In this document: in pieces, positions 1-64,000 of the stretch
How positions within the stretch are numbered: position 1 is the stretch's first letter
How the letters are laid out: the number at the start of each line of letters is the position of its first letter
Virus record (IMG/VR): IMGVR_UViG_3300028198_000256
Coordinates: 51,004-115,003 of that record
Source of the DNA: a virus
DNA: 64,000 bases
Reading direction: 5' to 3' (one strand)
The notes under the pieces: model-generated
Seen by the model: the letters and a program-made list of their open reading frames with translations, nothing else
What the model was told of the DNA's origin: nothing
The model's database searches: none
Program-made: the position numbers and the translations under genes

Positions 1-46
1 AGGTTTCTTCATATCACACCTCTTACATACCATTTTTCTAATGCCA

Positions 47-946
47 TTATGTTAAGAAAAAATCATCCAATACAGTTGACGTTGAAGACGTTATATTATT
101 ATGTTTAATATTATCAACTCCCATTTCAAAATCAGGTCTATTTTTATCCGATTCATTAATAATAATAACATCTTTAAGATCTGTTACATCTTTCCATTGT
201 AGTTTATCTTTTTTTGGATAATTCTTAGTCCAATTCATAGACGATAATTTAAGTAATATTTTAGCAGAACGTTTATCTAATGGATATATGTATCTAAACA
301 TATAACCCTTATATCTACGTATACCACGTTCTTTCATAAATCCTGTGGTCAACCAACTCAACTTATCTTTTTTAAACATATCATCATTACGTCTTTCCCA
401 CTCTACATTTTCTTTACATAAATCTTTACTACTTCTTGGATGTAATTTCTCACCATTTTCCATCATATAAACATCTGTCCAATACCGTTCACCAAAATAA
501 AAATTAGATGCTTGATAAACATATCCACATTTACCCATAATTCCATCTGCCATAGTATACAAATATTTACAATTAGTATTCCGTTTAATCCACCTAATAC
601 TTGATGATATCATGCAAGACCCATATGACTTAGTTCCATTTAATTTAGGTAACAAACACATTTTACCAATTTCAAAATAATAATTAGTCAAAGAATGTTT
701 ATATCCAGAACTCCGAACATTTGGAACATTCAATTCAAACAATTCATCCTTCAACGTTGGTAATATTTTAGCAATAGTATGTCTTGGTCGTGTACCCCAC
801 CCCAATGTCATAACTCCTGATAATTCATCCTTTAAAAAAAACCCAAGATAATGTGTAGTTAGTGCCGGCATAACTGGTGAATAATGATACTTTTCTATAA
901 ACATAACAGCTGTTATTTTATCAATTTTTTTTACTTCAAACTTCAT
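47..946 (-). CDS. mom: Mom-family (GNAT-fold) DNA adenine hypermodification enzyme
   Basis: Motifs colinear with phage Mu Mom: HYS, LGFF..DELSGVMTLG, YFEIGKMCL, ADGIMGKCGYVYQASNF, FRYIYPL, YPK; C-terminal VLDDFF. Confidence 0.8.
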   Translation of the reverse strand: MKFEVKKIDKITAVMFIEKYHYSPVMPALTTHYLGFFLKDELSGVMTLGWGTRPRHTIAKILPTLKDELFELNVPNVRSSGYKHSLTNYYFEIGKMCLLPKLNGTKSYGSCMISSSIRWIKRNTNCKYLYTMADGIMGKCGYVYQASNFYFGERYWTDVYMMENGEKLHPRSSKDLCKENVEWERRNDDMFKKDKLSWLTTGFMKERGIRRYKGYMFRYIYPLDKRSAKILLKLSSMNWTKNYPKKDKLQWKDVTDLKDVIIINESDKNRPDFEMGVDNIKHNNITSSTSTVLDDFFLT

Positions 947-2045
947 AATACTCCATAAGTTCTAATGATTCAGCAACCATTAAATTAGTGATTCTACCAT
1001 TATGTGTATATATACCATTTGTGAAATTAGGATCCACGTTATCAAGACCCATATCAGCCAAAACAGTTATATATGGTAATGTCGCCTTAGTAAGTATGTT
1101 AGTAGCACTTTTAGGATATGCACCGGGCATATTAGACACACAATAATGAATAACCCCATGGTGCATAAATACAGGGTTCTGATGACTCCTAATATGTGAC
1201 GTTTCAATGCAACCACCTTGGTCAATAGACACATCAACCACCACCGAACCGTTCCTCATACTTTTTACCATATCTTCAGTAACAACAATAGGAGATTTCT
1301 TTCCTGGTATTGAAACTGCACCAATAACTAAATCAGCATCTTTAACAGCAGGCTCCAAATTCCATGAAGTGGAACACTTATATTCAATAGAAGTATCCAT
1401 ATGACCTCTACTCAAATACTCCCAACGATAATCGGTTTCCAACCCTAAAATAATAACATTAGCACCCATCCCATTTGCCATCTCAGCCGCATGTCTACCA
1501 ACAACACCATCACCAACAACTACCACATTACCAGAATTAACACCATTAATTTTTCCTAGTTGTACACCAGACCCATCAAAAAACATTGACTTATCTGTAT
1601 ACTGAAGATAATAACTACCAATAGTAACCGCCATATTACCAGCAATAGCAGACATAGGTGACAACAACGGTAAATTACCAAAATTATCTGTTATTGATTC
1701 ATATGCTATGGCAGTAGTATTGGTGGATAATAATTTAAGTGTCAGTTCTTTATCTACACCCGCAAGATGAAGATAAGTAAATAATATTTGCCCATTAAAA
1801 TATTTGTATTCTTCCACTTGAGGTTCTTTAACTTTAACCACAAGATCCGAATCCCATGCATAAAAGTCGTGGCATATTGTCGCACCGGATGATATGTAAT
1901 CATCATCCGAATAACCAGAACCAACCCCAGCTTCAAATGTTACACATACAGAGTGACCTCTATCAACCAATTCACGCACACCATTTGGGGTAATTGCTAC
2001 CCTATGTTCGTTTTCCTTTATTTCTTTGATTAATCCAATTTTCAT
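936..2045 (-). CDS. ald: Alanine dehydrogenase
   Basis: MKIGLIKEIKENEHRVAITP, VKVKEP, FTYLHLA, VVVVGDGVVG, DVSIDQGGC, HYCVSNMPGA. Confidence 0.95.
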   Translation of the reverse strand: MKIGLIKEIKENEHRVAITPNGVRELVDRGHSVCVTFEAGVGSGYSDDDYISSGATICHDFYAWDSDLVVKVKEPQVEEYKYFNGQILFTYLHLAGVDKELTLKLLSTNTTAIAYESITDNFGNLPLLSPMSAIAGNMAVTIGSYYLQYTDKSMFFDGSGVQLGKINGVNSGNVVVVGDGVVGRHAAEMANGMGANVIILGLETDYRWEYLSRGHMDTSIEYKCSTSWNLEPAVKDADLVIGAVSIPGKKSPIVVTEDMVKSMRNGSVVVDVSIDQGGCIETSHIRSHQNPVFMHHGVIHYCVSNMPGAYPKSATNILTKATLPYITVLADMGLDNVDPNFTNGIYTHNGRITNLMVAESLELMEYYEV

Positions 2046-2649
2046 ATTTAGTCCTCACTGATTCAACTTCCATCAATCTAGGAAGAATTTCATTAATAAC
2101 CCCTATATACAATTCAGATTCAGTAGCACGACAAGCATCACCTAACGATTGCACATCATCATTATCTCTAACTAAAACTAAATTCTGTTTCAATATCGGT
2201 CCAGAATCATATTCATCAGTAACAATATGTACAGTAACTCCTGTAACCTTATCATTAGACTCTAAGACTGATTTATATATATCATCACCAAACATATTAC
2301 CATGTTTAGGCAATAATGATGGATGGATGTTTAATATTCTATTTTCATACCCATTCAATACTATATTATTAACATGTTTCCTGTATCCAGACAACACTAC
2401 CAGATCAGTTGCAACTGATTTTAATTTATTAAAAATAGCATTATCTTCGTCATGTAGATTAGTTTTACCAGATATTATAGAAACATTAATACCATTATCA
2501 TGACACCATTGAACTATAGGAGCATCTTTATTATTACATATAACAACACCAACTTCAGCTACAATTCTCCATGAATTAATTGCTCCTATAACATCCCTAG
2601 CAGCAGTACCACCATCTGACGCCAAAAAACTAATAATTGGTGTCTTCAT
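2002..2649 (-). CDS. purN: Phosphoribosylglycinamide formyltransferase
   Basis: ILNIHPSLLP, TGVTVH, EYDSGPI formyltransferase motifs. Confidence 0.88.
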   Translation of the reverse strand: MKTPIISFLASDGGTAARDVIGAINSWRIVAEVGVVICNNKDAPIVQWCHDNGINVSIISGKTNLHDEDNAIFNKLKSVATDLVVLSGYRKHVNNIVLNGYENRILNIHPSLLPKHGNMFGDDIYKSVLESNDKVTGVTVHIVTDEYDSGPILKQNLVLVRDNDDVQSLGDACRATESELYIGVINEILPRLMEVESVRTKYENWINQRNKGKRT

Positions 2650-2653
2650 AATA

Positions 2654-4777
2654 TCACCTCAAATCTTTATCAAAATCATCTACCATAATTGATTCATGTT
2701 CTAAAATTCCATCTAATTCGCCTTTCAGATTAGACTCATATGCCCTTTCTAAAATATTTAATGCATCCTTTGTATTAGATGATGTAAAAGTTTTATCTGT
2801 CAACCTAGACCTTGCATCAAATCCTAATGCAGATTTAATTGAATTAGGAACATTGACCACCGACTTCACCATTCTACTATTCAACTTATCTGATGGACCC
2901 TTATATCTTCTACCAAATGGAAATATCAAACGTCTTAATATAAACCCAATGAACTTTGAAGGATAATTGTCTAAAATGTCCTCAAACGATTTCTGTATAT
3001 TATATAATCCAGACTCAGCACCCCATGTAACATATAATATATCATTCTTCTTATCCATATCATCAGTATCTTCGTAACGTTTTAATACCGCAGATGTCAT
3101 ATACAACTCTGAAAATGCATCTGCAAATCTACCAGTTATTCTTTGTCGTTTCTTAAGATCAGCACCCAACACCGATATACTTATATCAGATAACAATGCA
3201 AAGTTCTTTGATTCCAATTCAATACGTTTATAATACTTACCAATTTCACATGATGCGTCTTTTGGTTTAGATATAAACATACCACCAGTAATATTATGAT
3301 ATAATGACCCAAATATATTACCAATAGTATATTTAAGATGACCCATTAACGCCTTATTAAATGCAATCGCATCACCACATTCAGCAGAAGTTACTTCATC
3401 TTTTATAAATGGATGACACCGTAAAGATCCTTGAGAAAATACAATTAGAGATCTCGTTAATATATTCGCACCCTCAACAGTATTAGCAATAGGTTGTGTT
3501 ATATAATAATTCAATAATAAATTATTAGGACCATCAGATATACCCTTTCCAGCCAAAATGTCCATACCATCAATAATACATTGTCGCATCCTTTCAGTAC
3601 ATTGATATTTCAACATGGCAGAAATAACAGATGGTTTTTCACCATTTACTATTGCAGTAGTAGTGAGATTACACGCAGCCTCTACAACATAACATTGTCC
3701 AATTATCCTAGACAATGGCTCTTCAATACCTTCCATCTTGGAAATTGGAATTTTAAATTGTTTTCTTATCCTAGAATATGCAGTAGTAACTTTTAATGTA
3801 TGTTTAATACCAGCCATAGATAATGATGGTAATGATATTGCCCTACCAGCCGCAAGACACGCCATTAACATTCGCCAACCCTTTCCTACCCCATCAATTC
3901 CACCTATAACATGATTCAATGGTAAAAATACATCTTTACCATAATTTGGTCCATTCATAAATGCTTGTCTAGCAGGATAATGTCTGCGTCCTATACGAAC
4001 ACCCTTAGTATCAGTTGGAACTAATACTAAACTTATACCCTCAACAGGAGGCGAATGCTCAGATTCTTTCAATAACTCATCAGGATCCACAATATGACAC
4101 GCAACACCAAGTAATGTAGATACTGGTCCTAGTGTGATATATCGTTTTTCCCAATTTAATCTAATACCTAATACCTTTTCACCGTCATATTCCCCATATT
4201 CAACAACACCATAATCTTCCATCGCCGCAGCATCTGAACCAGAATATGGTCCTGTTAATGCAAATGCCGGTATATCTTTACCTGATGATAATGTAGGTAA
4301 CCATTTATCTTTTTGTTCTTGTGTGCCAAACTCATAAAGCAATTCACCAGGACCCAAAGAATTTGGAACCATAGTAGTAATTGCTAATGATATACTTCTT
4401 GATGCTAAAATTGATATGATACACGATTGTGCATATGCTGAAAATTCCAAACCACCATATTCTTTCTTGATATTAAGTGCAAAAAAACCATTATCTTTTA
4501 AATAATCCCACACCTCAACTGGTAAATCTTTATGTATAACATTAACTTCCCAATCAGACACCATTTCACAAACAGTATCAACTTCAGAGTTAATGAAATC
4601 ATGTTCTTCTTGTGTTAATTTAGTTTGTTCTGTATTTAATAATATATCCCAGTTTGGTCTACCACCAAATAACTCAGATTCCCACCATACTGTACCGGCA
4701 TCTAAAGCCTCTCTTTCAGTATTTGATATCTTTGGTAATATCTTTTGGAATAATTTCATACCATATTCATTCATCAT
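2654..4777 (-). CDS. fadE: Acyl-CoA dehydrogenase, FadE type, lacking the N-terminal membrane segment
   Basis: ISNTEREALDAGTVWWE, MVPNSLGPGELL, FALTGPYSGSDA, WEKRYITLGP, TVEGANILTRSL. Confidence 0.93.
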   Translation of the reverse strand: MMNEYGMKLFQKILPKISNTEREALDAGTVWWESELFGGRPNWDILLNTEQTKLTQEEHDFINSEVDTVCEMVSDWEVNVIHKDLPVEVWDYLKDNGFFALNIKKEYGGLEFSAYAQSCIISILASRSISLAITTMVPNSLGPGELLYEFGTQEQKDKWLPTLSSGKDIPAFALTGPYSGSDAAAMEDYGVVEYGEYDGEKVLGIRLNWEKRYITLGPVSTLLGVACHIVDPDELLKESEHSPPVEGISLVLVPTDTKGVRIGRRHYPARQAFMNGPNYGKDVFLPLNHVIGGIDGVGKGWRMLMACLAAGRAISLPSLSMAGIKHTLKVTTAYSRIRKQFKIPISKMEGIEEPLSRIIGQCYVVEAACNLTTTAIVNGEKPSVISAMLKYQCTERMRQCIIDGMDILAGKGISDGPNNLLLNYYITQPIANTVEGANILTRSLIVFSQGSLRCHPFIKDEVTSAECGDAIAFNKALMGHLKYTIGNIFGSLYHNITGGMFISKPKDASCEIGKYYKRIELESKNFALLSDISISVLGADLKKRQRITGRFADAFSELYMTSAVLKRYEDTDDMDKKNDILYVTWGAESGLYNIQKSFEDILDNYPSKFIGFILRRLIFPFGRRYKGPSDKLNSRMVKSVVNVPNSIKSALGFDARSRLTDKTFTSSNTKDALNILERAYESNLKGELDGILEHESIMVDDFDKDLR

Positions 4778-5066
4778 ATATCATACCTCTAAAATAAAAT
4801 AAAATCCACCACCCATACTATTATATATAACATTAATGGTATACCAAATGTCAATACAGACATCCAAACCGACTTAGTAACAGATTTACACAACCCATTA
4901 CATTGATAATTAATCTTTTCCCTTATTCTCTCCATCCTTGACTGTACTAATTCTTCCACTTTCTTTATTCTCCGTTTTTTGTTTATTATTAAATATCATA
5001 TCCCAATTATCTCTATATTGTTTATTACTTACTTTAGATTTTATAGAATCTCCTGTTATATCATTC

Positions 5067-5402
5067 TTAGCTACCATTTTCTATTTTTCTGTTTAATTTT
5101 TCTATTTTTCTGTTTAATTTGTCGCGATTCCGTTTAAGAGATTTAATCTCACGTTTTAAGTTTCTCACATCATCCAAATACCGGTTTGCATCATTTATAT
5201 CACCACATTTAGCCTCCATACGATTACCAATGCTCTGTAATTCCTCCAGTAATCCCATAACAATTGAAAAGTTTCGTGTTTTATAACAAGAACGCATTTC
5301 ATCTATCACAGTACAAAAATATCTATTTGCCATAAATTCCTCCTCATCTATCCAAATTTCTTTTTTCATATTAAGCAACCATTCTTGCAAATTCTTGTGC
5401 AA
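5067..5402 (-). CDS. Hypothetical coiled-coil protein
   Basis: ORF co-oriented with neighbours; heptad-like C-terminus. Confidence 0.6.
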   Translation of the reverse strand: MHKNLQEWLLNMKKEIWIDEEEFMANRYFCTVIDEMRSCYKTRNFSIVMGLLEELQSIGNRMEAKCGDINDANRYLDDVRNLKREIKSLKRNRDKLNRKIEKLNRKIENGS

Positions 5403-7551
5403 TCAACTTGTTAGATTTCTTGTTCTTTTGGAACTTTTTAAAATCACGTTTGATTGTATTCATTCTCTTACGGTCTGTTGTAAACAAAGGGTCATCATCA
5501 GCAACTGTTACAAATTCATCATCTTCTGCCTGTAACCGTTTATCATGAACCACAATGTAACGGTCATAAAACTCATTATCCGAATCAATTTTATCATGAA
5601 CAATATATCCCACTTTTGGATTAACCAATTTACGATATGATGTTAAGAAAAAACCAATTACATTATATCGTTTTCGTAATGCATCAAACATCGCCTTTTG
5701 ATATAATTTAGTTCTTGAATAATATGAATAAATACCACCCACGTTCGCCTCAAGTCTACCATAACCTTCAACATCAAAAACTACAACCTTTTGATCACCA
5801 TAACCCAAACTTTTAGTTCTGATATCTTGTGCCTGACCATCAGTCAGGAAAACCACATTCATCTTTTCAGTATTATGTTTCTTAACAAAATCATCCGCAA
5901 GAATTAATGAGTAAGCAGCAGTTTCAATTAATGGTGTTCCACCCATTGAAAACAGTTTCTCTTTCATCCAAGCATTACCACCTGTCAATGTTTCAGAAGA
6001 AAACATAACTCGTTGAGTCATTTTGTTCTGTTTACTCGTTGTCCAACTAGAATCGGCAATTTTAATCATTCCTAATGCATAATTGGCAAGGTCATATTTA
6101 CCATAATCTTCACCTTTACCAAACATGTTTCTTTTGCCATTATCTTTCCATTTTTTACCATTAGTAGTAAATGTATATAATTCATATGGAATACCAACAC
6201 GTTTCGCAAACATAATCAAAATAACAGACTGTTTTACGGTTTCATATAAACGACCCCACATAGAACTAGAGAAATCAACATACATCAATAATCCATGATT
6301 CTTAGCATCAGGAAATGACATGATTGACTTGAAAATATGATCGTCTAACTTATATTGCCACAATTTATCCACATCAATTGAACCACTTGTAGACTGTCTT
6401 GCCTTTCTTGATTCCATTGCAGATTTACGAAGTTCAAATTGTTGAACCATAGCATTTACTGCGGGTTTAACATCACGAATAAACTCTTTATATCTTACAT
6501 TAATGAACTCATCATGATAAATTTGCATAGCGGGTTGATTATTCTTCATTTCTAAGAATTCAGTATAACTTCTCTCCACCTCTTCATCAGTATATAAAAA
6601 CTCATTAACCAATTGTTCCTTTGTGAATTTAAGATATGAAGTACCACTACCCTCATTAATCATCTTATTTTCATTCTTTCTAAATGCATCATCAGTAACA
6701 GAATGATATGGATCTTCACCAGTAGTATCACCAGTATCAGAAAGTCCACCACCAGAAGAAGAAGAAACATTATCTTCTTCAACACTATTATCATCAGTAA
6801 CATTAGCATCAGCATCAGTATCAGAAGAACCAGATTCTAATGAGTCATCACCATCTTCTGAAGATTCAGTATCACCAACATCAGAATTTAAACTTTCAGA
6901 CAATCCAGAAGAATCTTCAGATTCTTCAGATTCTTCTGAATCACCAGAACCATCACTTGATTGTTGCTGCTGTTGCTGTTGTGGTTGCTGCTGTTCATCA
7001 AGAAACTCCATCAACTCACGTGAAACTCTAACTGTATCATCCCAAGTATCAATTTGAAATACTTTAGACATCATAACAGATTCTTTAAATGAAAACTTAA
7101 TATCAATAGTTTTTGATAACTTAGCCTTCAAATTCAATCTATCAAGAAATCCCAAAGTATCAACATCAACATCTTTAATACCAAAGAAATTATCTGCAAC
7201 TAAATGACGATATCCTTTTAGGAAATCATTAATTAATCCAGGATAAAATTCACGAACAAGACGTTCAATACGAACATCTTCAACAATATTTAAAATAGAA
7301 TGTGGTATATCTTCAATATCAGGTAATAACTTATTTATACTTTCATCATGACTGAAAATACTAGGTGTATATAATGCATGACCAACCTCATGTCCAATGA
7401 ACAGAGTGGCAGCATCTTTATATTCTTCTTTCAATAATGGCAATCTAAGAATACGATTAGTAGGGTCAAATGAAGCAGTTCTAAAATTACCCTCAATAAC
7501 TTCTAAATCTTCTCTTGCCATTAATTTGGAAAGTAGTGAAGTGTTTAACAT
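5371..7551 (-). CDS. Metallopeptidase-like (HExxH) plus VWA domain protein, CobT-like family of T4-like phages
   Basis: GHEVGH and NIVEDVRIE; acidic/polyQ linker; MIDAS elements DFSSSM, GGTPL, FLTDG. Confidence 0.8.
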   Translation of the reverse strand: MLNTSLLSKLMAREDLEVIEGNFRTASFDPTNRILRLPLLKEEYKDAATLFIGHEVGHALYTPSIFSHDESINKLLPDIEDIPHSILNIVEDVRIERLVREFYPGLINDFLKGYRHLVADNFFGIKDVDVDTLGFLDRLNLKAKLSKTIDIKFSFKESVMMSKVFQIDTWDDTVRVSRELMEFLDEQQQPQQQQQQQSSDGSGDSEESEESEDSSGLSESLNSDVGDTESSEDGDDSLESGSSDTDADANVTDDNSVEEDNVSSSSGGGLSDTGDTTGEDPYHSVTDDAFRKNENKMINEGSGTSYLKFTKEQLVNEFLYTDEEVERSYTEFLEMKNNQPAMQIYHDEFINVRYKEFIRDVKPAVNAMVQQFELRKSAMESRKARQSTSGSIDVDKLWQYKLDDHIFKSIMSFPDAKNHGLLMYVDFSSSMWGRLYETVKQSVILIMFAKRVGIPYELYTFTTNGKKWKDNGKRNMFGKGEDYGKYDLANYALGMIKIADSSWTTSKQNKMTQRVMFSSETLTGGNAWMKEKLFSMGGTPLIETAAYSLILADDFVKKHNTEKMNVVFLTDGQAQDIRTKSLGYGDQKVVVFDVEGYGRLEANVGGIYSYYSRTKLYQKAMFDALRKRYNVIGFFLTSYRKLVNPKVGYIVHDKIDSDNEFYDRYIVVHDKRLQAEDDEFVTVADDDPLFTTDRKRMNTIKRDFKKFQKNKKSNKLIAQEFARMVA

Positions 7552-7582
7552 TTAATTTACCTCTTTATTAACTTATATAGAG

Positions 7583-7611
7583 AGTATATCATACTTTAAC
7601 CGATATGTCAA
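7583..7611 (-). promoter_or_regulatory. Sigma70-type early promoter
   Basis: TTGACA-17 nt-TATACT with extended -10 TG. Confidence 0.8.
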
Positions 7612-7619
7612 GAACTATT

Positions 7620-8495
7620 TTATAAAAATTCATCCAATGTTGATACGTTACTCTTATAATTCATCAATAACAATTCCTTTCTTTTCTTTTGATTCTCCAC
7701 ATATGACGTTAACTGATTATTCATGGTGTATGTGAGATCCCATTCCTCTTGAGTCCATTCACTATACCATTCACGCAGAGTTGGATTGGAATTATATGTA
7801 ATCATACACGTATTACCAGACTTTGATACCTTTTCATAGAATTCTCTATGATTAAATCCTTTATGCATCGAACCATCCTTTCCATATAAAGAATCCTTGA
7901 TATCATATGGCGGATCCAGAAACAAAAATACATTCGGGTCATCATCAATTAATTCAGAATAATCTAGGTTCGTGATTTTCCAATTCTTGATAATCTTTCC
8001 GAATATTGTTAACGATTCTATTACCCTAAAGTTGAAACAATCTCTCATTGCCCATGTTGACATAGTACCAGATTCAGTTAAACCAGAGAAAGACATTCTA
8101 TTCATAGCATACCATCTCCATCCAACCTCAAATGGGTCTGTCTGATCTCCTATCTCCGATTTCATTTCATTGAACAATTCACGACTCTTGTCCACATCAT
8201 CTCCTACTGATTCCTTCTTTTTCTTTAAAATATTGACTAATTGTTCGGTATCACTCTGCAAAGTAATCCAGAAATAATATAGATTCTGATACTTATCATT
8301 TATATGAATGGGAATATTTGGGAATAAACGTGCAAATGCCAAGGAAGGAGACCCCCCACCACCGAAAGCATCTCGGTACTGGGTAATCTCCTTTATATTG
8401 GCTGGAAGTTTGGTATCATGAAACAAATACTTCATTGCCTTTGATTTACCACCTGGATACCTTAGTGGTGTTTTATAGTTGTTTAACGACCTCAC
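7620..8495 (-). CDS. dam: DNA adenine methyltransferase (Dam/D12 class)
   Basis: PLRYPGGKS, DAFGGGGS, FLDPPY; ends STLDEFL. Confidence 0.9.
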   Translation of the reverse strand: MRSLNNYKTPLRYPGGKSKAMKYLFHDTKLPANIKEITQYRDAFGGGGSPSLAFARLFPNIPIHINDKYQNLYYFWITLQSDTEQLVNILKKKKESVGDDVDKSRELFNEMKSEIGDQTDPFEVGWRWYAMNRMSFSGLTESGTMSTWAMRDCFNFRVIESLTIFGKIIKNWKITNLDYSELIDDDPNVFLFLDPPYDIKDSLYGKDGSMHKGFNHREFYEKVSKSGNTCMITYNSNPTLREWYSEWTQEEWDLTYTMNNQLTSYVENQKKRKELLLMNYKSNVSTLDEFL

Positions 8496-9592
8496 TATTT
8501 GCTATTTACCTCTTCCAACATCCAATCTTCTAAAATAACAGACTGTTCCTTTGGTAATCCATCCTTCGTTTCAATTGGTGAAATATCTTGATGAAGAAAC
8601 CCCTTAAACACTATAGGTAAATCAAAAACATACTCTTGACCCGTAGTTTTCTCATAAAACTCTTTAGCAAACAACAAAACATGTTTTTTAAAACTTTTTA
8701 ACCACGCCATCCTTTGTCTTTTAAGAACGTCAGATGCCGGCGATGGGTCTTCTATAAACCCTCGGATTTCTATTGGAATATACACACCATCAACTTTAGA
8801 TACCTTCTCATTAACAATTAATGCCATACAATCATGCAATAATGGTTTAAATGTGCCTTGGGGTTTAACATAACCACATTTTCCAGATTCCTGTTCATTA
8901 ACAGATCCCTTATATGGCAACGTCTTTTCCTTACAGAAAGCGTTGGCTGAATCACTATCCCATGTTTTAAGTGTAACATGTCCGCTATCACATGCTCTAT
9001 ACTTTTTAAGTATCAAATTACGATGTTTTGTATCCTTACCAGGAGTCAATTTGATAATAAGATCTTTAATTGCGATTTGTTCTGGGTCTACCAACTTATC
9101 AGCAGTAATAGTGTTTTGCTCAACACACCTCTTAACAGAATTAACTGTATCTTTAATCCTGTTAATTTTCTTTGGATTGCCATTATTTGAATTGTGTTTT
9201 GCAATTTCTCTAAATAATGGAGTTCTATAAACTACCTTATCAAAAGGTAAACAATCCCACTGCGGAATCTTTGCCGCCTCGTAACGGTGAAACCCAGTAG
9301 TACCCTTATTACCATCACGTGAGTCTTCATATTGCAACGGTGGTTCACCATGATCCCAATTTTTAGCTAAAAAAGATTCCCCAATTTCTGATATATTTTC
9401 CTTAATATTTTCTTCAACCTTGTTTTGGTCATTGACATCAAACCTAACTTTGTTTAAGTTCATAACATGTCTTTTCAAAAATTGCACTCCCGGCTCTCCA
9501 TACCATTTTTCCCCATTGGGACCTATGCCATAAATATATTCAGGTGGACACCTTTTTAATGAGTCTTTTAAATCAAAATTTAATTCTAACAT
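8495..9592 (-). CDS. Hypothetical protein with possible ParB/Srx-like domain
   Basis: EPP...GFHRYEAA resembles the ParB GxHR motif; stop overlaps the dam start. Confidence 0.45.
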   Translation of the reverse strand: MLELNFDLKDSLKRCPPEYIYGIGPNGEKWYGEPGVQFLKRHVMNLNKVRFDVNDQNKVEENIKENISEIGESFLAKNWDHGEPPLQYEDSRDGNKGTTGFHRYEAAKIPQWDCLPFDKVVYRTPLFREIAKHNSNNGNPKKINRIKDTVNSVKRCVEQNTITADKLVDPEQIAIKDLIIKLTPGKDTKHRNLILKKYRACDSGHVTLKTWDSDSANAFCKEKTLPYKGSVNEQESGKCGYVKPQGTFKPLLHDCMALIVNEKVSKVDGVYIPIEIRGFIEDPSPASDVLKRQRMAWLKSFKKHVLLFAKEFYEKTTGQEYVFDLPIVFKGFLHQDISPIETKDGLPKEQSVILEDWMLEEVNSK

Positions 9593-9756
9593 TTTCTTTC
9601 CTTCTAATAAAGAGGTCTACTGACCAAATGATAAGGACATCACTGACATCCTTTTAATAAAAAGTATTATCTTTCACTGAAACTTTCACTGAAGATTAAT
9701 ACTAACTTTGTTCTTATTTTTTATAACTCATTGAGAAATAAGAAACTCAATTTAAA

Positions 9757-9831
9757 TGGAGCGGACGGGTCGGAATCAAACCGCCTCTTTCTGTATGGTA
9801 TACAGATATTCTATCATTAAATTACACCCGC
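9757..9831 (-). tRNA. Non-canonical tRNA-Gly-like gene (anticodon ACC, CCA encoded)
   Basis: GCGGGTG-TA-ATTT AATGATA GAAT-A-TCTGT ATACCAT ACAGA-AAGA-GGCGG TTTGATT CCG(A)CC-CGTCCGC-T-CCA; Gly identity elements G1C72, C2G71, G3C70, U73, C35C36. Confidence 0.8.
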
Positions 9832-9860
9832 AATATTATTTTAACTTAGTACTTATAATG

Positions 9861-9889
9861 ATCATAACACATAATGTCGGAATTGTCAA
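9861..9889 (-). promoter_or_regulatory. Sigma70-type early promoter driving the tRNA-Gly-like gene
   Basis: TTGACA-17 nt-TATGAT with extended -10 TG. Confidence 0.75.
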
Positions 9890-10068
9890 GTTTTTAACAC
9901 CGTCACATTTCCCTCAATAACCTTTACTGTGTTTTCTTGTCTCCACGTATATCTGTCATCAAATTTATGTCCACATTTTTTATAATCATCCCACTTCATA
10001 CATAAAATATCCTCTGTCAATTTACCACCACCTTCACCTTCAATTATCGGTTGTATCATCATTCCCAT
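9886..10068 (-). CDS. Hypothetical protein
   Basis: Short ORF with GGTGA upstream. Confidence 0.5.
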   Translation of the reverse strand: MGMMIQPIIEGEGGGKLTEDILCMKWDDYKKCGHKFDDRYTWRQENTVKVIEGNVTVLKT

Positions 10069-10078
10069 ACTTCACCTG

Positions 10079-10285
10079 TCATATTTTAATTTGTGTCTTC
10101 TTTACTAATGGATATACTATATCTGTATTACTAAAACTAGGAATCTTCTCCAACAATCTAGAAGTCCAAACTACTAAAATTATTAATGATAAAAATAAAG
10201 AAAGTATAATTATTAACTTATAATCACCCCACCCCATATCAGAATCAATATAATGTATTCGATTATTTTTCGTCCGTGTAATCAT
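10079..10285 (-). CDS. Small membrane protein
   Basis: One hydrophobic helix; AGGAG SD. Confidence 0.6.
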   Translation of the reverse strand: MITRTKNNRIHYIDSDMGWGDYKLIIILSLFLSLIILVVWTSRLLEKIPSFSNTDIVYPLVKKTQIKI

Positions 10286-10327
10286 AAATACTCCTTTTTT
10301 TTATAAAGTTGTATTAGTATTTATACT

Positions 10328-10356
10328 ATAATAACACATTGCGTCAGAATTGTCAA
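10328..10356 (-). promoter_or_regulatory. Sigma70-type early promoter
   Basis: TTGACA-17 nt-TATTAT with extended -10 TG. Confidence 0.75.
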
Positions 10357-10363
10357 GGATTAT

Positions 10364-10879
10364 TTAAGTTTTACACTTAGATGAGTGAACATCCACCGTT
10401 TCCTTCACACACGTTAATGATTCAATCGTAACTTCTCCTGGATATGGCCAAGTTTGTCTTGGTGGCAATTTCCCCACCTGACTCCCATTATCATACCACC
10501 GTTCACCATATGCCATTTGATTAACAGGGTCTACCGTATCAAGAAAAGTAACTACTGTGGGGAAATACCCACTTTCAATTAACTGCAAATGATATTCCCA
10601 AGTAACTGTACCATATGCAACTATTATAACGTTATCACCAACATCACATAATTTTGCTGCGGCACCATTCACTGAAATAGTAAAAGATCTTTCATCGGGG
10701 ATTGCATATGTTGTGAATCTCTCACCATTATTAATATTATATATTTCAATTTGTTGATAAGGTAATATATTCGACTTCTCTAATATATCATTGGAAATAC
10801 CACAAGAACCCTCATAATCAATATCACATTCTGTAATTGTTGCACCGTGTATTTTTGATTTTAATATCTGTATTTCCAT
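10364..10879 (-). CDS. panD: Aspartate 1-decarboxylase with C-terminal extension
   Basis: KSKIH, YEG/SC autocleavage site, NGERFTTYAI, NGAAA. Confidence 0.92.
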   Translation of the reverse strand: MEIQILKSKIHGATITECDIDYEGSCGISNDILEKSNILPYQQIEIYNINNGERFTTYAIPDERSFTISVNGAAAKLCDVGDNVIIVAYGTVTWEYHLQLIESGYFPTVVTFLDTVDPVNQMAYGERWYDNGSQVGKLPPRQTWPYPGEVTIESLTCVKETVDVHSSKCKT

Positions 10880-10881
10880 AA

Positions 10882-11319
10882 TTATCCAACCGACCGACTA
10901 ACAAACGATTCCATACACGTTAATACACTCTCACTAAAATTCCTATGAGCATCACTTAACCCCTTTTGACCAAATTCACGCTTTAATCTATACCACATAT
11001 CTTTAGGAGTAAGTTCTTCCATAGTATGAAGTTCTTTATTAAATTTAGAAGAATAGTTCTCGGTAACTGTTTTAAATTTAACTAAATCTGAATATAATCC
11101 ATATTCTTTACCACGTCTTGGATCAAACGTAACATATCCAGACATATTCTTCCCAGATACATCAACCACACACTTACTAAATGACCTAGGCTCAATTGAA
11201 TAATCTATAAGGTCTTGTTCATTCTCAAATAATTTATATACGGCATCTTCATACTTATCTTTGTTTTCAGAACACCCAACCAAAAATAATACCATAAATA
11301 CCAACACAACTTTCTTCAT
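10882..11319 (-). CDS. Lipoprotein of unknown function
   Basis: Signal peptide with lipobox LVGC. Confidence 0.75.
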   Translation of the reverse strand: MKKVVLVFMVLFLVGCSENKDKYEDAVYKLFENEQDLIDYSIEPRSFSKCVVDVSGKNMSGYVTFDPRRGKEYGLYSDLVKFKTVTENYSSKFNKELHTMEELTPKDMWYRLKREFGQKGLSDAHRNFSESVLTCMESFVSRSVG

Positions 11320-11684
11320 ATCACACTCCCATTTTGTTCAATCATAAAATCATAATATAATACATATTCAAACGAATAAGCATAATCTTCATCTAATTCT
11401 CTTAAATTTATATACTGATATACATGAACCATCTCATGCATAACCGTACTAATTATTGTACCCCTATCCATATCACGATCAATGTATATATCATATGAAC
11501 TCCTATCATCTGGGTCGCATAATGCATATCCACGTAATGGTCCACCGGGTTCATTACTTAAATCATCAACATAAATTTTAATTTCAATATCATCTGGTAT
11601 ATCTAAACGATAACATACCCACTCAATGACTGCCTTAAATACAGACACATAATAATCATTAACGTCATCGTCATACGATACCAC
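11316..11684 (-). CDS. Small zincin-type metallopeptidase-like protein
   Basis: TVMHEMVHVYQ (HExxH). Confidence 0.65.
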   Translation of the reverse strand: MVSYDDDVNDYYVSVFKAVIEWVCYRLDIPDDIEIKIYVDDLSNEPGGPLRGYALCDPDDRSSYDIYIDRDMDRGTIISTVMHEMVHVYQYINLRELDEDYAYSFEYVLYYDFMIEQNGSVI

Positions 11685-11690
11685 TTACAC

Positions 11691-12857
11691 TCAACGTAAA
11701 TCCACGCCAATTGCTTCAGATATATTATTATAACCATCACGTCTAAGTAATTCTACAAGTCCTATATTAATTTCAGCTGAAATTTGAGGTCCGTGAAATA
11801 TCATACCAGTAATCAAATGTATTAATGTCGCACCACTTCTTATTTTCAAATAAGCATCTTCAGCAGTATCACACCCACCTATACCTATAACTATAAATTT
11901 ATATTCATTATCTTTAACATGTTGTCCACATACCTTAATTATATGATTAGTCATAGGACGTAATATATGTCCACTTAAACCACCACGGTCATCTGGCATA
12001 ACTCGTTTTTCTATCTTACCACCATGTATGACATATGTAACCTTATCATCATCGGGTATCAATTCACGTTTTACTGTAAGATTACAAGTCAAAATACCAT
12101 TAATACCATACGTATGCATAACATCTATCATCTGACAGATTTCTTCATCTGTATGATCTGGACCAATCTTACAATATACAGGATATTCATTCAACCCCAT
12201 CAATTCTCTTACACTCTTAACCTTTACTAACAATTCTGTTAAATTTTCCATATCAAAAAAGGGATTAGATACCCCCAAATTAGGACAACTAAGATTAATA
12301 GTAGTATAATCTCCATATGGAGACAATCGTTTAAATGAAGTTAATAAATCATCTATAACATCATCCTTATCAGATACACCGTTTGTTGCAGAAACTGATA
12401 CACCACAAACACCATCGGCATGTTTCCAATCAGGGGCAACACGGTCTGCCACATGTAATGAACCAGAATTATTCAACCCATACCAAACATTAATAGATTG
12501 TGACTTAACCGCTCTCCATAATCTAACCGGTGGATTACCATCATGTGGTTCTTTTGAAAATGAACCAAGTTCAATACCAGAAAATCCTAAATCACGTATG
12601 ACAGGTGGCAATACCCCATACTTATCAAATCCAGCAGAAATCAACAATGGATTACTATAATGAACACCATTTACACCTTGAGATAACATAGTATTATCAT
12701 ACCTATATAAATATCTCAATAACTTTTTACTATATGGGATACGTTGAACCCATCCTATAATATTTTTAACTACATCGTGTGCCGTTTCAGGACACAATTT
12801 AAACAATATAGGTCGTAATAACCACTTATAAACAATCCTTTGCATTCTATACTTCAT
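11691..12857 (-). CDS. pyrD: Dihydroorotate dehydrogenase (quinone, class 2)
   Basis: PETAHD, SAGFDK, INLSCPN, KIGPD, GGLSG, IGIGG. Confidence 0.9.
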   Translation of the reverse strand: MKYRMQRIVYKWLLRPILFKLCPETAHDVVKNIIGWVQRIPYSKKLLRYLYRYDNTMLSQGVNGVHYSNPLLISAGFDKYGVLPPVIRDLGFSGIELGSFSKEPHDGNPPVRLWRAVKSQSINVWYGLNNSGSLHVADRVAPDWKHADGVCGVSVSATNGVSDKDDVIDDLLTSFKRLSPYGDYTTINLSCPNLGVSNPFFDMENLTELLVKVKSVRELMGLNEYPVYCKIGPDHTDEEICQMIDVMHTYGINGILTCNLTVKRELIPDDDKVTYVIHGGKIEKRVMPDDRGGLSGHILRPMTNHIIKVCGQHVKDNEYKFIVIGIGGCDTAEDAYLKIRSGATLIHLITGMIFHGPQISAEINIGLVELLRRDGYNNISEAIGVDLR

Positions 12858-12866
12858 AATATTCCT

Positions 12867-13217
12867 TTATAATTTATTTCCTGGATTATGCTCTGACGGC
12901 AATTCTTCATATTTCTCTTCTGGCATATGATTTCCACCACATCCACCCTCTATATGGTGGTTAGCGCCACAACCAAATTCACCAGTAAATGTATATTCGC
13001 CCAATCTTTGTGTCGTTATGTCCTTAACATTCTTAATATCATTCTTGAGTTTTGCTTCAATAGCAGACATATCTATTTCAGTTTGTTTTACATTATTTGT
13101 AACGTCAACTCCACGTTGAATATACTCTCCAACTAAAGAATTCCAATTAATATCATATGCACCATATACACCAACTAACGTACCTACCGTTAATAACACC
13201 TTATTTCGTTTTTTCAT
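12867..13217 (-). CDS. Membrane-anchored protein with repeated GCG-x-NH motif
   Basis: N-terminal hydrophobic segment; GCGANHH and GCGGNH repeats. Confidence 0.6.
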   Translation of the reverse strand: MKKRNKVLLTVGTLVGVYGAYDINWNSLVGEYIQRGVDVTNNVKQTEIDMSAIEAKLKNDIKNVKDITTQRLGEYTFTGEFGCGANHHIEGGCGGNHMPEEKYEELPSEHNPGNKL

Positions 13218-13219
13218 GA

Positions 13220-13468
13220 CTAACCTCTTTTCAAATTATCAATATGATAAACCCCATTAGTTTTCTCAAATTCAATCAACACATTATTTTCATCAAGTAT
13301 TCGTTTAATAACACCACCACTTCCACTATTACTATCCCAATCCTTAAATGCCAAACACGACATACCCACTTTAACTGCATGTGTATTAAAAAAATCAACT
13401 TCAAGCTTATCTTGAATCACTTGCAATTCTTCTTCACTTGGTTCTTTATCTTTACCAAATTTAAACAT
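13220..13468 (-). CDS. Hypothetical protein
   Basis: Co-oriented, tightly packed ORF. Confidence 0.55.
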   Translation of the reverse strand: MFKFGKDKEPSEEELQVIQDKLEVDFFNTHAVKVGMSCLAFKDWDSNSGSGGVIKRILDENNVLIEFEKTNGVYHIDNLKRG

Positions 13469-13477
13469 AATTATTCC

Positions 13478-13963
13478 TTAACATCTGTTATTATATCTAT
13501 AAATACCATCATCAATTACTCTCTTAGCCTCTGAATTATCACCCCACCCATTAACTTTTGCCCACTTGTTTTCATCTAAATCCTTATAATGTTCAAAGAA
13601 ATGATATATACTCTCCAACTGGTCAATCGGAACATCTATAATATCATACCAATCAGAATATACCTCATCATCAGGTACTGCCAATATTTTAGGATCGTCA
13701 CCCGACTCATCTACCATATGGAGAACCCCAATGACATTACATAATATTTTGCAATTAGGTATTAATGGATATGGTGTTATTACCAAAACATCAACAGCAT
13801 CATTATCACCACCTATTGTATTTGGCAGACAACCATAATTGCAAGGATAGTGCATTGGTGTGTGTAAAAATCTATCAAATCTAAGCACACCCGTTTTATG
13901 ATCAACTTCATATTTAATATGTGAAGTTCCCATAGACATTTCAATCAATACGTCAATATTCAT
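13478..13963 (-). CDS. ppa: Inorganic pyrophosphatase, family I
   Basis: IKYE, YPCNYG, GDNDAVDV, DESGDDPKI, FFEHYKDL. Confidence 0.93.
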   Translation of the reverse strand: MNIDVLIEMSMGTSHIKYEVDHKTGVLRFDRFLHTPMHYPCNYGCLPNTIGGDNDAVDVLVITPYPLIPNCKILCNVIGVLHMVDESGDDPKILAVPDDEVYSDWYDIIDVPIDQLESIYHFFEHYKDLDENKWAKVNGWGDNSEAKRVIDDGIYRYNNRC

Positions 13964-14132
13964 TTTTTTGTATATTCATTTAATACCTTTTCATTAATAA
14001 TGCCCATTTTATACAATTCATGTAATGTAACATTTACAGCTAAATACCAACCATGTCTAAACCCTGCCCTGAATGAAACCCCAGCACATATTCCTAATAA
14101 AAATATCCATATTATATCTTCCATATCTATAT

Positions 14133-14774
14133 TTAGGAGTCATGATATATTATAAGAATGTTATGTAACCATTCAACCTCATAATATTCTGCAAATTCGT
14201 GTATTCCAGAAGATAAAAAATACAAAGCAAATATCGGAAATACATATGATGAAGCTTTAAATATATATTTCGTATTAAAATTGTTAATACGTGTTCCAAT
14301 ATATACTAATATACCAATACCAATCAAAAATCCAAATAACATACCAATAACATCTGATAATACTGATGTATATAATGAGAAATAAAATAACACAACTTCT
14401 ACACCTTCTCTCAATATAGTAAAAAACGATACTAAGACAAATGCCATGGAATTATTATATTGTAAATGTTCGTTAATATGTTTATTTGCATTAACACACC
14501 AAACAGAAATATATAATAACATCAACCCAGTTATAACCTGTACATAACCCTCAAATAACTCTAAATCAGAATGTTCAAATATATCAACAAATAAATAAGC
14601 AACCAAGATTGATGACAGTATACCTAAAAATGAACCCAAATATACATATCTCTTATGTTCATATTCCGTCAACTTTAATATTATCATCAAAAGTAATAAT
14701 ATCTCTATACCTTCTCTAACAATAATAAATAAAGAACTACTTAATGACGGTAAAAAATAATCCCCAAATTCCAT
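14133..14774 (-). CDS. FTR1-family iron permease
   Basis: Two REGxE motifs (REGIE, REGVE) in a multi-TM protein. Confidence 0.85.
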   Translation of the reverse strand: MEFGDYFLPSLSSSLFIIVREGIEILLLLMIILKLTEYEHKRYVYLGSFLGILSSILVAYLFVDIFEHSDLELFEGYVQVITGLMLLYISVWCVNANKHINEHLQYNNSMAFVLVSFFTILREGVEVVLFYFSLYTSVLSDVIGMLFGFLIGIGILVYIGTRINNFNTKYIFKASSYVFPIFALYFLSSGIHEFAEYYEVEWLHNILIIYHDS

Positions 14775-14783
14775 AATATACTC

Positions 14784-15077
14784 CTAATGCGATTCATTCC
14801 CCAATGCCAATATTATATAATGAACAGCCTTTAGCAAATCATCTCTATTAGACCCATTCTTCTTACCATACCTCATTAAATATTTCAATGAATTATCAAT
14901 ACACGTATTAGTCATAGTTCCCCTAGCACGATATATATCAAGTACTTGTATATCATTATTATCATTAGTATAATGTGACACATAAGTAGATCCAATATAA
15001 TCTCTTATCTCTGATAAAACTCTAGTTTCATCATATCCTTCAGAATATGGCAATTCCATTGTTTCACTTTCTCTCAT
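14784..15077 (-). CDS. DUF3310-like phage protein (likely start MRESE at 15077)
   Basis: YIGSTYVSHY, KYLMRYGKK, DLLKAVHY. Confidence 0.7.
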   Translation of the reverse strand: MRESETMELPYSEGYDETRVLSEIRDYIGSTYVSHYTNDNNDIQVLDIYRARGTMTNTCIDNSLKYLMRYGKKNGSNRDDLLKAVHYIILALGNESH

Positions 15078-15214
15078 GGCAATGCCCCATTTAATACCCA
15101 TTTAGAAGTAGGATGTCGTTTCTTTGTATATGACCCATGCCCACTTTGTTTACCAAATGATTTCCCACGGGCATTCTTTTGATCACTTCTAAATGGTTTA
15201 GCTCTTTTACTCAT
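15074..15214 (-). CDS. 46-aa basic peptide, possibly ArfA-like (not in ORF track)
   Basis: MSKRAKPFRSDQKNARGKSFGKQSGHGSYTKKRHPTSKWVLNGALP; GGAG SD; directly behind a promoter; ATGA coupling to next gene. Confidence 0.6.
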   Translation of the reverse strand: MSKRAKPFRSDQKNARGKSFGKQSGHGSYTKKRHPTSKWVLNGALP

Positions 15215-15241
15215 AAAACTCTCCTTTTAATATTTAACACC

Positions 15242-15270
15242 ATTATAACAGATTTTTAACCAAATGTCAA
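15242..15270 (-). promoter_or_regulatory. Sigma70-type early promoter
   Basis: Perfect TTGACA-17 nt-TATAAT with extended -10 TG. Confidence 0.85.
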
Positions 15271-15379
15271 GTCATATTTTAATTTAAACTGACATTTATA
15301 ATATACCCAATACCTATTAATATTGCATTTGCACAAATAAAAATAGCAAATAATAACCCTAAAAATTTAAATTTCTCTT

Positions 15380-16333
15380 TCATGATACTAACGCCTTTAA
15401 TGATTCACCATTACGAAATCTTCGTATCGTCTCCGATACCAAGTCCTTTACACTTATTACCTTTATCTTTGATGTCAACTCAGAAGTATGTTCTATGGAA
15501 TCTGTAATATACAAAGTCCCGATATCAGACTGTTCTATTCGTTCAATAGACTTTCCAGAAAAAACACCATGAACTGCAACACAATCAACCCTCACCGATC
15601 CAGACAACTTTAATGCCTCTGCAGCACCAACCAATGTTCCCCCACCATCAATCATATCATCTACTATAACACATTTTTTACCTTCAACATCACCAATAAC
15701 ATTCATAACTTCAGACATACCCGGCTCTGGTCGACGTTTATCAATAATTGCGATTGGTAAATTTAATTCCTTTGCAAAATACCTTGCACGACCAGAACCA
15801 CCCACATCAGCAGCAACCACAACATCCCAATAAGAAGGAACAATTGCGGCAACAATAGAATCCCTCATAGTTTTTAAAGCTGATATATGTTCACAAACAA
15901 CATTGTTATTAAAAAATGCTTGTGTTTGTAAAGAATGTAAATCCATACAGATTACTGAATTTATACCAGAATAACAGAGCATATTAGCAAACACCTTACC
16001 AGATATAGGACTTCTATTAGTACGTCTATCTTGTCTAGCATATGCATAATATGGGAATATAACATTAATAACAGATGGATTTGAACGTCTAACTGCATCA
16101 ATAAGTAACATCAATTCCATTATATCATTGTTTCTATTAGAACCTACCCCAGATTTAAATCCAGCTATAATAAAAACTTCCTCTAACCGAATGTTCTCCT
16201 TAATCTCTACATAAATCTCTGAATCAGGAAAATCTCTAATTTTCACCTTGGTCAATCTCATACCAAGATTCTCAGCAACTTGTTTGGCCAACTTTGTATT
16301 AGACCGTGTTGAAATTATTATAGATTTTTTCAT
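15380..16333 (-). CDS. prs: Ribose-phosphate pyrophosphokinase
   Basis: FPDSEI, PYYAYARQDRR, DLHSLQ, IIDKRR, VIVDDMIDGGGT. Confidence 0.95.
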   Translation of the reverse strand: MKKSIIISTRSNTKLAKQVAENLGMRLTKVKIRDFPDSEIYVEIKENIRLEEVFIIAGFKSGVGSNRNNDIMELMLLIDAVRRSNPSVINVIFPYYAYARQDRRTNRSPISGKVFANMLCYSGINSVICMDLHSLQTQAFFNNNVVCEHISALKTMRDSIVAAIVPSYWDVVVAADVGGSGRARYFAKELNLPIAIIDKRRPEPGMSEVMNVIGDVEGKKCVIVDDMIDGGGTLVGAAEALKLSGSVRVDCVAVHGVFSGKSIERIEQSDIGTLYITDSIEHTSELTSKIKVISVKDLVSETIRRFRNGESLKALVS

Positions 16334-18060
16334 AAATTATCTTTACATAATGTTTCAATTATATTTTTCATTGCAATAGATTGATCATCTGGGGCAATCT
16401 CTATATTTAATACATAAGATTGTGACACATCATCTAATGCAGTTTCTAATGCATTCCTGAATTGAGAAGAATCTGATATATACATCCCAACACCACCATC
16501 CATTAAATCTGTTATTTTATCATATCTCCAATTATGAATATCATTGAACTCACCTTCCATAATTGCCTTTTCAGTAGAATATCCCCTATTATTAAGTATA
16601 AGAATAACAGTATTCAACTCATTACGAATGTGGGATGAAAATTCAGAACCCGTCATTTGAAAGGCACCATCACCAACAATGACTATTGGTCTTTTATGTG
16701 GTTTTGCATACTTAACACCAACTGCGGCAGGAACCGAAAATGACATAGATGTATAATATGCCATACATAAAAATTGTCCTTTCCTCATAGGAACATCAAT
16801 AATACCAAATAACGATTCACCTATATCTGATATTACTATATGATCCTCACTTATCAATTCACCTATAGTATCAAATACATATTCCAATTTAGTAGGATTC
16901 GTCATGTCATGTGACTTAAATGACAATTTACTGGTATCTACAATATTAGTCCATCTACTTATAGAATTATCAGATTGAATCTCAGAATCATCTAAATATA
17001 CCAAAAATGAACGAACCAATTCATAAAAATCCTCAGTTGTGGATTTTAATGTTTTAATATGTTTATTTTGAAACATGATACCATCATCCATATTAATAGA
17101 AATATCAGCAACAAAATCAAATGATTCAATATCCGTATTAACCATACCAATAGTAACAATACAGTCTGATTTTTTTATCTCATCAATAACTGACGAATCA
17201 GAAAATAAACCAGAAACACACCCAATAGAATTTCGACTGAACTCTGAAATGGTGGATTTACCAAGCAAAGTTGTAAATATTGGAATATTAAACTTCTTTG
17301 CAAAATTAAGAATATGATCTTCTAATGAATTACGAAATACCTCATGACCAATAATTAAAACCCTATTACTTGCAGATTTAAATTTATTCAAATTATCATA
17401 TGGTAAATTTATAGATTTGCATTCTTTAGAAAATGGAGTATCCTTAACAATGACATTATTAGAATCCTTCACATATGCTGGAAAGATTTTTGATGGTACA
17501 TCATCCCCATATACTGTTTGAAATTTCTTCAAATATTCATCAACTGAACGTACTATATCTTTATTTGAAAATTCAATATAAATTGGTCTAGAATGTTTTC
17601 GCATTTTATTCAATGCCAAATGAATCATAGACATATTAAAAAACATATCTTCAGAATCTAACGAATAAGTATTAGTGGTTATATTCTTGAATATATCCCT
17701 TTGTGTATTTGCATTATTGATTGTGTGATGTCTATTTGGATTTACCAATAAATCATCAGATGATGGTTTACCAACAAGAATAACAACTGGTGACCTTTCC
17801 GCATAGGCACCAGCAACCGAATTCATAATATTCATAGCACCAACTGAATACGTGACACATACCACACCACAACCACGTAATCTACCATATGCATCTGCGG
17901 CATATCCAGCAGAATCTTCTCTACTCACTCCAACATATTCCATATCAGAATGTTCTTCAATTTCACGCATAAAATTTAACGTGTAATCTCCTGGTATACC
18001 AAATATATGACCTGCACCATATAACTTTAATTGTTCTATTAAAAAATGTCCTAAATTCAT
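16330..18060 (-). CDS. ThDP-dependent 2-oxo-acid decarboxylase (pyruvate/indolepyruvate decarboxylase family)
   Basis: FGIPGDY, AGYAADAYGR, GDGAFQMTG...ILNNRGY ThDP motif. Confidence 0.88.
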   Translation of the reverse strand: MNLGHFLIEQLKLYGAGHIFGIPGDYTLNFMREIEEHSDMEYVGVSREDSAGYAADAYGRLRGCGVVCVTYSVGAMNIMNSVAGAYAERSPVVILVGKPSSDDLLVNPNRHHTINNANTQRDIFKNITTNTYSLDSEDMFFNMSMIHLALNKMRKHSRPIYIEFSNKDIVRSVDEYLKKFQTVYGDDVPSKIFPAYVKDSNNVIVKDTPFSKECKSINLPYDNLNKFKSASNRVLIIGHEVFRNSLEDHILNFAKKFNIPIFTTLLGKSTISEFSRNSIGCVSGLFSDSSVIDEIKKSDCIVTIGMVNTDIESFDFVADISINMDDGIMFQNKHIKTLKSTTEDFYELVRSFLVYLDDSEIQSDNSISRWTNIVDTSKLSFKSHDMTNPTKLEYVFDTIGELISEDHIVISDIGESLFGIIDVPMRKGQFLCMAYYTSMSFSVPAAVGVKYAKPHKRPIVIVGDGAFQMTGSEFSSHIRNELNTVILILNNRGYSTEKAIMEGEFNDIHNWRYDKITDLMDGGVGMYISDSSQFRNALETALDDVSQSYVLNIEIAPDDQSIAMKNIIETLCKDNL

Positions 18061-18103
18061 ACAACCACCTTTATTTAAAAGTATTACATAATATCTAACA
18101 TCT

Positions 18104-18886
18104 CTATAGTTCTTCTGGATTACCCCTTGTCGATTCTAAATGTTCAGCCCACGCACAACAGTCATGATACCCTGATGATGAATGATCATTAAAAGAATCT
18201 ATTTCAAATTGCAATAATCCACCACACATACCCCATATATATTGTCCAATCAAATACATTCTAGAATATCCAGAAACAACCCTACCATTACAATCAAAAT
18301 ATTTTAATAATCCAATATGTCTGAATCCAACAAGTTCTAATGGGTGTCGTGTAACTATATCACAATTATTTTTAAATCTATAAAATGTTGGAGTAAACGA
18401 AGATGCAAAATCAGAATCACCCACTCTAGGCGACCCAAAAGTATATCCTATAGAATCTTTTCCACCAAATCGTGATGAGGCTAAAGTACATAAAGCAGCT
18501 CCCAAACTATGACCTGTAAAATATACATTCCTGTGTTTATCTCCGACTATTGAATAATCTACATAATGTTGAAACAAATCATCATATATCAAGTCTAATG
18601 CACCCTTAAACCCCCTATGAACACTACCAATACTGTCTGATTCAACCTTTCTAAATTTTATATCTGCCTCAATATCTGACAATTGTGTCGGTTCCGTCCC
18701 CCGAAATACATATATAATATCTTCATCATCCCATAATCCATAACATTGAGTAGACCCATTATTAAAAAACTTAATATCATATTTCTCTGAATATATTTCT
18801 GAGAAATCTGCAACATCCAAATAAGCATTCATAGACAATCCAGAAAAAAACGTTGCATTTTTATAACTAAATTCCCTATTTAACAT
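18104..18886 (-). CDS. Lipase, class 3
   Basis: VFRGT, VHRGF, TGHSLGAA, TFGSPRVG, NNCDIV. Confidence 0.9.
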   Translation of the reverse strand: MLNREFSYKNATFFSGLSMNAYLDVADFSEIYSEKYDIKFFNNGSTQCYGLWDDEDIIYVFRGTEPTQLSDIEADIKFRKVESDSIGSVHRGFKGALDLIYDDLFQHYVDYSIVGDKHRNVYFTGHSLGAALCTLASSRFGGKDSIGYTFGSPRVGDSDFASSFTPTFYRFKNNCDIVTRHPLELVGFRHIGLLKYFDCNGRVVSGYSRMYLIGQYIWGMCGGLLQFEIDSFNDHSSSGYHDCCAWAEHLESTRGNPEEL

Positions 18887-18887
18887 A

Positions 18888-19094
18888 TCAATCTCCAGAA
18901 CAATTAACTTTTATTGAATTTGGCGCCACAGCCTCACTTACTTGTTCACGAAGGGCAACTCTGCCCATATCACTAATAGAACAATATTGTTCTACTGTAT
19001 GATATGCCGCCAATTTTACTGTATCCATCTTAGAACAACCATACAACATGATAATAATTGACATTATCAAACTCAACTTAACTAACCTTTTCAT
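18888..19094 (-). CDS. Small lipoprotein
   Basis: Lipobox LYGC; GGAG SD. Confidence 0.7.
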   Translation of the reverse strand: MKRLVKLSLIMSIIIMLYGCSKMDTVKLAAYHTVEQYCSISDMGRVALREQVSEAVAPNSIKVNCSGD

Positions 19095-19095
19095 A

Positions 19096-19224
19096 TTACT
19101 CTCCTATTATAATTTTACCTTCTAATGTTTGTGAAGCCGATATTCTTATTGGGGTCATATTAGAACACCCAATAGACGAAATAATAATTAATAATATCAA
19201 ATTCACTTTAACTAACTTTTTCAT
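19096..19224 (-). CDS. 42-aa lipoprotein-like peptide (not in ORF track)
   Basis: MKKLVKVNLILLIIISSIGCS..., signal similar to the downstream lipoprotein. Confidence 0.5.
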   Translation of the reverse strand: MKKLVKVNLILLIIISSIGCSNMTPIRISASQTLEGKIIIGE

Positions 19225-19254
19225 ATACCACCCCGCACATATATCTTCTGGTTA

Positions 19255-19285
19255 GAATAATTCCGTCAAATTGGCGGAATTATTC
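19255..19285. terminator. Stem-loop, probable terminator or processing hairpin
   Basis: GAATAATTCCGTCA-AAT-TGGCGGAATTATTC inverted repeat. Confidence 0.5.
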
Positions 19286-19297
19286 ATAATAAATATA

Positions 19298-19615
19298 TTA
19301 ATTGAAATTATATCGGTACTCTACCGCTACATTTTCAAGATGTTGATCATTCCCTTCAAATAAATCCCAAGGTCCAGACATTTGTTGTCTATTATACATC
19401 ATGGTAACTTCATGTGATTTTGAACCAACATAAGCAGTAGTGAATAATCGTAGACCATTAGTATCTTGATCACCACTCCAAAAATTATCTAAGTTATCCA
19501 TATCTTGAGTCCAACGAAAACCAGCATCCTTCATTTTCATTGAAAATGAATCTGCAACAGCCACCGTTGTTGTAAATGCAAATAATACAGTTAATAAAAT
19601 TAATACCTTCTTCAT
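19298..19615 (-). CDS. Secreted or outer-membrane protein (likely start MKKVL at 19615)
   Basis: Sec signal peptide ending AVA; GAGG SD; beta-strand-like C-terminus YRYNFN. Confidence 0.65.
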   Translation of the reverse strand: MKKVLILLTVLFAFTTTVAVADSFSMKMKDAGFRWTQDMDNLDNFWSGDQDTNGLRLFTTAYVGSKSHEVTMMYNRQQMSGPWDLFEGNDQHLENVAVEYRYNFN

Positions 19616-19646
19616 ATTTTTTTCCTCTTTGTTGTAAAAATGAAAC

Positions 19647-19678
19647 ATAATGTGGGTATTTTCCAACACCCACATTAT
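19647..19678. terminator. Hairpin downstream of the tmRNA coding piece
   Basis: ATAATGTGGGT...ACCCACATTAT, 11-bp inverted repeat. Confidence 0.5.
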
Positions 19679-19684
19679 ATATAT

Positions 19685-20178
19685 AAGAGGATTTCTGTTG
19701 CCAAGTATCCCCAAACTCCGCATACTTATATACTAAGCTGCAACCGCAAAATTATCATCTGCATTTATTTTTTTGATTTTTACATCTTTCTTGATGAATA
19801 GTCCATATACAATATAGTACATTGTCGAATCTGTTCTCCCCCACAAAAATTGTCTAGTCACAACCCAAAAGTCCTGCAGAACTTCATGAACGCCACTTGC
19901 GGCTAAGGATACCCGGGAGTTTGTTGTCCCGTGTTCACATACGTCCATATATACATTGTAGAACCCATCATCGCTGGTTTGGTGCTAAGTTAAATGAACC
20001 CGTTGGCTCTGGGGGAATTCCCCCTCACCATCTTTCGTACGCTCCATCTATTCTACTAAGTATACCGTGTGTCACACATTCCGTATATATGCATTATACA
20101 TCTACACTAGACAATTTATGTGGAAGAGGTGGGAATCGCACCCACGTCCAACATACATAAAATATACTTCAAACTATT
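19685..20178 (-). ncRNA. ssrA: Circularly permuted (two-piece) tmRNA
   Basis: Acceptor piece GGAC-GTGGG TGCGATT CCCAC-CTCTTCC-A (ends 20121) lies upstream of the 5' strand GGGGGAG-AACAGATTCGAC (starts 19842); G3.U70 pair; helix 2 AATGTAC/GTATGTT; tag (A)ADDNFAVAA* at 19762-19733. Confidence 0.9.
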
Positions 20179-20479
20179 ATGCTTTTAACTTTAAATCTTC
20201 CTCCGTTACAATATCTTCATACCCATCATACTCACGAACATAAAACTTTAACCCCTCTGTAACATATGACAATCTCATATTATCAAACTCATATAAATTA
20301 TGAGTTGGTTCTGACATCTCCATCACCTGTTTATGAAATGATTTCTCATCCCCATGCAAAAATTCATAAATTAATTCAGCATCCATTCTAAGTGATTGGG
20401 GTTTAATGGAAAATCCACTACCCCAACCAGCATGTATAAGAACTCCTACTTTACCATCTGCACTATAATATTTGCCCAT
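20177..20479 (-). CDS. Conserved phage hypothetical protein
   Basis: GKVGVLI.AGWGSGFS and FYVREYDGYE pattern seen in phage proteins. Confidence 0.65.
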   Translation of the reverse strand: MGKYYSADGKVGVLIHAGWGSGFSIKPQSLRMDAELIYEFLHGDEKSFHKQVMEMSEPTHNLYEFDNMRLSYVTEGLKFYVREYDGYEDIVTEEDLKLKA

Positions 20480-22460
20480 CTAAATTCTCCACTAATTGTG
20501 CATCTTGAGAATGATATTGTTTAGTGATTTCTTTATCTGTTTCATCTGAATAATGTAATGGACCACCTCTAAATGGAGCAAATCCAGTACCAAAAATAAT
20601 ACCAGAATCTATAAGATCAGCAGACTCTACAATACCATCATACAAACATAATTTACACTCTCTAATAATTTTTTCAATTAACCTTGTCGTTATCTCTATT
20701 TTAGGATCCGCATAAACCGCATCCACGGGTTTACCTTTGTCATATATGTAAAACCCACTACCAGATTTAATACCCAATTTACCCTTGTCTACTAACTTCT
20801 TTAATCTTTTTGGAACAGTAATTCCAAGATCCTCACTTATTATATCCGTAACAAAATAACAAACATCAAGTCCTACAGTATCTGCCAATAATAATGGACC
20901 CATTGGCATACCAAAATCAGTAAAAGAATTGTCAATTTCTTCTTTACTATATCCCTCATCCAACATATTAATAGCCTCAATAAGTGTAGGCATTAACACA
21001 CGATTAACTAAAAATCCTGGACTCGATTTGACTTTTAATGGTAACTTATCAATATGTCTACAAAATGACATAGACTTCTCTATAACATCCTCTGATGTAA
21101 TATCTGAATATACCACTTCAACCAAAGGCATTTTTGCAACTGGATTAAAGAAGTGTATACCAACTAATCTCTCAGGATTTTTCATTTCACTTGATAATAC
21201 TTCCAACTTGATAGAAGATGTATTAGTGCCCAATATAGCAGTACGTTTCATTTCAGATTCTAATTCACTATATAATTGACGTTTAATATCCGCATTTTCA
21301 ACAATAGCTTCAATGACTATATCTGCGGAAGATATACCATATCCATTTTTATCAGGAATCAACCTATCATACACGTCATTGATTAAATAATCCTTTCCAG
21401 AAAATCTTTTTACATAAAATTTATACGATCTTTTCATTGCGGCAGCTATGGTGTTATCATCAATATCTTGTAAAGTCACCTTATATCCCCTTAGAGCCGC
21501 CCACATTGCAATGTCTCCACCCATTACACCAGCACCTATAACGTGGACATGTTTAAGATCTAACTTAGATTTATCACCAGAAGATTTAAGTAAATCCTGT
21601 AACATAAACACTCGTAATAAATTCTTTGCAGTATCTGTCATTGCTAACTTAGAAACCGACTCCGCCTCTGCATTCATAAAATGATGCTCATCATATCCAT
21701 ATTTTTCCCATATATCAACTAAAGCATATGGAGCAGGATAATGTTGTTTATTTGCCTCTTTCCTTAAATTTCTACGTATCTGCATTGATAATAACTTTCT
21801 ACCAATACCAGAATTCAATACAGAATCTAATTTATCTGGTCGTCTAACGGGAGGACACTTTGCAAGTACATCTTCCGCAGATTTAACTAATAAACGTTCA
21901 GGAACTGCATAATCAACTAATCCCATCTTTTTTGCCTGATATACTGATAAAGTACGTCCACTTAACATCATACCCATAGCCTTAATAACACCAAGAACTC
22001 TAATAGACCTAACAGAACCACCAAATCCAGGATGTATCCCCAACTTAACTTCAGGAAATCCGACTCGGATATTAGGAGAATCTAATATAATTCTATAATC
22101 ACATGATAATGCAAGTTCCAATCCACCACCAAGACACAATCCATTAATTAATGCCAATGTAGGAAATTCCATATCATCAATTAACCACATCACTTCTTGT
22201 CCTTTAGTAATGGCTTCATAAGCATCATCATACTCATGGAAATCCTTAAATTCTGTAACATCAGCACCAGCAATAAACCCAGTTGATTTATCAGAACAAA
22301 TAACCATACCATCAGGATTATCAGATTTAACCTCTAATAATACATCTTTTAATTCCGTTAATACTTCACCAGATAATACATTCATACTACCATAAGAATA
22401 ATCAAAATGTACCCATGCTATATTGTTAGAATATTTTAATTTAAAATGTTTATAATTCAT
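20463..22460 (-). CDS. fadJ: Multifunctional enoyl-CoA hydratase / 3-hydroxyacyl-CoA dehydrogenase (FadJ/FadB)
   Basis: FIAGADV, CLGGGLELAL, PEVKLG, VIGAGVMGG, TNTSS, GIHFFNPV, GMPMGP. Confidence 0.93.
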   Translation of the reverse strand: MNYKHFKLKYSNNIAWVHFDYSYGSMNVLSGEVLTELKDVLLEVKSDNPDGMVICSDKSTGFIAGADVTEFKDFHEYDDAYEAITKGQEVMWLIDDMEFPTLALINGLCLGGGLELALSCDYRIILDSPNIRVGFPEVKLGIHPGFGGSVRSIRVLGVIKAMGMMLSGRTLSVYQAKKMGLVDYAVPERLLVKSAEDVLAKCPPVRRPDKLDSVLNSGIGRKLLSMQIRRNLRKEANKQHYPAPYALVDIWEKYGYDEHHFMNAEAESVSKLAMTDTAKNLLRVFMLQDLLKSSGDKSKLDLKHVHVIGAGVMGGDIAMWAALRGYKVTLQDIDDNTIAAAMKRSYKFYVKRFSGKDYLINDVYDRLIPDKNGYGISSADIVIEAIVENADIKRQLYSELESEMKRTAILGTNTSSIKLEVLSSEMKNPERLVGIHFFNPVAKMPLVEVVYSDITSEDVIEKSMSFCRHIDKLPLKVKSSPGFLVNRVLMPTLIEAINMLDEGYSKEEIDNSFTDFGMPMGPLLLADTVGLDVCYFVTDIISEDLGITVPKRLKKLVDKGKLGIKSGSGFYIYDKGKPVDAVYADPKIEITTRLIEKIIRECKLCLYDGIVESADLIDSGIIFGTGFAPFRGGPLHYSDETDKEITKQYHSQDAQLVENLDGQIL

Positions 22461-22463
22461 AAT

Positions 22464-23768
22464 TTATCTCTTTAAATTTTCAACTAATATTGCACCACCT
22501 TGTCCATGTCCAATACATAAAGATGCAACCCCATAATGTCCACCACTTGATTCTAACGTCTTAATTAAATGATATACTATCCGTGTTCCAGAAGCACCTA
22601 CAGGATGTCCTATACTAATAGAACCACCATGAACATTTAATTTTTCATCAGGTATTAACCCAAATGGTTCATTCAATCCAAACTCAGATAAACAATAATC
22701 TGCATCATTCATTGCCCTTGTACAACCAATAACTTGTGATGCAAAAGCTTCATTTAATTCCCAACTATCAATATCATCACATCGTAACCCATTTCTCATA
22801 ACAAGAGGAACTATTGACTGAACTGGTCCCAATCCCATCTCTGATGGATCTACTCCAGCCCACTTAGTATCAATAATTTTTGCAATAGCTTTATCACGTA
22901 ACCCATACTTATCCAAGGCATCCTCACTTGCCAACAAAACAAATGAAGCACCATCCGTAATAGGTGAAGAATTACCCGCAGTCACATTACCAAATATTTT
23001 ATCAAAAACTGGTCTTAATTTCCCTAATTTTTCAATAGTGTTCTTGGATCTAACAGATTCATCTTTATTGTAAAAATTCCCATCAGTATCATATATAGTA
23101 ACAATCTCATCCTCTAATACATTAGTATTTTGTGAGATAGACGCTTTCATATGACTATCTAATGAATAAGCATCCATATCATTTCTAGATATATTAAACT
23201 TATATGCCAAATTCTCGGCAGTCTGTCCCATTGATAAATTAATAGTTGGATCTTTTAATGCACGTAATAAACTAATCACTGGAACTAATAACTTAGGTCT
23301 AAACTTAAGTAACACAGACAACTTCTTAGAAAATGTCTTAGCTAATGTAAATTCAGACAACCACATAGTCATATCATCATTAAATAATAATGGTGCCCTA
23401 CTCATAGTTTCCGTACCACCAGCAATAATCAAATCAGACTGTCCACAAGATATACTCCTATATGCCGAATCAATTGACTGCAAACCAGAAGCACAATTTC
23501 GTTGTACCGTATATGCCGGTATATTAACATTAAGTCCTAATCGTAATGCTAACAATTTTGCAATATTACACTCATCGGCGTTGGGGTTCATGCAACCAAC
23601 AACCAATTCATCCACATCATCATTACCAATATCATTACGAATCAACATAGGTCTAACCACCTGAATAGCCAAATCCAATGCCTTAAACTTTCCAGGACTT
23701 CCTTTAGCCTTTAAAAAAGGTGTCCTACTACCATCTACAATATATACATCATTTAACTTATATTTCAT
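22464..23768 (-). CDS. fadI: Acetyl-CoA acyltransferase (3-ketoacyl-CoA thiolase, FadI/FadA)
   Basis: RNCASG, TAGNSSPITDGA, NEAFA, GHPVGASG, CIGHGQG. Confidence 0.93.
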   Translation of the reverse strand: MKYKLNDVYIVDGSRTPFLKAKGSPGKFKALDLAIQVVRPMLIRNDIGNDDVDELVVGCMNPNADECNIAKLLALRLGLNVNIPAYTVQRNCASGLQSIDSAYRSISCGQSDLIIAGGTETMSRAPLLFNDDMTMWLSEFTLAKTFSKKLSVLLKFRPKLLVPVISLLRALKDPTINLSMGQTAENLAYKFNISRNDMDAYSLDSHMKASISQNTNVLEDEIVTIYDTDGNFYNKDESVRSKNTIEKLGKLRPVFDKIFGNVTAGNSSPITDGASFVLLASEDALDKYGLRDKAIAKIIDTKWAGVDPSEMGLGPVQSIVPLVMRNGLRCDDIDSWELNEAFASQVIGCTRAMNDADYCLSEFGLNEPFGLIPDEKLNVHGGSISIGHPVGASGTRIVYHLIKTLESSGGHYGVASLCIGHGQGGAILVENLKR

Positions 23769-23773
23769 AACTA

Positions 23774-23962
23774 CTATCCCCCTTCTTCAAGGTCTTCCTT
23801 TAATTTCATAAATTTCTTACGTTCCAATAATAACATATAACACCTACCACAATGCCACGTGCTATCATCTTTTAATAATTTTTTAACCAAATCTAACTTC
23901 AATTCACAATAACTAATATCATTACATAAGCATATTATATTCCTATGCCCTATCATGTCCAA
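23774..23962 (-). CDS. Bfd-like [2Fe-2S] ferredoxin
   Basis: ICLCNDIS...HCGRC cysteine spacing. Confidence 0.6.
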   Translation of the reverse strand: MDMIGHRNIICLCNDISYCELKLDLVKKLLKDDSTWHCGRCYMLLLERKKFMKLKEDLEEGG

Positions 23963-24148
23963 TCATGGTATGTTGTCCTTAACCGAAATGAGTCCTGTTG
24001 CAATAATTATCCATATCGGTATTAATACAAATAAAATACCTAACAATATTTTATTTGTAATATCTTCAGCCTTCACCGACATATTCATAACATTACATAA
24101 AATCACAAATGACAATATACATAACCAAACTATTTCAAACCATCCCAT
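23963..24148 (-). CDS. Small membrane protein
   Basis: Two hydrophobic helices; GGAG SD. Confidence 0.55.
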   Translation of the reverse strand: MGWFEIVWLCILSFVILCNVMNMSVKAEDITNKILLGILFVLIPIWIIIATGLISVKDNIP

Positions 24149-24157
24149 TTTAAACTC

Positions 24158-25180
24158 CTATTCAAACTTTGACAAAGACCGTAATATCTTTTCATGTTTA
24201 GAATTAATATTTTTAGGAATTTGCAAATCAATACTACATATTAAATCTCCAACACGACCATTACCTCGACGTATACCTTTACCAGTTATTCTTAATAACT
24301 TACCAACAACACTCCCACGTGATATTCTAACTTTAAGAGTGGTATTATCTAATAAAGTTAACTGAACCTCACCACCCAAACACAAAGTGGAATATCCAAC
24401 CTCTAACTTACGAATCAAATTAAAAGCATCTCGTTGATATATGTCATGTGGTAATATTTTAACTGATATATATAAATCACCGACAACACCATTATCTTTG
24501 TTAGTAAATCCACGTCCTTGATATCTTAACCTCTCACCACTGGTTATTCCAGAAGGTATAGTTAATTTAAAATTTTCCTGTTTTTTTGTATAACCTTCCC
24601 CATTACACACTTTACAAGGTTTTATTATAACCTTACCACGACCACTACAATAACCACACTCAGAAGCAACCCTTTGTCCAAACAGATTAGAATGATATAA
24701 CATACCATTACCACCACAAGAACGACAATCAATCTCATCTTTAGGAGATAATATACCACTACCCCTACATGGTGTACATCTATATTCCTTTGGTATCTTT
24801 ATTTCTAAATCATCACCATATACTGATTGTTGTAAAGTTAAAGAAACCGTATATTCAACATCACGACCCCTATGGTTTTGTCTTGGTCGACTTTGTTGTT
24901 GTCCAAACCCACCGAATATATCTGAAAATGGATCAAATCCACGTCCACCCTGTCTTTGTGTATCATGTCCAAATGTATCATACTGTCTGCGTTTTTCAGA
25001 ATCAGACAAAATTTCATACGCCTCAGTAACATCTTTAAACTTAGATTCACAAACAGTATCACCCTGGTTTTTATCAGGGTGATATTTCATTGCCAACTTA
25101 CGATAACTTTTCTTTATATCACCAGAAGATGCATTCTTCTTCACACTCAATACATCATAATAATCACGTTTAGACATCAA
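24158..25180 (-). CDS. dnaJ: Chaperone DnaJ
   Basis: J-domain HPD, G/F region, four CxxCxGxG repeats. Confidence 0.95.
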
Positions 25181-25189
25181 ATCACCGAA

Positions 25190-27100
25190 TTATTTAGTTT
25201 CTGTTTTTTCTTCTGGTGTCGGTTCCACAATCTCAGCATCTACAACTTCTGCCTCTTCGGGAACGACACCATCAACGACTTCTGCTTCAGGTTCCGGAAC
25301 TGGCTTTTGTAAAGTTGCAGATAACTCAGCCAACGATTGCACTTTAGTATTAATATCATCTAAATCTTCACCAGACATAGATTCTTTCAATTCAGAAACA
25401 CTATTTACGATCTTCTCACGTTCTTCATCTGGTACTATAATTTCTTCGTCTGCTAATTTCTTCTCAACATCATTAATAAATCCTTCCGCCATATTTCTTG
25501 CACCAACCAACGCAGTATACTTATCATCTGCATCTTTATGTTCTTCACCCTCTTTAATCATACGTTCTACATCTTCATCAGATAACCCCGATGAAGATTT
25601 AATTTCAATTGATTGTTCCTTACCAGTGTTTTTATCCTTGGCAGAAACATGCATAATACCATTAGCATCAATATTAAATTCAACTTCAATTTGTGGTGTT
25701 CCGCGTGGTCCTGGTTGAATTTCTGTTAAATCAAATCTACCTAAAGAATTATTACCAGAAGCAACTGAACGTTCACCTTGAAGAACATGAATAGTTACAG
25801 CTGATTGATTATCCTCTGCCGTCGAAAATACTTCACTTTTTTTCGTTGGAATGGTGGTATTCTTTTCAATTAATGTGGTCATAACACCACCCATCGTTTC
25901 AATACCTAATGACAATGGAGTAACATCAAGCAATAACACATTGTCAATACCACCAGATAACACACCACCCTGTGTAGCAGCACCAAGAGCAACTGACTCA
26001 TCAGGATTTACATCCTTTCTCGGTTCAATTCCAAAAATAGATTTTACCATTTCTTGAACTTTAGGCATTCTAGTTTGCCCACCAACTAAAATAACATCAT
26101 CGACCTTAGTAATGTCTGCATCCTTTAACGCAGTAACACATGGGTTTTTTGTACGTTCAATTAATTCAGATACCATCTTCTCCAATTTAGAACGTGAAAT
26201 CTTAACATTTAAATGTTTAGGACCAGTAGAATCCGCAGTAATATATGGTAAATTTACTTCAGTTTCTTGAGTCGATGACAACTCAATTTTACACTTTTCT
26301 GCCGCTTCTTTTAATCGTTGTAATGCAATAGGATCATTATGAAGATCTACACCATTTTCTTTTTTAAATTCATCACAGAGATAATCAATAAGTCGTAAAT
26401 CGAAATCCTCACCACCTAAAAATGTATCACCATTAGTAGACAATACTTCAAAGGAATATTCCCCATCCACATTCGACATCTCAATAATAGAAACATCAAA
26501 AGTACCACCACCAAGATCATAAACAGCAACTACCTTATCATCTTTAATATCACCCTTATCTAAACCATAAGATAGAGCCGCAGCAGTAGGTTCATTGATA
26601 ATTCGCATAACATCTAGTCCTGCAATCTTACCAGCATCCTTTGTTGCCTGTCTTTGTGAATCATTAAAATAAGCAGGAACAGTAATAACCGCCTGTGTTA
26701 CTTCAGAACCCAAATATGACTCCGCATCTTTTTTTAATTTCATTAAAATTTTTGATGAAATTTCTGGGGGAGATAATAACTCACCACCAGATTTTACCCA
26801 CGCATCACCATTATCCGCCTCTACAATGTCATAAGGCACCATAGATATGTCCTTTTGAACTGCATCATCTTTAAACTTTCTGCCAATTAATCTCTTAACC
26901 GCAAACAATGTATCTTTTGGATTAGTCACCGATTGTCTCTTAGCCGACTGTCCTACTAATATTTCCGAATCCGAATGTGAAACTATAGATGGTGTCGTCC
27001 TAGAACCTTCACCATTTTCAATTACTACTGCCTTACCATTCTCTAATACAGCTACACATGAATTAGTAGTACCCAAATCAATACCAATAATATTACCCAT
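25190..27100 (-). CDS. dnaK: Chaperone DnaK (Hsp70)
   Basis: [37 protein letters not shown]. Confidence 0.97.
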
Positions 27101-27122
27101 TTTTACTTCTCCTTTCTCAATT

Positions 27123-27425
27123 TTAAATTAAACCGCTTTTCTTTCTTGCATTATTAATAATCTCTGTATTCTTTACAGTTTTCGCGTCCCTACCACCCAA
27201 CTTCTCAGCAAGTGGGGTATAAGGATTATTCTCTGCAACTTTAGAAAGTACCTCTTTAAACCCCTCACTGACTTTCATATCACCCCTACCAGATATTATC
27301 TTAGGAGCACCAATTATTTGTTTTATATTAGAGTTATCTGATAAAAATACATCCTTTTCAGATATACTAATAAACTTATCGAATACTTCGTCCGTATCAT
27401 TATTTTTAAATGTATATATAGGCAT
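27123..27425 (-). CDS. Conserved T4-like phage protein (FmdB-like N-terminus)
   Basis: MPIYTF...GFKEVLSKV pattern. Confidence 0.6.
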
Positions 27426-27941
27426 CTATTTTCTTACCATTATTCTTAATTCTAAATTATCACTTTCTTTACAGAAAGTCTGTTCGAAATTAGATTCCAT
27501 TTCTTCCATATAATCCCTCTCTATATATAAATTACTATTTATTTTTTTATCTAATACTGTCGCAATATAAAACATATTAATATATTTCCAATATGTCATA
27601 TATGTATAATACCCACCAATAATATGTACATTCATATGTGAATGATCGGACAACCACGACAATGAATCAGATATATTAATCTTAAATGATTTCTCATCAT
27701 ATGTTATTTCATTATTAGTCACAACATACTTCATATAATCTTCTGGTAATATACTAAATAATTGCTTATATGTATTATGCCCCATCAACAATATACCATT
27801 TCTCATTCTCATAGTACGGTCAAACCACGCCTGTGTCTTTTTAGAATACACAACAAGATTACAACCATTATCATCAATGCCATAATCTTCACTCAATATT
27901 ATACTTGCACTTACTGTCCTTTTTGTATTAATCATATTCAA
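27426..27941 (-). CDS. Dihydrofolate reductase-fold protein, divergent
   Basis: LLMGHNTY and HIIGG motifs; the LPW..D region is degenerate. Confidence 0.65.
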   Translation of the reverse strand: MNMINTKRTVSASIILSEDYGIDDNGCNLVVYSKKTQAWFDRTMRMRNGILLMGHNTYKQLFSILPEDYMKYVVTNNEITYDEKSFKINISDSLSWLSDHSHMNVHIIGGYYTYMTYWKYINMFYIATVLDKKINSNLYIERDYMEEMESNFEQTFCKESDNLELRIMVRK

Positions 27942-28342
27942 TCTAATAAATTTGGAAACACCTCGTCTACTAATCTTCTAGTTAACCACTTAACCTTCAT
28001 TTTTTTATTTATAATTTTGACAACGATCTCAGACTCTTTATGATGTAAACTCTCCAAGAATTGAATAAATCTATGTTCACTCCTATAATTAACGAAATAA
28101 GATTCATCTAAAAATACTTCAAATTCTGATAACCTTTTATGCAAATTACTTAGAGTATATCCCTCCGGAGAATCATCAGGAGTATACTTAGGCACTTTAT
28201 CTAATGCAAAATGAAAATCATCAAACATCAATTTTAATGTTTTTAATAATAACTTACTATTATTTTGCAATAACACATGTTTTCTTTCTTTTGTATTCTT
28301 TGCCTCATCAAACTCAAAAAATACTTCGTGTATATGTTTCAT
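27938..28342 (-). CDS. Conserved T4-like phage protein downstream of rnh
   Basis: FIQFLESLH..E, VDEVFPNLL pattern; probable start MKHIHE. Confidence 0.65.
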   Translation of the reverse strand: MKHIHEVFFEFDEAKNTKERKHVLLQNNSKLLLKTLKLMFDDFHFALDKVPKYTPDDSPEGYTLSNLHKRLSEFEVFLDESYFVNYRSEHRFIQFLESLHHKESEIVVKIINKKMKVKWLTRRLVDEVFPNLLD

Positions 28343-29219
28343 TTATATCCTCTTTAAAATTATCTAATTGCATAAAAAACATCATCATTCTACGTGCTTG
28401 AAAATATTCCATCATAGTACGATTGTTACCATTTGGAGATTTAACGAAAGAATCCAATATATTATTAACAATTTCATCTGGTATACATGAAAAATCTATA
28501 AGTTGTTTGTTTCTATCATATCTTCTAATCATATCCTCATTACAAAATTCTGAAGGGTTCTTCGATATATCCATCATATCAATTATACTTTTTTTACGTA
28601 AAGATGTCTGCCGTTTACCAGTTGCGAATACATCATCATCTGATAATATATTTGGAATTCCATCTGATCTATCACCCCTTATAATATGTTCTCTTAAAAA
28701 CTTTAATGGGTTATCAGTAACTAAAAACTTACCAGCACTTTGACTATATTGAAACACGCCATCATAAATTTGTAATTGTTTAAAATCTTTATCAGAAGAT
28801 AATATCAATACCTTTTCAAGATGATGATACTCTTTAGTCAAAATTGCAATAATGTCATCTGCCTCAGTTTTATCAATCTCTAACACTCTATATGGAAAAT
28901 AATCAACCAAATCCTTCTTTATGGAAGACATGCCATCAAATACAAATTTCCAATCAAATTTAGAAGTCTCTCTATCTTTCTTCCTAGAATGTTTATAATA
29001 CGGAAATATATCCTTTCGCCAAAAATGTTTATTATCACAACATATAACAATATTACCATATTTTTTAGAATATTTCTTTTTAACAGATAATACATATTCT
29101 AAAAATAAATTCATAACCGCAGAATATTCAACTATATCATCTGGTTCCTCTCTTAACGTATTGTTCAATTCCCTAATAGATAAACTTATTATAATTTGAT
29201 TAAAATCTATTAATATCAT
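28314..29219 (-). CDS. rnh: T4-type RNase H (5'-3' exonuclease)
   Basis: ILIDFNQ, WRK..FPYYK..R, EADDIIA, SSDKDF, GDRSDGIPN. Confidence 0.92.
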   Translation of the reverse strand: MILIDFNQIIISLSIRELNNTLREEPDDIVEYSAVMNLFLEYVLSVKKKYSKKYGNIVICCDNKHFWRKDIFPYYKHSRKKDRETSKFDWKFVFDGMSSIKKDLVDYFPYRVLEIDKTEADDIIAILTKEYHHLEKVLILSSDKDFKQLQIYDGVFQYSQSAGKFLVTDNPLKFLREHIIRGDRSDGIPNILSDDDVFATGKRQTSLRKKSIIDMMDISKNPSEFCNEDMIRRYDRNKQLIDFSCIPDEIVNNILDSFVKSPNGNNRTMMEYFQARRMMMFFMQLDNFKEDINETYTRSIF

Positions 29220-29399
29220 ATATCACCAATTTATTCACCAAAATCTAAACTAAGGTATTCCGTCACGTCAACATTAGTTCCGCACATACTACAGTATTTA
29301 ACACCATTATCATCGTCATCCATCAACACCACCACATATTCAGATTCACAATTATCACATTTTATTTGTATATCCATATACCTATCCCTCTCTTAATAA

Positions 29400-29579
29400 T
29401 CAGAACACATCTTCATCCCTTTGAAATTTCTTACTTACTTTTTTATCCTTAAAAGTATTTCTGTATTCTATTTGTTCCCATCTAATTTTACCATACATAG
29501 AAATAAAACTCTCTTTATCCATTTCTAACCAATCGTTCTCAGACTCAAAATCTATATCATGTAAATTCATTTTAGACAT
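29400..29579 (-). CDS. 59-aa hypothetical protein (not in ORF track)
   Basis: MSKMNLHD...DWLEMDKESFISMYGKIRWEQIEY; similar to the C-terminus of 29737-30156. Confidence 0.5.
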   Translation of the reverse strand: MSKMNLHDIDFESENDWLEMDKESFISMYGKIRWEQIEYRNTFKDKKVSKKFQRDEDVF

Positions 29580-29736
29580 AATACTACACCTACTCTCCTA
29601 ACTCATTTTTTTAACAATTCTTCTATATGATCAACTACAGAAGTACTCCTTGCAGCCAACCAAACATTAATATACTTATATCCATATTTTTTACCAAATT
29701 CAATCATACTCATAGTTTCAACATCATCACTCATAC

Positions 29737-30156
29737 TCATACTCCAATAACCCTATTAGCCTCTTCTATCATATCATCCGCCTCTTTTGAATATGTATAA
29801 AATTCATATTCATGTCTATCCCAATCTTCAATACAATATTTCTTGACAAAATCTTCTTTTGTCATATCATACCACTCTTCCGACTGTCCTGCATAATTAT
29901 ATAAATACTTAAATTCAATAACATTCTCTGGTCGAAATGATCTCCAACCCTGTGAGTTAACATCCCACACAGAAATAACTAATTCAGATACATTACCATT
30001 ACCCTTTGGTAAAAACGATTCAGGAACAAAAATCATATCTAATGTGCATGACATAACACGTAAATCACCATTAACTTTATTAAAAGTTACTTCACACACA
30101 CCATCTTTTAAAGAGTTAACCATTCCGCTCTTACTTCTAATATCATTCATAATCAA
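29737..30156 (-). CDS. T4-like conserved SH3/WYL-like protein with C-terminal add-on
   Basis: VTFNKVNGDLRVMSCTL, VWDVNSQGWRSFR. Confidence 0.7.
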   Translation of the reverse strand: MIMNDIRSKSGMVNSLKDGVCEVTFNKVNGDLRVMSCTLDMIFVPESFLPKGNGNVSELVISVWDVNSQGWRSFRPENVIEFKYLYNYAGQSEEWYDMTKEDFVKKYCIEDWDRHEYEFYTYSKEADDMIEEANRVIGV

Positions 30157-30393
30157 CCACCCTCATATAACGCAGCACCAGTAATCATTGATAAAAACCC
30201 AACAAACGAATATGAAATCATAGAACCAATATCATACGTCGCAGAATCAACAACCCCTAGAATAACAAAAAAACCCAAAACACTCAATAAAACACATAAA
30301 AAATTATACATATATCCTCATATTAAACTAATTAAAAAACAAAACCAAACTATATTAATACATATCAATTCAATTAATATATCTATTATAAAA

Positions 30394-30576
30394 TCATAAA
30401 TTCTTTTTGGCAATATAGTCATGACTATAATCTATCTCAGTATGTGTATCTCTATCATGATCGTGAACACTCGCATAATCACCATTTACAATCGGTATAA
30501 CAAATACTATCCATAAAAAACCAACTACTATGCACAACATAGTAACTATAATTTTCTGTATAGTTAACTTATCCAT
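30394..30576 (-). CDS. Small membrane protein
   Basis: TM helix plus His/Asp-rich tail. Confidence 0.5.
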   Translation of the reverse strand: MDKLTIQKIIVTMLCIVVGFLWIVFVIPIVNGDYASVHDHDRDTHTEIDYSHDYIAKKNL

Positions 30577-30747
30577 GGCAGATTACCCCACTAATATACG
30601 ATTCTGCACTTCCTCTATCTCAACATCAGTAAATACCTTATTACCAACTAAAGCTGGAAACAGTAATAACATTATAATTAAACCAAACATCAATCCCAAT
30701 AAAACCAATCTTCTTATTAAAATACTCATTTTAATACTCCATTAAAT

Positions 30748-30969
30748 TTAAAAAAACCATCTATAAATAGCTACAATGTCAATAACAAAATAAACAACAT
30801 TCATCCACATTAAAGAATATTCATGAATCCTATACCCATAAATACACCAAAGAATTGAAGAAACTCCAAATAATATAAAGGAATATGGACTAATAGTTAT
30901 ATTCAATGCCAATAATATTGCGGCAACAACTCCAAAAATGGTTCCCCAATCGGCAATATTAAGTTTCAT
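30748..30969 (-). CDS. Small 3-TM membrane protein
   Basis: Three hydrophobic segments; ATG 5 nt after a -10 box. Confidence 0.65.
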   Translation of the reverse strand: MKLNIADWGTIFGVVAAILLALNITISPYSFILFGVSSILWCIYGYRIHEYSLMWMNVVYFVIDIVAIYRWFF

Positions 30970-30974
30970 AACAC

Positions 30975-31003
30975 ATTATATCATAAAGTCATCTAATTGT
31001 CAA
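30975..31003 (-). promoter_or_regulatory. Sigma70-type early promoter (probably leaderless transcript)
   Basis: TTGACA-17 nt-TATAAT with TG; ATG at 30969. Confidence 0.8.
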
Positions 31004-31269
31004 GTGGTTTTTAACCTTTCCCATAAAATAGTTACTAAAGCTCTATGACTTTTACGTCTATCCAATTCTATATTTAAAAATTCTCTACCAAAAGTTTCTA
31101 ATTGCAATTTATTCATTTTTAAAAGATCCTCATGTGTTACTGATTTTGGATCACCATTTAAATAAGAAAAATCACAATCATCTATTATAACATCCTCTGG
31201 TTTCTTAATGACCCCAGCCGGATCTTGTACTGAAGACAAAAACATATCTTTAATCCACTCAAATATCAT
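31000..31269 (-). CDS. Hypothetical protein
   Basis: GAGGTG SD; LETFGRE..IELDRRK pattern. Confidence 0.6.
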   Translation of the reverse strand: MIFEWIKDMFLSSVQDPAGVIKKPEDVIIDDCDFSYLNGDPKSVTHEDLLKMNKLQLETFGREFLNIELDRRKSHRALVTILWERLKTT

Positions 31270-31278
31270 ATCATCACC

Positions 31279-31944
31279 TCAAAAACTATTATTATACTTA
31301 TATATAGTATCTTTAAGATCCGTCGTCCAATTATCTCGATGTTCTTTAAATACTTGTGGTTCGTGTCCATCAACTGCAATAATAATTACTAATTCTACTA
31401 TTGGTATATTAGTACGTTCTTCCCACATTATTGCATAAGCAGCACATTGCATAAAATATGACGATATCCATTCTTTCTTTTTCAATTTCTTTGATGTTTT
31501 AAAATCTATAATACTTAACTTTCCATCAAATTCAGCAACACAATCTACTCTACCAGCCAACTTCAAATGATTAGAATATAATGCACACTCTTGTTCATAT
31601 ATACTACCAATACGATCAAGAGTAGATTTCACCGAAGATAATGATGATATTATATTAGGAAAATATCCTTTCGTATAATCAACATCATTATCAAGATACT
31701 TCTCTATTATTTCATGTACTTGTGTTCCACGATAAGACGCAGCATAAGAAATCTTATTAGCCGCTTCAATACCAACACGTCTTTTCCATTTATCAATGAA
31801 TTCCTTTGATAATATAGATAAGACAGTTGTAACAGACGGATATTCAATACCATCTGGTGTCACATATTTCCTAGAACCATCAGATGACGTGACAGATTCC
31901 AAATCATCATAATCCTTAAAATTAATCGGACAATGTTCAAACAC
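31279..31944 (-). CDS. PD-(D/E)XK exonuclease
   Basis: YPSVTTVL, RGTQVH, AGRVDC, IIDFKTS, YFMQCAAYA. Confidence 0.88.
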   Translation of the reverse strand: MFEHCPINFKDYDDLESVTSSDGSRKYVTPDGIEYPSVTTVLSILSKEFIDKWKRRVGIEAANKISYAASYRGTQVHEIIEKYLDNDVDYTKGYFPNIISSLSSVKSTLDRIGSIYEQECALYSNHLKLAGRVDCVAEFDGKLSIIDFKTSKKLKKKEWISSYFMQCAAYAIMWEERTNIPIVELVIIIAVDGHEPQVFKEHRDNWTTDLKDTIYKYNNSF

Positions 31945-32465
31945 TAATTAACTCCCGTCGAACCAAATCCACCAGATCCCCTACTAAAAGAACCATCACC
32001 AGTACTTGGTAATTCATGCAAATCACTACATACAACTATATCAGGACTTTCATGTGGTATAAACATAATCTGAGCAATCCTATCTCCATCATTTACTCTA
32101 AATTTATCTGAACCATGATTCTGCAATACAACACCAACAACACCACGATAATCAGAATCTATCACACCAGCTAATACATCAATCCCATGTCTTAATGCCA
32201 ACCCAGACCTTGGTTTAATTATACCTACAAATCCTTGACGTATACCAAACACCACACCAGTAGATATCAATAAACGTTCTCCTGGATATATATATGACGT
32301 TCTATGTTTTATACCAGTAGGATTAGATTCATATGTAATTGTTTCATCTACAGATGCATATAAGTCATACCCAGCAGAATAATTAGTACCCCTAGTTGGT
32401 TTTTTAGCAGTCTCATTCATTAATATAACTTTCACACCTAATAGAGAATTTTCATCATATATCAT
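31944..32465 (-). CDS. dut: dUTPase (trimeric)
   Basis: AGYDL, PRSGLA, GVIDSDYRG, RIAQ, RGSGGFGSTG. Confidence 0.95.
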   Translation of the reverse strand: MIYDENSLLGVKVILMNETAKKPTRGTNYSAGYDLYASVDETITYESNPTGIKHRTSYIYPGERLLISTGVVFGIRQGFVGIIKPRSGLALRHGIDVLAGVIDSDYRGVVGVVLQNHGSDKFRVNDGDRIAQIMFIPHESPDIVVCSDLHELPSTGDGSFSRGSGGFGSTGVN

Positions 32466-32647
32466 TCTCCACCCCCTATTTGATATTCATATTTTAATAC
32501 ATTCCAAGGCAACTTATCATAAGATGACATACCTTCATCTGTTGGTTTCGGTATGTTAACCCAAATCATATCAGTACCCCTATATCTAACTCTAATACGT
32601 TTATTAGATTTCCAATCATAATTCAACTGTAATACACTTTTACTCAT
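32462..32647 (-). CDS. Hypothetical protein
   Basis: Overlapping start/stop with neighbours. Confidence 0.5.
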   Translation of the reverse strand: MSKSVLQLNYDWKSNKRIRVRYRGTDMIWVNIPKPTDEGMSSYDKLPWNVLKYEYQIGGGE

Positions 32648-33404
32648 AATCTCTCACCACCTTCTTCATAGTTAATGCTTCCCACGAAATAGGATACAAC
32701 GCCCCTAATATTCTATTCCACTCATCAGCAAGTTCACGTATCTCCAATTGAGCCGTAGAACTTTTTCTTAAATTATATGCTCTTGCCCAAGCATATAAAG
32801 ATCCTGTTACAAAATATTCAGTCATCATAGACTGTGGTAGAACCATACGAGCCTGTTCTGGACACACACCCGACTCAATCATCTCCGTATATAATCTAGT
32901 TGATTGAGTAATATGACTCATATATGCGTCTTCTAATAATGGAGAAGTTAGTCCATTCATGAATGGTTCTTTGAAATGAGTTATAAAATCCGTATCAGAA
33001 GAACCCTGTTTAACCTTCTCTGGGCGTGTTCTCCACCCATTAGTTTCTGGTACATGGAAATCTGGAGTATCTGATACATATCGTCTAGACACTTCATTAT
33101 AACTAAACCCCACAACATGCTTAAATCTCTGTCTAGCAACAAAAATAGGCACTTTCTCACGTAACGTAACCATTTCATGTGTAAATGGTGTGAAGTGGTT
33201 ATGTTTGGCCAAATACCTAATCAACTTTTTATCACCATCTTTAACATTAGGAATAAATGCGTGTAATGTACACTCTCCATCTTCATCCACGTGTTCTACA
33301 ATTTCATCAAAGCCAACCCCCTCAGAAAACTTAGCAAATGAAACACGAGCAGAATTAACTACTGTAATATCATCACCCATATGATTAACATATTCTACCT
33401 TCAT
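32640..33404 (-). CDS. thyX: Flavin-dependent thymidylate synthase
   Basis: VVNSARVS, HFTPF, PIFVARQ, NEVSRRY, EQARMVLP, AQLEIR. Confidence 0.93.
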   Translation of the reverse strand: MKVEYVNHMGDDITVVNSARVSFAKFSEGVGFDEIVEHVDEDGECTLHAFIPNVKDGDKKLIRYLAKHNHFTPFTHEMVTLREKVPIFVARQRFKHVVGFSYNEVSRRYVSDTPDFHVPETNGWRTRPEKVKQGSSDTDFITHFKEPFMNGLTSPLLEDAYMSHITQSTRLYTEMIESGVCPEQARMVLPQSMMTEYFVTGSLYAWARAYNLRKSSTAQLEIRELADEWNRILGALYPISWEALTMKKVVRDYE

Positions 33405-33413
33405 ATATACCCC

Positions 33414-33827
33414 TCATAACCTATTTAAATGTGACTTCCTAACCTTAACCATTATCCAAGAATTGTAATATTCATCAGATTCTAATACTTTATAATCAAA
33501 TTGATACTTAGCCTCAAAATACGCACATTCCGACTTAGTTTTACACAACCTCAATATCTTCCTATCAAACTGTTCAGCCCCAATTTTATTCAAATCTTCT
33601 AATAATAATTCAGAAGAACCATAGTAATCTTGCCAATCAGATTCTACCTTCTTCTTCTTTCTCTTTTTATTCTTTTGATATGACTTAACTGACCAAAAGA
33701 ATTTCTTACCTATATACTTCTTACCATTATCTTTATTAGTTATTTCATATACAAACCCATATAAAAGTTTTGGATCTAAATTCTTGGGTACATATACCTT
33801 ATTCCTATACATCCATGTCATACACAC
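33414..33827 (-). CDS. GIY-YIG family protein
   Basis: GFVYEITN...KYIGKK, DWQDYYGSS. Confidence 0.75.
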   Translation of the reverse strand: MCMTWMYRNKVYVPKNLDPKLLYGFVYEITNKDNGKKYIGKKFFWSVKSYQKNKKRKKKKVESDWQDYYGSSELLLEDLNKIGAEQFDRKILRLCKTKSECAYFEAKYQFDYKVLESDEYYNSWIMVKVRKSHLNRL

Positions 33828-33836
33828 ATCCTTATA

Positions 33837-34442
33837 TTACAAAATAATATCCCTCCAATCCTTATCATCAATATGCTCAATACTTCTTAATGATATAGGA
33901 CCAAAATCAGACCTACTAATTAAATCATATGCTTCAAATACAAATGCCCTATTATTTACCCTAGAAAATCCATTTATTCCAGTTTTACCAAATTTAGGTT
34001 TACCTAACTTTTCTTTAACACCAACCCGTCCAAATCCTGGCCAACTGTTCTCACACATATTAGTAGATACCGCATAATAATCAGACTCCTTTTCTGCATA
34101 CGTTATTGCATCCTGTTCAAAATCCTTTCCAAGTTCAATAAGATCTTTTAATAACTTACCAGAATCCTTAAGGTCAACAACATAATATGATGCCTCTGAT
34201 ACCTCTTTACCACCATTCTCAATCCAAGAACCCTTTATTTTAGTAATACCATATCCACGTTTTAATAACTTAGAACGTAAAATACTATTCTTACCAGTGT
34301 TCTGTTTCTTTGTATACTTAACACCGTCACCACATTCAGCAGTATCTCTAAATGCTGTAATAGTACCAGTATCATGATCTATCCACGCCGACCGAATACG
34401 GTTCAATGTCGATTCCGATAGAATCTTTGTTATACTACTCAT
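33837..34442 (-). CDS. Hypothetical phage protein
   Basis: ITAFR...N..L, G.WIE, GKDFEQDAI pattern. Confidence 0.6.
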   Translation of the reverse strand: MSSITKILSESTLNRIRSAWIDHDTGTITAFRDTAECGDGVKYTKKQNTGKNSILRSKLLKRGYGITKIKGSWIENGGKEVSEASYYVVDLKDSGKLLKDLIELGKDFEQDAITYAEKESDYYAVSTNMCENSWPGFGRVGVKEKLGKPKFGKTGINGFSRVNNRAFVFEAYDLISRSDFGPISLRSIEHIDDKDWRDIIL

Positions 34443-34451
34443 AAATTTCCC

Positions 34452-35645
34452 CTAATATACATCCGTCCAATCTCCCTTTAAACCACCAACTTCATATTCT
34501 GTAACACGATTCTCAAAAAAGTTAGTATGATCGGGTGCATTTAATACCCAATCTAACCACGGTAACGGATTCTCTTTAACTCTATAATTAGGTTTGAATC
34601 CTAATTGTAATAATCTTCTATCAGCAATATATCTGATATATTGTTTAACATCATCTTTATCTAAATCTTCTATAATAGAATCTCCATATGCAAGATCTAT
34701 AAATTTATCTTCTAACTTAACAACTTTACGTAACATACTATATATATCTTTCTTAAAATCATCAGTAACTATTCTTGGATGTTCTTCACAAAACTTCTTA
34801 AAAATTTGAGTCATACCATCAACATGCATACTTTCATCACGAATAGACCATTCTACAACTTTACACATTCCTTTCATTTTACCAAATCTTTGAAAATTTA
34901 ATAACATTACAAATGATGCAAATAATGATATACCTTCAGAAAATACAGATTTTGCAATAGCAAATGCCAAATTAGAATAGTTAGAGTTATCGTTATCTCG
35001 CATAAATTCTACTTTATTATACATTTCTTTATATTCTAAAAAGGACTGAAATTCGGATTCAGGCAACCCCAATGTATCATTCAACAAAGCATATGCTCTT
35101 TGATGTACTCCCTCTCTAGCAGCAAATGAACCGAGCATGTTACGTATCTCATTATTCTTTAATTTTGGAATAAAAAAATCATAATAATTCTGTCCTACTG
35201 CAACATCAGATTGTGTGAATAATCTCAATACTTGAGTAATATAATCCCGTTCAGAATCTGATAATTTACCATTCTTCCAATCTGCAACATCATCTGATAA
35301 ATCAATCTCATCTTCAATCCAATGTGACTGTTCGTGTCTTTTTGTTAATTCAACTGCCCATGGATATCGAAATGGTTTATATGTTTCAGATGGTGTATGC
35401 ATACTAACAGGAGTATTAAATAAAAATTTCTCTTTATTTTTCATAACTACATCTAAATTGCCAAAATACTCACCGTCAATAACAACTTGTGGAACAGTTC
35501 TTTGATTCAGTTTATTAAACTCTTCCCAATATTCCTTTTTTGATTGAATGTCTTTTTCAACAAAATCAACACCATTGGTATTAAACCAATCTTTCAAATT
35601 CACACAAAAAGGACAAGACCCCTGTGAATATACTACTATTTCCAT
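34452..35645 (-). CDS. nrdB: Ribonucleotide reductase class I beta subunit with N-terminal glutaredoxin domain
   Basis: Grx CPFC and TVPQ; YKPFRYPWA, EGVHQRAY, IRDESMH, NFFE. Confidence 0.93.
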   Translation of the reverse strand: MEIVVYSQGSCPFCVNLKDWFNTNGVDFVEKDIQSKKEYWEEFNKLNQRTVPQVVIDGEYFGNLDVVMKNKEKFLFNTPVSMHTPSETYKPFRYPWAVELTKRHEQSHWIEDEIDLSDDVADWKNGKLSDSERDYITQVLRLFTQSDVAVGQNYYDFFIPKLKNNEIRNMLGSFAAREGVHQRAYALLNDTLGLPESEFQSFLEYKEMYNKVEFMRDNDNSNYSNLAFAIAKSVFSEGISLFASFVMLLNFQRFGKMKGMCKVVEWSIRDESMHVDGMTQIFKKFCEEHPRIVTDDFKKDIYSMLRKVVKLEDKFIDLAYGDSIIEDLDKDDVKQYIRYIADRRLLQLGFKPNYRVKENPLPWLDWVLNAPDHTNFFENRVTEYEVGGLKGDWTDVY

Positions 35646-35657
35646 TTATTTCTCCCT

Positions 35658-37139
35658 TTATAAAAAACTATCCAAATCAGTCACAGGTTCAACCGAATCT
35701 ATTCTTAATGTTGCAATCTCAAAATACTCTTTCTCTCTCTCAATACCAATAAAATCAAATCCTTCATATTTAGCAGCCATACCAGTAGAACCAGAACCCA
35801 TAAATGGGTCTAAAACAGTACCGTCTTTCGGTGTAACCATTCTACATAAGTATTTCATTAACTCTACAGGTTTAACCGTTGGATGTACATTCTTTCGTTC
35901 TGTTACAAATCTTCCAGTAACATCATTATCTATCTTTGATTTATCCATTTCATGTGGATCTCGTCTACCAGACATACTTGATGTCTTTTTGATAGGCATT
36001 CCATCACAACCCTGATTTCTCTCTTTCTTAGACACCTTTGGCGAATAGAAATATCGTGAGGCAGAACCCTCATCACCATATTCTCTACCGGCTGGGGTAC
36101 CAGTTGATTTATCCCGAATACCACCAGATTTTGAACCTTCACCTTTGTATTTACCAGCTTTAGTATCTGGAAATACCCCTTTCACCGCATCAGAACCATC
36201 ATGCATTACATTTGACGGAAATCTACCTCTTGGGTCTGCATCAGCATAATGATTTACTTCCTGTTTCATACCTGAGTTTTCATTAGTAAATACATTATCA
36301 TCGGGTCGAGATTTACGATTAGTTGTTTTCCGTTTTGGAAATACCTCTTTCACAACATCAGAACCATCATGCATTACATTTGATGGGAATCTACCTAACT
36401 CACTTGATCCTGTTTTTTCTCCAGCATATCCACCAACATAAACATCTTTTGCCATCTTGTCGGTTTTCCAAGTTCCTTTACCACCTAATCTTGAATCATC
36501 ACCCTCGGATAATCCCACTCTACAACCATCAATATTAATACCACCAGTTCCATGCTTCAGAACATTTGCGACAATAGTCTTTTCTGATAATGGTTTCCTA
36601 GCCATAACAACAGGTTCGTGTGCTGGTTTGAGTGCGGTTCCCCACCCCTCATATTCTGAATTACCCATGGTTTCTTTATATGAATCATCACTTTTCCAAT
36701 CATCATCATGCATAACTCCGAGTGAACTCATAGGTTTCCCTTTACCGACAACATCTCTTTCATTACCAAGTTTCTTATCAATCTGTTTTCCGATATTCAA
36801 ACTCTTTGGAAATCCAGAACCATATAACCACATAATCTGATCTCGTATCTCAAACCCAGCGTCCTCAATAGCAACTGCCATTCTATGATAGGTTCTAGAA
36901 CCAGAAAATGCAAGTAAATGACCACCCGGTTTCAATAACTTTAGTGCCAATTCCCATGTTTCTTTAGAAAATGCTATACCAGTATCATCCCATTGTTTCC
37001 CCATAAATCCTAACTCATATGGAGGATCCGTAACAATTGAATCAACTTGCACACCATCTTCTATCATCTGTTTCATTCTATCAATACAATCATCACAATA
37101 CAGTATCATCACCACCATCCTTACTGGGGAAAAAATCAT
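35658..37139 (-). CDS. DNA amino-methyltransferase (beta class)
   Basis: TDPPY, HPTVKP, VLDPFMGSGST; ends TDLDSFL. Confidence 0.9.
   Translation of the reverse strand: MIFSPVRMVVMILYCDDCIDRMKQMIEDGVQVDSIVTDPPYELGFMGKQWDDTGIAFSKETWELALKLLKPGGHLLAFSGSRTYHRMAVAIEDAGFEIRDQIMWLYGSGFPKSLNIGKQIDKKLGNERDVVGKGKPMSSLGVMHDDDWKSDDSYKETMGNSEYEGWGTALKPAHEPVVMARKPLSEKTIVANVLKHGTGGINIDGCRVGLSEGDDSRLGGKGTWKTDKMAKDVYVGGYAGEKTGSSELGRFPSNVMHDGSDVVKEVFPKRKTTNRKSRPDDNVFTNENSGMKQEVNHYADADPRGRFPSNVMHDGSDAVKGVFPDTKAGKYKGEGSKSGGIRDKSTGTPAGREYGDEGSASRYFYSPKVSKKERNQGCDGMPIKKTSSMSGRRDPHEMDKSKIDNDVTGRFVTERKNVHPTVKPVELMKYLCRMVTPKDGTVLDPFMGSGSTGMAAKYEGFDFIGIEREKEYFEIATLRIDSVEPVTDLDSFL
36168..36396. repeat. Imperfect ~61-bp direct repeat, period 168 bp, inside the methyltransferase
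   Basis: Two copies encoding GRFPSNVMHDGSD.VK.VFP (36168-36228, 36336-36396). Confidence 0.85.
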
Positions 37140-37377
37140 TTACTTGATGACCTTTAAATTTAATAGTATCAGGTTTTTCAAAACACGACTCATAACCCTT
37201 CCACAACGATTCCATCCTTAACTCAAATAATTTGGATACTGCAACAATATCCTCACGTTCTGAACTAACTCTCATTTTTTTAATAATTAATTCTAAATCA
37301 TCAGAAAATCCCCACACCTTCATTATTAATTGATCTAACTCATACAACCTATCTATTTTATCTTTCTTCATAATCAA
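37093..37377 (-). CDS. Hypothetical protein
   Basis: Co-oriented ORF. Confidence 0.55.
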   Translation of the reverse strand: MIMKKDKIDRLYELDQLIMKVWGFSDDLELIIKKMRVSSEREDIVAVSKLFELRMESLWKGYESCFEKPDTIKFKGHQVNDFFPSKDGGDDTVL

Positions 37378-37742
37378 CCCTTATACTTGTTATACATCCC
37401 CATATAATAATTATAACACATAGCAGAACAATACATATTTTCACACTTTTCTATCCACTCATCACTAGGATATCCATCATCATAATATACCGCCAATGGT
37501 CTATACACAGGAGCATTTATATCAAAAAAGGCATACTTCCCATTTACTCTTTGTAATTCTGGTATATTAATAAGTCCAACAGACACCCTCTTTATCACAT
37601 ATAAATTTTTCATCAGTCGACTCGCACCAACAGATGTTGCATCACACATCTGCACACACAGGTACAAGTGAACACACCCACCTAATACCATATCTATCAA
37701 ATGAAACCTTATAGATATTAAACACATTACGCACATTAACAT
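37374..37742 (-). CDS. Hypothetical protein (true start probably internal, MKNLY)
   Basis: Co-oriented ORF; N-terminal part looks spurious. Confidence 0.4.
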   Translation of the reverse strand: MLMCVMCLISIRFHLIDMVLGGCVHLYLCVQMCDATSVGASRLMKNLYVIKRVSVGLINIPELQRVNGKYAFFDINAPVYRPLAVYYDDGYPSDEWIEKCENMYCSAMCYNYYMGMYNKYKG

Positions 37743-37825
37743 CTAATACAATACCATATCCATATCTTCCAGATATAACACCATCTCCACTACATATTTC
37801 TCTCATAACTATTCCCTACTAAAAT

Positions 37826-37901
37826 TGGTGGGTCTGGTAGGACTCGAACCTACACTCGGCCGATTATGAGTCGGATGCATTAACCATTATGCTACAGACC
37901 C
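37826..37901 (-). tRNA. tRNA with CAU anticodon (probably Ile2/lysidine type, or elongator Met)
   Basis: GGGTCTG...TCCGA CTCATAA TCGGC...GTAGG TTCGAGT CCTAC CAGACCC A CCA, 76 nt. Confidence 0.92.
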
Positions 37902-38040
37902 CATTCTTTAAAACAAATGATAAGCAAAATATATTCCTGTCACAACCAAATGAAATAAAACTAAATTCGGTTCAAACGTTATTTTTCTATCTATTAAATT
38001 AACTAACATATTCTCCCCAATTAAAACAACTTTATAACAT

Positions 38041-38069
38041 ATAATACCACAATATGACTCAAATGTCAA
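38041..38069 (-). promoter_or_regulatory. Sigma70-type early promoter upstream of tRNA(CAU)
   Basis: TTGACA-17 nt-TATTAT with TG. Confidence 0.75.
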
Positions 38070-40341
38070 GTCTTTTTTCAATAAACATTGAAATTCTTTC
38101 CCATATTAAATCAGAATTATTATACAATATACCATGACAATCAGAACCAATAATATGCATTTCTTTATCTACAGAAGATATATTATTATATATATAATCA
38201 GCACCATCTACTGAAACTAATGTGTCATCCTTAGAATAAATGACCAACATAGGTATTGTTACATCACATAAACACTTCTTCACACTTTTAACTAATTTAC
38301 CTATTTCATATATACTACGTGTGGGAACTAACCAATAATTAATATGTTCATTCTCTGGAATATTCTTAAAAAAAGGTTTCACTCCATTATTCCCTATCAC
38401 CAAACCCACCACCCTATTAACATAATGAACTAATGGTGCAAATTTAACCCGGAAATCCGTATAAAAAAATGGAGCTGATATAACAACTACTGATTTAACT
38501 CTATAATCAGAAGAAAATTCTTCACGTAATGCAATAAGTCCGCCAGTAGAAAATCCAACAATCACAATATTTTCAGATAACATAGAAGTTATTTGAAAAT
38601 ACTCGTATACTGATTTAATCCAATCTTCATAACTATATGATAACAAATCATAAGGTGATGTACCATGTCCAACTATTCTTGCACCAACTACAATATATCC
38701 TATACCACATAAATATTCACCAAAACCTCTAACTTCATATGGAGATGACAATAATCCATGGATTAATAACACAACAATACCATTAGACTTCTTAGGAAAT
38801 AGAATAAATGGTTTATTATCAGAAGAATTAATACCATCAAATTTAGAATTATATTTATCATTAATATACATATTCTTATCGTACTCATATGACAACTGTT
38901 GGTCGTCCAATAAATGCATTGCAATATCTTTGTTACTAATAGTATCTACACTTTCAACAATCTTATTAATAACTTTACCAACAATAGAAACCGGCTGTAC
39001 TTCATTATAATATACAACTAATAAATTCTCAACCCTAACCGTCAACGGATCTACACCAGAATCAAAATTACCAGATAAATATATAACATCACCACCAATA
39101 ATTAGCAATCCTTGTTTTTCAAGAGAATCAATATACTTAATCATGTTAACATTATTACCATTTAATATATCACCATATATATTAGGTCGCATTAAACCAT
39201 CGTGCAACCTCACTCCTGATTTATGTTGTAATGTTTTTAATGTTAAATATAACTCCTTATAAAGTGTTTTCTTATTTACAAATGATATATTTTGTTTGAA
39301 TCTATACATCAATAAACAAGATGTCAGATGGCTTAAATTAATAGTAACATAAGAATAAATACTTTTAGTGTAAAAGTCACGTGTAACATTAGAACACTTT
39401 ATGAGATGTTTATGCAACATCTCACCTTTCCAAGACTTATCAACACTACCAATAGAAAACACATCATCTAAGGATTTTATAGAATCAGTAAATGTTTCAG
39501 TTAAAGATGACTTCCATGAATGCCAAATACCGGAGGTAGATATCACTTTACTCATAACAACATCCATATCAGTATCTTTAGTAATTAAATTCCCCTCAAC
39601 TATCAATTCTTCTGTTTGTCGTAATGTAAGTCCATTAGAAATATATTCAACAGCCTTCAATAAAACATTATCAGTCGCACGTAAAGGATAAAACGTTATA
39701 TTAGATGCAACTATATTAGTAGGTATTTCTACTGCTGCCAATAACTCATCCAAACTATGAAAATCTAATTCCTTTTGCCACATTAATAATCTATCCATAT
39801 CCATATCTCTATGAGCATTACGAACTATGAACTTAAACACCTCCAACCCATGTGACAAAACAGCTGCACCAGTATGTTGTTTCCGCACTTTCATGGTTGT
39901 TTGACATAACATATTATAATGTCCTTCATCATCAACAACCCGATGATCCTTTACCATCCCACCTTCAGGGAAAATAACTACTTTATGACCATGTAATATT
40001 TGTTTTGCTAATATAGAAAACAACCTTGGATGATCATGTGGTACAACCCCCAACTTCGTTAAATACGATGACAATATACCATCATTTTTAAAAAATTCAC
40101 CAGAACCAACAGAATAACAATAACTACCATTTTCTTCATGTATCAAATATTGAGGAATAAATGTTTCTATACGAGAAAAATGATTAAATACAAATATACT
40201 ACCATCATTTATATTACACGCAGAATGAATATTAACATTCATGCGTAACACTTTCTTCATAATACGAAATGCTCGTAAAGACAAACGATACATACGTTTG
40301 TCTATATCAACCCAATCATGATTATACTTAGAAAGTTTCAT
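38059..40341 (-). CDS. Glycerolipid acyltransferase (PlsB/C-like) fused to an alpha/beta hydrolase
   Basis: N-terminal NHFSRIET and IFPEGG; C-terminal LIHGL, GHGT, GFSTGG, D and H triad candidates. Confidence 0.8.
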   Translation of the reverse strand: MKLSKYNHDWVDIDKRMYRLSLRAFRIMKKVLRMNVNIHSACNINDGSIFVFNHFSRIETFIPQYLIHEENGSYCYSVGSGEFFKNDGILSSYLTKLGVVPHDHPRLFSILAKQILHGHKVVIFPEGGMVKDHRVVDDEGHYNMLCQTTMKVRKQHTGAAVLSHGLEVFKFIVRNAHRDMDMDRLLMWQKELDFHSLDELLAAVEIPTNIVASNITFYPLRATDNVLLKAVEYISNGLTLRQTEELIVEGNLITKDTDMDVVMSKVISTSGIWHSWKSSLTETFTDSIKSLDDVFSIGSVDKSWKGEMLHKHLIKCSNVTRDFYTKSIYSYVTINLSHLTSCLLMYRFKQNISFVNKKTLYKELYLTLKTLQHKSGVRLHDGLMRPNIYGDILNGNNVNMIKYIDSLEKQGLLIIGGDVIYLSGNFDSGVDPLTVRVENLLVVYYNEVQPVSIVGKVINKIVESVDTISNKDIAMHLLDDQQLSYEYDKNMYINDKYNSKFDGINSSDNKPFILFPKKSNGIVVLLIHGLLSSPYEVRGFGEYLCGIGYIVVGARIVGHGTSPYDLLSYSYEDWIKSVYEYFQITSMLSENIVIVGFSTGGLIALREEFSSDYRVKSVVVISAPFFYTDFRVKFAPLVHYVNRVVGLVIGNNGVKPFFKNIPENEHINYWLVPTRSIYEIGKLVKSVKKCLCDVTIPMLVIYSKDDTLVSVDGADYIYNNISSVDKEMHIIGSDCHGILYNNSDLIWERISMFIEKRLDI

Positions 40342-41378
40342 AATGTTAAAAAACCATCAAGTGTCGGAATATTCTTACGTTCAATCTCAGTATTAACATT
40401 CTCTTTAGTTATCTTAAAAAACTGTTCTGATGCTTCAAATCCAATATACTTTCTACCAAGTTGTGATGCTCTAACTAATGTAGTTCCTGTGCCAGAAAAG
40501 GGGTCAAGAACAACACCACCTACTGGACAACCCGCAATTATAGGTTTATCAATTAATTCTGAATTATATGAAGCAAGGTGTGAAGAACGATTACCCTTTA
40601 TCGTGATATTCCAAAAATCAGACACATCACCCGGGTTCTTTCCTTTTGGATTTAATGAAGTATTACCACTATTGTATTCATCAATATCACGTCCACCATT
40701 CTTTGGTCTAGAAAGAGTTTGAGCGGAACTCACCCCAATACCAGTAGAATACTTATTTTCATTAGTACCACGTAAGGCTCTTTTAATAGAAGTAGTCATA
40801 TTCTCATCACGAATAGAATCAAGGTCAAAATAATAACCTTTAGGTTTCTTCGTCATTAAAAAGATATATTCGTGTTTCTTTGAGAATCTATCACGAACCG
40901 ATTCAGGCATACCATTTCTCTTTGCCCAGATTATATCATTACGAATAGTCCATCCACGGTCATAACAACCAATAGCAAATCTATGAGGAATCAATAATAA
41001 ACTTTTAGGTTTCAAATCAGATGGTTGGTTAATCTTCATACCACCCAAATAATCACCAGTTCTACTTCCAGTATGACCAGTATTAAGTCCACCAGATTTA
41101 GTAGAATATGTATCACCAAGATTGATCCATACAGTACCAGTATCTTTTAAAACTCTATGAATTTCATCCATCATTTCCCATAAATGTTCAAGATATTCTT
41201 GGAATGTGGGTTCTAATCCCCACTGACCATCAAACCCATAATCCCTTAATTGCCAATATGGTGGTGACGTAATGACACAATCAATAGAATTATCATCTAA
41301 CTTTTTGAAACCTTCCATGATGTCACAATTATATATTTTATCCAAATTAAACCCCCCACTATATTCATAGTATACCAC
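40338..41378 (-). CDS. DNA methyltransferase (SPPY, N4-cytosine type); real start probably the TTG of LDKIY
   Basis: TSPPYW, WINLGD, IIWAKRN, VLDPFSGTGTT; ends PTLDGFLTL. Confidence 0.88.
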   Translation of the reverse strand: MVYYEYSGGFNLDKIYNCDIMEGFKKLDDNSIDCVITSPPYWQLRDYGFDGQWGLEPTFQEYLEHLWEMMDEIHRVLKDTGTVWINLGDTYSTKSGGLNTGHTGSRTGDYLGGMKINQPSDLKPKSLLLIPHRFAIGCYDRGWTIRNDIIWAKRNGMPESVRDRFSKKHEYIFLMTKKPKGYYFDLDSIRDENMTTSIKRALRGTNENKYSTGIGVSSAQTLSRPKNGGRDIDEYNSGNTSLNPKGKNPGDVSDFWNITIKGNRSSHLASYNSELIDKPIIAGCPVGGVVLDPFSGTGTTLVRASQLGRKYIGFEASEQFFKITKENVNTEIERKNIPTLDGFLTL

Positions 41379-41397
41379 ACCACTAGCTAATTGTCAA
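41369..41397 (-). promoter_or_regulatory. Sigma70-type early promoter
   Basis: TTGACA-17 nt-TATACT with TG. Confidence 0.8.
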
Positions 41398-41405
41398 GAT
41401 GTTTA

Positions 41406-42050
41406 TTAATTTTTTTCCATTGCCGTGCCAAATGAAGGTCTATTAATACAACGGTCAACATACGATTTAAGATGTGGGAAATCATGTAAAAGTTCTGGGA
41501 ACCAATTCAATGTAGATGATACCATTATATCAACAACAGAAAATTCATGTCCTATCATATATGGACGTTGAACCATCATTGGATTATTACCATTCATAGA
41601 ATTATTAATAACTACTAATATTTTTTTATATCGTTCTAATGAATACTCAACTACAGACTGTCTACGTTTTTCTTTAGGCAACAACTTACTGTGTAAAAAT
41701 AAATCCACCAACGGATACTCCATAGTAGAAGTAACATAAAACATCCATTTCAAATACTCAGACCGATATAAACTAGACACGTCAGGAGACAACCCCGATT
41801 CGGGATTCATATCACACAAATACATACAAATAGCACCAGCCTCCCATATAACATTATTATTATATTTTAATGTCGGGACAGATGCATTCGGATTTATTGT
41901 TAGATAGTCTCTATTAGTTTTACCATCACCGAATATGTCTATTGGTGTTAACGTGTAATCAACACCTAATTCTTCTAACAACCATAAAGGTCTAAATGAC
42001 CTTGTATCAGTACAATGATACAGCTCAATAACATCTTTACTCATATTCAC
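41406..42050 (-). CDS. Glutathione S-transferase
   Basis: TRSFRPLWLLEELG, INPNASVPTL, EAGAI, FSVVDI, RPSF. Confidence 0.88.
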   Translation of the reverse strand: MNMSKDVIELYHCTDTRSFRPLWLLEELGVDYTLTPIDIFGDGKTNRDYLTINPNASVPTLKYNNNVIWEAGAICMYLCDMNPESGLSPDVSSLYRSEYLKWMFYVTSTMEYPLVDLFLHSKLLPKEKRRQSVVEYSLERYKKILVVINNSMNGNNPMMVQRPYMIGHEFSVVDIMVSSTLNWFPELLHDFPHLKSYVDRCINRPSFGTAMEKN

Positions 42051-42052
42051 TC

Positions 42053-42406
42053 CTACAAATTAGTTGGATTCACCGAGAAATATAATGCAAATGTCTTTAC
42101 CGTGTCAGGGTATACATGTTCATTATATTCTAATACTTTTCCTTCCTCTAAAAATTCACGTTTCAATAAACACTTGTCAACATGATTTGGTAAATTATCA
42201 AAATTATCATATAAATTCTGCATCACCTCATGATGTCTTGTTTCTGAATATATATTATTACTATCTGGATGATGAGTAAACAAATATGAATACATCAAAT
42301 AGTATCCTATTTCTTTTTCTAAATTGTATTTATCAGACTCCATATACTCATAATACTTATCAATCTTCATATCATTGATTCCGTTTATTACCAATAGAAT
42401 CACCAT
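42053..42406 (-). CDS. Hypothetical protein
   Basis: YYLMYSYL pattern loosely like the N-terminal helices of NAD-dependent ligases. Confidence 0.45.
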   Translation of the reverse strand: MVILLVINGINDMKIDKYYEYMESDKYNLEKEIGYYLMYSYLFTHHPDSNNIYSETRHHEVMQNLYDNFDNLPNHVDKCLLKREFLEEGKVLEYNEHVYPDTVKTFALYFSVNPTNL

Positions 42407-43088
42407 AAGCTAAACTCAACGGTAATAACTTATTTAATGGTAAATCAATCTGTATAACATTAAGTTTCATATTTTTGTTTATCAATAACGCAGATAAAAA
42501 TCTATGATGACCATCAATAATACGATTATCAGACGATACTATTAACGTCTTAGAATTCAATAAATCGATAGTGGATTCAACACCATTCTTAGATATGGTT
42601 TTAAACCCCTTATCAAAATATATTTGAGCCTGAATTGGTATCAAATCCTTTGCAGAAATCTTCCCACGCACAATAGATACAACATCATCTTCAGCATCAC
42701 CGTCATATTTCTTTAATCCTGACTTTAAAAAACTATTAGCTTTAGTGCCAGACAATCCTTCTGGAAATGGATTTGATTGATCAGTATCATCTGCAAATGG
42801 TTTTGTTATATCTAAAAACCCCTTAGACAATCTCTTTTGAAATTTATTAACATCCTTTGATGTTATAACAGGCATATCCTTTCTTTTAGTATGTCCTTTA
42901 CGAGCCAACTTCTGTGCTAAAATATAATTAGAATCAAAATCAGGGATATCTTCATCTAACGTAGACATCTTACTCAATGCAAACTTACGGGCATCTGATA
43001 GAGACGTAGTAAGAAGTTCAAGTTTACCAGCCGCAGCACCACCACCCTTTTCCATTAAATAATTCTTAAATGATTTCATTTCTCCCAA
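42372..43088 (-). CDS. ParB/Srx-fold protein with capsid-targeting-like N-terminus
   Basis: MKSFKNYLME start; LIPIQAQI and IIDGHHRF. Confidence 0.65.
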   Translation of the reverse strand: MGEMKSFKNYLMEKGGGAAAGKLELLTTSLSDARKFALSKMSTLDEDIPDFDSNYILAQKLARKGHTKRKDMPVITSKDVNKFQKRLSKGFLDITKPFADDTDQSNPFPEGLSGTKANSFLKSGLKKYDGDAEDDVVSIVRGKISAKDLIPIQAQIYFDKGFKTISKNGVESTIDLLNSKTLIVSSDNRIIDGHHRFLSALLINKNMKLNVIQIDLPLNKLLPLSLAYGDSIGNKRNQ

Positions 43089-44293
43089 CCTTTTATTATA
43101 TCTTTTGAAAAATTATTTGCTGAAAATTCCATTCGGTTTACCAATTTAACAGCATTATCATTACGATCAATTGCAACAAATCCTTCTGAACCAGATACTT
43201 TAAATCCATCCTTGGTTCTTACAAAGGTAGATATATCAGACACACTCTCCATTTTGTCTATTAAAATCTCTTTAGCATCAACTAAATGATTTTGTAACTC
43301 AAACATCAATCTTAAATTCTTTTTATTAGAATCCGAAAAAAAACTTAAAACATCTTCTCTTGATTTCGACTTTTTAGCTTTGCCTTTATCAGACTTCAAT
43401 TTGTCAATATCTTTTTGATACTTATCTGAAATATATTTAATAAGTTCATCTGTGTGTTTTCTAGTATTTGTAATCTTCTCTTGTGACCTAACTTTAGTAT
43501 TATTAAACGTATTAATCAACTGATTAATAACTGAATTGGTAGAAACATCATTTAATGTTGTTGCAGATATTTTTCTAAATATCTTACCAGCATCAGATAA
43601 ATGTGATGTAACTATATCAGTTTCAGATTTAGTCATAGTCGCGGTTCCAGACAAATCAGTAAGGTCAGCAGTTCTCGTCCATACACTCGAAGTCTTTTTA
43701 AAGTCACGAATACTAATATTAAATGATGCAGACATATTCTCAAAAGAATCACCAGTATATTTTGTATGCCAAACAACACCTATCTTTGACTGTAATATAG
43801 AACCAGCCTGTGATGTTGGTACAGCGTATACTATCGTATTAGGATGAAAGGTAACATAAGACTCACCATCAATTGTTTCATTCTTAAGATCAGAATTAGT
43901 ATACATAATATCACCTTGCATGACACCCTTAATACCAAGTTTCCTTAATTCAGTATATGCAATCTTTAACTTACTAGCTAAATCACCAGAAGTGTCGTCA
44001 TCTATATCGTTATGTGACTTATATACTTTTGGATTCTTATTAAATATACCCTTCTTCGCAACAAAAAACTGTCCATCTGTCGGGTCAATACCAGCAAACA
44101 CAGCAGGAGCGCCATCCCACTTAACAGTAACTGAATGTGAAGTATTAGAATTACCAGACAACATATCTCTCAATGACCTTAAAGCATTAATGGCACCACG
44201 TGTGCCATTAACGCCACCATCAAGGACAAGATCCTCAATATGAGTCATATGAGTATTTTTAGCTTCTGTTACATATTCTTGAAATGTTAACAT
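43076..44293 (-). CDS. DUF6267-like protein with ligase/nucleotidyltransferase motifs and capsid-targeting-like N-terminus
   Basis: MLTFQEYVTE; KNTHMTHIED; TVKWDG, QGD, EGFV, VKLVNR. Confidence 0.7.
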   Translation of the reverse strand: MLTFQEYVTEAKNTHMTHIEDLVLDGGVNGTRGAINALRSLRDMLSGNSNTSHSVTVKWDGAPAVFAGIDPTDGQFFVAKKGIFNKNPKVYKSHNDIDDDTSGDLASKLKIAYTELRKLGIKGVMQGDIMYTNSDLKNETIDGESYVTFHPNTIVYAVPTSQAGSILQSKIGVVWHTKYTGDSFENMSASFNISIRDFKKTSSVWTRTADLTDLSGTATMTKSETDIVTSHLSDAGKIFRKISATTLNDVSTNSVINQLINTFNNTKVRSQEKITNTRKHTDELIKYISDKYQKDIDKLKSDKGKAKKSKSREDVLSFFSDSNKKNLRLMFELQNHLVDAKEILIDKMESVSDISTFVRTKDGFKVSGSEGFVAIDRNDNAVKLVNRMEFSANNFSKDIIKGWEK

Positions 44294-44319
44294 ATATTAC
44301 AACTCTAATTGTAAAATTA

Positions 44320-44327
44320 TATTTATA
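44320..44327 (-). promoter_or_regulatory. T4-type late promoter TATAAATA
   Basis: Exact TATAAATA in the intergenic gap, 26 nt before the ATG at 44293. Confidence 0.6.
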
Positions 44328-44330
44328 ATA

Positions 44331-45608
44331 TTAAAACTGTTCCTCTTCAGTAGAACCATCCATAGCAGTAACCGATGAGTTACCACCTTGTATAACATTT
44401 GTAACAGAATCAAAATAACCAGCACCAACTTCCTCTTGATGCCTTGCAAATGTATATCCATCTTTAACCGAATTAAACTCAGGTTCTTGGACACCCTCCA
44501 CATAAGCAGTCATACCACGTTCAACATAATCTTTTGACAACTCAAACATAGAATGCCACATATCATGAATACCAGCCAGCGTAATAAATTGCCACTTGAA
44601 CCCCATCTCTCCCAATTTTTGTTGATAGTGTGCTATTTCTTCGTCGCTCAAATTCTTCTTCCAATTAAAAGACGGTGAGCAGTTATAAGCCAGCAACTTG
44701 CCAGGATACTGTTGGTGTATCGCAGTCGCAAATTTTTGAGCCTCTTCTAAATTCGGCACCGCAGTTTCACACCAAAGCATATCAGCATAAGCCGCATAAG
44801 ATAATCCCCTTGATATCGCTTGGTCTATTCCGCAGTTGACTCTAAAAAAACCCTCTTCAGTTCTCTCCCCTGTGACGAATTCCTTGTCACGAACATCAAT
44901 ATCAGATGTCAGCAAAGTTGCTGCGTTAGCATCTGTCCTTGCGATAATAACGATAGGCACACCCATAACATCAGATGCCAATCTCGCGGATACTAGTTTC
45001 TGGATTGCCTCTTGGGTTGGCACTAACACCTTACCACCCATGTGTCCACATTTCTTAGCAGATGACAGTTGATCTTCTAAATGAATACCAGACACACCAC
45101 ACTCTATCATAGATTTAGTCAACTCATAAGAGTTCAACACCCCCCCAAACCCAGCCTCAGCATCTGCGATAATTGGAGCAAAGTAATCAATATCATTTCT
45201 TCCCTTATTCCATTGGATTTCATCTGCTCTACGGAATGTATTATTAATACGTCTTACCATCATTGGTACTGAATTATATGCATATAATGATTGATCTGGA
45301 TACATAGTTTCTGACGAATTACCATCAGCAGCAACTTGCCAACCTGATAAATATATAACCTTAATACCAGCCTTAACTTGTTGCATTGCCTGTCCAGCAG
45401 TTATAGCACCCATAGAATTAACATATCCATCTTCGTTAATCAATTTCCAAAGTTTTTTAGAACCCACGGTAGACACTGTATATTCTTCATCAAACGAACC
45501 ACTTAACCTAATAACATCTTCTGCCGAATAATCACGTTTGACATTCAACCAACGCTCATTCTCTCTCCAATCTTTCTCTAAAGTTCGAACTCTACCCAAT
45601 TGTTCCAT
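44331..45608 (-). CDS. aceA: Isocitrate lyase
   Basis: [58 protein letters not shown]. Confidence 0.97.
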
Positions 45609-45629
45609 AAATAAATTCTCCTATTTTAA

Positions 45630-47393
45630 TTAACCTTCACAACTAACACAACCATCCTGACTAACAAATTCACCCCTTACACCTGTCAACAAATCTTGAC
45701 CAGATGGGGTTTCCGTATAATCCGTCATAGTATTCTGTTCTATCTTTTCCGATAATATTTCAGTACGATTTGATGTTTCTGTTCTTAAATAATATAACGA
45801 CTTATTACCAAATTTCCACGCATTATAATGTACTTCGTGTAAATATTTCTTATCAACTCCTGCGGGGAAAAATACATTCAAACTTTGGGATTGACAAATA
45901 TATTTTGCACGCTGACCACCCAAACGAACAATTGCATTTTGATCTATCTCAATTGCCGTTTTAAATACTTCTTTTTCATGTGACGTTAAGAAATCCAAAT
46001 GTTGAACAGAACCATTATTAGCAATAATAGAATTCCATATATGTTCATTATCTTTATCATAATCAATCAACAATTTCTTAATATATCTATTTTTAATCAA
46101 ATGACTCCCAGCACGTGTTCTATGAACAAATGCATTAGCCTTTATAGGTTCAATAGATGGAGATGTTGAAGCAATACTTGAACTATTTGCGTTAGGGGCA
46201 ACTGCCAACAAATTAGCATTTCTTCTTCCAGTACCAATCATATCAGAACACTCACCATATTGTTTTCCTAATTCCAATGACTGTTCAACTGCCTCGTTTT
46301 TAATATATGAAAATATTTCCTCATTAAGTTCTGCGGCAGATTGACTACCAAAAGGTATAGACTGTTTCATTAATAAATTATGCCAACCCATAGCACCTAT
46401 ACCAATTGACCGTTCCTGACTAGCAGAATATCTAGCCTTACCTATATCACACGGAGCGTGTTCTATAAAATAAGTTAATACATTATCTAAAAAAACAGTT
46501 AAATCTTTCACTAAAGAAGTTCCTTTCCACTCATCATAAGTTTCAAGATTCAATGAACTTAAACAACATACAGCAGTGCGTTCTTCATTAGTAGGTAGAG
46601 TTATTTCACAACAAAGATTAGAACCTCTTGAGAACAATCCTTTATCTTTTTGTGTTTGTGGATATGCATCATTTGCCGTATCAATAAAATATATGTATGG
46701 TTCACCAGTACGATATCGTGTTTCTAATAGAGTTTCCCATAACTCTCTAGCCATAACAGTATCGGTGGGATCACCAGATTTTGGATCAATAAGTTCCCAT
46801 ACTGAATCACTTTCAACTGCATTCATAAAACTATTAGGAACATTAACACCATGATGTAAATTAAGACACTTCCTATTAACATCACCCGTAGGTATTCTCA
46901 AAGACATAAACTCTAAAATATCAGGATGTGATATATCCATATACGCAGCATACGACCCCTTACGAGTGATACCCTGTTTATATGCAGTCATATCAGCATC
47001 CACAGTATGTAAAAATGGTATTGGTCCTGGTGCTATATCTGATACAGAACGAACATCCGACCAATGTCCACCAACACCACCACCCTTAACTGACAACCAC
47101 CTCAATTCAGATGTGTGTTCTATTAAACCCTCTAATGTGTCTGGTACATATCCCAAAAAACATGATATTGGTAACCCACGCACAAGTTCTTCCTTTTCTG
47201 GTGCATTTGACAAAATAGGAGATGAAAACATAAACCAATTCTTGTCAACATATGAATATATTCGTTTTGCCAATTTCTCATCATCAAAACTAAAAGCATC
47301 AGATGTTCGTTTAAATGCATCCTCTGGAGTATCTTCATACTCCCTCATATAATAATCACGTAATAACTTCAACCCCTGTTCACTTATATTCAT
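45630..47393 (-). CDS. nrdA: Ribonucleotide reductase class I alpha subunit (no ATP cone)
   Basis: PISCF, GSNLCCEI, VCCLSS, APNANSS, SLYYLR, C-terminal CVSCEG. Confidence 0.95.
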   Translation of the reverse strand: MNISEQGLKLLRDYYMREYEDTPEDAFKRTSDAFSFDDEKLAKRIYSYVDKNWFMFSSPILSNAPEKEELVRGLPISCFLGYVPDTLEGLIEHTSELRWLSVKGGGVGGHWSDVRSVSDIAPGPIPFLHTVDADMTAYKQGITRKGSYAAYMDISHPDILEFMSLRIPTGDVNRKCLNLHHGVNVPNSFMNAVESDSVWELIDPKSGDPTDTVMARELWETLLETRYRTGEPYIYFIDTANDAYPQTQKDKGLFSRGSNLCCEITLPTNEERTAVCCLSSLNLETYDEWKGTSLVKDLTVFLDNVLTYFIEHAPCDIGKARYSASQERSIGIGAMGWHNLLMKQSIPFGSQSAAELNEEIFSYIKNEAVEQSLELGKQYGECSDMIGTGRRNANLLAVAPNANSSSIASTSPSIEPIKANAFVHRTRAGSHLIKNRYIKKLLIDYDKDNEHIWNSIIANNGSVQHLDFLTSHEKEVFKTAIEIDQNAIVRLGGQRAKYICQSQSLNVFFPAGVDKKYLHEVHYNAWKFGNKSLYYLRTETSNRTEILSEKIEQNTMTDYTETPSGQDLLTGVRGEFVSQDGCVSCEG

Positions 47394-47567
47394 ATATTAT
47401 TCCTGTTTTTGTGTTCCTTTATATTCATTATCCATGGCATTCCATAAAACCTCATCCTTTACTTGATGTTCTGCATTATCATATTCCAAATCCTTTATCT
47501 TATGTTTTAATTCGTCATTCTCTTTTTTTAAAAAGTCAAGTTCGTCTTTGATTCCCATAAATCTCTC

Positions 47568-48587
47568 CTAACATCGTTTCCATTGATTAAGACATGCCTT
47601 CGCCGATAATCCATATTTTACATTATTAGATATAACTTTTTGTAAATCTTCCTCCGTATAACCATTAATGATCATGTCATTAATGTCTTTTTCATTAATC
47701 TCATCAGGCCATATAAGTACACCATATTCGTGTTCTATAACCTTCTCCATTTTCTTTACTATCTGTATATTTCTAGGTTCATTATCATATATAAAAACCA
47801 CATCATCAAACTTCTTAAAAATATCCAAATCACAATCACTTCCAGCCATTGCTATAGAATTATCAACAAACAATGAATCTAATGGTCCTTCTAATACATA
47901 TACTATATTAGTATCATCAACCGTATCCATACCATATATCTTCAATGAATCATCTTTTACTTTTATAGTAATATATCTAATAGAAGAATCACCAATAGAT
48001 CTACCTTGTATAGCAGTTAAATTATATTTATCATCATAAAATGGTATTACTATTCTAGGATCATTTTTAATCAAAGAATATGTATTCTTCGGTAATATAG
48101 AATCCACCATAAGTTTAAAATCATCAGAATAATATAATGACTGTAATTTAGTTATCTTTCTATTCTTTATATACTTCAATGCAGTATGATTTTCATCTAA
48201 TTCAGACAATTTAACCACATTATCATAATTAAAACTTTTTACCTTTTTATAAGAAAAATCCATATTATATTTAACTACAACTTCTTTCTTGATTTTCTTA
48301 TTAGATATCGATTTCCCCTCTTTCCATAAATCCATCACATACTCGTCATATAATGGTTTGTCAACAATTTTAATAAAATTCTTTAAAGTCATCGACGCAC
48401 CACAATTATGACACATATAAAAATAATTATTCTTTTTTAAATATATAAATCCACGTGATTTTACTTTATTCTTTTGCGAATCACCACACAAAGGACACCT
48501 AAAATTATAAAGAGACTCCTTTTTCTTTACAAACATATCAAACTTATAAGACATTCTCATAATATAAGAATTATCTATATAACTCAT
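47568..48587 (-). CDS. 61: DNA primase (T4 gp61)
   Basis: CPLCGDS...CHNCG zinc ribbon, EGPLDS, DNEPRN, KDINDM. Confidence 0.93.
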   Translation of the reverse strand: MSYIDNSYIMRMSYKFDMFVKKKESLYNFRCPLCGDSQKNKVKSRGFIYLKKNNYFYMCHNCGASMTLKNFIKIVDKPLYDEYVMDLWKEGKSISNKKIKKEVVVKYNMDFSYKKVKSFNYDNVVKLSELDENHTALKYIKNRKITKLQSLYYSDDFKLMVDSILPKNTYSLIKNDPRIVIPFYDDKYNLTAIQGRSIGDSSIRYITIKVKDDSLKIYGMDTVDDTNIVYVLEGPLDSLFVDNSIAMAGSDCDLDIFKKFDDVVFIYDNEPRNIQIVKKMEKVIEHEYGVLIWPDEINEKDINDMIINGYTEEDLQKVISNNVKYGLSAKACLNQWKRC

Positions 48588-48615
48588 ATCACCACCTCAC
48601 ATCATACTAAATAAT

Positions 48616-49284
48616 TTATACCTCGTTGTGTCTATATAATATCATCATACTACCATAAGTATCATCCTGAATCACAACATTCTTTTTTGGATTACTTTTA
48701 ATATACTTTCTAACATCCTTAGCCTCTTCAGATGACATATAATTCTTCCATCTCGCATACTTCTTCTTACCTTTCATCAATTTTACATATGTGTTAAATG
48801 TTACAGGATATACTGAAAACCCACCAAATTTAGATGGTGGAGTTTTTCCCAAACCCGCAAAATTACTAATCTCCCCACCCGAACTCATAGGTCCAATAGA
48901 ATTTGCGAATTCCTCAGTTAACAATAACTCATCAACCTTCTTAAATTCTATAGAATTTACATATTCAATTAAACATAATTTCAATATACGTGATGTGTTT
49001 TCATCAAACTCACTTTCTCTAATTAACGCAAATGCCGCAACATAAGAAGCAATTTGACTTTTACCACCAGGTACTTTACCAAGTAATCGTTTTAAATTAA
49101 AAATCAACCTATGCAATAAAGTATAAGAATCCTTCTCAGATTTTTTATCTAAATCTTTAGACTTCCTAAGAGCAACACCATTCTTATCAATAATACCATA
49201 TTTAAAAGCATCTTGTTTATGCCAAGGTCTAGTCAATATTCTTAAAAATCTATAAGAAATAAACCCATCTATAACTGCCGTCAT
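48616..49284 (-). CDS. Conserved T4-like phage protein
   Basis: YRFLRIL..PW...DAFKYGIID, LHRLIFNLKR. Confidence 0.7.
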   Translation of the reverse strand: MTAVIDGFISYRFLRILTRPWHKQDAFKYGIIDKNGVALRKSKDLDKKSEKDSYTLLHRLIFNLKRLLGKVPGGKSQIASYVAAFALIRESEFDENTSRILKLCLIEYVNSIEFKKVDELLLTEEFANSIGPMSSGGEISNFAGLGKTPPSKFGGFSVYPVTFNTYVKLMKGKKKYARWKNYMSSEEAKDVRKYIKSNPKKNVVIQDDTYGSMMILYRHNEV

Positions 49285-49673
49285 TACAACTCCCTTAAAA
49301 TTAAAAAAATATCTCTATCAATATCAATTGAAATGATATCTACATCAACAGACCCAATACCATATACCTTGTTAGGTAATCTATCCATAAATAATAAAAA
49401 TGTTTTTAATATATAATAATATTCTACATCAATTTTAAAAAATAATAATCTAGTACAAGATTCAGATTCTAATATATTATATAACACTATTAAATGATTT
49501 AATATCAATCTTTCTTTTAAAATATCTCTAACATGATATCGATAAAATAATCGTTTGATATATTCAAATCGTTTCATATCATCACTAAACTCGTCCATAG
49601 TACAACAACTATAATTCATATACGACTTCATCTGATACATAACTACATTCTTACTTGTCAAAACTTCAAACAT
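49284..49673 (-). CDS. Conserved T4-like phage protein
   Basis: EF.DDMKRFEYIKRL, ERLILNHLI. Confidence 0.7.
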   Translation of the reverse strand: MFEVLTSKNVVMYQMKSYMNYSCCTMDEFSDDMKRFEYIKRLFYRYHVRDILKERLILNHLIVLYNILESESCTRLLFFKIDVEYYYILKTFLLFMDRLPNKVYGIGSVDVDIISIDIDRDIFLILREL

Positions 49674-49688
49674 GATATTAACTAAAAC

Positions 49689-49895
49689 CTACTTATCTGA
49701 TACATTCTTCTTTTTCTTAGCAGATTTGGGTTTCTTAACAACTTTAGGTTTCTCTTCAACAACTTCAACAACTTCATCAACCACTAAACCGCGTCTTGCA
49801 ACCAATAATTCCTTAGTTCTTGGATGTCTCCAACCTTGAGGACTAGCTACCGCATCTTTGGCCCATCTTGGTGGCATTTGTTTTTCTACCGACAT
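49689..49895 (-). CDS. Small basic phage protein
   Basis: PPRWAKDAV..GW.HP.TKELLV; Lys-rich tail. Confidence 0.6.
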   Translation of the reverse strand: MSVEKQMPPRWAKDAVASPQGWRHPRTKELLVARRGLVVDEVVEVVEEKPKVVKKPKSAKKKKNVSDK

Positions 49896-50680
49896 ATCTT
49901 TTCTCCTATTTTATCTAATTCATTTAAGTTTTTTACCTTTGTAGACAATTCCACAAGATAACTATTATATTTATATAATTCCTCTGATATAATAAATTTA
50001 TACAATTCATCCGGAGTCTGTTCAATAACACTATAACTATCTAAACAATCAAAGTACTCAGACAACATCAAACTATCATTTGCAATAAAATCATATATAT
50101 CTTCACTGATTCCCATACCACTACGCACATCATTCATTAATGATTCTCCACCCTTAAATGATGTGGGAAGTCCTTTTTTAAAATTGTCATAATCATTTGC
50201 GGCTGCAGCCAATCGCATTTTTGATGCTGACATCCCAACCACTCCCTCTGCATCTGGATCACGTCTACCAGCAGATTTAACAGTAATAGTATTAAAATTA
50301 TAATACCCATGTCTAGCCTTAACATCATTATACTTTTTCATTAATAATTCGAACTCATTAACCCTATCAGCACCAACCACCATAGTAACGTTTTTATATC
50401 CACCTTTATAAATATGAACTAATATATCAAAAACATTATTTATATTTTTATCAGTCATTATATTTGAAGAATGTTTTGGAAACATCCGTTTCACATATTT
50501 CAACTTGTCAGAAAAGGTTAATGGGTTTTTCTTAGAATCATGACTCTTTGATAAATACATTCTATATTCGCCAGTAGACACAGAAGATAATGCATCTAAT
50601 AATTTACCATGACCTGTTGTTGGTGGATTCAATCTACCAAATGAAAAAGTAATTTCTTTATCCATTATCTCTATCCCCAC
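49886..50680 (-). CDS. Cytidylyltransferase-like (HxGH nucleotidyltransferase) protein
   Basis: FGRLNPPTTGH, VVGADR, SAGRRDPD, MSASKMR. Confidence 0.8.
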   Translation of the reverse strand: MGIEIMDKEITFSFGRLNPPTTGHGKLLDALSSVSTGEYRMYLSKSHDSKKNPLTFSDKLKYVKRMFPKHSSNIMTDKNINNVFDILVHIYKGGYKNVTMVVGADRVNEFELLMKKYNDVKARHGYYNFNTITVKSAGRRDPDAEGVVGMSASKMRLAAAANDYDNFKKGLPTSFKGGESLMNDVRSGMGISEDIYDFIANDSLMLSEYFDCLDSYSVIEQTPDELYKFIISEELYKYNSYLVELSTKVKNLNELDKIGEKICR

Positions 50681-51077
50681 CAGTTAATAACAAAATCTCA
50701 TCAATCTGTTTTTTTATTATCACTTCACGATTTGGCCAATAAATATAATCTTTATCATCATTCTTCATTAAATTATATAATAATGGCATAATCATACGCT
50801 CAACTTTCAACAATTTATCCTCGACAACTTCTTTACTTATATCAATACTACTGGATTTATCTTCGTAAAGTTGTTTTGTAGATAATAACTCACGCAATAC
50901 ATCATTTTGTTTCTCCAAAAAAACATCCATCTTCTCTAATACATGTTTTACTTCCACATTAGTAGTATCTATCTTTTTTGAAACCTCGTCATTTGTTGAT
51001 TTTATACTAACTAATTCTTCTTCGTCTACTGCCGTAAATCCAAAATCTATCTCGTCGTATTTATATTCATTAACCAT
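50658..51077 (-). CDS. Conserved T4-like phage protein
   Basis: DFGFTAVDE, PLL.NL, YIYWPNR. Confidence 0.7.
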   Translation of the reverse strand: MVNEYKYDEIDFGFTAVDEEELVSIKSTNDEVSKKIDTTNVEVKHVLEKMDVFLEKQNDVLRELLSTKQLYEDKSSSIDISKEVVEDKLLKVERMIMPLLYNLMKNDDKDYIYWPNREVIIKKQIDEILLLTGGDRDNG

Positions 51078-51085
51078 CTTAATTC

Positions 51086-51397
51086 CTACTTATTAAATAT
51101 ATATTTATCTTTTTCAACATATAGTTCTTCCATAAGTCCATCTACAATAATTTCCACATTCTCAATATTACTAGATTCTATAGTTTCAGACCTACAAGTA
51201 AACCATCGTTTTAATTCATATAATATCAGACGTTCTATATACAGAACGTCCTTTTTTTCAATGTCAAGTTCATAAATTTTATAATAACTCAAAGTTGGAT
51301 CACTCGTTCTATAAGACTTAATACGTTGATCTGTATTCTTAGTGATGCCAACCTTGATTCTGTTATCATGTATTTTTATTATATAATAATAATACAT
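51086..51397 (-). CDS. GIY-YIG/T5orf172-like protein
   Basis: YII...KVGITKN..QRIKSY.TSDP. Confidence 0.65.
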   Translation of the reverse strand: MYYYYIIKIHDNRIKVGITKNTDQRIKSYRTSDPTLSYYKIYELDIEKKDVLYIERLILYELKRWFTCRSETIESSNIENVEIIVDGLMEELYVEKDKYIFNK

Positions 51398-51831
51398 TAC
51401 TCCAATGGACTTTCAATACGACTTTCAAGAAACATCTTGCGATTACGTTGTAACATATTCCACTTTTCATCCATTTCCATCTTCGACCCACCATCATATG
51501 GCACAGCAAATCCTTCCATAACAAGAGTATCATTAATACTTCTATCATCAGATTCTGTTATAAACAACTCACCTAGTACTCTACCATACTTACCAACACC
51601 ATGAGATTTTATAATAAACTCACCATCATTCTCATCTATTATCTCATATAAACGATGTTTGGCTGCTATCCCCAATTCCTTTTCTTCAAGAAACTTCGTC
51701 CTTGACTCTGCCGTATCAATAAACATTAATCTAATTCGTTTTGTAACTGATACATCAAATCCCAAATCAATATAAGCATCTAATGTATCACCGTCAACAA
51801 TACGTTTTAAAATGGCATTATACGTATACAC
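51397..51831 (-). CDS. Thermonuclease (SNase) family protein
   Basis: RIVDGDT, RIRLMFIDTAES, GKYGRVLG. Confidence 0.85.
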   Translation of the reverse strand: MYTYNAILKRIVDGDTLDAYIDLGFDVSVTKRIRLMFIDTAESRTKFLEEKELGIAAKHRLYEIIDENDGEFIIKSHGVGKYGRVLGELFITESDDRSINDTLVMEGFAVPYDGGSKMEMDEKWNMLQRNRKMFLESRIESPLE

Positions 51832-52568
51832 TATTCTTCCTCATCATCTGTGTCAGTTCCATCAACACTACCATCCAAATAATGCATATACGTACCAATA
51901 ATATATTTATCATTAGATTTTGGAACATCACCTACATGTGGGTGTGTCCAAAATGGAGGAAATATTACAATAGTACCTTTCTTGGGTTTAATATTAATAC
52001 CATATTCAGGAAATATAGTTTCACCACCTTCCTCAACATCATTTAAATATAAAAATATAACCAAAAACCTTCTTGCAGATGGGTGATCACCAACATCCAC
52101 ATGATAATTGAAAAAATCTTCCTTTTCTGTACTATATTTTTTAATTCTAATCTCTTCGCAAGCAGCATTTCTAGGGAAAAATGATATATTATAAAATCTG
52201 CGATAACTCTCAATATAATCATATATCATTGTCATAAACTCGTATGAAAGTTTAGATGGTTCGGTGGTTGGTTTCTTTCCATCAATCAACTCATTATCAA
52301 ATAAATTCAACTCTGTAAATTGACGATATTCAGGATGTGCAGTATGTGTATGATCATCCTCATTTTCATCGAAAAACTTCACAACCTTATCACACCATTC
52401 CTCTGATATTGCACTTTCCCATGTTGAAACAAAAGCAGAATTAGTGGTTGGTTCAATAACCACAAAATCGTCAGTTGATTCCGTTTCTTCACTTTCCACA
52501 TTTACACTTTCGTTATTAACTTCAACATCACTCAATTCAACAGTTCCTACTACTTCTTCTTTACTCAT
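51831..52568 (-). CDS. 2OG-Fe(II) oxygenase
   Basis: HVD, YLNDVEEGGET, FPPFWTHPH, KY. Confidence 0.85.
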   Translation of the reverse strand: MSKEEVVGTVELSDVEVNNESVNVESEETESTDDFVVIEPTTNSAFVSTWESAISEEWCDKVVKFFDENEDDHTHTAHPEYRQFTELNLFDNELIDGKKPTTEPSKLSYEFMTMIYDYIESYRRFYNISFFPRNAACEEIRIKKYSTEKEDFFNYHVDVGDHPSARRFLVIFLYLNDVEEGGETIFPEYGINIKPKKGTIVIFPPFWTHPHVGDVPKSNDKYIIGTYMHYLDGSVDGTDTDDEEE

Positions 52569-53947
52569 AATACTATCTCCACATTTCCAATACGTTTATT
52601 ATTCCCGACACCAGTATAATTCTGACCGCCAGATTCGTTTGATATATTTGATTGTGCCGAATCCGACACATCATATAATCTCATCTTTGACTTATCAACC
52701 CCAACCACAAATCTCTTAGTCATATTTGGATCATTATATCTATTCTTTAATTGTTTAATCATAATTTGATTTAAATCATCCATTTCTTCTGAAGATATTA
52801 ACGCGAACATCAAATCCGCAGTAGCTGGTAAACCAAAACTTTCTGAAGTATCTTCCAATCCAAAATCAGAAGATACAAACCCCTGTCTGTTCACTTGAGT
52901 TGCACTAACCAATGGAACATTATATTCAACGGCAAGTCCACGTAATTCCTCAGCTATAGATTTTACATATGTATATGAATTTACATTACTCCCACCCTTT
53001 AATCTAGATGAAGTACATATATTCAGATAATCTATAAAAATAACATCAGGTTTAAATGAAATCTTTAACCACAACTCATTCAATAAATGTTTGAAATGAT
53101 TCGTGGATGCAGAAGCGGTTGGATACTCCTTAATTATCAACTTTCCAGTTATTTTTGATTTTGCCCTATCAATTCTTTTTGTATATATATCTAAAGGTAA
53201 CTCTGACAACTTCTGTATAGGTGTATCAAGTAAATTAGCATCAATACGTTCTGCAATCTTTTCTTCTGACATCTCTAATGTAATATACAAAACATTAAAC
53301 CCACTACATATATGACTTGCGGCAAGATCACACATAAATAAAGATTTCCCAACACCAGTACCAGCCATTGCAATATTTAAAGTCTTTCTAGAAAGACCAC
53401 CTTTAGTTATCTTATTGAACTTATCAATACCAAATGGTATTTTTTCTTCAACTCGATGATAAAATTCCCACCTCTCTTTATAATCATTAACAAAATCATG
53501 TCCAACATTATTATCAAAAGATACAGCAAGAGCCTCAGTCAATATCTTTGGTATCTCCCCTTTATCTTTAGTTCCTTTATCATCATCAATTATACCAATA
53601 GATTCTAAAATACCATTATATAATGCCCTTTCCTTACACCATTCCTCAGTAGTATCTAACAAATATTCTAAATCTTCTTTAACACAATCACCTAATACAT
53701 CTATAACATCCTTTGTAGATGTATAAAGAGATTCGACACCATCCATAGAATCAATTCCTATATATAATGAATTTAAACTTGGACGATTATTATATTTTAC
53801 AATATACTCATCAACCATGTTATATATTAATTTATATCTATCATCACTAAAATATTCACTTTCTATATATGGTATTACTTTCCTACAATATTCATCATTA
53901 TTTATCAGATTCTTCAATATTGTCAATTCCGTCAGACTCATCTTCAC
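52565..53947 (-). CDS. 41: Replicative helicase (T4 gp41)
   Basis: AGTGVGKS, ITLEMSEE, IKEYPT, IDYLNI, SESFGLPATAD, KQLKNRY. Confidence 0.95.
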   Translation of the reverse strand: MKMSLTELTILKNLINNDEYCRKVIPYIESEYFSDDRYKLIYNMVDEYIVKYNNRPSLNSLYIGIDSMDGVESLYTSTKDVIDVLGDCVKEDLEYLLDTTEEWCKERALYNGILESIGIIDDDKGTKDKGEIPKILTEALAVSFDNNVGHDFVNDYKERWEFYHRVEEKIPFGIDKFNKITKGGLSRKTLNIAMAGTGVGKSLFMCDLAASHICSGFNVLYITLEMSEEKIAERIDANLLDTPIQKLSELPLDIYTKRIDRAKSKITGKLIIKEYPTASASTNHFKHLLNELWLKISFKPDVIFIDYLNICTSSRLKGGSNVNSYTYVKSIAEELRGLAVEYNVPLVSATQVNRQGFVSSDFGLEDTSESFGLPATADLMFALISSEEMDDLNQIMIKQLKNRYNDPNMTKRFVVGVDKSKMRLYDVSDSAQSNISNESGGQNYTGVGNNKRIGNVEIVL

Positions 53948-54296
53948 TCTCTTTATTGTCTAAATATTCATATAATAAAAAATTCAAAATCTTACCAACA
54001 ACTATTTTAAATTCGTCAGATTCATCTAATTGTTCTATGGTATATTCCGAATTACCAACCAACACATTATATTCAAATTGTATATTTAATCTATCCTCAG
54101 TTTCTTCGGGTTCAATACTACCATATTTATAAACAACATCTACATATTCCCCCTTAGAAAGTTTAACAGCATAATAATCAAAATTATCGTTTTCTACAAC
54201 TTCAAATAATTCTTTAAATTCATTTACTACGTCATCAGATAACATAACATTAGCACATTCACTCAATCGTTCATCCATATCACACCCCTCAATCAT
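53898..54296 (-). CDS. gp40-like head vertex assembly chaperone
   Basis: Syntenic position between uvsX and 41; YKYGSI...FEY pattern. Confidence 0.6.
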   Translation of the reverse strand: MIEGCDMDERLSECANVMLSDDVVNEFKELFEVVENDNFDYYAVKLSKGEYVDVVYKYGSIEPEETEDRLNIQFEYNVLVGNSEYTIEQLDESDEFKIVVGKILNFLLYEYLDNKESEDESDGIDNIEESDK

Positions 54297-55347
54297 TAAA
54301 CAGATAATCAGTATCTGTAATAAGTTTTTTATTACTAGAAATACAATATTTATTACTTAAAAATGTTAAAAATTTATCAGATTGTAATATAGGTTTCCAA
54401 AATTCTATATTATTCGTAGTAGCCCCCCTAAACTTTTTATCTACAATCTCACCAGTTTCTAAATCAATAAGATTATACCAACCACCGGATCTCTTTATTA
54501 TACCACAATCCACCGCCATGTCAAGTAACCCAGACCATCTATCCAATCCATCCTCAAAGGAAACATTTATAGGTATCTTCGATTTCTCTTTAACATACCT
54601 AGATTTCTCTATATTAATTATAAAATTATAACCCGTCAGATCAGAACCAGTTTTATCTTGTTGTCTACCAACAATCCATATATTATCGGAAGAATAATAT
54701 GCACCCTTACCACCAGACACCACTTGTTTTGAAAACATTTCTTGTGTGTCATACGTATGATTAATAACAATCATTGGAATGTCATTTAATGTAAGATGTG
54801 GTGTAACCATCCTAAATAATGACTTGAATTGTTTTGCCCTTGTCATATCAGCAGCACTCTTCTCTGCATGGGCATCATCTACCTCTTTTTTCGATGCTAA
54901 ATTACCAACAGAATCTATCATAATAAATATTCTATCATCACGACTGATTTCCTTCACTTGTTTCATAATATCAAATTTAAGTTCCTCTAAATCTGTAACA
55001 GGAACATGCAACACTCTACTCGTATCAATCTCAAATGTATCAAAATATGATTGCGGTGTACCAAATTCGCTGTCATAAAATATACATATAGACTCTTCAT
55101 ACTTATCCATATAAGATTTCATACATAATAAACCAAATGCCGTCTTAAAATGTTTTGATGGTCCAGCAATCATAGTTAACCCAGAACTAAATCCACCAAA
55201 AGGACTTCCAGAAAAAGCAATATTAATAGCAGGAACTTTAGTAGTCACCACATCATTGTTATTCAAATAAATAGAATCTTGCAATACAGAAATTCTATCC
55301 TGCAACGTGGAATTCTTCCTCATTCTTTCCATTAAACCCATACACAA
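54289..55347 (-). CDS. uvsX: RecA-like recombinase UvsX
   Basis: AGPSKHFKT, YDSEFG, DSVGNLAS, ADMTRAK, NHTY. Confidence 0.95.
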   Translation of the reverse strand: MCMGLMERMRKNSTLQDRISVLQDSIYLNNNDVVTTKVPAINIAFSGSPFGGFSSGLTMIAGPSKHFKTAFGLLCMKSYMDKYEESICIFYDSEFGTPQSYFDTFEIDTSRVLHVPVTDLEELKFDIMKQVKEISRDDRIFIMIDSVGNLASKKEVDDAHAEKSAADMTRAKQFKSLFRMVTPHLTLNDIPMIVINHTYDTQEMFSKQVVSGGKGAYYSSDNIWIVGRQQDKTGSDLTGYNFIINIEKSRYVKEKSKIPINVSFEDGLDRWSGLLDMAVDCGIIKRSGGWYNLIDLETGEIVDKKFRGATTNNIEFWKPILQSDKFLTFLSNKYCISSNKKLITDTDYLFND

Positions 55348-55353
55348 TCTCCT

Positions 55354-57870
55354 TTATAAAAAATCATCTAAAACATTCCTACGTTCTACTGACCACCCTA
55401 TAGCATCCGTTATAGTTTTAATTGGATCTAAAAACGTTTTAATAAACTGAAGTTCATAATTGATATACGTATCTAATTTAAATTCTGGTGGCAACACATC
55501 CAACATGGATATGGTGTTATTATGAATAGGATTTGGTTCAGATAAATAACAAAATTTTATCTTATCCCCAGATTTTATTTCTTGATATTTACCAACCAAA
55601 CCAAGTTCTTTCAATAAATGATTATAAAATAAAGCACCCTTTACATGTATAGGAGTACCCTTTATATAAACATCTCTAGAATTATAATACTTATTAATAG
55701 CATTAATACCGCGTGGAAATGATATATCCACTATATTCATTTTTTTAAATTGTTCTTTGAATTCGTCAATAAACTCTATTAACTCATCATTGGTGTTAGA
55801 AAGAATTATTTTTAAAGATTCTTTGATTTTATCTCTGCAACATTCAGGTGTAGAACTTCTAACAGCCTCTATACCCATCATCTTTAATTTCGGAGTTGTA
55901 TATCTAACCCCCTCATCATCATATACATTTAATATATATCTCTTCTTTGCAGTCCATATACCAGCATCGGCAATAACTTCACGGGACATAACCATCTTAT
56001 TTTCATACCCATACATATAATTATACAAGTCTTTATATGCAGATTCTAACATTGGTTCAAACTTATCACCACATATCTTATCTAAAACATCAACCACTTT
56101 ATTTTTATTAGATGTATCCAATCCCAATTTAGTCACTAGCGGTTTAAAGTCAACATATAAAGAATCAGTATCAATTGCAATCACATAATCCTCAGAACCA
56201 ATACCCATTATCTTATTAAGATATTCATTCATATATTTCTCCGCCCACTTAATAGATAACTGACCAGACAAAGTAACACCCTCTGCAACTCGTAAATCAT
56301 AATATCTAAAATAAGGATTACCTAACGCACCATATAATGAATTCATCATAATCTTAATAGCTAATTGCTGATTATGTAATGAAGAAATCTGATTATCCAA
56401 CTTACCATGTTGAACACCCTCACGTTGTTTTTTGAGTTTAATCATATTCTTCTTAATAACACTTCGTTCAGAATATAATTTATCAATTACAGATGGTATT
56501 ACCCCAAGAACATCTGTCTTATAATGAGTGCCATTTGCCGCCATAGTAGATTCAGTAGAACCATACTGCCTATCAAAATCCATCATACTTAAACAACTAT
56601 CTACATCAACACCACTAGTAACTAACGGCAATATAGTTTCGGGTGACATATTATATTGTTGTAATAACATAGGATATAAACTATTCAAATCAAAAGATAC
56701 AATCCACTCATGTTTACCAATAAATGGGGTTTTAACATACCCACCAGCAAACGTACTCTTTATATTTTCTTTCTTTGGTGGAGGTACCATTTTTTGTGAT
56801 GATAAAAGCCGATAAATTAATGAATCCCATATTACAGTAGTACCAAACGCAGTTTCATAATTAACACCACCCTTATATGCAATATTAAAACACAGATCCA
56901 TCAATTGTAATTTAACATCCAACCTATCTACAATTTCAACATCTTTTATATTATAATCAATATATAATTGAAAATTGTTCGTGTATAAATCATGAAGATC
57001 AGTATATTCATGATATTGTAATTTACGATCACCAAGTTCGACATAAGCAACATGATCAAGTCTATATGACTCTAAATTTTTATATGTGAATTTACGATAT
57101 AAATCTATATAATCAATCTGTTGAATACCGTATATAACATAATATGGATGTTCCTTACCCATCTTTAATGTGGTTCTTTGACTAACCATATTCCATGGTG
57201 ATATCTTTTTCATAAAAGAGTCACTAAATAATCTAATACTACGATTAACTATATATGGTATGTCAAAAAACTTAATATTCCATCCAGTAATAACATCAGG
57301 AACATGTCCATCACTTGATAAAAATTTTATAAACTTACTTAATAAATCACCCTCATCATCACATTTAATATATTCTATATCTAAATGATCATGGATTGAA
57401 TCCTTCACCGAATATTCACCAAACCCAAACACATAGTATATATTTGAATTATCTTTAACTGTTATAGCTGTTATTGGGAATTTTGCTTGAGTCGGATCAG
57501 GAAACCCATCATCAGAATCAACTTCAATATCAATATTAGTTACATTAATTAAATCAGTATCAAATTCAATAACACCATCATGTTTATCATTAATATATTG
57601 TGATATATAATTACTCATACCATAAACATTAAAACTATCCACGTTCTCATATTTCTTCATAAACTCATGAGAATCTTTCATATTATCAAAAGATAGTTCT
57701 GATACAGATTCACCACTAATGGTTTTCCATGGACTATCAGAATTATTATTATTTGTAACATATAACGTGGGTTTATAATATTCTTTATATTTAACCACAT
57801 TACCACCATCATCGTATCCGCAATATAATATATTATTGCCCACTTTCTCAACAGATGTATAAAAACTCAT
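55354..57870 (-). CDS. 43: Family B DNA polymerase (T4 gp43)
   Basis: DIEV, GWNIKFFD, SFDLNSLYP, KIMMNSLYG, IDTDS, KKRY; ends NVLDDFL. Confidence 0.97.
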   Translation of the reverse strand: MSFYTSVEKVGNNILYCGYDDGGNVVKYKEYYKPTLYVTNNNNSDSPWKTISGESVSELSFDNMKDSHEFMKKYENVDSFNVYGMSNYISQYINDKHDGVIEFDTDLINVTNIDIEVDSDDGFPDPTQAKFPITAITVKDNSNIYYVFGFGEYSVKDSIHDHLDIEYIKCDDEGDLLSKFIKFLSSDGHVPDVITGWNIKFFDIPYIVNRSIRLFSDSFMKKISPWNMVSQRTTLKMGKEHPYYVIYGIQQIDYIDLYRKFTYKNLESYRLDHVAYVELGDRKLQYHEYTDLHDLYTNNFQLYIDYNIKDVEIVDRLDVKLQLMDLCFNIAYKGGVNYETAFGTTVIWDSLIYRLLSSQKMVPPPKKENIKSTFAGGYVKTPFIGKHEWIVSFDLNSLYPMLLQQYNMSPETILPLVTSGVDVDSCLSMMDFDRQYGSTESTMAANGTHYKTDVLGVIPSVIDKLYSERSVIKKNMIKLKKQREGVQHGKLDNQISSLHNQQLAIKIMMNSLYGALGNPYFRYYDLRVAEGVTLSGQLSIKWAEKYMNEYLNKIMGIGSEDYVIAIDTDSLYVDFKPLVTKLGLDTSNKNKVVDVLDKICGDKFEPMLESAYKDLYNYMYGYENKMVMSREVIADAGIWTAKKRYILNVYDDEGVRYTTPKLKMMGIEAVRSSTPECCRDKIKESLKIILSNTNDELIEFIDEFKEQFKKMNIVDISFPRGINAINKYYNSRDVYIKGTPIHVKGALFYNHLLKELGLVGKYQEIKSGDKIKFCYLSEPNPIHNNTISMLDVLPPEFKLDTYINYELQFIKTFLDPIKTITDAIGWSVERRNVLDDFL

Positions 57871-57892
57871 AATATACCTTATTTAAATTTAA

Positions 57893-58234
57893 TTATATTT
57901 TAACATACGCATTAGACCCGCCTTTAGGTTTAATTATATCTTTCTCACTAGGAACAATAATACCAACACCAAATATCTTATTATACTCATTCAATAAATC
58001 AACAACAGGATCAACAATAAACGCAACAAATGTCGCATCTACAACAATACTATCTTTTGCATTAGTATAAGGCATATATGGTGACAATCCAATCCTAGCA
58101 GTAGCTGTAGTTGGATCTGAATATGATGCAGCCAATTGACATATGTTTTTTAATTCATATGTACCTTTATTCTCTACAATTTCACCAATTAGTTCCTCCC
58201 CAGATATAAATCGTATAACTTTAATATTACTCAC
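57893..58234 (-). CDS. Conserved T4-like phage protein (Sm-like)
   Basis: KVIRFISGEELIG, LSPYMPY, YNKIFG.GII. Confidence 0.65.
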   Translation of the reverse strand: MSNIKVIRFISGEELIGEIVENKGTYELKNICQLAASYSDPTTATARIGLSPYMPYTNAKDSIVVDATFVAFIVDPVVDLLNEYNKIFGVGIIVPSEKDIIKPKGGSNAYVKI

Positions 58235-58478
58235 TATTTGTTTCTTCGTCTTTTTGTGCGAAATGCACTAACAAACTTTTTAATTTATTTTCAGCATCAC
58301 TCAATTTATGTAACCATGAATCCAACTCATCAGTGACGGATGGTTCAGTGAAAGTTTTATCCGAAACAACCGGATTATCAAACAAATTTTTAATATGTGC
58401 TATAGCATTATCCCTCTCATACTCATACTTACGTATCATAGTTCTCATAAACAAATTATTTACATAGTTATTACTCAT
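58227..58478 (-). CDS. Conserved phage hypothetical protein
   Basis: Co-oriented helical ORF. Confidence 0.6.
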   Translation of the reverse strand: MSNNYVNNLFMRTMIRKYEYERDNAIAHIKNLFDNPVVSDKTFTEPSVTDELDSWLHKLSDAENKLKSLLVHFAQKDEETNSE

Positions 58479-58499
58479 TATACTCTCCCATTAATTAAA

Positions 58500-58772
58500 T
58501 TAATCTTCCCAATCATAAGACTCACCTTCTTTAAGTCCATATTTTCTTGCCATCCTTCTGGCATGTTCACCAACATAATCACCCTCACCATATGTAGAAA
58601 CAATCCACTCTCTTTCTTCAAGAATCTCTTGTCTCCTTGTCTCACAAATACGTATCACTTCCCTAAGAATACTTCTTACTCGTATAGAAGCGGAATAATT
58701 ACTTTTTAAAAATTTGTCATTCTCCAACTTATATTCTTTAAGTAGAGAATCCAACTCATCTTCAACCTTCAT
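58500..58772 (-). CDS. Small helical protein, loosely Hc1-like
   Basis: ENDKF.K.N.SASIRVR..L.E...RRQEI pattern. Confidence 0.45.
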   Translation of the reverse strand: MKVEDELDSLLKEYKLENDKFLKSNYSASIRVRSILREVIRICETRRQEILEEREWIVSTYGEGDYVGEHARRMARKYGLKEGESYDWED

Positions 58773-58773
58773 A

Positions 58774-59166
58774 TTACTTTCGTTTACCTATATTATACTT
58801 TGGTATCAATTCCCATTCCTCTTTCTCTTTATATGGTATCACCTTTATTTGAGATATAGGTGCGTCAGGAAAAACATCAGATCTAACGACTTCTACTAAC
58901 CCCCACTCTTCTAATAACGAAACTATCTTATTTCGTCTACTTCTATCATTATCAGTAAAGTCTGAAGGTTTGCCATCTAATAAAAATAACTCCTTAAAAT
59001 GAACTATATAATACTTATCTTTTTTATGCAGAATATGACATGACTGAAATAATTTCTTTTCTCGTTTTGACGAAACCCCAATCCGTGTCAATGTTTCTAT
59101 TACTCTTAAAAAATCATCATCCTCTATCAAACTAACTTCAACTAAACTATCTACTACACTCATCAT
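58774..59166 (-). CDS. regA: Translational repressor RegA
   Basis: ETLTRIGV, LFQSCHILHK, YYIVHFKELF, WELIPKYNIG. Confidence 0.95.
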   Translation of the reverse strand: MMSVVDSLVEVSLIEDDDFLRVIETLTRIGVSSKREKKLFQSCHILHKKDKYYIVHFKELFLLDGKPSDFTDNDRSRRNKIVSLLEEWGLVEVVRSDVFPDAPISQIKVIPYKEKEEWELIPKYNIGKRK

Positions 59167-59183
59167 GTCCCTTTACTCCCAAT

Positions 59184-59585
59184 TCAATCACCCTTATACA
59201 TAATATCCTTAATATAATTAATTTGAGATTCAGTTAAAATTCCAATAATATCCTCAGTTTTCTTATCACTATAACTATAATACTCTTTAACTAACTCAAA
59301 ATCCTTGTGTTGTGTTTTTTTTGGCCAAGATGTAAATCGTTTCTTTGACCGTATTATATTTAGTAAATAGTCATATTGCATTTTATTATCTAAATGCGGT
59401 AGTTTATTCATTTCATTAGCATATAATATAGTATCCTTATACATAGAAAATATTTTATTTACCATATAAGGACTATAATTACTTTCCCATAACTCATCAT
59501 CAGTGTCTAATAAATTAGTTTTAGTATACGATATAGAATTTGCATAACCTTTAAATAAATCATACTTTTTATGTTCGTTTGACAT
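59184..59585 (-). CDS. 62: Clamp loader small subunit (gp62)
   Basis: YSPYMVN, ANEMN, QYDYLLN.IR.KKRF; synteny. Confidence 0.9.
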   Translation of the reverse strand: MSNEHKKYDLFKGYANSISYTKTNLLDTDDELWESNYSPYMVNKIFSMYKDTILYANEMNKLPHLDNKMQYDYLLNIIRSKKRFTSWPKKTQHKDFELVKEYYSYSDKKTEDIIGILTESQINYIKDIMYKGD

Positions 59586-59588
59586 AAA

Positions 59589-60530
59589 TCACTTCCAATC
59601 ACAATTACACATCAATTCCGTCAAACAAGCAACTAAATTAATCTCTTGATTAACCACAAATGAAGATTTATACTGGTAGTCTCCCAATATAATTACCGCA
59701 TCTGGGATTGACTGACTCTCAATATAATTATATAATCCATCATATATCATTTTAAAAACTTGATTGCAGTCAACAGAAGAATTAACAACAACCCATTTCC
59801 TCATTTCAGTAAATTTCTTATTTTTTAATGAAACACAAAGATCACTAATATCACACGTTTCTGATATAATATCAACATCAATCTTTCCATCATTAGAATA
59901 TGACTGCAATTCATTTAACGTCCGTCTCCAATCAGGGAAATGTTTCATAAGTACATCCCTTACTGCGGCAGAATCATATTCAACACCCTCTTTTGTCAAG
60001 ATTTCACATACTCTATTGTAAAATCTTTTTGCAATTTTAGGTTTTTCCTTATTAGTGATTTTAAATTCAACAACAGTACATCTACTATGCAATGGATCTA
60101 TTATCTTGTTTTTAAAATTACATGTGAAAATAAACCGACAGTTATCTGAAAATTCCTCAATAAATCCACGCAACGCTGGTTGTGCTGCCCATGATAAATA
60201 ATCAGCCTCGTCAATAATGATTACTTTAAACCTACCATCCAACGACACAGAAGATGCATACTGACGTAATGTGGTTCTTATACCATCAATACCATTGTCT
60301 TCCGTTCCATTTATAAAAAGATAATCATAATCCAACTCTTCACATAGTGCCTTAGCTACTGTAGTTTTTCCTACACCAGGACCACCAGATAATAATAAAT
60401 TAGGCATAACTTTAGAAGAAATTATATCAGTAAATATCTTCTTAATATCTGGTGATAATACACAATTTTCTATTGTCTTAGGTCTATATTTCTCAACCCA
60501 CAAAAAATTATCGTTCATAATATACTCCAA
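59589..60530 (-). CDS. 44: Clamp loader AAA+ subunit (gp44)
   Basis: LWVEKYRP, GPGVGKTT, IIDEAD, LHSRC, FPDWRR. Confidence 0.95.
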   Translation of the reverse strand: MEYIMNDNFLWVEKYRPKTIENCVLSPDIKKIFTDIISSKVMPNLLLSGGPGVGKTTVAKALCEELDYDYLFINGTEDNGIDGIRTTLRQYASSVSLDGRFKVIIIDEADYLSWAAQPALRGFIEEFSDNCRFIFTCNFKNKIIDPLHSRCTVVEFKITNKEKPKIAKRFYNRVCEILTKEGVEYDSAAVRDVLMKHFPDWRRTLNELQSYSNDGKIDVDIISETCDISDLCVSLKNKKFTEMRKWVVVNSSVDCNQVFKMIYDGLYNYIESQSIPDAVIILGDYQYKSSFVVNQEINLVACLTELMCNCDWK

Positions 60531-60535
60531 CCATA

Positions 60536-61249
60536 TTAAACTTTATTATAATATGAATCACTCTCTATAGCTACCCAATATTGTAATAATTCATTCTCAT
60601 TTTTAAAAGTAGACAACCCACTCCCCTTTTCACTTATACTTGATACACTAATTTTATAAGTACCGTCATATAATTTAAAATTATCAGATTTGAAATATAT
60701 TTTAAAATCATCAGTAGATTCCCCAACTGGCTCTCTAGACACATCACTCATGCTATTCTTTTTATCTAATGCAACAAAATAAATAATACCACCATCAGTC
60801 ATTAATGCATAATCTGGTAAAGAATTGATGGTTGATACTTTTTTAATACGACTCAAACTAGCTTCAGTTAAATTTACTGAAAAAAGGACTTCTGGGAATT
60901 CCTTACTCTCATCTGTATTAAATTCAGAACCTTCTAATTTAAATGTTTTTTTAGGATGAACTATAACCTTCTCATCTGTGGTTCTAAACTCATATCGTCT
61001 ATCTTCAGAAAACATCATAATGTGATCATCATGAAATTCCAATTCTGGGTACATCTGTAAATTAGATAAAAATCTTGGTAAATCGTATATTCCTATCTTA
61101 TTTGGGAAGTTTTCTTCTACATCAGAAGATACTATTATATTCCTCATAATAGACATAGAAGTGATTCTATGTCCTTTATTCAACAAAATTGATGGATTAA
61201 TTGTTGAGAAATTTCTCAATATTTGTTGCGTTTTTTCACTGATTTTCAT
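60536..61249 (-). CDS. 45: Sliding clamp (gp45)
   Basis: ILRNFSTINPSI, GIYDL..FL, YWVAIE; synteny. Confidence 0.9.
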   Translation of the reverse strand: MKISEKTQQILRNFSTINPSILLNKGHRITSMSIMRNIIVSSDVEENFPNKIGIYDLPRFLSNLQMYPELEFHDDHIMMFSEDRRYEFRTTDEKVIVHPKKTFKLEGSEFNTDESKEFPEVLFSVNLTEASLSRIKKVSTINSLPDYALMTDGGIIYFVALDKKNSMSDVSREPVGESTDDFKIYFKSDNFKLYDGTYKISVSSISEKGSGLSTFKNENELLQYWVAIESDSYYNKV

Positions 61250-61409
61250 AATTAATCTCCTTTAATTTCTCAAGCATCATCATCTGTCTATCTTTCATCT
61301 TTATCATCTTTTTCATAATCACCCTTTCAATATTGTAATTCTTCTTAATTCCTTTCGTCCGTCTTACCTTCTTTAATTGTTTTCGTTTCTTCATATTTGT
61401 CATAGACAT
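61236..61409 (-). CDS. 57-aa basic protein between genes 46 and 45 (not in ORF track)
   Basis: MSMTNMKKRKQLKKVRRTKG...; directly behind a promoter with GAGG SD. Confidence 0.4.
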   Translation of the reverse strand: MSMTNMKKRKQLKKVRRTKGIKKNYNIERVIMKKMIKMKDRQMMMLEKLKEINYENQ

Positions 61410-61444
61410 TAGTTTAATCCCTCAATTATCACCTAATCAATACA

Positions 61445-61473
61445 AGTATAACACATAATTACCTATTTGTCAA
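61445..61473 (-). promoter_or_regulatory. Sigma70-type promoter for the clamp/clamp-loader cluster
   Basis: TTGACA-17 nt-TATACT with TG. Confidence 0.8.
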
Positions 61474-63190
61474 CATCTTTCTTAATAAAACTAAAGTTTC
61501 TCTTTTTTTCAAAAGTTATTGTTTTTGCAAACTTATCATATAGAATATCACCTTTATGAGAAATAATAAAGACATTTCTATCAACAAAACTACTTATTAA
61601 CTTCAAAAAATCATCAGTACCATTTGTATCTAAGCTTGAATCAAAAACCTCATCTAATATTAACAAATTAGTATTAACACTATTCTTCATCCTTGCAATA
61701 TCTCTCCATGTGAACAAAAGAGCTAAATCTATACGCATCCTCTCACCCTCAGAAAACGAACTATATGTGAATTTATTACGATTCATAGACTCAATAGTTT
61801 CAGAAAACTTAGCATCTAACTTAAAATTTACATAAAAATTCATCTTATGTAAATACACATTAATGAGATGATTAATTTTAGGTAAATAATATTTTATAAT
61901 TGATATCTTAACACCATCATCATTCAATATTTTAGAAACTAAAGAATAGTGATGTTTATCATTACTTAACTCTTTTTTTCGTTCTACAAAATCATCATAC
62001 TCATATTCATAGGATTCAAGTTCATCTATCAAATCTGAAGTTGAGACTACATCGGATAATATACTTTTATTATCATTATTTAAATCCTCAATAGAACTTA
62101 ATAATGAATTGTTAGTCATTCTATATTCTAAACTGGTGTTTTCTAACTCGGAACACTCCAATCGTATATCATTAAGATTAGTAATCCTCTCTTCTACCCT
62201 GGATATCTCATCTGATACCTCAATTGACGATGCAGTTATATTATCAATTTTATTAATATTCTCTGATATTATAACTTTTTTATATTCATCACTTATATCT
62301 TGTTTACAAGATGGACACTCACTCTTATCAGAAAACCATTCTATTACCTTAGTAAACATATCTCTTGATGCATCCATCTTATATTTTACTTTATTAATAC
62401 CCTTTAACCTTTTCCTGAATTTATCTATTTTAAAATCAAAGGAATCCCTTAAATCCAATATATTCTTATCCAATCTATCAATTTCAAGTGAATTGTTTTT
62501 TAATAATTGTTGTTTTTGAGAAATCTTCTCCTTATTATTATTAATAATGTCAGTAGTATTTTTCTGTTTATCAGATATAAATTTCTTATGTAATGATACT
62601 TTATGTTCTAATATGTCAAGTTTACTAGACACTTCCATCAAGTCATTCTTACACAATGACTCCTTATTTTTTATAATATCATTCATATAAGAAAATATCT
62701 TAATGTCTAATATATCTTCTATTATATCTCGTCTATCAGAAGTATTTAATTGCATAAATGGTATAAATGTAGCCGAACCCAACAATACCGTCTGTGTAAA
62801 TGACTTATAATTTAGTTTTAATATACTATCTTCTAAATATTTTTGTGAATCTTTAACTCTCGAATCCTGATCTAATAACCTATCATTAACATATATGTTA
62901 AATATACTAGGTTTAATTGAACGGATTACTTTATATTCATTATCACCAATACTAAATTCTATTTCAACTACACAATCTTTACCATTAATAGAATTAACTA
63001 TCTGTGGTTTATTAATCTTCCTAAATGATTTTCCAAACAACACGAATGTCAACGCATCTAATATAGTAGATTTCCCAGCACCATTCTCACCAACAATCAA
63101 TGTACTGCCACATTCATTTAAAATTATTTCAGTAAATTTATCACCAGTAGCTAAAAAATTCTTCCAACGAATTCTCTCAAATATAATCAT
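61463..63190 (-). CDS. 46: Recombination endonuclease ATPase subunit (gp46, Rad50-like)
   Basis: WKNFL, GENGAGKS, CPSC hook, FSEGE, ILDEVFD, ISH. Confidence 0.95.
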   Translation of the reverse strand: MIIFERIRWKNFLATGDKFTEIILNECGSTLIVGENGAGKSTILDALTFVLFGKSFRKINKPQIVNSINGKDCVVEIEFSIGDNEYKVIRSIKPSIFNIYVNDRLLDQDSRVKDSQKYLEDSILKLNYKSFTQTVLLGSATFIPFMQLNTSDRRDIIEDILDIKIFSYMNDIIKNKESLCKNDLMEVSSKLDILEHKVSLHKKFISDKQKNTTDIINNNKEKISQKQQLLKNNSLEIDRLDKNILDLRDSFDFKIDKFRKRLKGINKVKYKMDASRDMFTKVIEWFSDKSECPSCKQDISDEYKKVIISENINKIDNITASSIEVSDEISRVEERITNLNDIRLECSELENTSLEYRMTNNSLLSSIEDLNNDNKSILSDVVSTSDLIDELESYEYEYDDFVERKKELSNDKHHYSLVSKILNDDGVKISIIKYYLPKINHLINVYLHKMNFYVNFKLDAKFSETIESMNRNKFTYSSFSEGERMRIDLALLFTWRDIARMKNSVNTNLLILDEVFDSSLDTNGTDDFLKLISSFVDRNVFIISHKGDILYDKFAKTITFEKKRNFSFIKKDVDK

Positions 63191-64000
63191 ATTTCCCTTA
63201 ACACATCCATATACACATCATTAATAATATTCTTCAATTTATCCTTATCTACATCAACAGTAGTTCCATCTATATATGTATATACCAATGACATAGTATC
63301 ATCATCAATAGACACTTTGTCATCAATACCGACACCATCTATCATAGTTTCATCAATAATATTAATATCAATCACATCATTCTTATACAACGTGTCAACA
63401 AATAAATCAAATTTATATACATCAGTCTTTTTATTAACAATTATCTTAATAAACTTACCATTATAATAAGAAAAATCAAAATCATCTACAGTATCTTCAT
63501 CATAAAATATCTTCTCAAATATAGTATATGTATTCTTAATAAATTCCAATTCCAATGTATCAGTATCAAATATATGAAATCCACGGTCATCTTTATAATC
63601 AGACCAAGTTAATTCATATGGATTGCCCAAATATGTTATATTATCCTCGGTTGACTTATGATGAAAATGACCAGAATATACTTTCTCAAATCTACTAAAT
63701 ATTGATTTTTTAATACCTTCCAAACAACGAATACCACTGTTCATTAAAAACCCAGATATTTCTAAATGACCGAATACTACGGTAGAATTAGTATCATTTA
63801 AATGCGATATAGACTCATCATAATTGTCATCATTAATCCACGGACATAAACAAATATCCAAACCATCAAAATTAACAGTATCAATGGACGAATATATCTT
63901 TGGTGATAACGGATTATCCACATCAATCAAAGACTCCATAGCATTCACTTTATTAGAATTCTTAAAATATGTATCATGATTACCTATAATAATATGGGTA
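63187..64000 (-). CDS. 47: Recombination endonuclease subunit (gp47, Mre11-like), 5' end outside the window
   Basis: IGNHD (63970-63990), PWI, GHLE, SGHFH, YLGNPY. Confidence 0.92.
   Translation of the reverse strand, partial: THIIIGNHDTYFKNSNKVNAMESLIDVDNPLSPKIYSSIDTVNFDGLDICLCPWINDDNYDESISHLNDTNSTVVFGHLEISGFLMNSGIRCLEGIKKSIFSRFEKVYSGHFHHKSTEDNITYLGNPYELTWSDYKDDRGFHIFDTDTLELEFIKNTYTIFEKIFYDEDTVDDFDFSYYNGKFIKIIVNKKTDVYKFDLFVDTLYKNDVIDINIIDETMIDGVGIDDKVSIDDDTMSLVYTYIDGTTVDVDKDKLKNIINDVYMDVLREI

Follow-up and report, generated by a model that had tools for sequence, protein, structure and literature searches.

The spacers of two-piece tmRNA genes are otherwise treated as throw-away, and an exceptionally long one in a phage genome raises the question of whether such a segment can have a job of its own. 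This spacer lies on the minus strand of a 64,000-nucleotide stretch of viral DNA (hereafter the window), corresponding to positions 51,004 to 115,003 of the IMG/VR virus record IMGVR_UViG_3300028198_000256. A sequence-only reading had described it as a highly structured RNA nested in the tmRNA intervening segment and had proposed an independent non-coding RNA, a ribozyme or a mobile RNA as explanations. Six distinct variants of the spacer, all from one narrow phage lineage, could be compared; beyond the window's record, they derive from six IMG/VR contigs and two metagenome contigs. From the comparison of these sequences, the spacer probably does have a job of its own.

A permuted tmRNA gene in a marine phage genome

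The gene hosting the spacer is an alpha-type two-piece (permuted) tmRNA gene. The Rfam model for permuted tmRNA, RF04321, aligns completely (model positions 1-213, all 213) at window 20178-19733, minus strand, with 89.9 bits for a cut-off of 47; the model loop which joins the 3' and 5' acceptor strands contains an insertion of about 280 nt. The alphaproteobacterial model RF01849 also aligns to the locus, its score of 47.5 bits being slightly below the cut-off of 50. The permuted order is T-arm GUGGG-UGCGAUU-CCCAC, CUCUUCC, A, spacer and GGGGGAG, and a 7-bp acceptor stem with a G3-U70 pair, along with the discriminator A73, can be read from the sequence. The acceptor piece (20121-20178, minus strand), delineated by the RF04321 alignment and by parsing of the T-arm and acceptor stem, comprises a P2 strand, the T-arm, the 3' acceptor strand CUCUUCC (20128-20122) and the discriminator A (20121), and is the same in all variants. 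The coding piece (19733-19842, minus strand), established by Rfam alignments and translation, contains the 5' acceptor strand GGGGGAG with G1 at 19842, P2 and a tag frame (19762-19733) which starts with GCA and encodes ADDNFAVAA before its stop. The tmRNA 3' tail with its GGCAACAGAA motif, recognized in the RF01849 alignment, and the terminator together occupy 19645-19732 on the same strand, a terminator scan having placed an intrinsic terminator hairpin followed by a T run at 19680-19645. From the positions of the acceptor strand, the discriminator and G1, it follows that the 278-nt intervening sequence coincides precisely with 19843-20120 (minus strand), and both these landmarks and the RF04321 alignment confirm its earlier identification as a tmRNA intervening segment.

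The standard tmRNA finder ARAGORN misses this two-piece gene altogether, calling neither a tRNA nor a tmRNA at the locus. CCA is not encoded at the 3' acceptor end, the discriminator A being followed by CAU in all six variants, and CCA would hence be completed enzymatically. An encoded CCA is common but not obligatory in tmRNAs, which have been described as "not always encoding CCA" (PMC11915505). Neither a CCA-adding enzyme nor an SmpB gene was found in the record, which is estimated to be 64% complete.

The source is a 115-kb virus contig from IMG/VR. The window carries T4-type replication genes (gp43-like polymerase, gp41-like helicase, gp46-like protein and ribonucleotide reductase), all its genes are on one strand with cellular-type metabolic genes among them, and its polymerase shares no more than 47% identity with its counterparts in marine cyanomyophages. 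Judging from this gene content, the carrier of the tmRNA is an uncultured marine T4-like phage. The metabolic genes, located as a group at window 2654-4777, 20463-23768, 44331-45608, 25190-27100 and 16330-18886, include a near-complete fatty-acid beta-oxidation set (acyl-CoA dehydrogenase, FadB-like hydratase/dehydrogenase and thiolase) as well as isocitrate lyase, Hsp70, a thiamine-pyrophosphate enzyme and lipases; among cellular proteins, even the nearest relatives of FadB share just 36% identity with it. Elsewhere in the window, a weak match to a tRNA model (9761-9831, minus strand; 29.9 bits for a cut-off of 29), which ARAGORN did not call, may be a divergent or decayed phage tRNA.

In relatives with an 80% identical FadB, the entire tmRNA module is absent. 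Alignment of window 18079-20541 with L014:7917-9946, from such a relative, revealed that the module is swapped for gp55-like and gp47-like genes, the swapped portion consisting of a 100-residue ORF, the tmRNA with its spacer, a secreted 141-residue protein, small lipoproteins and a lipase. Window 18079-20541 is thus a variable accessory region. The 100-residue ORF, which adjoins the tmRNA, has cluster members on more than 100 contigs and a relative of 74% identity (P0002), and an IMG/VR scan with an alignment of this protein retrieved known contigs only.

Spacer length and content among tmRNA genes

The unusual length of the spacer is borne out by comparison with both phage and cellular genes. 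Among 118 phage tmRNA loci, retrieved by the 5' motif of the tmRNA coding piece, spacers form a continuum of 5-282 nt in which the spacer described here, with 278 nt, is the longest, the next longest after this lineage measuring 239-250 nt. The full RF04321 span reaches 446 nt here versus 181-343 nt in 146 alphaproteobacterial genomes sampled evenly across the class, and the spacers of the five longest-span genomes are of 77-137 nt, which sets the maximum in this sample at about 137 nt. This sample includes G042, with a span of 223 nt, and the outcome is unchanged without it. The view that such spacers are normally short and discarded therefore holds for the sampled alphaproteobacteria but not for phages, in which long spacers are common, the range is 5-282 nt and small genes or a tRNA are often housed.

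The content of long phage spacers is informative in this respect. Those parsed were L026:1573-1719 (phage Melnitz), L037, L041, L124, L030, L036, L119, L092 and L052. In other lineages, most spacers of at least 120 nt contain a small ORF that begins with ATG behind a ribosome-binding site; this ORF covers more than 57% of the spacer in all these cases and 72-90% in all but one. Between relatives, indels in these ORF-bearing spacers are in frame (+12 and +24 nt) and substitutions are conservative, and the ORFs therefore look like real small genes. The small ORFs of the 120-250-nt spacers are 29-73 codons long, and several overrun the RNase P site, stopping 13 or 42 nt into the mature coding piece; in the Melnitz record, no CDS is annotated in the spacer. 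A further phage locus carries a tRNA-Val (GAC) inside the spacer of its permuted tmRNA (L039:6101-6170, tmRNA at 5950-6406; ARAGORN). In the literature searched, cargo in tmRNA spacers appears only as single anecdotes, e.g., a tRNA-Ala in one spacer and a repetitive element in another, both from other genomes (PMC11915505).

The spacer of the present lineage departs from this pattern. Its best ORF behind a ribosome-binding site covers 15% of its length, versus the 72-90% noted for other long spacers. The earlier statement that it has no convincing ORF is upheld by the variants, which share no conserved frame and differ by single-nucleotide indels. A stop-free sense frame of 74-85 codons does run from the 3' half of the spacer into the coding piece in all six variants (window 19733-19981, minus strand). 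In five of the six, this frame is continuous with that of the tag and shares its stop codon; in the most distant variant (L019), the loss of one nucleotide cuts it short immediately ahead of the resume codon. In addition, a 1-nt insertion in three of the six variants rewrites its first 12-20 residues. This long frame through spacer and tag is probably incidental, though odd. A mini-ORF is also found in the variable centre of the spacer, MVRGNSPRANGFI in the window and MVRVNSLKTNGHHLT in L019, with a GGAG 10 nt upstream in the window. Collectively, the behavior of these frames across variants shows the 278-nt spacer to be non-coding.

A closing stem equivalent to the one described below was found in other phage pre-tmRNAs, and the stem is thus not special to this RNA. 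The 278-nt spacer is best read as an RNA cargo in a stem-closed slot which related phages fill with small protein genes or a tRNA. It adds an RNA example to the emerging picture of the phage tmRNA spacer as an expression slot for accessory cargo.

Two strictly conserved parts flank a drifting centre

Divergence was assessed against L019. In the neighboring fadB gene, the window and L019 differ at 21% of four-fold sites and at 9.4% of all sites. The spacer itself is divided into parts with contrasting histories (all minus strand). The 5' part (20046-20105) is conserved, with no difference from L019 in the 75 nt measured. The central domain (19971-20045), which includes the GGGGG-AAUU-CCCCC hairpin, shows 22 differences in 77 columns, a near-neutral rate. 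The 3' domain (19859-19970) is conserved again, a single 1-nt insertion being the sole change in the 128 nt measured (19843-19970, i.e., the 3' domain along with the 3' strand of the closing helix). Together, the two conserved parts have one change in 203 nt (binomial P 5e-8), in line with the 0-2 changes found in the tmRNA pieces. These 203 nt are thus held about forty times more strictly than neutral sites, on par with the tmRNA. Compared with another variant, L013, the 5' part has eight differences, clustered within a single hairpin or loop, so that a small region around 20083-20095 is variable.

The best reading of this pattern is purifying selection on the two outer parts of the cargo, apparently as strong as that on the tmRNA. 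It is preferred to a recent sweep of the whole module because such a sweep would not leave a near-neutral centre between identical flanks. Selection of this kind, with one change in 203 nt against 21% at neutral sites, would fit a functional second RNA.

Fold of the spacer

The sequence-only reading proposed that the spacer is closed by a 12-bp helix extending the acceptor stem, and both inspection of the sequence and folding of the whole precursor agree with it. The 5' strand of this helix, AAAUUGUCUAGU (20106-20117, minus strand), pairs through positions 20117-20106 with the 3' strand, ACUAGACAAUUU (19847-19858, minus strand). In the whole-precursor fold, the helix and three further pairs (ACA/UGU) join the acceptor stem to form about 22 nearly continuous pairs. 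The eight helices named earlier are all present and nested, except that GCCGC/GUGGC forms only 4 bp (GCCG/UGGC), its innermost pair leaving a 2-nt loop. Besides the closing helix, they are CAUAUAUAC/GUAUAUAUG and GUAGAAU/GUUCUAC inside the spacer, the hairpin GGGGG-AAUU-CCCCC (20024-20011) and, within 19859-19970, GUGAAC/GUUCAU, CGGGA/UCCCG, GCCG/UGGC and AAGUUC/GGACUU, all on the minus strand.

The spacer is also richer in G+C than its surroundings, as had been noted (43.5% versus 31.8% for the window). That it is highly structured was only partly sustained: comparative evidence speaks for it, but its folding energy is ordinary, with a z-score of -1.64 for the spacer alone, 10 of 200 shuffled sequences folding equally well. 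For the whole precursor, z is -3.0 and the cargo folds separately atop the acceptor stem, and this prediction shows the cargo as a module of its own, closed by the stem.

The 54 pairs of the helices proposed earlier were scored on the six variants. Standard pairs occupy 322 of 324 pair cells (99.4%), a value that 5 of 500 shuffles match among these close variants, in which 48 of the 54 pairs are invariant. In the GGGGG hairpin, two pairs are changed on both sides, from GC to UG and from GC to AU. Three further pairs are changed, all to wobble, and their equivalents on the opposite strand are A-C mismatches; among these changes, a C-to-U change which two variants carry in the 5' strand of the closing helix leaves a G-U pair, and does so solely on the tmRNA strand. 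The constraint thus acts on RNA of the tmRNA sense, since the wobble changes would be mismatches on the other strand. The helices of the 3' domain, all invariant, are for this reason beyond the reach of covariation, and the central domain adopts differing folds in different variants. The proposed fold is hence plausible, its support from variation being confined to the closing stem and one hairpin.

Within the spacer, a hairpin at 20009-19996 resembles a terminator but was rejected as one, since L019 does not keep it. Regarding contacts with the mature tmRNA, the predicted duplex between cargo and coding piece is no better than with shuffled sequences (z +0.65) and that with the acceptor piece is weak (z -2.25).

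Searches for relatives and further copies

The statement that the spacer could not be assigned to a known family stands after an Rfam 15 scan: the 278 nt alone matched no family at E<=10 and, in a 651-nt scan at gathering cut-offs and at E<=10, only tmRNA models were found, with none inside the spacer. ARAGORN found no tRNA inside it. By blastn, the locus had no match in 50,697 phage records, and the spacer matched only itself in its own 115-kb record, where it is single-copy. It had no match in 401 alphaproteobacterial genomes in a BLAST search run without a positive control. An nhmmer profile of the six variants, run on the remainder of the window and on 118 other phage tmRNA loci, found nothing below E 2. 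When IMG/VR was scanned with three exact patterns and a metagenome collection with one, the same lineage alone was recovered, and exact 18-mers of the spacer occur in this lineage's contigs only.

Two of the explanations first offered lose ground with these results. A mobile RNA is at odds with a single copy in the 115-kb record and with an occurrence only inside this tmRNA, and a ribozyme with the lack of any match to an Rfam model and of any motif seen. Two specific candidates were rejected. A miniature inverted-repeat or other repetitive mobile element was set aside on the grounds of copy number, of the confinement of the 18-mers to the lineage and of near matches to the 12-bp terminal repeat, which show no excess (13 observed versus 14.2 expected). 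A group I intron was discarded since the T-loop is uninterrupted, the insert lies between the acceptor strands and Intron_gpI does not match.

A proposed second RNA from the tmRNA precursor and its alternatives

Based on these data, a 278-nt non-coding RNA module fills the tmRNA spacer, and we propose that, once excised, it would persist as a separate folded RNA acting in trans; we hold the chances of this reading, in which release, stability and separate function are inferred, to be about even. In the module, a long stem prolongs the acceptor stem, and a drifting centre which keeps a hairpin is flanked by about 75 and 128 nt of strictly conserved sequence. The whole gene would be transcribed as one precursor ending at the terminator (19645-19680). 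Host tRNA-processing enzymes would then cut it, RNase P acting 5' of G1 (19842) and a 3' nuclease trimming to the discriminator A (20121) before enzymatic addition of CCA. The excised spacer, its ends locked in the 12-bp helix, might finally persist with a trans role of its own, e.g., protein or RNA binding. As a counterpoint, no homologue was found beyond one tmRNA lineage, and a general trans-acting RNA might be expected elsewhere.

The main rival is a cis role in tmRNA maturation or timing, which we regard as a serious possibility although one clearly short of even chances. The conserved parts would guide or gate maturation and the module would be degraded after cutting. These parts could align the two halves with each other, bring in or hold back RNase P, RNase III or 3' trimming, or respond to a ligand or a protein, thereby confining active tmRNA to a particular phase of infection. 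The strict conservation of the outer parts, equal to that of the tmRNA pieces, would fit this role as well. The module is physically continuous with the acceptor stem through the ~22-bp helix, 3' maturation needs extra steps as CCA is not encoded, and the glutamine riboswitch directly after the Melnitz tmRNA is a precedent for RNA control near phage ssrA (PMC9004378). However, other two-piece tmRNAs, from phages and cells, mature with unrelated spacers of 5-100 nt, so that a large module is unnecessary for processing; moreover, unrelated cargo sits in the same slot in other lineages, and no riboswitch or ribozyme model matches.

We give less weight to ribozyme, peptide and selfish-element readings. 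An insertion that is selfish or a relic and has no function, be it captured host DNA, what is left of an intron or a miniature inverted-repeat element, could owe its uniformity to recent recombination among co-infecting phages; this reading would agree with the perfect 12-bp terminal inverted repeats, the confinement to one lineage, the variable accessory region, occupied by gp55- and gp47-like genes in the relatives with 80% identical FadB, and the repetitive element known from the spacer of another genome (PMC11915505). It is nonetheless improbable: the record holds one copy and no excess of near matches to the repeat, the module is absent from the 118 other phage tmRNA loci and the 401 alphaproteobacterial genomes, the near-neutral centre between identical flanks contradicts a recent sweep of the whole module, and changes in the terminal repeats are of the wobble type, as fits an RNA helix. 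A self-cleaving RNA which frees the tmRNA halves without host enzymes appears very unlikely, even though a conserved core with a variable peripheral domain is typical of ribozymes and the location is one where two cuts are needed. No ribozyme or intron family of Rfam 15 matches even at E 10, a hammerhead-type core motif was not seen on reading the sequence, the tRNA-like ends are ordinary substrates for RNase P and 3' trimming, and splicing by a group I intron at this place would fuse the acceptor strands, with loss of the aminoacyl end. Finally, translation of the 13-15-codon frame in the variable centre or of the long sense frame into the tag could be invoked, given that small ORFs are the usual cargo of the phage spacer slot, that the long frame is stop-free over 74-85 codons in every variant and in the tag frame in five, and that the mini-ORF persists behind its GGAG in the window. 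Such a peptide is hardly credible, as the 1-nt insertion in three variants rewrites the start of the long frame and neither start of that frame has a ribosome-binding site; the 128-nt 3' part lacks substitutions, even synonymous ones, against a neutral expectation of ~21%, which points to a constraint on every base, and each "synonymous" change in the mini-ORF is one side of a compensatory pair in the hairpin.

Its strict conservation makes this spacer a strong candidate for a new phage non-coding RNA, with a reach limited so far to one narrow, uncultured phage lineage. In a bolder and more tentative version, which we consider less likely than not, the spacer would represent a new class of phage trans-acting structured RNA, riding the tmRNA promoter and cut out by host tRNA-processing enzymes. 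Its conserved core might bind a host or phage factor, for instance to lure away a nuclease or defence protein or to scaffold a small RNP, with a centre that drifts or tunes specificity, and the cut-out part of phage two-piece tmRNAs would be a general slot for accessory RNAs and mini-proteins.

Comparison with known systems

Two-piece tmRNA genes have already been published in marine myophages, namely Melnitz and pelagimyophages (PMC9004378), and the tmRNA itself is thus not new. The closest comparison is with the ssrA gene of Melnitz EXVC044M (Methylophilales phage, MZ577097; Buchholz et al., 2022; PMC9004378), likewise a marine T4-like myophage, which shares the permuted gene order, the alpha-type tRNA-like domain, a tag ending in ...AA and a spacer closed by a stem continuing the acceptor stem. 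In contrast, the Melnitz spacer is 146 nt long, unrelated in sequence and equipped with a small ORF that begins with ATG behind a ribosome-binding site, whereas the spacer here is 278 nt and non-coding. Melnitz also encodes CCA, unlike the tmRNA described here, and has, as published, a glutamine riboswitch directly after the tmRNA (RF01739; L026:1899-1947, 52.8 bits), whereas no riboswitch was found after the present tmRNA. The Melnitz paper does not discuss spacers, the word "intervening" occurring zero times in it (PMC9004378).

The spacers containing a tRNA-Ala or a repetitive element, reported in the 2025 tmRNA database paper (PMC11915505), resemble the present one in that a second element resides in the removed part of the pre-tmRNA. 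Their cargo belongs to known classes, whereas the cargo here is without a family, is not tRNA-like and is not repeated. Group I introns in tmRNA genes, which are self-splicing and located in the T-loop (PMC11915505), similarly place an extra structured RNA of a few hundred nucleotides inside the gene and absent from the mature RNA. Here, however, it is the junction of the acceptor strands that carries the insert, the T-loop being intact, and group I models do not match.

With respect to its working, the proposed RNA would resemble by-products of tRNA processing that have functions of their own. In E. coli, the 3' external transcribed spacer of glyW-cysT-leuZ acts as an sRNA sponge, the stable RNAs C and D of phage T4 derive from a tRNA cluster transcript, and MALAT1/mascRNA is a functional by-product of tRNA-type processing. 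In these systems, RNase P and 3' nucleases cut a tRNA-like precursor and yield a second RNA. The likeness is one of working only: none of them is related to the cargo in sequence or structure, membership cannot be claimed, and cargo release and function are here only inferred. If the RNA were released and stable, it would provide a bacterial-virus parallel to these by-products and a simple natural design for making a stem-protected RNA from a tRNA-like precursor.
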